In this document: positions 1 through 4,917 of the stretch, piece by piece
How positions within the stretch are numbered: the first letter of the stretch is position 1
Layout of the letters: each line of letters starts with the position of its first letter
Source of the DNA: a virus
Taxonomy: Duplodnaviria > Heunggongvirae > Uroviricota > Caudoviricetes
IMG/VR virus record: IMGVR_UViG_2534682255_000020
Length of the DNA: 4,917 nt
Direction: 5' to 3' (one strand)
Made by a program: the position numbers and the translations under genes
Notes under the pieces: generated by a model
The model's database searches: none
Seen by the model: only the letters and a program-made list of their open reading frames with translations
Told to the model about the DNA's origin: nothing

Positions 1-451
1 CGTTGTCGTAGCCGTCATGCAACACGCTCATGACATCGGACACGGTGACGATAATCACGCTTCTCCCCTTCGCCATCAGCCGATTGCCAATCGCTGCTGC
101 CAGGTGATTTTTACCGGTACCAGGTTTACCGCTGAACACGAAGTTTGTACATCCGGTCATCAATTCATCGGCAATGGATTTCGCCTGGCTCAGAGCATGG
201 CGCTGACCGTCGTTCTGCACCCGGTAGTTCCCGAATGAGCACTTCCTGTGAAGCGGCTGGATGCCCGCACGGTTCAGGATTTTTTCAACCCGCACCTGAT
301 GATTCAGGCGGTTAATCTCCTCGCTGCGTTTTCGTCCTTCAGCAAGTTGCCATTCCCGCCACTCCTCCACCGTCCGGTACGGTGGAACCGACGCCTGTGG
401 TGCAAGTCTGCGAATACGTTCAAGAACCCCGGCTGCCGCAATGTTTTTCAT
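1..451 (-). CDS. DnaC-like replicative helicase loader (AAA+), partial; C-terminus lies beyond the window start
   Basis: Minus-strand translation from ATG 451-449: MKNIAAAGVLERIRRLAPQASVPPYRTVEEWREWQLAEGRKRSEEINRLNHQVRVEKILNRAGIQPLHRKCSFGNYRVQNDGQRHALSQAKSIADELMTGCTNFVFSGKPGTGKNHLAAAIGNRLMAKGRSVIIVTVSDVMSVLHDGYDN. Walker A GKPGTGKNHLAAAI and the CSFxNYRV motif closely match my recollection of E. coli DnaC. A GGGGGTG SD-like sequence sits 7 nt upstream of the ATG. The gene lies 6 nt downstream of the replication initiator stop, the O-P-like arrangement. Not in the ORF track because no stop falls inside the window. Confidence 0.9.
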   Translation of the reverse strand, partial: MKNIAAAGVLERIRRLAPQASVPPYRTVEEWREWQLAEGRKRSEEINRLNHQVRVEKILNRAGIQPLHRKCSFGNYRVQNDGQRHALSQAKSIADELMTGCTNFVFSGKPGTGKNHLAAAIGNRLMAKGRSVIIVTVSDVMSVLHDGYDN

Positions 452-457
452 GCCACA

Positions 458-1549
458 TCACCCCCTGAATCCCGGCGGAATTTCGGTATCCGGTTCAGAA
501 ATATGATTCACACAACGCTGGTTGTTCGTGCCGCTTACCGGGAGCAACCAGGGGTTTTCAAAATTCCGGTCCGGCCCAAAAAACGTCGTCGCTCGCTGAA
601 CAAATTCCGTTCCCGCTTTCCCGGTCGCCGCCAGGTATCTCGCGTAACGCCTCACACCATCCAGCATGGTCTCTGGTGGCACCCCCTCGCGCAATCTGGC
701 CTTCCAGGCACTGAAAGCGGATTTCTTCGGGTTTGCCCCAGCACGCAACGGGTATTCCCGCCAGACCTGTTCGAACACATCCGGATAATCCACTCGTCCC
801 ACAGACTGCCCGGTGCTTTCCGGGACTACCCGATCGGCTTCCCGCTGAATGGCGGAATCGGCTTCAGGCTGCTGCAGTTGGTGTGATTGCTCCGACCCTG
901 CGGTCATCACCTGCTGCACAGCGCCCGAATCGGCTTCCGGTGTCGTGCCTGCTGGCTGACCAGGATTGACGGTCTGAACATCCCCTGCCTGGTTCGTGGT
1001 GTTTTTTTTGCCATGAACCATAGTGTTTTTGTCCTGTTCCTGTTCTTTCTCCTGCTCCTGTTCCTGTTCTTGGCTTCGAAGCCCCTTAAAAGCCCCTTCG
1101 AAGCCCCTTACCGAATTTCGGCTATTATTCCGCCTCACATCCAGATGGAAATCCGTTTTATATCTGTCGTAAAACACTGACAGAAAAGCGTTTTCAGGTA
1201 ATGATGCATACTCATTCCTGACACCTGCACAACGGTTATCGCCAGGCTTCAACGTTTCCCCAACCTGCCAGGCTGCCATTTCATGGACCCAGACCATCTC
1301 TGCATCATGGTCATAGCTACAAAAACCAGCTTCAACAGCCCTTTTAAGCCCCTTTGAAGCCCCTTCCAGACCAAGCCCGGTTTCATGAGCAAGGTATAAA
1401 ACTGGCAGGTAATACAAACCCAGCATATTTGCGTGAGGGGATGTCATCAGGTAAAAAGCAACAACTTGCGCTTCTGCACCCGCCTTTCTAAGTTCTCTCC
1501 CCGTTTCTCCCAGCCAGAATCGCGGAGAAACTTTTGCGTAATCACGCAT
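458..1549 (-). CDS. Phage replication initiation protein: YdaU/DUF1376-like N-domain, EQ-repeat linker, DnaT-like C-terminal domain
   Basis: ORF 458-1660 in the track; I place the start at the internal ATG 1549-1547 (MRDYAKVSPRFWLGETGRELR...), which has a GAGG SD 5 nt upstream, whereas the ATG at 1660 has none. The N-terminal region (SPRFWLGETG...AFYLMTSPHANMLGLYYLP) resembles the YdaU/DUF1376 family. The C-terminus ends ...CVNHISEPDTEIPPGFRG, close to the C-terminal tail of E. coli DnaT as I recall it (...VNTVSEPDSQIPPGFRG). Position immediately upstream of the DnaC-like gene. Confidence 0.8.
   Translation of the reverse strand: MRDYAKVSPRFWLGETGRELRKAGAEAQVVAFYLMTSPHANMLGLYYLPVLYLAHETGLGLEGASKGLKRAVEAGFCSYDHDAEMVWVHEMAAWQVGETLKPGDNRCAGVRNEYASLPENAFLSVFYDRYKTDFHLDVRRNNSRNSVRGFEGAFKGLRSQEQEQEQEKEQEQDKNTMVHGKKNTTNQAGDVQTVNPGQPAGTTPEADSGAVQQVMTAGSEQSHQLQQPEADSAIQREADRVVPESTGQSVGRVDYPDVFEQVWREYPLRAGANPKKSAFSAWKARLREGVPPETMLDGVRRYARYLAATGKAGTEFVQRATTFFGPDRNFENPWLLPVSGTNNQRCVNHISEPDTEIPPGFRG
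1034..1072 (-). repeat. In-frame CTG/TTC-type trinucleotide repeat encoding a QEQEQEQEKEQEQ low-complexity linker in the replication protein
   Basis: Plus-strand ctgttcctgttctttctcctgctcctgttcctgttcttg; minus-strand translation gives QEQEQEQEKEQEQ between the N- and C-terminal domains. Confidence 0.8.
1079..1109. repeat. Three tandem 11-bp iterons (CGAAGCCCCTT / AAAAGCCCCTT / CGAAGCCCCTT); candidate origin iterons inside the rep gene
   Basis: AAGCCCCTT at 1079-1087, 1090-1098 and 1101-1109, an exact 11-bp period, directly abutting the EQ linker and followed by a more AT-rich stretch (about 1111-1200). Confidence 0.55.
1337..1367. repeat. Second cluster of the same 11-bp iteron (CAGCCCTTTT / AAGCCCCTTT / GAAGCCCCTTC)
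   Basis: AAGCCCCTT at 1346-1354 and 1357-1365 with a degenerate copy at 1337-1345; same orientation and 11-bp period as the 1079-1109 cluster. Confidence 0.5.
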
Positions 1550-1766
1550 GGCTACCTCATCTGGTGCCGAACCTTCCTCCGGATATAATCTGTGGTTCCC
1601 AATCGACAGAACCAGAGGAGGTTCGACATGTATTTTTTGAAAAGCCTTTATCAGGCTCATGTATTAAATGTTGCAGCAACAAACCGCTGGTGTAACAGCC
1701 CCGAAATGCTCCCGGATTACAGAGCCTGGCTGCGCGCCGAAACATACCTTCGTCTCGACATATTGA

Positions 1767-2276
1767 TTAGCGAACTTCAAAAAGAGACTGCATCCATTCA
1801 TAACCTTCAGGGTATCGACGCTGTTCGCATTCTGGTATCGCGCCATAGTGCTCTCTCAATAATTGAAGTGCGTCATCTCTCTTTTTCTGAACTGATTTTC
1901 TTGCTTCAACCAGCTCTGGAATCAGCGAATATCCCGCCGGAAGTGATCCAATACCCACCTCATGTTGACGAGCAGTTACAAGATGTGCCATACAACCAGC
2001 GTGCTGGATTGACTCCCTGCTCAGAGGCTGAATGGGATCACTCTCTGCTGAAGAAATACCAAGATTTGTATAATCCTCAATAAGCCCGGCACACGCTTCT
2101 GCATCAGCCAGCTTTATTCTGGTTTCCTTGCGCTGTTCTCTGGCTGACAAACGCCAGAGCAGCGCATTAGCTTTATGTATCAACCACTCTGCCAGCTCCA
2201 CATCAGATAAACCGCCACGCCAGATGTGCGGACTGTTTTCGTAAACGCTCAGTGTCAATTTTTTGTCATTACTCAT
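1767..2276 (-). CDS. Hypothetical protein (169 aa) between the CII-like gene and the replication gene
   Basis: ORF 1767-2327 in the track; I prefer the start at ATG 2276-2274 (MSNDKKLTLSVYENSPHIWRGG...), 13 nt after the YdaT-like stop, which avoids a 38-nt overlap with that gene. The SD is weak (GGGT). On the 110 codons I tallied, first-position G is about 36% (coding-like), while the antisense plus ORF is first-position C-rich over the overlap, as expected for a shadow frame. No family recognised. Confidence 0.55.
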   Translation of the reverse strand: MSNDKKLTLSVYENSPHIWRGGLSDVELAEWLIHKANALLWRLSAREQRKETRIKLADAEACAGLIEDYTNLGISSAESDPIQPLSRESIQHAGCMAHLVTARQHEVGIGSLPAGYSLIPELVEARKSVQKKRDDALQLLREHYGAIPECEQRRYPEGYEWMQSLFEVR

Positions 2277-2289
2277 ATTTATTACCCAA

Positions 2290-2715
2290 TTAATGCACAG
2301 CCAGAGTGTTTCCTGCCGGGCCACCACGATTCATCTGATCGAACAGAACGATCGCTGATGCAACGAAATCATCAATATCTTTCACCAGCCGTTCCTTCGT
2401 CTCTACCAACTCCCGAAAATAAGCGGAACTGTGGCTGCGCATTCGGGCCACCAGCGGAGGCGGCATCGCTTTTTCGATCGCTGGTAACAACGCCTGAATT
2501 TTTTTAACCGCATCAGGAGTGTCTTTCTCCACCCAGCGGAAAATTTTCTGAGTATTGCGAGCCATGGCTTCCGGATGGCTGTCGTCATACAGTTCCGGGA
2601 ACGTCATTCCCAGCTCGAAATACGCTTTGGTAATTTTCGCAGCCGGTACTTTTTCGCCGTCCGGATGCGCCCAGACATTCATCGCCATGCGGATGTGTTC
2701 ATGCTTGATTTTCAT
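2290..2715 (-). CDS. ydaT: YdaT-family protein (CII-like early regulator, sometimes annotated as toxin YdaT)
   Basis: 141-aa ORF beginning MKIKHEHI..., matching the N-terminus and length (about 140 aa) of Rac prophage YdaT as I recall it. Its ATG overlaps the stop of the upstream Cro-like gene (ATGA at 2715-2712). Confidence 0.8.
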   Translation of the reverse strand: MKIKHEHIRMAMNVWAHPDGEKVPAAKITKAYFELGMTFPELYDDSHPEAMARNTQKIFRWVEKDTPDAVKKIQALLPAIEKAMPPPLVARMRSHSSAYFRELVETKERLVKDIDDFVASAIVLFDQMNRGGPAGNTLAVH

Positions 2716-3014
2716 GAATCAACTCCATCAGATAAGCATGCACTACAATCACCTTCAGCATGAACTACATGTGTTTGCCCCAAACGAATGCCGCTCGCAT
2801 ACTCAGGCCAAATAAGCTCCCAATCATGGGGTCGTAGCTCCGCCCTACTTACTTGGCCTTCCGTCGCAGATTCGATCATAAGGGCGCGGGTTGGAGATAT
2901 AGCTGTTCGTCCAGACGCCATTTGCGATAAGTAAGATGGCGATACACCAAGTCTGGCCGCGAATTTCTTAGCATCACCAACCCTTAATGATTTAATAAAC
3001 TCTTTTAATGTCAT
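2712..3014 (-). CDS. ydaS: YdaS-family Cro-like HTH DNA-binding protein
   Basis: 100-aa ORF MTLKEFIKSLRVGDAKKFAARLGVSPSYLSQMASGRTAISPTRALMIESATEGQVSRAELRPHDW... with an HTH-like segment (AARLGVSPSYLSQMASGR). GAGGAAGG SD immediately upstream of ATG 3014-3012. First gene of the minus-strand operon, divergent from the regulator gene, as for cro. Confidence 0.8.
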   Translation of the reverse strand: MTLKEFIKSLRVGDAKKFAARLGVSPSYLSQMASGRTAISPTRALMIESATEGQVSRAELRPHDWELIWPEYASGIRLGQTHVVHAEGDCSACLSDGVDS

Positions 3015-3023
3015 ACCTTCCTC

Positions 3024-3090
3024 GGTTTAGTGTTTTTTTGCGAGTTTAGTGTTTAATAAACCATTAAGTCAAGTATTTGCTTGTTTAGTG
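3024..3090. promoter_or_regulatory. Operator-like direct repeats GTTTAGTG x3 in the divergent intergenic region
   Basis: GGTTTAGTGTTT 3024-3035, AGTTTAGTGTTT 3043-3054, TGTTTAGTGATT 3082-3093, arranged across the putative divergent promoters as in a lambdoid OR region. Confidence 0.5.
3043..3072 (-). promoter_or_regulatory. PR-like promoter for the ydaS-ydaT-rep-dnaC operon (-35 TTGACT, -10 TAAACT)
   Basis: On the minus strand: TTGACT (3072-3067), 18-nt spacer, TAAACT (3048-3043), followed by the leader and GAGGAAGG SD of the Cro-like gene. The -10 overlaps a GTTTAGTG operator-like repeat. Confidence 0.45.
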
Positions 3091-3105
3091 ATTACTAAAG
3101 ATAAT
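3077..3105 (+). promoter_or_regulatory. Candidate PRM-like promoter for the regulator gene (-10 GATAAT 3100-3105; weak -35 TTGCTT 3077-3082); possibly leaderless transcript
   Basis: GATAAT ends 6 nt before ATG 3112 and there is no SD upstream of that ATG, which would fit a leaderless mRNA as for lambda cI from PRM. The -35 is poor. Confidence 0.3.
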
Positions 3106-3111
3106 TACCAC

Positions 3112-3483
3112 ATGCAAAAAAAAGAAATTCGCCGTTTACGTCTCAAGGAGTGGTTTAAAGATAAAACTCTGCCACCCAAAGAGAAGAGCTACCTATCTCA
3201 ACTAATGAGTGGGAGAGCCTCGTTTGGAGAAAAGGCTGCCAGAAGAATAGAGCAAACATACGGGATGCCGGAAGGGTATCTGGATGCGGAATACGCAGAA
3301 CAACCGGGGGGTTCTCCACCACATGCAGGGTTAACGTCTAATCAACTGGAATTATTGCAGATTTTTTCAGCCTTCCCTGAGGATGAGCAACGCCAGATAA
3401 TCAGCGAGTTAAAGCAGAAAAAAGAATCAATGGAAGATCTCATAGCGAGATGGATTGCGGCGCAAAAATGCCGCCGCGCCTGA
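3112..3483 (+). CDS. paaR2: PaaR2-like transcriptional regulator (123 aa); first gene of the three-component TA operon and candidate prophage repressor
   Basis: ORF 3049-3483 (GTG start in the track); I prefer ATG 3112 (MQKKEIRRLRLKEWFKDKTL...). Contains an HTH-like segment (SYLSQLMSGRASFGEKAARRIEQTYGMPEGYLD). Lies directly upstream of the antitoxin and toxin genes, divergent from the Cro-like gene. Confidence 0.7.
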   Translation: MQKKEIRRLRLKEWFKDKTLPPKEKSYLSQLMSGRASFGEKAARRIEQTYGMPEGYLDAEYAEQPGGSPPHAGLTSNQLELLQIFSAFPEDEQRQIISELKQKKESMEDLIARWIAAQKCRRA

Positions 3484-3503
3484 GTTATAAAACCGGAGGA
3501 AAC

Positions 3504-3695
3504 ATGAATAGAGCCCTTTCACCAATGGTTTCTGAATTTGAAACCATTGAACAAGAAAACAGTTACAACGAATGGCTGCGTGCGAAAGTAGCAACGAGCC
3601 TTGCAGATCCGCGCCCAGCAATTCCCCATGACGAAGTTGAGCGCAGAATGGCAGAACGCTTTGCTAAGATGCGCAAGGAACGGAGCAAGCAGTAA
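3504..3695 (+). CDS. paaA2: PaaA2-type antitoxin (63 aa) of a ParE-family toxin
   Basis: MNRALSPMVSEFETIEQENSYNEWLRAKVATSLADPRPAIPHDEVERRMAERFAKMRKERSKQ; exactly 63 aa, charged and helix-prone, the length I recall for PaaA2. GGAGG SD 4 nt upstream of the ATG. Stop TAA 3693-3695 lies 1 nt before the toxin ATG. Confidence 0.8.
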   Translation: MNRALSPMVSEFETIEQENSYNEWLRAKVATSLADPRPAIPHDEVERRMAERFAKMRKERSKQ

Positions 3696-3696
3696 A

Positions 3697-3975
3697 ATGT
3701 TACCCGTGTTATGGCTTGAAAGCGCAGATACCGACCTAGATGATATAACTAGTTATATTGCTCGTTTCGACATAGATGCGGCTGAACGCTTATGGCAGCG
3801 ATTAAGGGGTTGTGTGCTGCCGTTATCCGAACATCCGTATTTATACCCACCAAGCGACAGAGTACCTGGCTTGCGTGAGATTGTAGCCCACCCTAACTAT
3901 ATAATTCTATACCGCGTAACAACATCAAGCGTTGAAGTAGTAAACGTGATCCACGCAAGACGCCAGTTTCCCTAA
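3697..3975 (+). CDS. parE2: ParE-family type II toxin (92 aa), ParE2-type
   Basis: MLPVLWLESADTDLDDITSYIARFDIDAAERLWQRLRGCVLPLSEHPYLYPPSDRVPGLREIVAHPNYIILYRVTTSSVEVVNVIHARRQFP; the C-terminal signature (GLREI...YRV...V.V.NVIHARR) is typical of RelE/ParE-fold toxins. Tightly coupled to the upstream antitoxin gene. Confidence 0.85.
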   Translation: MLPVLWLESADTDLDDITSYIARFDIDAAERLWQRLRGCVLPLSEHPYLYPPSDRVPGLREIVAHPNYIILYRVTTSSVEVVNVIHARRQFP

Positions 3976-3993
3976 CTTTCACTACCAATAGAA

Positions 3994-4040
3994 ACATAAC
4001 AACCGCAACGACTTTATCAAAAGCGTTGTGTTTGTTATGT
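3994..4040 (+). terminator. Imperfect 17-bp stem / 13-nt loop hairpin downstream of parE2 (candidate terminator of the TA operon)
   Basis: ACATAACAACCGCAACG (3994-4010) pairs with CGTTGTGTTTGTTATGT (4024-4040) with one mismatch and one G-U. It starts 19 nt after the parE2 stop. There is no U-tract immediately after the stem; a T-run lies at 4052-4057. Confidence 0.4.
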
Positions 4041-4045
4041 CCCGC

Positions 4046-4090
4046 GGTTTAGTTTTTACTTGACTTAAGTTTAATGTTTATTAAACTAAA
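4046..4090 (+). promoter_or_regulatory. PL-like outward promoter and operator module (GGTTTAGT repeat, -35 TTGACT 4060-4065, palindrome AGTTTAAT-gttt-ATTAAACT 4068-4087, -10 TAAACT 4082-4087)
   Basis: This segment is a near-identical inverted copy of the PR-like module at about 3043-3075 (shared TTTAGT, TTTAATAAAC, ATTAA and TTAAGTCAAGTA blocks). It contains a perfect 8-bp-arm palindrome. Confidence 0.45.
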
Positions 4091-4323
4091 AATACCAACC
4101 ACCCCGCCCCACAGAACGCAGGGAAATACTTCGAGTTACCCGGCAGTGGTCAGGGGTTAAGTAGCCAGCCCGAGGCGTATGAACATGACGGCAGGGTTCA
4201 ACTTTAATAACTATGCAGCAGTTTTTTGTTCCGCTACCCCGGCGTTAAGGGGAAACAGAGGGTTTCTCAGTGGGCGAAGTCAAACATCAGAATGGAAGGC
4301 ATCCCGGGATCGGCAAAGAAGCA

Positions 4324-4358
4324 GCAATGGCGCTTTATATTGACATCAGCGCCATTGC
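4324..4358 (-). terminator. Perfect 11-bp inverted repeat (GCAATGGCGCT - 13 nt - AGCGCCATTGC); candidate terminator of the zinc-ribbon gene or a protein-binding palindrome
   Basis: Stem 4324-4334 / 4348-4358, GC-rich, about 45 nt downstream of the minus-strand stop at 4405. On the minus-strand RNA it is followed by UGCUUCUUUGCCG, only moderately U-rich. Confidence 0.4.
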
Positions 4359-4404
4359 AGGACAGGTAAGAGTTATCAGAGCGGTAACTAAGCGGTATGC
4401 GCCT

Positions 4405-4605
4405 TTACTTCAGAAAGTCTCTGGTGAGTGCACCGAAGATATTGTCAACGATTTCGTCATCGAACTGCGAGGACTCATCTTCAGTTACAAGGTGACCACA
4501 ATTTTTGCAGATGGCTCCCGCGAAACTGTCAGAGCCCTGCGGCTTAAAGGATGTGTCAAAGACTTCGCCACCACATTCTGGGCAAGAAAACTTGATTGTA
4601 TTCAT
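4405..4605 (-). CDS. Small zinc-ribbon protein (66 aa; CPECGG ... CKNCGH), function unknown
   Basis: ORF 4405-4611 in the track (TTG start); I prefer ATG 4605-4603 (MNTIKFSCPECGGEVFDTSFKPQGSDSFAGAICKNCGHLVTEDESSQFDDEIVDNIFGALTRDFLK), preceded by a strong GAGAGGAA SD with a 7-nt spacer. Two CxxCG knuckles about 20 residues apart and an acidic C-terminal tail. First-position G is about 36% of codons. Confidence 0.6.
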   Translation of the reverse strand: MNTIKFSCPECGGEVFDTSFKPQGSDSFAGAICKNCGHLVTEDESSQFDDEIVDNIFGALTRDFLK

Positions 4606-4697
4606 AACCAATTTCCTCTCGAGTAACAGACCCCTCAGAGGATACCACCTCGCCTGACGTGGTTAAAAGCAGGCAACGCTAACCACAAGGAGCCGAC

Positions 4698-4916
4698 ATG
4701 CAGAAACGAGACCCCGTCATCATCGCGCCAGACTATACCGATGATGAACTTTATGAGTGGATGCACCAGAAAATTAATGCAGCGCAGGATCTGAAATGGG
4801 CCAATGAAGCCAGGGCTAAGCAGGCTGAAAATCTGTCCGCTCTGGAGCAGGATATCACCAATCTGGAAAAAGCAGCGGCATTAAGCATTGCCAGAATGAT
4901 TACATACCCGCGTTAA
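4698..4916 (+). CDS. Hypothetical protein (72 aa), likely first gene of the early-left-type operon
   Basis: ATG 4698 preceded by AAGGAG SD with a 5-nt spacer; MQKRDPVIIAPDYTDDELYEWMHQKINAAQDLKWANEARAKQAENLSALEQDITNLEKAAALSIARMITYPR; stop TAA 4914-4916. No family recognised. Confidence 0.5.
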   Translation: MQKRDPVIIAPDYTDDELYEWMHQKINAAQDLKWANEARAKQAENLSALEQDITNLEKAAALSIARMITYPR

Positions 4917-4917
4917 T

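Follow-up and report, generated by a model that had tools for sequence, protein, structure and literature searches.

The initiator gene rep, found in a stretch of Caudoviricetes DNA of 4,917 nucleotides from an E. coli O157:H7 prophage (IMG/VR record IMGVR_UViG_2534682255_000020; hereafter the window), carries short, evenly spaced repeats within its coding sequence. Are these repeats maintained as DNA, plausibly as part of a replication origin embedded in the gene of the initiator, or do they simply mirror the peptide that they encode? The features of the locus are collected in Table 1.

The mechanical open reading frame spans positions 458-1660, and translation of rep likely starts at the ATG at 1549 (M38 of this frame), since all family profiles and homologues begin there; the CDS annotated in RefSeq measures 1092 nt. 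The frame is matched by phrog_1701 over residues 38-400 (E 1.3e-148, a full-length profile match), its N-domain by phrog_25210 (E 2e-114), and there is a weak match to PHROG 6251 'replisome organizer DnaA-like' (E 1.8e-4). No Pfam family, the replisome-organizer N family included, matches rep at E <= 0.01, and neither Pfam nor NCBIfam holds a domain for its N-terminal part. The N-domain is predicted to adopt a winged-helix fold, which would end around residue 130-142, with the recognition helix at aa 60-73 and a disordered segment at residues 143-160. The last 24 aa weakly match the C-terminus of DnaT. The gene downstream encodes a DnaC-like helicase loader (Pfam IstB_IS21, 3e-8; PHROG 50, 2e-41), and the local gene order is cro-like, cII/YdaT-like, rep, DnaC-like. 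The PHROG 1701 / 25210 family has 4075 representatives in a 50% library, and its members occur in O157:H7 prophages, in some Stx phages of Shigella and E. coli, and in Acinetobacter and Klebsiella prophages.

Table 1. Features of the rep locus, in window coordinates
Feature	Position	Strand	Description
rep, replication initiator gene	458..1549	-	363 aa; winged-helix N-domain (predicted), EQ linker, C-terminal domain with DnaT-like tail
rep N-domain coding region	1070..1549	-	aa 1-160, predicted winged helix
Cluster B	1346..1365	-	two exact AAGGGGCTT iterons (1357-1365, 1346-1354), 11 bp apart
Possible phased half-site GAAGC	1329..1333	-	codons E73-A74; 33 nt past cluster B's first iteron
Spacer between clusters	1110..1345		236 bp; AT content of the gene peaks here, at 1120-1240
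Cluster A	1079..1109	-	three exact iterons (1101-1109, 1090-1098, 1079-1087), 11 bp apart
Phased half-site AAGCC	1072..1076	-	codons S-Q, between last iteron and hexamer run
(GARCAR)n hexamer run	1034..1069	-	encodes EQ linker; purine-rich on coding strand
A-rich segment with imperfect palindrome	990..1033		A-rich on coding strand; just beyond EQ run
DnaC-like helicase loader gene	2..451	-	5' part, runs off window; directly downstream of rep

The repeated unit is a 9-mer, AAGCCCCTT on the + strand and AAGGGGCTT on the coding (-) strand, present in the window in five exact copies, at 1079, 1090, 1101, 1346 and 1357. No additional site was found in the window at one mismatch, and 200 dinucleotide-preserving shuffles yielded a mean of 0.06 exact copies, a maximum of 1, and never 5. 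As the initial annotation had stated, the iterons lie within the initiator coding sequence: all five exact copies are inside rep, and only there. The three phased iterons that it placed at 1079-1109 are indeed three exact 9-mers spaced by 11 bp (cluster A). The second cluster, described as made of two or three copies, contains two exact copies at the same spacing (cluster B, 1346-1365), but the supposed third one, at 1336-1344 (AAAGGGCTG on the coding strand), has two mismatches and a 10-bp spacing, is not conserved in homologues, and was discarded. The sites correspond to nt 185 and 196, and to nt 441, 452 and 463, of the gene. Tandem Repeats Finder (TRF) detects period-11 arrays at 1079-1110 and 1339-1365, as well as a 6/18-nt EQ repeat at 1024-1069, and a repeat search assigns both clusters to one 42-nt family, the members of which are 256 bp apart.

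The iterons had been read as encoding KGL/EGA repeats. This is correct, and understates the point, because the copies of cluster A are translated in three different frames, as V-R-G-F, E-G-A-F and K-G-L. Comparison with 51 non-redundant homologous loci from many phyla showed that both clusters are kept at the same gene positions across the set. Phased pairs number 112 in 22.8 kb of rep sequence (gene nt 150-600), as against 6 in the 287 kb found elsewhere in the 51 loci, which shows that the motif is specific to the rep gene, and that the 11-bp phase is kept. A phased pair is present at cluster B in 46 and at cluster A in 45 of the loci. The two-cluster arrangement, regarded at first as slightly unusual, does differ from the single block of lambda, but the same counts make it the norm within this family. 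The window shows the layout that we define here as family-typical: a pair at gene nt ~185/196, two or three sites at ~430-470, and a low-complexity linker next to them.

Cluster A covers codons 147-157, which encode a peptide predicted to be disordered, and falls in the interdomain linker, between the folded N-domain and an exchangeable C-module starting at residue 171. Homologues carry two or three (up to eight) sites at this place, in either orientation and almost always at 11-bp spacing. If F denotes AAGGGGCTT and R denotes AAGCCCCTT, both read on the coding strand, the patterns are RR (22 loci), RRR (10), FF (3) and FFF (2), plus mixed ones. The cluster is thus usually flipped relative to the window, and EGASKGL becomes EAPSKPL. 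The 51 homologues encode here as many as 49 distinct peptides; yet the 9-mers are highly conserved, with a centre that is always GGG or CCC, while the spacer base is random. An alignment anchor including the adjacent AAGCC half-site is matched by 36 of the 51 homologues, and S159, in the half-site region, is invariant in alignment A1.

Cluster B encodes E-G-A-S-K-G-L (E62-L68) at the start of the predicted recognition helix, and is almost frozen at synonymous sites. In the same homologues the successive codons are GAA (46/46), GGG (46/48) and GCT (44/50), and further on AAG (43/43), GGG (43/48) and CTT (49/51). Normalised entropy over codons 62-68 is 0.13, compared to 0.85 in other conserved columns (p = 5.7e-5). 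The E73 codon, GAA in 43 of 44 homologues, has the lowest codon entropy outside the motif, and the GAAGC sequence to which it belongs might conceivably be a phased half-site as well. The finding that could have weakened the case for a DNA element was a protein kept in homologues while synonymous changes destroyed the repeat. The opposite was observed, since the repeat is kept while the peptide changes. The use of three frames, the flipped orientation, the 49 peptides and the frozen codons of cluster B together show that the motif is selected as DNA, and not as peptide.

Variations on the theme occur outside the two canonical positions. Homologues from Acinetobacter phages add two or three phased sites (-37/-26/-15) shortly ahead of the rep start codon, and in related viral contigs five to eight copies of this 9-mer directly precede very AT-rich polypurine DNA. 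One metagenome-assembled contig (L146) contains the segment as an 'orphan', frameshifted and with seven iterons; no other orphan copy was seen. Every exact 9-mer of two complete phage genomes, B1251 and Fraca (45 and 44 kb), is located in, or just upstream of, rep, and no second origin-like copy was found elsewhere. In most homologues 255 or 267 bp separate the final site of cluster B from that of cluster A, and the inter-cluster distance modulo 11 equals 2-3 in 34 of 44 loci. Since a few ancestral indel states could explain the pattern, this register was kept out of the evidence; the constant spacing may reflect ancestry rather than selection.

The iteron changes along with the N-domain. A diverged subfamily (~30% identity) shares the two-cluster arrangement and uses another iteron, GAAAGGGTT / GGAACCCTT. 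In phage Tritos the C-domain is 90%-identical from just after the linker (residue 171), the N-domain is unrelated, and the motif found in the window is replaced by nine GTCACG (1.19 expected), again in two clusters ~260 bp apart. Thus iteron type in Tritos follows the N-domain rather than the C-domain, and co-variation of iteron and N-domain type is shown. Megablast similarity to phages having other N-domains stops at window position 1029, inside the 990..1033 segment, where the exchangeable C-terminal module begins. The recognition helix is quite different in the remote homologue L171, which carries the same 9-mer; the same 9-mer is also found with L173-type proteins, the short N-domain of which is apparently unrelated. 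The two cases fit poorly with a simple specificity of helix for iteron.

The DNA beside the clusters is less telling. In 36 of 51 homologues the hexamer run begins 6 nt past the last iteron, and the DNA element could include it. It may be only a protein linker, because its synonymous third positions vary freely (GARCAR), and the run is mostly read as QEQE (36/51 homologues), with a few homologues using other frames or carrying KE runs; for these reasons it was not retained as an established DNA element. A hairpin plus a T run are found on the + strand at 990-1020. The AT-rich stretch noticed in the initial annotation beyond the first cluster is there, with a GC content of 0.35-0.42 at 1120-1240, and of 0.40 at 1000-1059, against ~0.5 overall. 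The bias is modest, though: in terms of nearest-neighbour stability neither stretch is a minimum of the window, and even the weakest 40-mers of rep do not stand out there. Averaged over the family (49 homologues), AT enrichment beside the sites is only +0.05 to +0.10. Composition, nearest-neighbour stability and the family-averaged AT profile revealed no strong AT-rich unwinding element adjoining the sites. AT signals being only modest, no DNA unwinding element (DUE) is therefore named. DnaA boxes above chance were not found, and Rfam gave no relevant match.

Taken together, the five 9-bp motifs are probably iterons bound by the N-domain, which would make up, along with the intervening DNA and that shortly past them, a prophage origin embedded in the initiator gene. 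This reading is preferred because the DNA element travels with the N-domain, and because the synonymous loss of the repeat was not observed. The candidate origin proposed initially at the linker of rep has thus gained support from conservation at the DNA level, from the placement at the linker and from the iteron tracking the N-domain, whereas binding by the N-domain and origin firing are what we infer by analogy, as is the site of duplex opening. The process may be pictured as follows. Upon derepression the initiator would be made, and its N-domains would occupy the phased sites at 1079-1109, with one to each helical turn, as well as the pair 256 bp upstream. Contacts between initiators could bridge or wrap the ~236-bp spacer, yielding an O-some-like complex. 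A low-stability or purine-rich tract nearby would open, either at 990-1069, which comprises the (GAACAG)n run and the A-rich tract, or at 1120-1240, and the C-terminal domain with its DnaT-like tail would recruit the adjacent DnaC-like loader and host DnaB.

A bolder version of the embedded-origin reading may be entertained, though we deem it doubtful. The recognition helix would be encoded by a pair of the initiator's own sites, so that helix and iteron are locked to each other, the initiator-bridged loop of ~250 bp would be the opening complex, and (GARCAR)n would serve as an unwinding or single-strand-binding track, and not just as a linker. In the latter capacity this trinucleotide-repeat run would be analogous to the DnaA-trios found beside DnaA boxes. 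Locking would explain the persistence of the same 9-mer from Enterobacteria to Acidobacteriota and Planctomycetes, as well as the joint change of helix codons and distal iterons in the diverged subfamily.

Alternatively, the sites could be operators for the autoregulation of rep, at which the initiator or another regulator represses by roadblock or looping, the true origin being elsewhere in the prophage. We consider this unlikely as a replacement for the origin reading, but operator and origin roles are not exclusive. The additional phased sites upstream of the rep start codon in Acinetobacter phages look operator-like. The two clusters point in opposite directions in most homologues, which recalls autorepression in plasmids, where Rep proteins use inverted iterons to this end, and the lack of a clear AT-rich unwinding element next to the sites also suits an operator. 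Yet in most members of the family, the window included, no site is near a promoter, and pR-like signals are found ~1.5 kb upstream. B1251 and Fraca offer no alternative origin-like cluster, and strongly AT-rich DNA does follow related arrays. Moreover, the position of the main cluster, at the interdomain linker, matches that of the origins of lambda and SPP1 (PMC7466680, PMC6316719).

Less probable still is that the conserved feature is a nucleic-acid structure. The units are semi-palindromic (GAAG-SSS-CTTC), and could form hairpins, or a helix between clusters, in mRNA or single-stranded DNA, controlling translation or priming. In the common F...R arrangement the clusters, as read from the sequences, are complementary at ~20/22 nt, the arms change symmetrically between subfamilies (AAG..CTT to AAA..TTT), and the O157 segment folds better than its shuffles (z = -3.3). 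However, both clusters have the same orientation in the window and in other Enterobacterales, which removes the long-range helix, and arrays with a single orientation or a single cluster occur (L157, L173 type). Random spacer bases leave local hairpins unconserved, Rfam is without a match, and a strict 11-bp phase is to be expected if a protein binds a single face of duplex DNA.

Hardly tenable is the notion that the repeats are a by-product of a repeated EGASKGL-like peptide or of linker slippage, or mere recombination-promoting 'linker DNA': E-G-A-S-K-G-L is found at both clusters in some homologues (e.g. Klebsiella and Fraca), the mosaic junction is right at the EQ run and the run is free of synonymous constraint, but frames, orientation (inverted copies encode EAPSKPL and similar peptides) and synonymous constraint led to the rejection of the peptide-repeat explanation, the cluster A peptide is predicted disordered, extragenic and frameshifted copies keep the motif, and iterons differ by N-domain type while the recombination junction lies on the C-terminal side.

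If the embedded-origin reading is true, it locates the origin of a large, unnamed initiator family of phages and prophages (~4,000 clusters at 50% identity, no Pfam model). The 9-mer array would be a simple sequence signature to annotate origins of the rep family, and cloned copies of the origin might interfere with prophage induction. One 9-mer kept within a gene in three frames and in both orientations also provides a benchmark for methods detecting DNA-level constraint in coding sequence. These data raise the questions whether looping lets the two phased clusters cooperate over ~250 bp, and whether specificity is frozen by sites in helix codons. Among the top-ranked matches of a full-text literature search no work related to the motif or to EGASKGL was found, papers on the replication regions of non-lambdoid Stx phages mention neither iterons nor an origin, and no description of an origin for the rep initiator family was found in the literature.

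Arrays of short tandem repeats for which one protein unit per helical turn is proposed, as here, have counterparts in plasmid partition. In ParR-parC of plasmid R1 and in TubR-tubC, arrays of 11-12-bp repeats are bound by small DNA-binding proteins, TubR being a winged-helix protein, and one unit per helical turn builds up a continuous nucleoprotein filament. Those arrays are partition centromeres next to par or tub genes, whereas the array described here is in an initiator gene, beside a helicase loader, and no partition genes are present. The predicted winged-helix fold likens rep to the initiators of iteron plasmids, such as pPS10 RepA, R6K pi and the RepA of multiresistance plasmids (PDB 4pta). 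Plasmid iterons are ~17-22 bp long, reside outside the rep gene and are usually accompanied by DnaA boxes; where the Rep protein is of the winged-helix type, inverted iteron copies serve regulation. In contrast, the rep unit measures 11 bp, the sites are coding, and matches to DnaA boxes are at chance level.

Two phage systems come closer. In lambda, the sites lie within the gene of the initiator, where its DNA-binding N-domain meets a loader-recruiting C-domain. N-domain and iterons make up an exchangeable specificity module, the number of sites varies between relatives, and the gene order is cro - cII - initiator - loader; all this is shared by rep, provided that its domains have the roles proposed here. 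The lambda iterons are ~19 bp long and dyad-symmetric. Unlike them, the 9-bp sites of rep are set at 11-bp phase, three plus two in clusters 256 bp apart and not in one block. They are also free in orientation, one cluster is made of recognition-helix codons, and the adjacent AT-rich tract is weak. Nor is rep a lambda O homologue (no Pfam match), and its partner is DnaC-like, not lambda P. The lambda origin is in the middle of gene O, and is made of iterons plus an AT-rich tract; lambda-type origins vary in iteron number, from 4 in lambda to 6 in Stx phages (PMC7466680). In the Bacillus phage SPP1, oriL lies within gene 38, which encodes the replisome organizer G38P, a second copy, oriR, is found elsewhere in non-coding DNA, and both have a clear AT-rich DUE (PMC6316719). 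SPP1 and rep have in common direct repeats within the initiator's own gene, bound by the organizer in SPP1 and presumably by the initiator in rep, and a separate helicase loader; oriR is comparable to the orphan copy in L146. The differences are that rep is not detectably related to the Pfam replisome-organizer N-domain, that a DUE is not evident, and that the two complete phage genomes of the rep family have no second copy. The sites are most likely bound by the initiator itself at an origin embedded in its gene, as in lambda, although the initiator family is an unstudied one and its sites are arranged differently.

A lambdoid prophage segment identical to the window (annotated copy L001) is carried by hundreds of O157:H7 E. 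coli chromosomes. On the minus strand rep, the gene of the replication initiator, is the third in a row of co-oriented genes; the plus strand encodes a DicA-like repressor and a PaaA2-ParE toxin-antitoxin pair. The ORF mechanically assigned to rep (458-1660) is 37 codons too long, and the likely start is the ATG at 1549, where all family profiles and all homologues begin.

Features of the window and their positions
Feature	Position	Strand	Remarks
YdaS/Cro-like gene	2712-3014	-	first in transcription order
YdaT/cII-like gene	2290-2715	-	second in transcription order
Replication initiator (rep)	458-1549	-	third in transcription order
DnaC/IstB-like helicase loader	2-451	-	fourth in transcription order; cut by window end
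Iteron cluster A (linker-proximal)	1079-1109		copies at 1079, 1090, 1101
Iteron cluster B (upstream pair)	1346-1365		copies at 1346, 1357
EQ repeat	1032-1069		6-nt unit
Imperfect palindrome	990-1033		A8/T8 loop and T run
DnaT-like tail of rep	458-529	-	last 24 residues; NF002770, E 0.0019
paaR2-paaA2-parE2-like module	3112-3975	+	DicA-like HTH regulator; PaaA2 antitoxin (Pfam E 1e-19); ParE toxin (E 2e-16)
Operator-like repeats	3037-3099 and 4047-4086		GTTTAGTG(T/A)TTA
Inverted arms	3051-3074 / 4063-4086		accompany the operator-like repeats
pR-like promoter match	3072-3043
Hairpin	3994-4040		22-nt arms, 82% complementary, 3-nt loop
ECs1072-family ORF	1628-2083	+	NF033230, E 2e-30
phrog_8304 ORF	1767-2276	-	full-length match, E 4e-120

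The toxin-antitoxin module resides within the prophage immunity region, and the operator-like repeats, which flank the repressor-toxin block on both sides, may represent with their inverted arms OR- and OL-type operator sets. The hairpin directly follows the parE stop codon; it gave the sole Rfam match, to a miRNA model, which is ascribed to chance (E 0.27). The last two ORFs of the table are antisense to each other over 317 nt, and both are long, family-supported and intact in an E. coli locus 89% identical (L183). Substitutions prefer neither frame within the overlap, and outside it each ORF has a third-position excess.

The iteron is the 9-mer AAGCCCCTT, which reads AAGGGGCTT on the coding strand. 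Five exact copies, all in clusters A and B, are found in the window, and no site is added by allowing one mismatch; shuffled sequences contained on average 0.06 exact matches, and never more than one. Period-11 arrays and the EQ repeat were detected both by TRF and by a repeat finder. The initial annotation had placed a candidate origin at two such clusters, the second with two or three copies. The five exact phased copies are confirmed, but the third copy of the second cluster, which has two mismatches and a 10-bp spacing and is not conserved, is weak. The cluster A copies (nt 441, 452 and 463, counted from the rep ATG) are 11 nt apart, and all three reading frames are therefore used (gtA AGG GGC TTc, GAA GGG GCT Ttt and AAG GGG CTT, encoding V-R-G-F, E-G-A-F and K-G-L). 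The cluster B pair (nt 185 and 196) encodes E-G-A-S-K-G-L. One 9-mer read in three frames cannot be produced by a peptide repeat, and was the first sign of an element acting at the DNA level.

A close comparison covered ten rep genes, 64-94% identical in the DNA of the N-domain: those of Shigella Stx phage 75/02, phiSTEC1589, Klebsiella and Acinetobacter phages, Ralstonia phage NK-7, the E. coli phages Fraca, CharmingMan and LMessi, and E. coli M1. The pair at nt 185/196 is kept in all ten, with one mismatch in each copy in the Ralstonia phage, and all ten carry two or three copies just before the linker. In four (75/02, phiSTEC1589, Acinetobacter, Ralstonia) the latter are inverted (AAGCCCCTT on the coding strand), and E-A-P-S-E/K-P-L replaces E-G-A-S-K-G-L at the same position and 11-bp phase. 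Homologues keeping the protein and losing the DNA repeat, the counter-example envisaged in the initial annotation, were sought in this comparison and the wider one below, and the reverse was seen, the repeat being kept while the peptide varies. All exact 9-mers of two complete phage genomes map to the gene: five of five in Acinetobacter phage B1251 (45 kb) fall in rep or its 58-bp leader, three of three in Fraca (44 kb) in rep. In Acinetobacter members the short leader that immediately precedes the rep start codon contains two or three additional phased iterons (L180 5611-5630, which is phage B1251; -37 to -15 in L103, L116, L118, L119 and L131), making a third cluster about 220 bp ahead of the recognition-helix pair.

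A wider scan, at one genome per species, yielded 79 loci from gamma-, beta- and alpha-proteobacteria, Acidobacteriota, Planctomycetota, Legionellales, Gemmatimonas and others; statistics refer to 51 sequences with less than 85% mutual nucleotide identity. A phased pair is present at cluster B in 46 and at cluster A in 45 of the 51, and 112 such pairs fall in 22.8 kb (gene nt 150-600), versus 6 in 287 kb of flanking DNA. The iterons are thus specific to rep. At cluster B, codon 62 (E) is GAA in 46/46 cases, codon 63 (G) GGG in 46/48, codon 64 (A) GCT in 44/50, codon 66 (K) AAG in 43/43, codon 67 (G) GGG in 43/48, and codon 68 (L) CTT in 49/51. Conserved Gly and Leu columns elsewhere use all codons (entropy 1.65-2.4 bits), and normalised codon entropy is 0.13 in motif columns versus 0.85 in the other 43 conserved columns (Mann-Whitney p = 5.7e-5). 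The iteron DNA is under selection. At cluster A, orientations vary (with F for AAGGGGCTT and R for AAGCCCCTT on the coding strand: RR 22, RRR 10, FF 3, FFR 3, RFR 3, FFF 2, plus others) and 49 distinct peptides are encoded, but the spacing is nearly always 11 bp. A position matrix anchored at the linker start shows two sharply conserved 9-mers, the three central bases of each always G/C, separated by a nearly random spacer base.

No Pfam family covers the N-domain (aa 1-160), which is matched by 4075 representatives at 50% clustering. An AlphaFold2 model (pLDDT 83.8) predicts a winged helix, with alpha1 at 25-36, a beta strand at 45-47, alpha2 at 49-57, alpha3 at 60-73, a beta-hairpin wing at 77-88, and disorder at 143-160. 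According to this layout, the cluster B pair falls in codons of the predicted recognition helix (first half), and orientation and frame are free at cluster A because the peptide encoded there is unstructured. The DnaT-like tail of rep and the DnaC-like gene that follows echo the host dnaT-dnaC pair, and account for the 'primosomal protein I' annotations of homologues.

The iteron covaries with the N-domain. Loci L165-L169, with N-domains about 30% identical, keep the layout with a different motif: where the recognition helix begins (E-R-V-E-K-G-F) there are two copies of GAAAGGGTT, 11 bp apart, and CGAAAC(CAGGAA)n is immediately preceded by two or three reversed copies of GGAACC(C/G)TT. In L164, a Bacillota MAG, both positions have a GAAACCCTT-type motif. 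For seven E. coli phages the match (91-92%) is confined to window 460-1029. Phage Tritos shares the C-terminal 201 residues at 90% identity, from just past the linker, and has an unrelated N-domain; the gene has nine GTCACG hexamers (1.19 expected; nine reached in none of 200 shuffles), five adjoining a DKDTDKDT linker and three about 260 bp upstream (L182 2135-2181, 2405-2441). It is therefore the N-domain that the repeat type tracks, rather than the C-domain or the loader, in line with the modularity established for lambdoid O genes. Unrelated N-domains also come with the two-cluster layout, which may be general for several initiator families. The palindrome of the table lies just past the EQ run, where the exchangeable C-terminal module begins; Tritos has a similar one, and in lambda ori a palindrome is found beyond the AT-rich tract.

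Viral contigs were also scanned for four tandem copies. Some loci are family members with 4-5 copies. L171, a remote homologue (hhalign 97.5%), lacks the upstream pair; its four copies are reversed and precede a KEKEKE linker. Arrays of 5-8 AAGGGGCTT copies in 11-bp phase (L173 4962-5014, L174 3643-3728, L177 793-845, L179 1322-1374) form the end of a short protein without detectable similarity to this N-domain. Very AT-rich polypurine DNA (AGGTATAGTATAGTATATATTAG...AAAAGAAAAG) comes directly after them, which gives the classical iterons-plus-AT-rich picture. In a single metagenomic contig (L146, Burkholderiales MAG), an intact rep gene is accompanied, 1.5 kb upstream, by a truncated, frameshifted copy of gene nt ~125-560 (contig 1425-1900), whose upstream cluster has grown to seven copies, whose linker cluster reads FRRR and whose (GAACAR)n hexamer run is long. 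This copy could be an orphan second origin, resembling that of SPP1, or an assembly artefact.

These data are best explained by an origin of the iteron type that lies within the initiator gene, as known for lambda ori inside gene O (PMC7466680) and SPP1 oriL inside gene 38 (PMC6316719). In this model, sites would be occupied by the winged-helix N-domain at one per helical turn, and recruitment of the DnaC-like loader would fall to the C-domain and its DnaT-like tail. We infer the identity of the binder, the firing of replication by the complex and the site of duplex opening. The EQ run behaves mostly as a protein linker. No convincing AT-rich unwinding element lies beside the sites, in this prophage or on family average, and no DnaA boxes were found above chance. 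Further weak points of the origin model are the L171 and L173-type proteins, which share the 9-mer but have different or unrelated reading heads, and the operator-like look of the extra Acinetobacter sites. The iterons may possibly be autoregulatory operators, with the origin elsewhere, though the two roles are compatible. Two observations hint at a structure formed in RNA or single-stranded DNA: in the common F...R arrangement the clusters are complementary to each other, and the arms change symmetrically from AAG..CTT to AAA..TTT. Yet both clusters have one orientation in this window, spacers are random, single-orientation arrays occur and the Rfam search gave no relevant match. A pure peptide repeat, or slippage, is contradicted by frames, orientation and synonymous constraint.

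No earlier description of the origin or of the motif was found in the searchable literature, whose coverage lacks most subscription-journal papers. The principle underlying the putative origin is textbook, but the dual-coding pattern is unusually clean, and the initiator family is large and medically relevant, including O157 prophages and some Stx phages. The element plausibly works like a lambda- or SPP1-type origin, yet belongs to neither family: the initiator is no homologue of O or G38P, the sites are 9 bp long at 11-bp phase in either orientation, and they form two clusters 255-267 bp apart, one of which coincides with recognition-helix codons.

Follow-up and report, generated by a model that had tools for sequence, protein, structure and literature searches.

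Two similar segments flanking paaR2-paaA2-parE2 very probably correspond to the published PR933P/OR and PL933P/OL regions of a CP-933P-type lambdoid prophage

In phage lambda, the repressor gene lies between outward-firing early promoters that carry multiple operators for the repressor and Cro. The lambda promoter PRM is positioned back to back with PR and produces a leaderless repressor mRNA, accessory genes located between the repressor gene and OL (rexAB) are co-transcribed, a hairpin/terminator precedes OL, and the repressor forms octamers. A switch of this type has been described for prophage CP-933P (Sp12) of E. coli O157:H7 by Jurenas et al. (2021, mBio; PMC8630535), who named the promoters PR933P, PRM933P and PL933P and mapped the starts of the first two by 5' RACE. 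PaaR2 and YdaS were footprinted on the 97-bp paaR2-ydaS intergenic region, of which PaaR2 protects approximately 78 bp, and the operator consensus was given as GTTTAGTAA (PMC8630535). The same study found PaaR2 to be octameric in solution, named the operators OL1-3, and reported that PL933P is repressed about 100-fold by PaaR2 and YdaS; the published footprint covers OR, while the evidence for OL/PL is reporter repression (PMC8630535). The functions of ydaS (PMC8630535) and ydaT (PMC8630535 and PMC9986795) have also been described. Two further relatives, the Rac (racR / ydaS-ydaT) and Qin (dicA / dicC / dicB operon) prophages of E. coli K-12, have the same gene order as the sequence analysed here.

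The window, the whole stretch of DNA that was analysed, comprises 4,917 nucleotides of a Caudoviricetes record (IMGVR_UViG_2534682255_000020). An earlier note based on the letters of this sequence had proposed that promoter-operator modules bracket a toxin-antitoxin (TA) cassette in an OR/OL-like architecture that mirrors lambda, with a single PaaR2-like repressor controlling both early operons. Both proposals agree with the published data: outward promoters and shared operators are described by Jurenas et al., and PaaR2 represses PR, PRM and PL in reporter assays (PMC8630535). Promoters and operators were placed on the window using the primer table of the mBio paper. Exact matches were found for 24 of the 26 published primers, the two failures being outside the immunity region, and all primers for PR, PRM, PL, PRE, EMSA and footprinting map exactly, as do those for paaR2. 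The mapped reporter fragments span 3976-4093 (PL) and 3039-3112 (PR/PRM). We are therefore highly confident that the two segments are the published PR933P/OR and PL933P/OL of a CP-933P-type lambdoid prophage, and that the bracket was already known.

The region 2700-4270 is 100% identical to E. coli chromosomes, including NZ_CP030767.1, and 529 genomes match at 99% or more. The window represents the same element as CP-933P (Sp12) of E. coli O157:H7, with which it shares hexamers, operator consensus, genes and regulators. In comparison with CP-933P of EDL933, however, the rep gene/region and the 3' end of ydaT differ, as the two unmatched primers also indicate, making the prophage backbone a mosaic variant; behaviour outside 2290-4917 is thus not simply transferable from the EDL933 prophage.

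Three plus-strand genes lie between the two segments: paaR2 (3112-3483), encoding a CI-like repressor of 123 aa, the antitoxin gene paaA2 (3504-3695; Pfam PF21217 PaaA2, E = 1e-19) and the toxin gene parE2 (3697-3975; Pfam PF05016 ParE_toxin, E = 1.9e-16). A PaaA2-type antitoxin and a ParE toxin encoded 3' of an HTH regulator gene make up the three-gene paaR-paaA-parE module. Structures of the PaaR2 N-terminal domain are available (PDB 7nkv/8c3k/8c3l, 'Phage repressor protein CI'). A Pfam scan of PaaR2 gave no match and hence no S24 autocleavage (peptidase) domain, and the protein has been reported to be unresponsive to mitomycin C, i.e. not SOS-responsive; PaaR2 differs from the lambda repressor in both respects. 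On the minus strand, the Cro-like gene ydaS (2712-3014; Pfam YdaS_toxin, HTH_3 and a weak P22_Cro match) is the first gene of the PR operon and is followed by ydaT (2290-2715; Pfam YdaT_toxin), encoding a CII-like activator, so that Cro-like and CII-like genes head this operon as in lambda-type phages. A YdaT site, TTGATTN6AATCAA, was found at 2705-2722. On the PL side, a small zinc-ribbon gene (4405-4611, minus strand; ECs_2282 family in the PGAP annotation of the identical locus, with weak Pfam zinc-ribbon matches) is convergent with PL transcription. The annotated plus-strand genes of the PL operon begin with a ydfC-like one (4698-4916, annotated from the identical locus L005), and in that locus dicB and an exonuclease gene follow beyond the end of the window.

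A promoter scan detected both of the outward-firing TTGACT/TAAACT pairs described in the earlier note, with spacers of 18 and 16 nt. PR933P (3043-3072, minus strand) consists of a -35 hexamer TTGACT at 3072-3067 and a -10 hexamer TAAACT at 3048-3043, separated by 18 nt; it drives ydaS-ydaT-rep-dnaC and is located inside the published PR933P-gfp fragment 3039-3112. PL933P (4060-4087, plus strand) has identical hexamers, TTGACT at 4060-4065 and TAAACT at 4082-4087, with a 16-nt spacer, and falls inside the published PL933P-gfp fragment 3976-4093. Its transcription is predicted from the sequence to start at approximately 4094. PRM933P (3077-3114, plus strand) was located by inspection of the sequence, with -35 TTGCTT at 3077-3082, a 17-nt spacer and -10 GATAAT at 3100-3105. 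Its transcript begins with the first base of the paaR2 start codon (A at 3112) and is leaderless, as determined by 5' RACE and N-terminal sequencing of the product (MQKKE) (PMC8630535).

The OR operator array (3025-3100) lies inside the published EMSA fragment 3015-3111 and contains 18-mers at 3025-3042, 3044-3061 (over the PR -10) and 3083-3100 (inside PRM), together with a degenerate unit at 3064-3081; the period is 19-20 bp. The OL operators (4047-4086) are 18-mers at 4047-4064, over the PL -35, and at 4069-4086, over the spacer and -10; the latter, GTTTAATGTTTATTAAAC, has 7-bp perfect arms. All five near-palindromic 18-mers (starting at 3025, 3044, 3083, 4047 and 4069) begin with GTTTAGT or GTTTAAT on the plus strand, and pairwise direct comparison gives matches at 12-16 of 18 positions. 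From their placement through the primer table, the individual 18-mers would correspond to the published IR1-4 and OL1-3.

The similarity between the two segments was then compared in both orientations. The best gapped inverted alignment has a score of 30; 28 of its 36 columns are identical, and its three indels add up to 7 nt. In 2000 composition-matched shuffles of both AT-rich segments, this score was never reached. The earlier description of inverted modules therefore holds as far as inverted similarity beyond chance at these positions is concerned, but "near-identical" overstates it. An ungapped repeat finder reports only 24 nt at 79%. Two exact words are shared: the 12-mer TTAAGTCAAGTA at 3064-3075, which contains the PR -35 and whose reverse complement occurs at 4057-4068 (plus-strand reading TACTTGACTTAA) around the PL -35, and the 10-mer TTTAATAAAC at 3052-3061 and on the minus strand at 4076-4085. 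Occurrences of the 12-mer and of an 11-bp palindrome in the window are those in OR and OL plus one in ydaS. The direct orientation gives a better alignment (3020-3061 against 4042-4086, score 37) because the segments contain an array of 18-bp near-palindromic operators; operator 3044, for example, matches operator 4069 at 16/18 positions directly and at 12/18 inverted. The truly inverted part is the -35 block alone, and the operators match better in direct orientation. The two modules thus differ from simple inverted copies, both in spacer length (18 versus 16 nt) and in the better direct conservation of their operators. Two observations are additional to the text of PMC8630535, namely the contrast between direct operators and an inverted -35 block, and a -10 hexamer built from an operator half-site.

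The two regions are AT-rich (GC 0.31 and 0.27, compared with 0.49 for the window) and the highest shuffle score, 28, is close to the observed 30, as might be expected if two AT-rich intergenic regions resembled each other by chance. This explanation, which the earlier note had set as its own refutation in the form of short AT-rich words, is extremely improbable. In addition to the shuffle result, the exact 12-mer is present in two copies against an expectation of 0.01, and GTTTAGT occurs four times in the window against 0.42 expected, all four copies being confined to the OR and OL regions. The OL 19-mer GGTTTAGTTTTTACTTGAC is retained in Burkholderia phage vB_E177, whose repressor has a homologous N-terminal DNA-binding domain (65% identical), and published reporter assays show that one protein represses both promoters (PMC8630535).

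The earlier note had also raised the possibility that the cassette is a swappable module framed by the repeat. Read as terminal inverted repeats or recombination ends, the approximately 30-bp repeats would delimit a mobile paaR2-paaA2-parE2 cassette exchanged as a unit; an inverted repeat does flank the three genes, and the cargo between PaaR2-type operator regions does vary in relatives. Among 633 E. coli genomes matching 3015-4093, however, 595 match as one collinear piece, and the other 38 share the TA genes alone, within other immunity regions. Neither inversion nor alternative cargo between the exact repeats was found among the 595 genomes; at megablast level there is none, and variation appears only in more distant relatives. 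The homology breakpoints lie away from the repeat ends, at 3503 and 3972 (the edges of the paaA2-parE2 coding sequence), with a further one at the PL start (4092). Neither the ORF list nor Pfam shows a transposase or integrase gene in the window, the repeats fall on promoters and operators established by experiment (PMC8630535), and the same bracket encloses a repressor gene alone in Rac and in Klebsiella phage 5. Exchange of the cassette as a mobile unit is consequently very unlikely. Inversion of the TA/repressor segment between the repeats, as an invertible switch, is less likely still: the repeats are inverted and Sp12 has been reported to be prone to large inversions, but all 593-595 full-length matches are single collinear pieces whose strand agrees with that of both flanks, indels interrupt the short repeat, and the window has no invertase gene. 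The repeats regulate and do not mobilise.

Taken together, the window very probably represents a lambdoid prophage immunity region of the CP-933P/Sp12 type, and the similar segments its two operator-promoter regions. From OR (3025-3105), PR933P directs leftward transcription of the Cro-like ydaS, the CII-like ydaT and then the genes for replication, and PRM933P, back to back with PR933P, produces a leaderless paaR2-paaA2-parE2 mRNA. From OL (4047-4087), PL933P fires rightward through a conserved leader into a ydfC...dicB...exonuclease operon. OR and OL share 18-bp near-palindromic operators with GTTTAGT/ACTAAAC-type half-sites; in both regions the -10 TAAACT is formed by the outer TAAAC of an operator plus T, with the -35 supplied by the shared TACTTGACTTAA block. 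A PaaR2 oligomer bound to these operators would thus keep RNA polymerase off the two early promoters, with YdaS competing for the same operators. The TA pair occupies a slot for cargo that extends from the repressor gene to OL, as rexAB does in lambda, and is co-transcribed from PRM. PaaR2 presumably binds OL directly, and a PaaR2 octamer may loop OL to OR across about 1 kb.

This arrangement reproduces the lambda features outlined above: a repressor gene between outward early promoters with multiple operators, a PRM that is back to back with PR and yields a leaderless repressor mRNA, genes co-transcribed in the slot before OL, and an octamer-forming repressor. The OR array comprises four periodic 18-bp units, compared with three 17-bp operators in lambda, and OL and OR are separated by about 1.0 kb, compared with about 2.3 kb in lambda. 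Unlike lambda, the cargo is a ParE-type TA pair, and the CII analogue, YdaT, is structurally unrelated to lambda CII. An inverted-repeat search detected a long AT-rich hairpin at 3994-4040 (plus strand), between the parE2 stop codon and OL (RNA fold -24 kcal/mol, z = -4.68). Its position is that of the lambda immunity terminator, and the equivalent place is occupied by canonical intrinsic terminators in other immunity types; the hairpin probably ends or insulates the repressor operon.

The PL transcript begins with a conserved, non-coding leader (4092-4262, plus strand), which contains a stem-loop that covaries and whose apex, CAAUACNNCGAGUUA, is invariant, followed by an invariant stretch of 35 nt. 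In at least 12 other immunity types, a -35/-10 pair ends about 5 nt before the same leader. Matches were found in more than 3000 E. coli genomes and extend to Serratia, Superficieibacter, Arsenophonus and an Actinobacillus phage. An Rfam search of the whole window with E up to 1 gave no match to the leader, the sole match being a spurious miRNA on the 3994-4040 hairpin. A literature search using words from the leader sequence returned no matches, and the NAR 2025 paper on Rac contains nothing relevant on PL or the leader. A 54-aa ORF at 4179-4343 was rejected as a coding explanation, as indels in homologues break the reading frame. The fold of the single sequence is no more stable than that of shuffles (z = +1.57), and among E. 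coli sequences alone the changes are one-sided; covariation supports the structure only after divergent genera are added.

The leader shares its position with HK022 putL, a non-coding, structured RNA located directly 3' of the PL start in a lambdoid phage, which was located in NC_002166 by means of the pairing that PMC9378689 describes. Identity with HK022 put RNA was rejected. The leader is longer than putL and has no blastn similarity to it, and each locus carries a single copy; the PR side yielded no second one, in contrast to the paired putL and putR of HK022. It is conceivable, if somewhat doubtful, that the leader (~80-170 nt, from about +1) is an undescribed element that controls the early leftward operon in cis. 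One possibility is that it acts as a protein-independent, put-like antiterminator; another is that it controls Rho loading and so the expression of kil/dicB-type toxic genes. This unannotated leader is the one item that might deserve a study of its own.

The organisation of the window recurs in its relatives. Rac and Qin carry the same type of PL-side operon (ydfC, dicB/kil, exonuclease), and the Rac PL leader is 87% identical to that of the window and directly follows a TTGACA-17-TATAGT promoter. They differ from the window in repressor DNA-binding specificity and operators, which are of the TTAGGCAT type in Rac; Rac also has no TA cargo, and its OR-OL distance is approximately 0.7 kb. The PR and PL modules of Rac are likewise inverted copies, with a score of 45, and inverted scores of 32 and 39 were obtained for loci L002 and L003 (shuffle maxima 24-27). 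Across 91 IMG/VR loci, an OL partner lies 0.55-1.47 kb upstream in at least 12 immunity types other than that of the window, which thus show the same layout of divergent early promoters on either side of a repressor gene. In the sequences compared, operators co-vary with the repressor DNA-binding domain: L003, whose repressor N-terminal domain is nearly identical to that of PaaR2, has similar half-sites, and L002, whose repressor shares the C-terminal domain alone, has different operators. A Burkholderia relative with the same repressor N-terminal domain carries Peptidase_S24. In different relatives, the slot between the repressor gene and OL is empty or contains a TA pair, with or without a second regulator gene, or else an unknown gene; among those with PaaR2-type operators, it is empty or contains an additional HTH gene or a 216-aa ORF that is unrelated. 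The paaA2-parE2 pair alone is also found in other immunity regions.

A published regulatory circuit was in this case rediscovered from raw sequence, and the result serves mainly to check that a first-stage reader can recognise a lambda-like switch. The comparisons with relatives support the interpretation already published, in which paaA2-parE2 is an accessory module that was inserted and is controlled by the immunity system, and they show the inverted PR/PL design to be a general one, shared by many heteroimmune prophages of the Rac and CP-933P kind.

The window belongs to a lambdoid prophage of the CP-933P/Sp12 type, of which it is the immunity region. On the minus strand, the ORF list and Pfam place a truncated IstB/DnaC-like gene (up to 451), a replication-type ORF of 400 aa (458-1660), ydaT (2290-2715) and ydaS (2712-3014); on the plus strand lie paaR2 (3112-3483; ORF list), paaA2 (3504-3695; PF21217) and parE2 (3697-3975; PF05016). 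After parE2 come an intergenic stretch and a small minus-strand zinc-ribbon gene (4405-4611; ORF list, Pfam), followed by a plus-strand ydfC-like gene (4698-4916; ORF list). The PGAP annotation of an identical locus matches this gene order and extends it rightward with dicB and an exonuclease gene. Over positions 2700-4270 the window has 100% identity to E. coli chromosomes, with a match of at least 99% in 529 genomes, and the region is present in phage Evi at 98.4%. Of 5426 complete E. coli genomes, only 4 cover 80% or more of the window. The rep segment (520-2290) is unlike the O157-type CP-933P locus, whereas the flanks are about 98% alike, indicating that the prophage backbone is a mosaic. 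At 1023-1114 and 1329-1381, the rep-like ORF contains GAAGCCCCTT-type repeat units (D1, I1) and an 18-nt tandem CTGTTC repeat, giving a QEQE tract in the protein; these may be iteron-like origin repeats within the replication gene.

The earlier note had described inverted, near-identical promoter/operator modules firing outward on either side of the toxin-antitoxin (TA) genes. A promoter scan agreed with the outward-firing promoters, and the hexamers were confirmed: TTGACT-18-TAAACT at 3072..3043 (minus strand), in the operator region between ydaS and paaR2 (OR), and TTGACT-16-TAAACT at 4060..4087 (plus strand), in the operator region 3' of parE2 (OL). An exact 12-mer, TTAAGTCAAGTA, occurs at 3064-3075 and inverted at 4057-4068 (0.01 expected), and TTTAATAAAC with the 11-bp palindrome GTTTATTAAAC is present in both regions, plus one imperfect copy within ydaS. 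The best gapped inverted alignment scored 30 (28 identities in 36 columns, three indels), a score matched by 0 of 2000 composition-matched shuffles (maximum 28). The inverted repeat does exist and is not random, but "near-identical" goes too far, the ungapped repeat finder returning just 24 nt at 79%. The imperfect palindrome in the first codons of ydaS (GTTTATTAAAT, minus strand 2990-3000) lies within a 21-nt, 86% inverted repeat pairing 2983-3003 with 3048-3068, and may be an additional operator or coincidental.

The similarity of OR and OL in direct orientation was overlooked in the earlier note. Direct alignment of 3020-3061 with 4042-4086 scored 37, above the inverted alignment, because both regions contain 18-bp near-palindromic operators, an array in which each unit reads GTTTAGT or GTTTAAT at its plus-strand start (OR: 3025, 3044, 3083; OL: 4047, 4069). 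Pairwise, these operators match directly at 12-16 of 18 positions; sites 3044 and 4069 share 16/18 directly and 12/18 when inverted. GTTTAGT has four copies in the window (0.42 expected), only in OR and OL. At each promoter the -10 TAAACT consists of one operator's outer TAAAC plus a T, and the -35 comes from an inverted TACTTGACTTAA block, so the modules are inverted as promoter-plus-operator units and are not simple inverted copies. The observation was thus partly confirmed, being real yet gapped and more complex than had been stated.

The OR/OL-like interpretation, with a single repressor over both early operons, is correct but previously published (PMC8630535), and the primers tabulated there map exactly on the window (PL fragment 3976-4093, PR/PRM fragment 3039-3112, EMSA fragment 3015-3111). 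Jurenas et al. (2021, mBio; PMC8630535) describe PaaR2, YdaS and YdaT as analogues of CI, Cro and CII, report 5' RACE starts for PR933P and PRM933P and a leaderless paaR2, show about 100-fold repression of a PL933P-gfp fusion by PaaR2 and likewise by YdaS, and draw the parallel to OL/OR of lambda, repressor octamers and looping included. According to a later structural paper (PMC9986795), paaA2-parE2 take the place of rexA and rexB; the YdaT site given there, TTGATTN6AATCAA, was found at 2705-2722. Direct binding of PaaR2 to OL, the position of the PL start and OL-OR looping are predicted.

The suggestion that the repeats frame a swappable cassette was not supported. Among 633 E. coli genomes matching 3015-4093, 595 carried 80% or more of that interval at one site, all full-length matches listed were unbroken and collinear on one strand, and none of the 595 showed inversion or alternative cargo between the repeats. 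The other 38 had only 3503-3972, the paaA2-parE2 coding sequences, in common, and the right-hand mosaic boundary lies at the PL start, not at the repeat. The repeats are regulatory sites. By itself, the TA pair also occurs, with 86-93% identity, in other immunity regions (for example 2501-2969 in each of the related loci L002 and L003), which have their own repressor, operators and terminator and differ in their HTH repressors. In L003 the pair comes after two repressor-like genes in tandem, a PaaR2 homologue (74%) and then a 153-aa HTH protein with 63% identity to the L002 regulator. Cargo does differ between relatives whose operators are of the PaaR2 type: the repressor-to-OL slot is empty in Klebsiella phage 5, holds the TA pair in the window and, in L003, a second HTH gene followed by the TA pair, and in Burkholderia phage vB_E177 holds a 216-aa ORF without a Pfam match. 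What varies is therefore the cargo of a rexAB-like slot and, as a separate unit, the entire immunity region. Between parE2 and OL, an AT-rich hairpin (3994-4040; 22-nt arms, -24 kcal/mol, z = -4.68) with no canonical U-tract right after the stem occupies the position of canonical intrinsic terminators in other immunity types.

Across these relatives, operator sequence tracks the DNA-binding domain carried by the repressor. The L003 repressor, nearly identical to PaaR2 in its N-terminal domain, is accompanied by TTTAGT/ACTAAA-type half-sites at both OR and OL, and the L002 repressor, with only the C-terminal domain in common (53% over 55 aa), by unrelated operators. Klebsiella phage 5 LV-2017, with a 45% PaaR2 homologue, has GTTTATAAAATACTAAAC at OR and GTTTAGTAATGATTAAAC at OL. 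In vB_E177 (L008 2462-3900), a PaaR2-type N-terminal domain (65% identity) is fused to Peptidase_S24, OR is laid out as in the window, and the OL 19-mer GGTTTAGTTTTTACTTGAC is exactly the window's.

The PL leader (4092-4262, plus strand) is non-coding and unannotated, begins at about +1 of PL and is common to at least 12 heteroimmune prophage types, with one copy per locus (L001 4001-4155, L002 3080-3245, L003 3086-3250, L129 2501-2657, and L130-L133). Positions 4092-4255 match more than 3000 E. coli genomes, unannotated in them; in K-12 the sequence lies between racR and ydaG in Rac. A core pattern and blastn identified homologues in Serratia, Superficieibacter, Arsenophonus and an Actinobacillus phage, likewise downstream of a PL-like promoter. 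No match was found in Rfam or in a literature search by sequence, and no similarity to HK022 putL. The first ~30 nt are very C-rich. RNAalifold on a 20-sequence MAFFT alignment predicted a 5' stem-loop closing an invariant CAAUACNNCGAGUUA, after which comes a 35-nt stretch that is likewise invariant; 90.8% of cells pair on this structure. Thirteen pairs changed on both sides (for example E. coli GCAGGG/CCCGGC versus Serratia ACGAAG/CUUCGU), against 5.8 +/- 1.7 in shuffles (0/500 reached 13) and 4-5 in slid controls, and G-U pairs were consistent with the plus strand, the PL sense. With few independent lineages and a structure drawn from the same alignment, this is suggestive of a conserved RNA structure, not proof. 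Further right, a 118-aa plus-strand ORF (4270-4626), annotated in the phage Evi record, overlaps the zinc-ribbon gene on the opposite strand, where PGAP instead calls an ECs_2282-family gene; if the latter is real, transcription from PL would run antisense through it.

At 119 IMG/VR loci with the PL leader, the 85 nt upstream were of many unrelated types (75 distinct sequences), in each of which a -35/-10 pair can be recognised together with palindromic operators particular to that type, ending about 5 nt short of ATACCAACC in the leader. Where the upstream sequence was long enough (91 loci), the segment that best matched OL in inverted orientation lay 0.55-1.47 kb upstream in most immunity types, at a distance particular to the type; in a few loci, inverted matches were only weak or scattered. 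Explicit inverted comparison of OR with OL scored 45 in Rac, 32 in L002 and 39 in L003 (shuffle maxima 24-27). These scores and the upstream OL partners across types indicate that prophages of this group generally have the OR/OL bracket, like lambda.

Follow-up and report, generated by a model that had tools for sequence, protein, structure and literature searches.

We analysed a window of 4,917 bp (the whole stretch of DNA presented here), whose segment 2600-4400 is shared at 100% identity with many E. coli O157:H7 chromosomes. Judged by its sequence, this segment is the immunity region of the cryptic prophage CP-933P/Sp12. The whole window was found in no complete E. coli genome (best match 82% coverage, 97.8% identity) because the replication module to the left of ydaT differs from that of O157:H7, and the immunity module therefore sits here on a mosaic backbone and is common to such backbones. 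In the window, the replication module (1-2290) comprises a 169-aa ORF of the ECs1072 family, a 400-aa initiator and a DnaC-like gene, and its counterpart in O157:H7 CP-933P (locus L001, 3959-5668) encodes a 320-aa helix-turn-helix protein and an ATP-binding protein. Two long ORFs on opposite strands overlap in the interval from the initiator gene to ydaT (1592-2083 on the plus strand and 1767-2327 on the minus strand), neither with a Pfam match; for the equivalent part of related genomes RefSeq lists an 'ECs1072 family phage-associated protein'. The initiator-like gene (400 aa, 458-1660, minus strand) contains five exact copies of AAGCCCCTT, at 1079, 1090, 1101, 1346 and 1357, which occupy 1079-1109 and 1346-1365 of the window with 11-bp phasing inside each group and adjoin low-complexity sequence (about 1020-1075) that codes for an EQ repeat. 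This array looks like the iterons of a replication origin placed within the initiator gene, an arrangement known from lambda O.

The leftward genes of the immunity region are ydaT (2290-2715, minus strand), encoding a CII-like regulator (Pfam YdaT_toxin; PMC9986795), and ydaS (2712-3014, minus strand), encoding a Cro-like regulator of 100 aa (Pfam YdaS_toxin and HTH_3). YdaT binds TTGATTN6AATCAA at the ydaS/ydaT junction, where its site has been footprinted (PMC9986795), and the window holds a perfect match to this motif, the YdaT box TTGATTttcatgAATCAA at 2705-2722, which is the published high-affinity site OM. Divergently transcribed from ydaS is paaR2 (3112-3483, plus strand), encoding a CI-like repressor of 123 aa that is 100% identical to its counterpart in O157:H7 genomes and gave no domain match in a Pfam search. 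It is followed on the same strand by paaA2 (3504-3695; Pfam PaaA2) and parE2 (3697-3975; Pfam ParE_toxin). The N-terminal domain of PaaR2 is present in the PDB as 'Phage repressor protein CI' (7nkv, 8c3k, 8c3l) and YdaS as 'antirepressor protein Cro' (8c7k, 8co2); a literature search found no open paper on PaaR2-DNA or YdaS-DNA contacts. The paaR2-ydaS intergenic region (3015-3111) is 97 bp, the same length as in PMC8630535. At the other end of the operon, 19 nt past the parE2 stop, lies a strong hairpin with 22-nt arms (3994-4040; RNA fold -24 kcal/mol, z = -4.07; 0 of 200 shuffles fold equally well) with no T-run directly after it. Lying immediately ahead of the OL/PL region, this hairpin may serve the paaR2-paaA2-parE2 operon as terminator or insulator; an Rfam scan of the window returned nothing but a chance miRNA-like match on it.

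A consensus scan located PR933P, reading leftward into ydaS-ydaT (3043-3072, minus strand; -35 TTGACT at 3072->3067, 18-nt spacer, -10 TAAACT at 3048->3043), and PL933P, reading rightward (4060-4087, plus strand; -35 TTGACT at 4060-4065, 16-nt spacer, -10 TAAACT at 4082-4087). The hexamers of the two promoters are identical, and the PR region is an inverted copy of the PL region, with a 12-nt perfect inverted repeat involving the PR -35 region. PRM933P, a weak promoter giving a leaderless paaR2 mRNA (3077-3112, plus strand), was identified by inspection, with -35 TTGCTT at 3077-3082, -10 GATAAT at 3100-3105 and a +1 that coincides with the A of the start codon at 3112. The consensus scan did not call PRM933P, whose -35 matches only three of six bases, and this fits its reported low basal activity. 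Over the roughly 600 nt downstream of PL933P (window 4088-4700) there is no annotated plus-strand gene, and Rfam recorded no known RNA in this region. A PL933P transcript would run antisense to a small zinc-ribbon gene (ECs_2282 family; 4405-4611, minus strand) and then reach ydfC (4698-4916), with dicB located further downstream of ydfC in O157:H7.

The 8-mer GTTTAGTG is found on the plus strand at 3025-3032, 3044-3051 and 3083-3090 (copies 1, 2 and 3; start-to-start spacings of 19 and 39 bp) and nowhere else in the 4,917-bp window, for a chance expectation of 0.13 copies; at least three copies were seen in 0 of 200 dinucleotide-preserving shuffles. A fourth copy, GGTTTAGT, recurs at 4046-4053, 7 bp upstream of the -35 element of the right-hand promoter (4060-4065). 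An earlier note made from the sequence alone had drawn attention to three copies with these spacings and to a fourth beside the right-hand promoter; the three are exact matches, and the fourth is where it was said to be. The same note had the repeats overlapping the -10 of the leftward promoter and the -35 of the regulator promoter, and here only the first part stands: copy 2 does overlap the PR -10 (3048->3043), but copy 3 misses the PRM -35, beginning right after TTGCTT (3077-3082) and filling the PRM -35/-10 spacer. Copy 1 is located downstream of the inferred ydaS transcription start and ahead of the ydaS Shine-Dalgarno GGAAGG (3022->3017). A T7 tract (3033-3039) lies between copies 1 and 2, about at the inferred PR933P start point. 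A longer direct repeat pairs 3037-3060 with 3076-3099 (83% over 24 nt).

Alignment with related loci indicates that the conserved unit is an 18-bp inverted repeat, of which the GTTTAGTG 8-mer is the left half. The best four 18-mer palindrome matches in the window are at 3083-3100 (16/18), 3044-3061 (15/18), 4069-4086 (14/18) and 4047-4064 (14/18). The first two of these fit the half-site consensus GTTTAGTAA and overlap PRM and PR, respectively, and only two of the three GTTTAGTG copies, those at 3044 and 3083, belong to full palindromes.

The CP-933P immunity region has been studied experimentally by EMSA, DNase I footprinting, reporter fusions and single-cell assays (Jurenas et al. 2021, mBio, PMC8630535). 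PRM933P and PR933P were mapped by 5' RACE and PR933P activity was reported, and the leaderless start of paaR2 was established by 5' RACE together with N-terminal sequencing (PMC8630535). PaaR2 and YdaS both specifically shift and footprint the 97-bp intergenic region; the DNase I footprint of PaaR2 is continuous over about 78 bp and that of YdaS covers 27 + 32 bp, both overlapping both promoters, and YdaS needs a higher concentration to protect PR933P than PRM933P, which is already protected at low concentration (PMC8630535). The 76-bp span from 3025 to 3100 is consistent with this PaaR2 footprint. The paper describes four inverted repeats of 18 bp at equal spacing (half-site consensus GTTTAGTAA), IR1 lying over PRM and the well-conserved IR3 over PR, with IR2 and IR4 conserved in one half only; pseudosymmetrical operators OR1-3 overlap IR1, IR3 and IR4, and OL1-3 were reported at PL933P, a second promoter to the right of parE2 (PMC8630535). 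Both proteins repress PRM933P, PR933P and PL933P, the last about 100-fold by either PaaR2 or YdaS, and PRM is weakly activated by low PaaR2, a protein that octamerises in solution (PMC8630535). Dual-reporter flow cytometry and microscopy revealed bistable, heritable expression in single cells; stop-codon mutants of each regulator lose one subpopulation, and bistability is gone if either regulator is mutated (PMC8630535). The authors leave open the exact sequences bound by each protein, which may be direct or inverted repeats (PMC8630535). From the text of that paper the published names appear to map to 3083-3100 (IR1), 3063-3080 (IR2), 3044-3061 (IR3) and 3025-3042 (IR4), in which case copies 1, 2 and 3 of GTTTAGTG would fall in IR4, IR3 and IR1, respectively, and copy 4 in the OL region.

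Conservation was assessed over 107 loci with PaaR2 relatives, 80 of them from IMG/VR (47-100% identity) and 27 from contigs representing one genome per species (43-76% identity). The latter come from Photorhabdus, Xenorhabdus, Yersinia, Erwinia, Morganella, Raoultella and Enterobacter and from the Burkholderiales Mycoavidus, Glomeribacter and Massilia. Three cultured phages (Klebsiella phage 5 LV-2017, Burkholderia phage vB_E177 and Escherichia phage Evi), added to give 110 loci, have the same operator layout. Aligned by anchoring on the back-to-back -35 block GTCAAGTATTTGCTT, 106 of the 107 loci follow one layout, consisting of a dyad GTTTAttaAacACTAAAC, about 5 nt, the -35 block, a second dyad GTTTAGnnnTTACTAAtC, a -10 element (AAAAT or GATAAT), 6-7 nt and then the ATG. 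The distance from anchor to ATG is 44 nt in most loci and 92-123 nt in Photorhabdus and Xenorhabdus. The dyad at 3044-3061 has a counterpart at the same position in 106 of 107 related loci, and that at 3083-3100 appears in relatives as GTTTAGnnnTTACTAATC; the latter lies in a promoter spacer, a place without a sequence requirement, yet is conserved, which counts in favour of the operator reading. Both OR dyads are thus conserved across Enterobacterales and some Burkholderiales, and the earlier note, which had staked its proposal on conservation in related prophages, is upheld well beyond E. coli. A YdaS-like partner is co-conserved in 20 of 24 representatives (50-76% identity over residues 1-72). 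The paaA2-parE2 cassette, by comparison, is restricted to the E. coli-type group (64 of 110 loci). Distant relatives that keep the operators all lack it but still have both regulators, which makes the cassette cargo inserted between the repressor gene and OL.

A weight matrix built from the sites of relatives in other genera has the consensus GTTTAGTAATTACTAAAC, independently reproducing the published half-site. Its outer positions (G1, T2-T4, A5) carry the most information and its centre varies, as expected for helix-turn-helix dimers. Relative to a shuffle 95th percentile of 10.7, the matrix gives 22.5 for the palindrome at 3083-3100 (left half GTTTAGTGA, containing copy 3, and right half TTACTAAAG), which fills the PRM933P spacer, and 22.4 for that at 3044-3061 (left half GTTTAGTGT, containing copy 2, and right half TTAATAAAC), which overlaps the PR933P -10. 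The full palindrome of OL at 4069-4086 (halves GTTTAATGT and TTATTAAAC), which was left out of the matrix training set, scores 17.3, and its right half overlaps the PL -10; an overlapping alternative register at 4076-4093 scores 11.2, and the site at 4047-4064 (halves GTTTAGTTT and TTACTTGAC), which contains copy 4 and has a good left half only, scores 8.4. The OL cluster spans 4047-4093, with at least two sites at the right-hand promoter. Across the loci of about 5 kb from 25 representative relatives, no score reaches 11 outside the upstream pair and one or two sites that follow the regulator gene, with one weak exception; these downstream sites are found at distances from +444 to +2197.

Copy 1 behaves differently from the dyads and, on the alignments, is a lone, lineage-restricted half-site. 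It has a half-site score of 11.3 (3025-3032) and is poor as a full 18-mer (3025-3042), whose right half (3034-3042) shows no conservation. Its 8-mer is invariant in the 54 CP-933P-like loci, in which 7 of the 12 variable alignment columns fall at 3033-3043 beside it. The neighbouring T tract is T6, T7, T8 or C-interrupted among otherwise near-identical prophages (loci L029-L093), so that the spacing from copy 1 to copy 2 is 18, 19 or 20 bp and the length of the ydaS leader also changes. Diverged counterparts of copy 1 occur in the group at 71-74% identity and in Photorhabdus (17 bp), and none is evident in the other genera among the related loci compared. The extended direct repeat (3037-3060/3076-3099) is specific to CP-933P-like loci.

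The nominal IR2 (about 3063-3080), published as unconserved in one half, lies over the back-to-back -35 elements and is not scored as an operator by the matrix built from relatives; GTCAAGTATTTGCTT is conserved there because two -35 hexamers occupy it, and we do not retain IR2 as an operator. A fifth candidate at 2983-3000, in the first ydaS codons, has a perfect half-site GTTTATTAA on the minus strand at 2992-3000, roughly in phase with the operator series. It too was rejected, with a full-site score of 7.5, inside the shuffle range, and DNA that is unconserved in the 71-74% sister group though the protein is conserved there. This candidate is probably a chance match, and it falls outside the published footprints because these used only the 97-bp intergenic fragment.

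Taken together, we propose, with a probability of roughly 0.93, that PaaR2 and YdaS compete for shared 18-bp dyads at PR, PRM and PL and that bistability results. Both proteins would recognise 18-bp dyads of consensus GTTTAGTAA (left half) and TTACTAAAC (right half). PaaR2 on 3044-3061, helped by the lone half-site at 3025-3032 just past the start point, would occlude PR933P and turn the lytic-type operon off, and occupancy of 3083-3100, by PaaR2 probably at high concentration, would occlude PRM933P and turn paaR2-paaA2-parE2 off. The cluster at 4047-4093 would control PL933P, which reads away from the cassette, and mutual repression through shared sites would produce two heritable expression states. 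Binding, footprints, repression, weak autoactivation and bistability are published, and site conservation, the palindromic unit and the OR/OL layout were computed here; which protein prefers which site and what the lone half-site does are inferred.

An alternative reading makes direct repeats the recognised units, with a PaaR2 octamer seated on an in-phase array of GTTTAGTG about 19-20 bp apart and wrapping the DNA, in place of the pairwise dyads of lambda CI. The three exact 8-mers do share one orientation at about two-helical-turn multiples (19 and 39 bp), the longer direct repeat extends this likeness to 24 nt at 83%, and the continuous footprint of about 78 bp, the octameric state of PaaR2 and the authors' openness to direct-repeat recognition (PMC8630535) all suit an array. 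Across genera, however, it is the dyad that is conserved, on both halves and with a variable centre, a pattern typical of helix-turn-helix dimers, whereas the extended direct repeat and copy 1 are lineage-specific and the change in copy 1-2 spacing from 18 to 20 bp among near-identical prophages argues against strict phasing. We consider a pure direct-repeat code unlikely. The shared-dyad switch is also preferred over an explanation in which the repeats are promoter elements only, recurring by promoter duplication. That AGTTTA is the reverse complement of the -10 TAAACT of PR933P and PL933P, that copy 2 and the right half of 4069-4086 overlap the -10 elements of PR and PL, and that these two regions are inverted copies would all follow from it, but copy 3 lies in a promoter spacer and copy 1 downstream of a start point, conservation across genera extends to those halves of both dyads that lie outside promoter elements, and published footprints and repression assays show protein binding (PMC8630535), which makes this explanation very improbable.

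The position of the repeats upstream of an operon containing paaA2-parE2 is also what would be expected of an autoregulatory operator bound by PaaA2-ParE2, as in classical type II toxin-antitoxin systems. Yet none of the distant relatives has paaA2 or parE2, although every one retains the operators, the regulator and the Cro-like partner, so that the operators persist where such a system is missing, and several of them have the downstream site only about 90-140 bp past the regulator stop. PaaA2, moreover, matches only the short PaaA2 family in Pfam and no DNA-binding domain, and the abstract of PMC8630535 credits regulation to PaaR2, YdaS and YdaT; control by the toxin-antitoxin proteins is hardly credible. 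Equally far-fetched is coincidence, by which a short AT-rich word would recur in an intergenic region that is itself rich in A and T: three or more copies appeared in none of the 200 shuffles and both position and sequence are conserved in 106 of 107 loci from several bacterial families. The promoter-only, toxin-antitoxin and chance explanations are all rejected.

The shared-dyad switch corresponds to the CP-933P (Sp12) OR/OL described by Jurenas et al. (PMC8630535), the two being the same sequence with matching intergenic length, half-site consensus, PRM, PR and PL promoters and leaderless paaR2. The feature is therefore correct but already known, its operators, binding proteins, three promoters and bistability having been published in 2021 for this sequence. 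The earlier note, working without these data, had inferred the correct mechanism from the letters alone: its bistable repressor/Cro switch with operators on both sides agrees with the published binding, footprints, repression and bistability, and the specificity it judged unlike that of lambda or 434 is consistent with the published half-site consensus GTTTAGTAA (PMC8630535). Beyond that paper, the comparison indicates that only the two OR dyads and the OL site are conserved across genera, that copy 1 is lineage-restricted and that IR2 is unsupported by conservation.

The organization resembles the lambda CI/Cro switch in its divergent repressor and cro promoters in a short intergenic region (PRM by inspection, matching the published 5' RACE), in shared dyad operators, here two full dyads and one or two half-sites over both promoters, in a distal second cluster at an early promoter (OL/PL, 4047-4093), and in a leaderless repressor mRNA. 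As in lambda, the effect of the repressor on its own promoter turns from activation at low dose into repression at high dose, the Cro-like protein would have the opposite site preference, and downstream of the repressor gene lies a cargo operon (rexAB in lambda, paaA2-parE2 in CP-933P). Unlike lambda, CP-933P has an unrelated operator sequence, four published repeats at about 19-20 bp spacing in place of three operators (PMC8630535), a repressor lacking the S24 domain and, as CII analogue, YdaT, a POU-like tetramer.

Comparison with the RacR/YdaS/YdaT and DicA/DicC regions of the Rac and Qin prophages of E. coli K-12 covered gene order, regulator proteins and the YdaT box. Gene order and the YdaS/YdaT-type Cro and CII analogues are alike, the YdaT box is near-identical and cross-binding by YdaT has been shown, and dicB/ydfC-type genes lie downstream of PL. 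The proteins differ, with CP-933P YdaS and YdaT only 26% and 31% identical to those of Rac (PMC8630535) and PaaR2 only 27% identical to DicA of Qin (E = 4e-4), and Rac YdaT also binds the intergenic region whereas CP-933P YdaT does not.

Phage P22 also has 18-bp dyads as C2/Cro operators, with AT-rich outer positions (TTTA...TAAA). A P22-like specificity was rejected, the annotated P22 OR/OL sites scoring at most 2.4 on the PaaR2-family matrix, and BLASTP of PaaR2 against P22 C2 and of YdaS against P22 Cro found no significant similarity. The CP-933P operators are distinct from those of P22 as well as from those of lambda and 434.

PaaR2 departs from lambdoid repressors in being 123 aa long and lacking an S24 (LexA-like) autocleavage domain. 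Six relatives (L017 from Yersinia aleksiciae, L018 from Erwinia, L021, L022, L025 and L026) have regulators of 209-222 aa in which a Peptidase_S24 C-terminal domain is joined to a PaaR2-like N-terminal domain, with regulator genes located at 2501 to about 3150 of their loci, and they carry the same operators as the PaaR2 loci. Their N-terminal domains are 46-76% identical to that of PaaR2 by BLASTP local alignment, or 61-76% where the match is limited to about residues 1-58. PaaR2 is accordingly a CI-type DNA-binding domain with a different, short C-terminal module, CI-like in function and not a canonical CI-S24 repressor. This domain swap may uncouple the switch from SOS induction.

A more speculative reading would have the PaaR2 octamer wrap the control region on in-phase half-sites (3025, 3044, 3083 and a weak one at 3063) in place of the pairwise dimer cooperativity of lambda CI and, separately, the operator specificity common to repressors with swappable C termini produce cross-immunity; we regard it as unlikely. 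If the octamer-array part were true, the lone half-site at 3025 and the polymorphic T6-T8 tract would tune the set-point of the switch between otherwise identical prophages.

The discovery value of these results is small, as the operators, proteins, promoters and bistability are already published and structures of both DNA-binding proteins are in the PDB. What is added is a cross-genus operator consensus, which sets the deeply conserved parts of the switch (two OR dyads and the OL dyad) apart from the lineage-specific ones (the 3025 half-site and the nominal IR2), and evidence that the toxin-antitoxin cassette and the C-terminal domain of the repressor are both swappable. These comparative results could guide mutagenesis toward the exact binding sequences left open by Jurenas et al. 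(PMC8630535). The occurrence of one operator specificity across Enterobacterales and Burkholderiales, under repressors with interchangeable C-terminal modules (S24-cleavable or PaaR2-type), could mean that prophages are cross-immune across genera, and the exchange of these modules could be a route to prophages that are not inducible by SOS.

Follow-up and report, generated by a model that had tools for sequence, protein, structure and literature searches.

The DNA analysed here, a 4,917-nucleotide stretch of the Caudoviricetes record IMGVR_UViG_2534682255_000020 (hereafter the window), carries a toxin-antitoxin (TA) operon of three genes at the place where phage lambda has cI, rexA and rexB. 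This position raises the question of whether the regulator encoded by the first gene serves the TA pair or the lysis-lysogeny switch, and whether the expression of toxin and antitoxin is bound to the lysogenic state. The locus very probably forms the immunity region of a lambdoid prophage of the CP-933P type, with PaaR2 as its repressor and paaA2-parE2 as a passenger, and no sequence evidence contradicting this explanation was found. The identities, anatomy, operators, promoters and synteny presented below were computed on the window, while binding, repression, leaderless translation, bistability and plasmid stabilisation are taken from the literature on the identical sequence.

Identity and layout of the three genes

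A first, sequence-only reading described three tightly packed genes for proteins of 123, 63 and 92 residues, with a Shine-Dalgarno motif at 4 nt from the antitoxin start and a single nucleotide between the antitoxin stop and the toxin start, and the open reading frames and the raw sequence agree with it to the base (Table 1). In both of these, the Shine-Dalgarno of paaA2 is GGAGG (3495-3499), 4 nt before its ATG; paaR2 and paaA2 are separated by 20 nt, and base 3696 is the only one lying between the paaA2 stop codon and the parE2 ATG.

ParE2 is 100% identical to PDB 5CW7_B across all 92 residues (E 7e-60) and matches the Pfam ParE_toxin model PF05016 (E 1.9e-16, 60.9 bits for a cutoff of 23). 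PaaA2 is identical to PDB 3ZBE at 62 of the 62 aligned residues (E 5.5e-37), is identical to the PaaA2 of 5CW7 as well, and matches the Pfam PaaA2 model PF21217 (E 1e-19, 70.7 bits for a cutoff of 27); no HTH or RHH family was matched by it in the Pfam scan. Residues 1-66 of PaaR2 are identical to PDB 7NKV and 8C3K (E 5e-41 for 7NKV), two entries whose molecule was named 'Phage repressor protein CI' by the depositors, and the protein matches PHROG 5736 'transcriptional regulator' (E 7e-39). Up to an E-value of 0.01 no Pfam model, Peptidase_S24 included, matched PaaR2, and Peptidase_S24 was not matched by any scanned protein of the window. Judging from these matches, the three genes are paaR2-paaA2-parE2, a three-component type II TA system, in the cI-rexAB slot of a lambdoid immunity region. 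The resemblance to this system, which the first reading had put forward, is upheld by the PDB identities, by the Pfam ParE_toxin and PaaA2 models and by DNA identity with E. coli O157:H7; comparison with PaaR2, PaaA2, ParE2 and Pfam ParE models, which had been proposed as a check, is significant for all three genes at the protein or DNA level. The TA system had been supposed to be probably not new, and the same locus has indeed been published in E. coli O157-type lambdoid prophages.

The operon is transcribed divergently from a Cro-like and a CII-like gene, as the same reading had it; the strands of the open reading frames, the Pfam matches to YdaS_toxin, HTH_3 and YdaT_toxin, and PHROG all concur. 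YdaS has the same protein sequence in the window as in O157:H7, and the ydaT product matches PDB 8BT1/3C4R with an E-value of about 1e-83. PaaR2 is CI-like in action, yet it stands outside the Lambda CI / LexA family, whose members combine an HTH with Peptidase_S24. The Pfam scan leaves it as the sole repressor-type gene of the immunity slot, in a window whose scanned proteins have no S24 match, which is what had been claimed for it.

Table 1. Positions of genes and regulatory features in the window and of two genes in a related Klebsiella phage
Feature	Position	Strand	Description
DnaC/IstB-like ATPase gene	1-451	-	
O-like replication initiator gene	458-1660	-	
ECs1072-family gene	1628-2083	+	NCBIfam NF033230, E 2e-30; RefSeq-annotated
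ydaT-type CII analogue	2290-2715	-	141 aa; Pfam YdaT_toxin; PHROG 163 'CII-like transcriptional activator'
OM, YdaT operator TTGATTTTCATGAATCAA	2705-2722	.	ydaS/ydaT junction
ydaS-type Cro analogue	2712-3014	-	100 aa; Pfam YdaS_toxin and HTH_3
OR operator cluster	3025-3100	.	97-bp paaR2-ydaS spacer; GTTTAGT-type half-sites at 3025, 3044 and 3083
PR933P-type promoter	3043-3072	-	-35 TTGACT 3072-3067, 18-nt spacer, -10 TAAACT 3048-3043; promoter scan
PRM933P-type promoter	3077-3112	+	-35 TTGCTT 3077-3082, 17-nt spacer, -10 GATAAT 3100-3105; putative hexamers, picked by eye
paaR2	3112-3483	+	123 aa; HTH repressor, CI analogue, no S24 peptidase domain
paaA2	3504-3695	+	63 aa; antitoxin lacking a DNA-binding domain; ATG 3504, stop TAA 3693-3695
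parE2	3697-3975	+	92 aa; ParE-family toxin; ATG 3697
Hairpin, inverted repeat I2	3994-4040	+	22-bp arms; between parE2 stop and OL
OL/PL933P	4047-4090	+	-35 TTGACT 4060-4065, 16-nt spacer, -10 TAAACT 4082-4087; second operator cluster
CxxC...CxxC zinc-ribbon gene	4408-4608	-	NCBIfam ECs_2282 family; just downstream of PL and antisense to it
YdaS-like Cro, Klebsiella phage 5 LV-2017	2641-2904 of extracted piece	-	
PaaR2 homologue, Klebsiella phage 5 LV-2017	3001-3357 of extracted piece (immunity region 2641-3897)		Unannotated

Operators, promoters and the switch

The exact heptamer GTTTAGT is present four times in the window for 0.42 expected, three times in the spacer separating paaR2 from ydaS and once at 70 bp past parE2. 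The consensus GTTTAGTAA, published for the four evenly spaced 18-bp inverted repeats of this 97-bp spacer (Jurenas et al. 2021), has seven matches in the window when at most one mismatch is allowed, and all seven fall within 2992-3100 or 4076-4086. Palindromes of 18 bp occupy 3044-3061 and 3083-3100 in OR and 4069-4086 in OL, and the repeat families D1 and D2 span the sites of both clusters. A consensus scan finds the same hexamers, TTGACT and TAAACT, in PR, which serves ydaS-ydaT-O-P, and in PL. The -10 hexamer of PRM ends seven bases before the A of the paaR2 ATG and no Shine-Dalgarno precedes this ATG in the sequence; this absence, together with the spacing of TTGCTT and GATAAT, fits a weak promoter and a leaderless paaR2 mRNA. 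The YdaT operator motif TTGATTN6AATCAA has one match in the whole window, an exact one, at the junction of ydaS and ydaT.

The layout is that of a lambdoid immunity region, with a repressor gene divergent from cro- and cII-type genes, repeated operators lying over back-to-back promoters, and a second operator cluster with a PL-type promoter beyond the repressor operon. The hairpin that precedes OL folds at -24.8 kcal/mol (z -4.9; 0 of 200 shuffles fold as well) and is not directly followed by a contiguous U-tract; it probably forms the 3' end or terminator of the PRM operon, or an RNA-stability element. An Rfam scan up to an E-value of 1 gave a single match, a miRNA at chance level, on this same hairpin.

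The regulatory behaviour of the sequence has been established in prophage CP-933P by 5' RACE, EMSA, footprinting and reporter (gfp) fusions, in experiments that used plasmid reporters and a prophage that is cryptic (Jurenas et al. 2021, mBio, PMC8630535). In that study PaaR2 is the CI analogue, YdaS the Cro analogue and YdaT the CII analogue. Transcription from PRM933P starts at the paaR2 start codon according to 5' RACE, and the N-terminal sequence of the protein, MQKKE, confirmed that translation is leaderless. The footprints of PaaR2 and YdaS overlap in the spacer, and PR933P, PRM933P and PL933P are all repressed by both proteins, PRM933P being activated by low and repressed by high PaaR2 levels. 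PL933P, whose -35 and -10 elements are identical to those of PR933P, possesses three operators; its repression by PaaR2 or YdaS is about 100-fold, and PRE933P is activated by YdaT. The locus is bistable and its state is heritable; PaaR2 has no motif for S24 autocleavage or RecA cleavage, and the prophage does not respond to mitomycin C (Jurenas et al. 2021). The structure of YdaT was solved and its operator, TTGATTN6AATCAA, defined by footprinting in a further study that places paaA2-parE2 in the stead of rexA-rexB and PaaR2 in that of CI (Prolic-Kalinsek et al. 2023, PMC9986795).

Two expectations had been attached to the regulator before these comparisons were made. Repression of the divergent ydaS-type promoter was to be examined by reporter fusions and EMSA; since both are already part of the published work, the proposed tests have been done, and they gave the predicted result (Jurenas et al. 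2021). The idea that toxin and antitoxin expression is tied to the lysogenic state fares less well: expression is modulated by the state of the switch, but it is not confined to one of them, as a reporter placed downstream of parE2 is appreciably expressed in both the RAE2-on and the ydaST-on states (Jurenas et al. 2021), and the TA pair is consequently not strictly tied to lysogeny. The locus, the structures and the regulatory logic are already known; the finding is correct and it is not new.

Combining the published behaviour with the anatomy of the window, the preferred explanation runs as follows. PaaR2 would be a short HTH repressor devoid of S24 autocleavage, with a DicA-like C-terminal part for oligomerisation, and its leaderless mRNA would begin at the paaR2 ATG. 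Bound to the GTTTAGT-type operators of OR and OL, it would keep PR, and with it ydaS, ydaT and the replication genes, as well as PL, switched off, while its own weak promoter PRM would be stimulated by low and repressed by high amounts of PaaR2. YdaS would compete with PaaR2 for the operators and create a bistable switch. YdaT, which differs in the window at 19 of 141 residues from the studied protein, mostly in the C-terminal part, would act from its single operator on a PRE-type promoter reading into paaR2. The paaA2-parE2 pair would be a passenger cassette, transcribed together with the repressor gene that precedes it and standing where lambda has rexAB. Its labile antitoxin, which has no DNA-binding domain and would be degraded by ClpAP and ClpXP, would neutralise the ParE-fold toxin ParE2, so that a cell losing the cassette would be killed or arrested and the immunity region would be addictive. 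For protein sequences identical to those of the window, the toxicity of ParE2, its neutralisation by PaaA2 and the Clp-dependent turnover of PaaA2 have been published (Jurenas et al. 2021).

Related immunity regions and rival readings

The likeness to lambda lies in the architecture and does not extend to sequence homology. In both, the repressor gene is leaderless and is followed by passenger genes, PR and PRM diverge over common operators, OL/PL lies at a distance, and a CII-type activator works on a PRE-type promoter. Lambda has three operators where four evenly spaced 18-bp repeats are found here, and its rexAB passengers are replaced by a TA pair; PaaR2 has no S24 peptidase domain and hence would not undergo RecA-mediated induction. 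A further parallel is offered by DicA/DicC of Qin and RacR/YdaS/YdaT of Rac in E. coli K-12, where short HTH repressors without S24 occupy the cI position opposite Cro-like genes and, in Rac, opposite a YdaT-type gene as well. Qin and Rac share the flanking genes ydfC, dicB, exonuclease and integrase with prophages carrying the cassette, but have no paaA2-parE2 behind the repressor gene. The similarity of PaaR2 to DicA amounts to 27% identity in a tblastn comparison with dicA of Qin-like phages (E 4e-4) and to a match of residues 72-119, in the C-terminal part only, to the DicA model NCBIfam NF007257 (E 1.4e-6, 28.1 bits for a cutoff of 101), so that PaaR2 may be at most a distant relative of DicA.

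Klebsiella phage 5 LV-2017 (KY271399) encodes a PaaR2 homologue with 45% identity across 118 residues, a divergent YdaS-like Cro, a CII-type gene, replication genes and, past the repressor gene, a minus-strand zinc-ribbon gene. It differs by the lack of paaA2-parE2: the zinc-ribbon gene comes directly after the repressor gene and no ParE2 homologue was found anywhere in the record. The region looks like this architecture in a TA-less form, which speaks for repression as the primary function and for the TA pair as an add-on, and gives comparative support to the idea of Jurenas et al. (2021) that a TA pair was inserted into a pre-existing immunity region; arrival of the TA genes by insertion is what we infer for the window.

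The same comparison bears on a different reading, in which PaaR2 would be the detached DNA-binding half of a split antitoxin, dedicated to the TA pair, and immunity would depend on another repressor. Canonical type II antitoxins carry a DNA-binding domain of their own and PaaA2 does not, the idea was raised by Jurenas et al. (2021), and PaaR2 was treated as the regulator of the TA pair when the three-component TA was first described (Hallez et al. 2010). But the PaaR2 homologue of the Klebsiella phage sits in the same cI slot and faces a YdaS-type Cro with no TA pair to serve, and the distant similarity of PaaR2 is to DicA, the repressor of the Qin prophage. A second operator cluster and promoter lie about 1 kb away beyond the TA genes, like lambda OL, no other repressor was found in the prophages examined, and PaaR2 has been shown to repress PR933P and PL933P (Jurenas et al. 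2021). This reading is largely refuted and we regard it as extremely improbable. The role of the passenger pair is a separate matter. Prophage toxin-antitoxin pairs are often defence genes. The paaA2-parE2 pair might constitute a RexAB-like module for superinfection exclusion or abortive infection, instead of or besides addiction; its position is exactly that of lambda rexAB and it is co-transcribed with the repressor gene (Prolic-Kalinsek et al. 2023). Against this, neither PaaR2 nor PaaA2 nor ParE2 matched any family of the PADLOC defence models, toxin activity was detected in neither state of the switch, and the only demonstrated phenotype is post-segregational killing with plasmid stabilisation, the ydaST-RAE2 region as a whole stabilising a mini-F plasmid (Jurenas et al. 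2021). A Rex-like function seems unlikely to us, and the pair is best described as the passenger of a PaaR2-repressed immunity region.

Distribution, mosaic structure and neighbouring genes

The segment 3015-4100 is 100% identical at the DNA level to the same locus in CP-933P (Sp12) and in hundreds of E. coli O157:H7 genomes. It was found in 633 of 5,426 complete E. coli genomes, and in 572 of these 633 at 99% identity or more. CP-933P/Sp12 shares with the window an identical YdaS, three TA proteins identical wherever they can be compared, the operators, PR, PRM, PL and the YdaT site. Neither in the phage collection nor in the 5,426 complete E. coli genomes does any record cover more than 82% of the whole window; the element is therefore a mosaic rather than CP-933P itself, which leaves the assignment untouched because its cassette is identical. 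The difference resides in the left backbone. From 2566 to 4917, that is from the N-terminal part of ydaT to ydfC, the 2.35 kb of the window depart from the CP-933P-type prophage of O157:H7 TR01 by one SNP (4712) and a 1-nt indel near 4099. Just to the left, 2293-2565 contains 53 SNPs (about 19% divergence), which are all the DNA differences of ydaT and lie in its C-terminal two thirds, and 521-2289 is unrelated. The residues by which YdaT differs from the O157 copy all fall within residues 51-141. Near-identity on one side of 2566 and divergent, then unrelated DNA on the other place a recombination junction inside ydaT. By alignment, the cassette of the window is joined to a different O gene, unrelated in sequence to the O-type replication gene of CP-933P, and to an extra ECs1072-family gene; the latter is present in strain TK3046 and absent from the O157:H7 CP-933P-type prophage.

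At least three distinct prophage or phage backbones carry the cassette, which is found at two integration sites. In TK3046 it resides in a different, nearly complete HK97-like prophage at the tRNA-Ser/mtfA site, and it is also carried by the phage record Evi (LR597642). The plasmid collection gave one match, a 1.4-Mb record of evidently chromosomal-type DNA, from which it follows that the cassette is not a plasmid module. In the Evi record, for which a single citing paper, on CRISPR targets, was found, parE2 is unannotated (24917-25192 of the record; 5546-5824 of the extracted piece; 100% protein identity) and the adjacent paaA2 is labelled 'hypothetical protein'.

A separate canonical CI elsewhere in the same prophage had been named as the observation that would overturn the assignment of PaaR2, and none came to light: the two annotated prophages bearing the cassette, in O157:H7 TR01 and TK3046, contain no S24/LexA-type repressor. 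The TR01 prophage was followed from the tail-fibre genes to the integrase remnant and its immunity genes are ydaT, ydaS, paaR2, paaA2 and parE2 only. A LexA-family gene located 46 kb away in TR01 was considered as a second repressor and rejected: it is part of a separate prophage next door, where a Cro, a YdaT and integrase remnants of that prophage are also found. In the late region of the cassette-bearing TR01 prophage, a gene for a 'phage antirepressor N-terminal domain' protein (6695-7264 of the extracted piece) stands amid the lysis genes; it is a possible route to inactivate a repressor that is not cleavable through RecA.

The near-identity of the cassette in different backbones suggests a more speculative proposal. 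The immunity-plus-TA cassette could be a selfish, addictive recombination unit; if so, addiction to ParE2 would actively favour the retention and spread of one immunity type among lambdoid prophages, which goes past the published proposal that the TA pair stabilises one cryptic prophage. We hold this to be rather doubtful. As a discovery, the locus carries little weight given that both it and the proposed experiments were already published; it is a textbook-style case of a TA pair without autoregulation of its own, wired into a phage lysis-lysogeny switch. The mosaic junction inside ydaT and the TA-less Klebsiella homologue are the only aspects that are mildly new, and they represent ordinary lambdoid mosaicism unless the TA pair is shown to drive them. 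For the role of the TA pair in the protection or spread of immunity regions, a natural recombinant is available in the window and a comparator without the TA in the Klebsiella phage.

Several minor features surround the cassette. Beyond PL, in a region to which Jurenas et al. (2021) could assign no functions, we favour, by family match, the zinc-ribbon gene over the overlapping plus-strand frame 4270-4626 (118 aa), which is annotated in phage Evi and was disfavoured as the first PL gene because it matches no family; a zinc-ribbon homologue is likewise placed and oriented in Klebsiella phage 5 LV-2017 (3667-3897 of the extracted piece). On the other side, the ECs1072-family gene is flanked by the O-like gene and ydaT and runs antisense to the PR operon. 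The minus-strand frame 1767-2276 (169 aa), which overlaps it and has no Pfam or NCBIfam match, was rejected as a gene and is probably spurious. Inside the O-like gene, RAAGCCCCTT is repeated five times with an 11-bp spacing in two clusters, 1078-1109 and 1345-1365, adjoining a (TCCTGT)n tract that codes for a QEQEQE linker; with two mismatches allowed, its count over the whole window is not above chance. These copies may be iterons of an origin like those in lambda O, or the echo of repeated KGL/EGA peptide motifs.

Follow-up and report, generated by a model that had tools for sequence, protein, structure and literature searches.

Which strand carries the gene when two open reading frames occupy the same DNA? 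The question is raised by a locus in the 4,917-nucleotide stretch of phage DNA analysed here (the window; IMG/VR record IMGVR_UViG_2534682255_000020). A sequence-only reading of the window had pointed out a small zinc-ribbon gene on the minus strand, and had noted that a longer plus-strand ORF (4270-4626) covers the same DNA, which left the locus ambiguous. The longer ORF exists and the ambiguity is real, but the ORF is not a rival to be eliminated, since there is selection on it as well. Judged from comparison of sequences, the answer to the strand question appears to be "both" rather than one or the other: the rival ORF appears to be a gene too, and the locus a fully nested, in-phase antisense pair that occurs across genera.

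Nested antisense gene pairs are a known, rare and contested kind. Bacterial protein-coding genes that overlap fully in antisense are disputed, mainly because most candidates come without conservation evidence. The pair in the window has such evidence, as both frames remain intact in several genera of enterobacteria and in related unattributed contigs, and selection has left a separate signature on each. It is also a tractable test case, being present in about one sixth of complete E. coli genomes and in two copies in strain EDL933, one of which is a natural zinc-ribbon knockout.

The window represents the immunity and early region of a lambdoid prophage of the dicB/Qin type from E. coli O157:H7, and many complete genomes match it at 99.9% identity. 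In complete genomes the region continues beyond the window with dicB, a DUF1482 gene, an exonuclease gene, xis and int. The early-left (dicB-type) operon begins with the long ORF and continues with ydfC and then, outside the window, with dicB. In all loci compared the nested pair was the first unit after the repressor and PL, whatever the type of the repressor or the genes that follow. The features are listed in Table 1.

Table 1. Position of genes and sequence elements in the window
Feature	Position	Strand	Remarks
Replication-initiator gene	458-1660	minus	
Gene without assigned family	1767-2276	minus	
YdaT/CII-like gene	2290-2715	minus	
Cro/YdaS-like gene	2712-3014	minus	
DicA-related repressor gene	3112-3483	plus	
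PaaA2/RelB-ParE toxin-antitoxin pair	3504-3975	plus	
Operator-like GTTTAGTGTTT motifs	4047 and 4069	plus	around the -35 of the PL-like promoter
PL-like early-left promoter (putative)	4060-4087	plus	TTGACT, 16 nt, TAAACT
Weak terminator-like hairpin and T-run	4090-4118	minus	consensus match only; folding z = -2.0
Optional N-terminal extension of the long ORF	4270-4326	plus	GTG start, SD AGAGGG; E. coli-type modules only
Perfect 11-bp palindrome, 13-nt loop	4324-4334 / 4348-4358	both	folds on both strands
Long ORF, 99 aa	4327-4626	plus	WP_001240336; PHROG 21318
Zinc-ribbon gene, 66 aa	4405-4605	minus	PGAP "ECs_2282 family putative zinc-binding protein", WP_001092153
Shine-Dalgarno sequence of the zinc-ribbon gene, GAGAGGAA	4613-4620	minus	7 nt before the ATG
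Promoter-like element toward the zinc-ribbon gene (putative)	4639-4666	minus	-35 TTAACC, 16 nt, extended -10 TGG+TATCCT
ydfC	4698-4916	plus	

The zinc-ribbon gene and the ORF that encloses it

The minus-strand ORF spans 4405-4611, and translation from the ATG at 4605 gives a protein of 66 amino acids, MNTIKFSCPECGGEVFDTSFKPQGSDSFAGAICKNCGHLVTEDESSQFDDEIVDNIFGALTRDFLK. The features from which the gene had been proposed, namely the knuckles CPECGG and CKNCGH (two CxxC pairs) and the Shine-Dalgarno (SD) sequence, are all present, and the protein ends in an acidic helix (pI 4.2). In nearly all lineages AGGAGG or GAAGGA stands at the equivalent SD position; in one (L117) the SD is degraded. The protein scored 57.3 bits with the NCBIfam model NF047912 (ECs_2282_CxxC), whose curated cutoff is 37 (E = 1e-15), with residues 4-59 aligned to profile positions 1-56 of 60, and the proteins named by PGAP in O157:H7 genomes differ from it by at most one residue. 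By score and by name it is thus a member of this family, although the entry provides a name only, recording neither function nor expression nor an overlapping gene on the opposite strand.

The sequence-only reading had made its case dependent on the conservation of the four cysteines in homologous prophages. Among ten sequences from homologs of 60-70% identity C8, C11 and C36 were invariant and C33 was present in at least 90%; the motif SDSFAGA..C..CGH.VTEDE was also invariant among these homologs. All four cysteines were kept in zinc-ribbon loci with identities down to 45-52% (L114-L118, L123, L125 and L126). Among sequences from other enterobacteria and from unattributed metagenomic and read-assembly contigs a single aberrant sequence was the sole exception. 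The NF047912 score and the conservation of the cysteines at 45-70% identity bear out the suggestion that a genuine gene lies against the early-left unit, and on these comparisons we consider that the zinc-ribbon ORF is a conserved gene of a family already named by NCBI.

An exhaustive profile HMM search extended the family to 66 cluster representatives, mostly of 60-75 amino acids, the 20 best of which share F.CP.CG...[DE][DE]F.GA.C..CGH.[IV]TE[DE][DE]I followed by a C-terminal helix. Because this family of proteins of about 65 residues is wide, the putative zinc-ribbon fold exists apart from the overlap. No Pfam model scored above threshold with the ten representatives that were scanned, and the C-terminal helix together with the [DE][DE]F.GA.C..CGH.[IV]TE[DE] motif appears to define a separate family that has no Pfam model. 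A scan of species-representative genomes returned just two unrelated zinc-ribbon matches, and single-protein scans for DNA encoding the wider family found either nothing or CPNCGH motifs within large unrelated proteins. The AlphaFold model of the zinc-ribbon protein was poor (mean pLDDT 54.7).

The zinc-ribbon gene lies wholly inside the long ORF, in the in-phase antisense frame. The two ORFs have common codon boundaries, second positions facing each other and first and third positions being swapped, therefore each codon difference can be scored in both frames. The encoded protein of the long ORF is basic (pI 8.9). Starting at GTG 4270 the ORF would encode 118 amino acids (4270-4626), but we rejected this codon as the conserved start: the extension is variable, in the widespread ompW-prophage lineage a 1-nt deletion breaks its frame while the rest of the ORF is kept, and in other genera the ORF begins at the position of ATG 4327. 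Its location suggested that the long ORF might encode an antiterminator of the lambda N type. We discarded this idea, as the protein has no Pfam or NCBIfam match, its N-terminus (MALYIDISAIAGQ) lacks an arginine-rich motif, and it is predicted to be folded.

The locus was found in 937 of 5426 complete E. coli genomes (~17%). The comparative sample was completed with homologs of 60-70% identity from Citrobacter, Klebsiella and Enterobacter prophages, with about 100 further loci from IMG/VR contigs, and with four intermediate and three very distant lineages added by searches with the long-ORF protein. Among 45 unique sequences the long ORF was intact in all and the zinc-ribbon ORF in 43, and both were intact in the intermediate and distant loci, including L123, L125 and L126. 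In the most distant loci the long ORF has its own SD and ATG and encodes a protein 37-41% identical to that of the window; the antisense frame encodes an intact 66-aa protein with four cysteines, CGH.VT and the acidic tail. No locus among those compared had one ORF with zero trace of the other.

Decay was seen in the zinc-ribbon frame only: E14* occurs in 18 contigs and in copy 1 of EDL933, and E44* in one contig (L090), where it stems from a CTC to CTA change that is silent in the long ORF. Altogether 19 of 109 sampled loci (about one in six) carry a zinc-ribbon nonsense mutation, and the long ORF is unbroken there. PGAP annotates the zinc-ribbon ORF but changes to the 99-aa plus-strand ORF where the zinc-ribbon frame has a nonsense codon, so that this one piece of DNA is represented in RefSeq by proteins from either strand. 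The long ORF is what most metagenome gene callers predict and what deposited phage genomes, such as those of Evi and the PPompW phages, show. As PGAP reports one strand and the phage records the long ORF only, one real gene would be missing from any given record; that the strand chosen by PGAP hinges on a single nonsense mutation is a concrete annotation problem. The literature searched contained no mention of the locus and no translation data for either ORF.

Selection on the two frames

Substitution events were counted on a simple neighbor-joining/parsimony tree of the 45 unique sequences; it must be noted that these sequences recombine. Plain pairwise ratios of the OLGenie type (dNN/dSN, dNN/dNS) were not taken to prove selection on either frame separately, since most NN sites are second positions of codons. 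We relied instead on the asymmetry between SN and NS changes, on the non-overlapping codons as a neutral proxy, on stop avoidance and on the conservativeness of replacements. Changes are called Zn-silent when silent in the zinc-ribbon frame and plus-silent when silent in the long ORF.

The 26 codons of the long ORF that do not overlap the zinc-ribbon gene evolve as coding sequence. Their dN/dS was 0.26 (0.12-0.50), with values of about 0.9-1.45 for the control frames of the same stretch save the expected wobble-echo frame, and the event-based N/S ratio was 0.40 (p = 1e-7). Synonymous wobble (CTC/CTT/CTG, GAT/GAC, GGN, CAA/CAG, CCN) is apparent, and the third position is the most variable. The pattern is also visible at deep divergence, where identity at the three codon positions of the long ORF was 56/60/42% outside the overlap and 51/81/63% inside, so that codon periodicity reverses at the zinc-ribbon stop codon. 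In an alignment of the distant loci identity drops to random before the start of the long ORF and past the start of the zinc-ribbon gene, at the stop of the long ORF; when gaps are allowed, about 75 nt beyond this stop are conserved too.

Within the overlap the signal for the long ORF is of a different kind. Zn-silent changes would be expected to create 7.8 stop codons in the long ORF and created none (P = 4e-4; about 0.0015 by a hand estimate that allows for transition bias). The codons TCA, TTA and CTA account for none of 446 Ser/Leu codons of the zinc-ribbon frame and for 24% in the other genes of the window. Zn-silent changes were also conservative for the long-ORF protein (BLOSUM62 0.87 vs. 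0.23 predicted by mutation, P = 4e-4). Their rate was, however, not reduced: Zn-silent changes that alter the long ORF occurred at 0.83 of the rate of the neutral proxy (p = 0.26; 1.18 within E. coli), a comparison in which the proxy, the long-ORF-synonymous sites outside the overlap, comprises just about 19 sites. Because of this unreduced rate we regard the protein-level constraint on the overlapped two-thirds of the long ORF as mild or weak.

It is conceivable, but in our view unlikely, that only the zinc-ribbon protein is functional, and that the long ORF is translated and kept open so that ribosomes cover the first ~300 nt. These would shield the early-left transcript from Rho-dependent polarity or from pairing with the zinc-ribbon mRNA, and the residues in the overlap would be largely free. 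Such a role is consistent with the neutral rate just described, with an omega of about 0.93 for the long ORF within E. coli, with the finding that continuity of the ORF is the strongest signal of this frame, and with the failure of the long-ORF protein to match any family, known fold or structure. It does not explain why the 26 non-overlapping codons are constrained at the protein level, why the motif TL.VD.SA..AQ...V..V.....PLL persists in long-ORF proteins of 37-41% identity, or why replacements in the overlap are skewed toward conservative ones. The AlphaFold model of the long-ORF protein (pLDDT 69, pTM 0.50; helices, a beta-hairpin and a helix) is moreover most confident within the overlap.

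Still less probable, in our judgment, is that the zinc-ribbon gene is the only real one and that the long ORF with its N-terminal conservation reflects non-coding constraint, such as that on a 3' UTR or terminator hairpin, and an open frame due to chance. Chance leaves the in-phase antisense frame open more often than other frames, the non-overlapping stretch has a conserved hairpin core (GGCGCT...AGCGyC), and PGAP favours the zinc-ribbon ORF. Against these points stands the three-base periodicity of the non-overlapping stretch, which is in the frame of the long ORF. In diverged loci a strong SD and the ATG of the long ORF are kept at the same alignment position beside unrelated upstream DNA, and both the avoidance of stops and the use, in neighbouring genes, of the codons avoided here speak for selection on the open frame itself.

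Where the two frames overlap, that of the zinc-ribbon gene is under the stronger constraint, with a dN/dS of 0.27 (0.16-0.41) vs. 0.62 for the plus frame. On the tree of the 45 sequences, changes that are plus-silent and alter the zinc-ribbon protein amounted to 1.46 per site inside the overlap, compared with 3.54 per site for plus-synonymous sites outside it (ratio 0.41, p = 1e-6, a 2.4-fold depletion) and with 2.96 per site for Zn-silent changes (ratio 0.49, p = 1e-5). A lone plus-strand gene predicts the opposite asymmetry. One zinc-ribbon stop was observed where 10.5 were expected (P = 3e-4), and the cysteine codons alternate between TGC and TGT, an Ala to Thr change in the other frame, and never carry changes that are silent in the long ORF.

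That the long ORF is the only gene and the zinc-ribbon frame an in-phase antisense shadow, conserved as a by-product, is hardly credible: the long ORF alone is annotated in phage records and by most metagenome gene callers, its start and stop coincide with the limits of the homologous module, nonsense mutations are confined to the other frame and the documented transcription start site lies on its strand only, but none of this accounts for long-ORF-synonymous sites that evolve more slowly than those outside the overlap and twofold more slowly than Zn-silent sites that alter the long ORF, for the reversal of periodicity at the zinc-ribbon stop, for the behaviour of the four cysteine codons, for the conserved SD before the zinc-ribbon ATG or for the width of the zinc-ribbon family. 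The two ORFs are both under selection, and they co-occur across the whole detectable family.

Palindrome, promoter-like elements and transcription

The sequence-only reading had assigned to the zinc-ribbon gene a perfect palindrome of its own downstream of the stop codon. The palindrome is there, but it does not belong to this gene alone. Read as minus-strand RNA it comes 47 nt after the stop codon of the zinc-ribbon gene, with GCUGCUUCUUUG behind it, whereas on the plus-strand RNA its 5' arm includes the ATG of the long ORF. Because it contains this start codon the palindrome is not simply the terminator of the zinc-ribbon gene; it reads better as a shared element that may also sequester the ATG of the long ORF. 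Outside E. coli it is reduced to a core of 5-8 bp.

The promoter-like element in front of the zinc-ribbon gene consists of a -35 hexamer TTAACC (4666-4661), a 16-nt spacer and an extended -10 sequence TGG+TATCCT (4647-4639), and contains TGGTATCCT. It belongs to a block of ~75 nt before the zinc-ribbon ATG; in every lineage but two (L002 and L003) no other part of the module is as well conserved. The consensus of the block is TT[AC]ACC, 16-nt spacer, TGG+TATC[CT]T and SD. About 1000 E. coli genomes without the zinc-ribbon gene have a 37-nt core of this block at 100% identity; their dicB operon carries ydfA/ydfB in place of the nested-pair module. The block therefore looks like an element of the prophage backbone, and its role as the promoter of the zinc-ribbon gene is putative. 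As it is present in genomes without this gene, it may serve the early-left transcript instead. A search of Rfam for an RNA family that could explain the conservation gave nothing credible in 3900-4917. A boxA-like sequence beside the conserved element in one lineage (L004) has no match in the other lineages and was judged coincidental.

In one locus (L120) a 106-aa ORF, unannotated and without a family match, follows the same promoter-like element. This gives weak support to the view that the element may function as a promoter.

The putative PL-like promoter on the plus strand is flanked by operator-like motifs. Three more copies of GTTTAGTGTTT stand between the cro-like gene and the repressor gene, and a total of five matches was reached in only 2 of 200 shuffles, i.e. 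it is beyond chance. Because the motif is common to both sites we read the PL-like promoter as repressor-controlled, a reading that the motif distribution supports. The hairpin at 4090-4118 could stop transcripts running in the direction of the zinc-ribbon gene ahead of the PL promoter.

Published Cappable-seq data of EDL933 place a transcription start site 129 nt upstream of the long ORF in the copy located in the ompW prophage, in nine of nine conditions (PMC10469882). The site, at 1848930 in copy 1, is on the strand of the long ORF behind a TTGACC/TAAATT promoter, which is analogous to the PL of the window. No start site on the zinc-ribbon strand is among the entries listed in the supplements of PMC4765031 and PMC10469882, an absence that is uninformative; copy 2, at 2344277-2344477 of NZ_CP008957.1, is likewise not represented among the start sites listed in the supplement of PMC10469882.

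A two-state reading and related systems

Taking these results together we consider it probable that 4327-4626, directly behind PL, contains two protein-coding genes, one nested antisense in the other. The two would be used in different states of the prophage. As long as PL is repressed, a putative sigma-70-type promoter in front of the zinc-ribbon gene would drive it as an accessory gene expressed in the lysogen. Upon derepression, transcription from PL would run head-on through the zinc-ribbon gene, expressing the long ORF and presumably silencing the zinc-ribbon gene by collision or antisense pairing. That the zinc-ribbon protein is made in the repressed prophage is suggested by analogy with the sieB arrangement. 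A strict partition between the lysogenic and lytic states is doubtful, because the PL-side start site of EDL933 copy 1 was present in all conditions. As the position next to PL is occupied by regulators and exclusion genes in lambdoid phages, either protein could affect induction or superinfection.

A more specific proposal, that the two proteins form a functional pair on the lysis-lysogeny switch whose members affect one another or share a target, seems quite doubtful to us. The quiescent prophage would then produce the acidic zinc-ribbon protein, and derepression would bring the basic, helical protein as its first product, in a relationship like that of exclusion and anti-exclusion in sieB/esc or of toxin and antitoxin, and head-on transcription of a single 300-bp segment would allow one protein at a time. 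If true, the locus would be a compact and deeply conserved two-state switch written on both strands of one segment.

The sequence-only reading had pointed out, without assigning this protein, that small zinc ribbons of prophage early regions are often host-takeover or anti-defence factors; for the protein of the window such a role would be conjecture. Searches of Pfam, PHROGs, PADLOC and PDB, by sequence and by fold, returned nothing specific for either protein. The zinc-ribbon protein matched Pfam zinc-ribbon models below threshold only, and its best PADLOC match (PDC-M14A, E = 0.0019, 16.5 bits) was not significant; the long ORF had no PADLOC match. The families Zn_Ribbon_TF, Zn_ribbon_3, DUF5795 and Lar_restr_allev resemble the protein of the window in having two CxxC knuckles ~21 residues apart, but none of the generic zinc-ribbon or rubredoxin-knuckle Pfam models reaches its gathering score with it. 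Restriction alleviation of the Lar/Ral type was considered and rejected: the zinc-ribbon protein itself matched only phrog_6422 (E = 0.0098) with no aligned stretch that passed, and PF14354 appeared, below its cutoff, only in distant zinc-ribbon relatives.

It is instructive to compare the locus with the superinfection exclusion gene sieB of lambda and P22, which, like the zinc-ribbon gene, points against PL beside the first early-left gene. SieB is larger and belongs to another family, whereas the zinc-ribbon protein is small, acidic and soluble-looking, and the two have no sequence relationship. The arrangement differs as well, since lambda sieB abuts N without overlap and the zinc-ribbon gene is nested in the long ORF. 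The two genes stand side by side in one relative (L008), where the zinc-ribbon gene is immediately preceded, on its own strand, by a true SieB gene (Pfam, 74 bits).

In the temperate Pseudomonas phage Fc02 the protein-coding genes olg1 and gene 10 overlap in antisense within the region that controls lysis and lysogeny (PMC9936078). The logic is similar, one gene belonging to an operon expressed in the lysogen and the other to the early lytic operon, but Fc02 is a Mu-like phage, its proteins are unrelated to those described here, and its pair is supported by RNA-seq and exclusion assays (PMC9936078). The evidence for the pair in the window is comparative, and here the long ORF encloses the whole of the small gene in phase.

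Closer to the host of this prophage are the antisense overlapping genes reported from E. coli O157:H7, namely ano, asa and three genes of EDL933 (PMC5960689, PMC6294744, PMC9927249); the locus of the window was not found in the O157:H7 overlapping-gene literature that we searched. These cases come from the same group of organisms and likewise consist of an ORF antisense in another gene. They are novel ORFs within annotated genes, recognized mainly by RNA-seq and Ribo-seq, whereas the partners of the pair in the window are co-conserved across enterobacterial genera down to 37-50% identity and have separate selection signatures.

Two copies of the module in EDL933

In the genome of E. coli O157:H7 EDL933 (NZ_CP008957.1) the module consisting of the zinc-ribbon gene and the long ORF is present twice, at 1848502-1848801 and 2344277-2344477. 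The copy located close to ynfA (2344277-2344477) is the one matching the window, and it is intact. The copy in the ompW-prophage (1848502-1848801) carries a nonsense mutation in the zinc-ribbon gene (E14*) and a 1-nt deletion within the extension that starts at GTG 4270. The two copies constitute a natural knockout and wild-type pair in a single strain.

In Enterobacter prophages (L008, 4323-5300, and L009) a SieB gene and the zinc-ribbon gene share a strand, with SieB immediately upstream. The 99-aa protein P0009 is the zinc-ribbon ORF with upstream sequence fused to it by one gene caller.

A conserved 37-nt element

The 37-nt element (see the table) occurs with 100% identity in approximately 1000 E. 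coli genomes that do not have the zinc-ribbon module, and in these genomes it is situated between ydfB and dicB. In L120, AAGGA, an ATG and a hydrophobic 106-aa ORF (2146-2466) come after the element on the minus strand; the ORF is unannotated, and a search for a family match found none. Within the element lie two hairpins that exclude each other, GCCTG...CAGGC and ACCAC...GTGGT. In the very distant locus L123 the first of these is GCCGG...CCGGC, which could be a compensatory change.

Features of the window and of locus L120
Feature	Position	Strand	Remark
Near-repeats (several) of AAGCCCCTT / GAAGCCCCT	~1075-1110, ~1335-1370		inside replication-initiator gene 458-1660 (-)
Operator-like motif GTTTAGTGTTT	3025-3093 (x3); 4047-4079 (x2)		cro/repressor intergenic; PL-like promoter
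Putative repressor	3112-3483	+	DicA model match, C-terminal part only
PaaA2/RelB-type antitoxin (63 aa) and ParE toxin (92 aa)	3504-3975	+
Imperfect inverted repeat	3994-4040		22-nt arms, 82% complementary, 3-nt loop
37-nt element AGGATACCACCTCGCCTGACGTGGTTAAAAGCAGGCA	4639-4675; L120 2501-2537

Putative repressor, operator-like motif and neighbouring cargo

The match of the putative repressor to the DicA model covers residues 72-119 only and reaches 28 bits where the cutoff is 101, a Pfam search of the protein gave no HTH match, and PGAP labels it 'hypothetical protein'. Its ORF can be extended in the 5' direction as far as GTG 3049. All copies of the operator-like motif have the same orientation, they are direct and not inverted repeats.

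The toxin-antitoxin pair follows the repressor gene and precedes the PL-like promoter, in a slot filled in lambda by rexAB. The cargo of this slot differs among relatives: HigBA in L117, a YedD-like gene in L123 and an HSDR_N restriction-like gene in L007; in the ompW-prophage copy the slot is empty of cargo. The inverted repeat, which lies directly 3' of the ParE stop codon and 5' of the PL operators, may be the terminator of the repressor-toxin-antitoxin transcript. Its sole Rfam match, to a microRNA model (E=0.056), is spurious.

Repeats in the replication-initiator gene

The near-repeats in the O-like gene resemble an iteron-type origin located within the initiator gene, an arrangement found in lambda. 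They adjoin a stretch of (EQ)n codons of low complexity.
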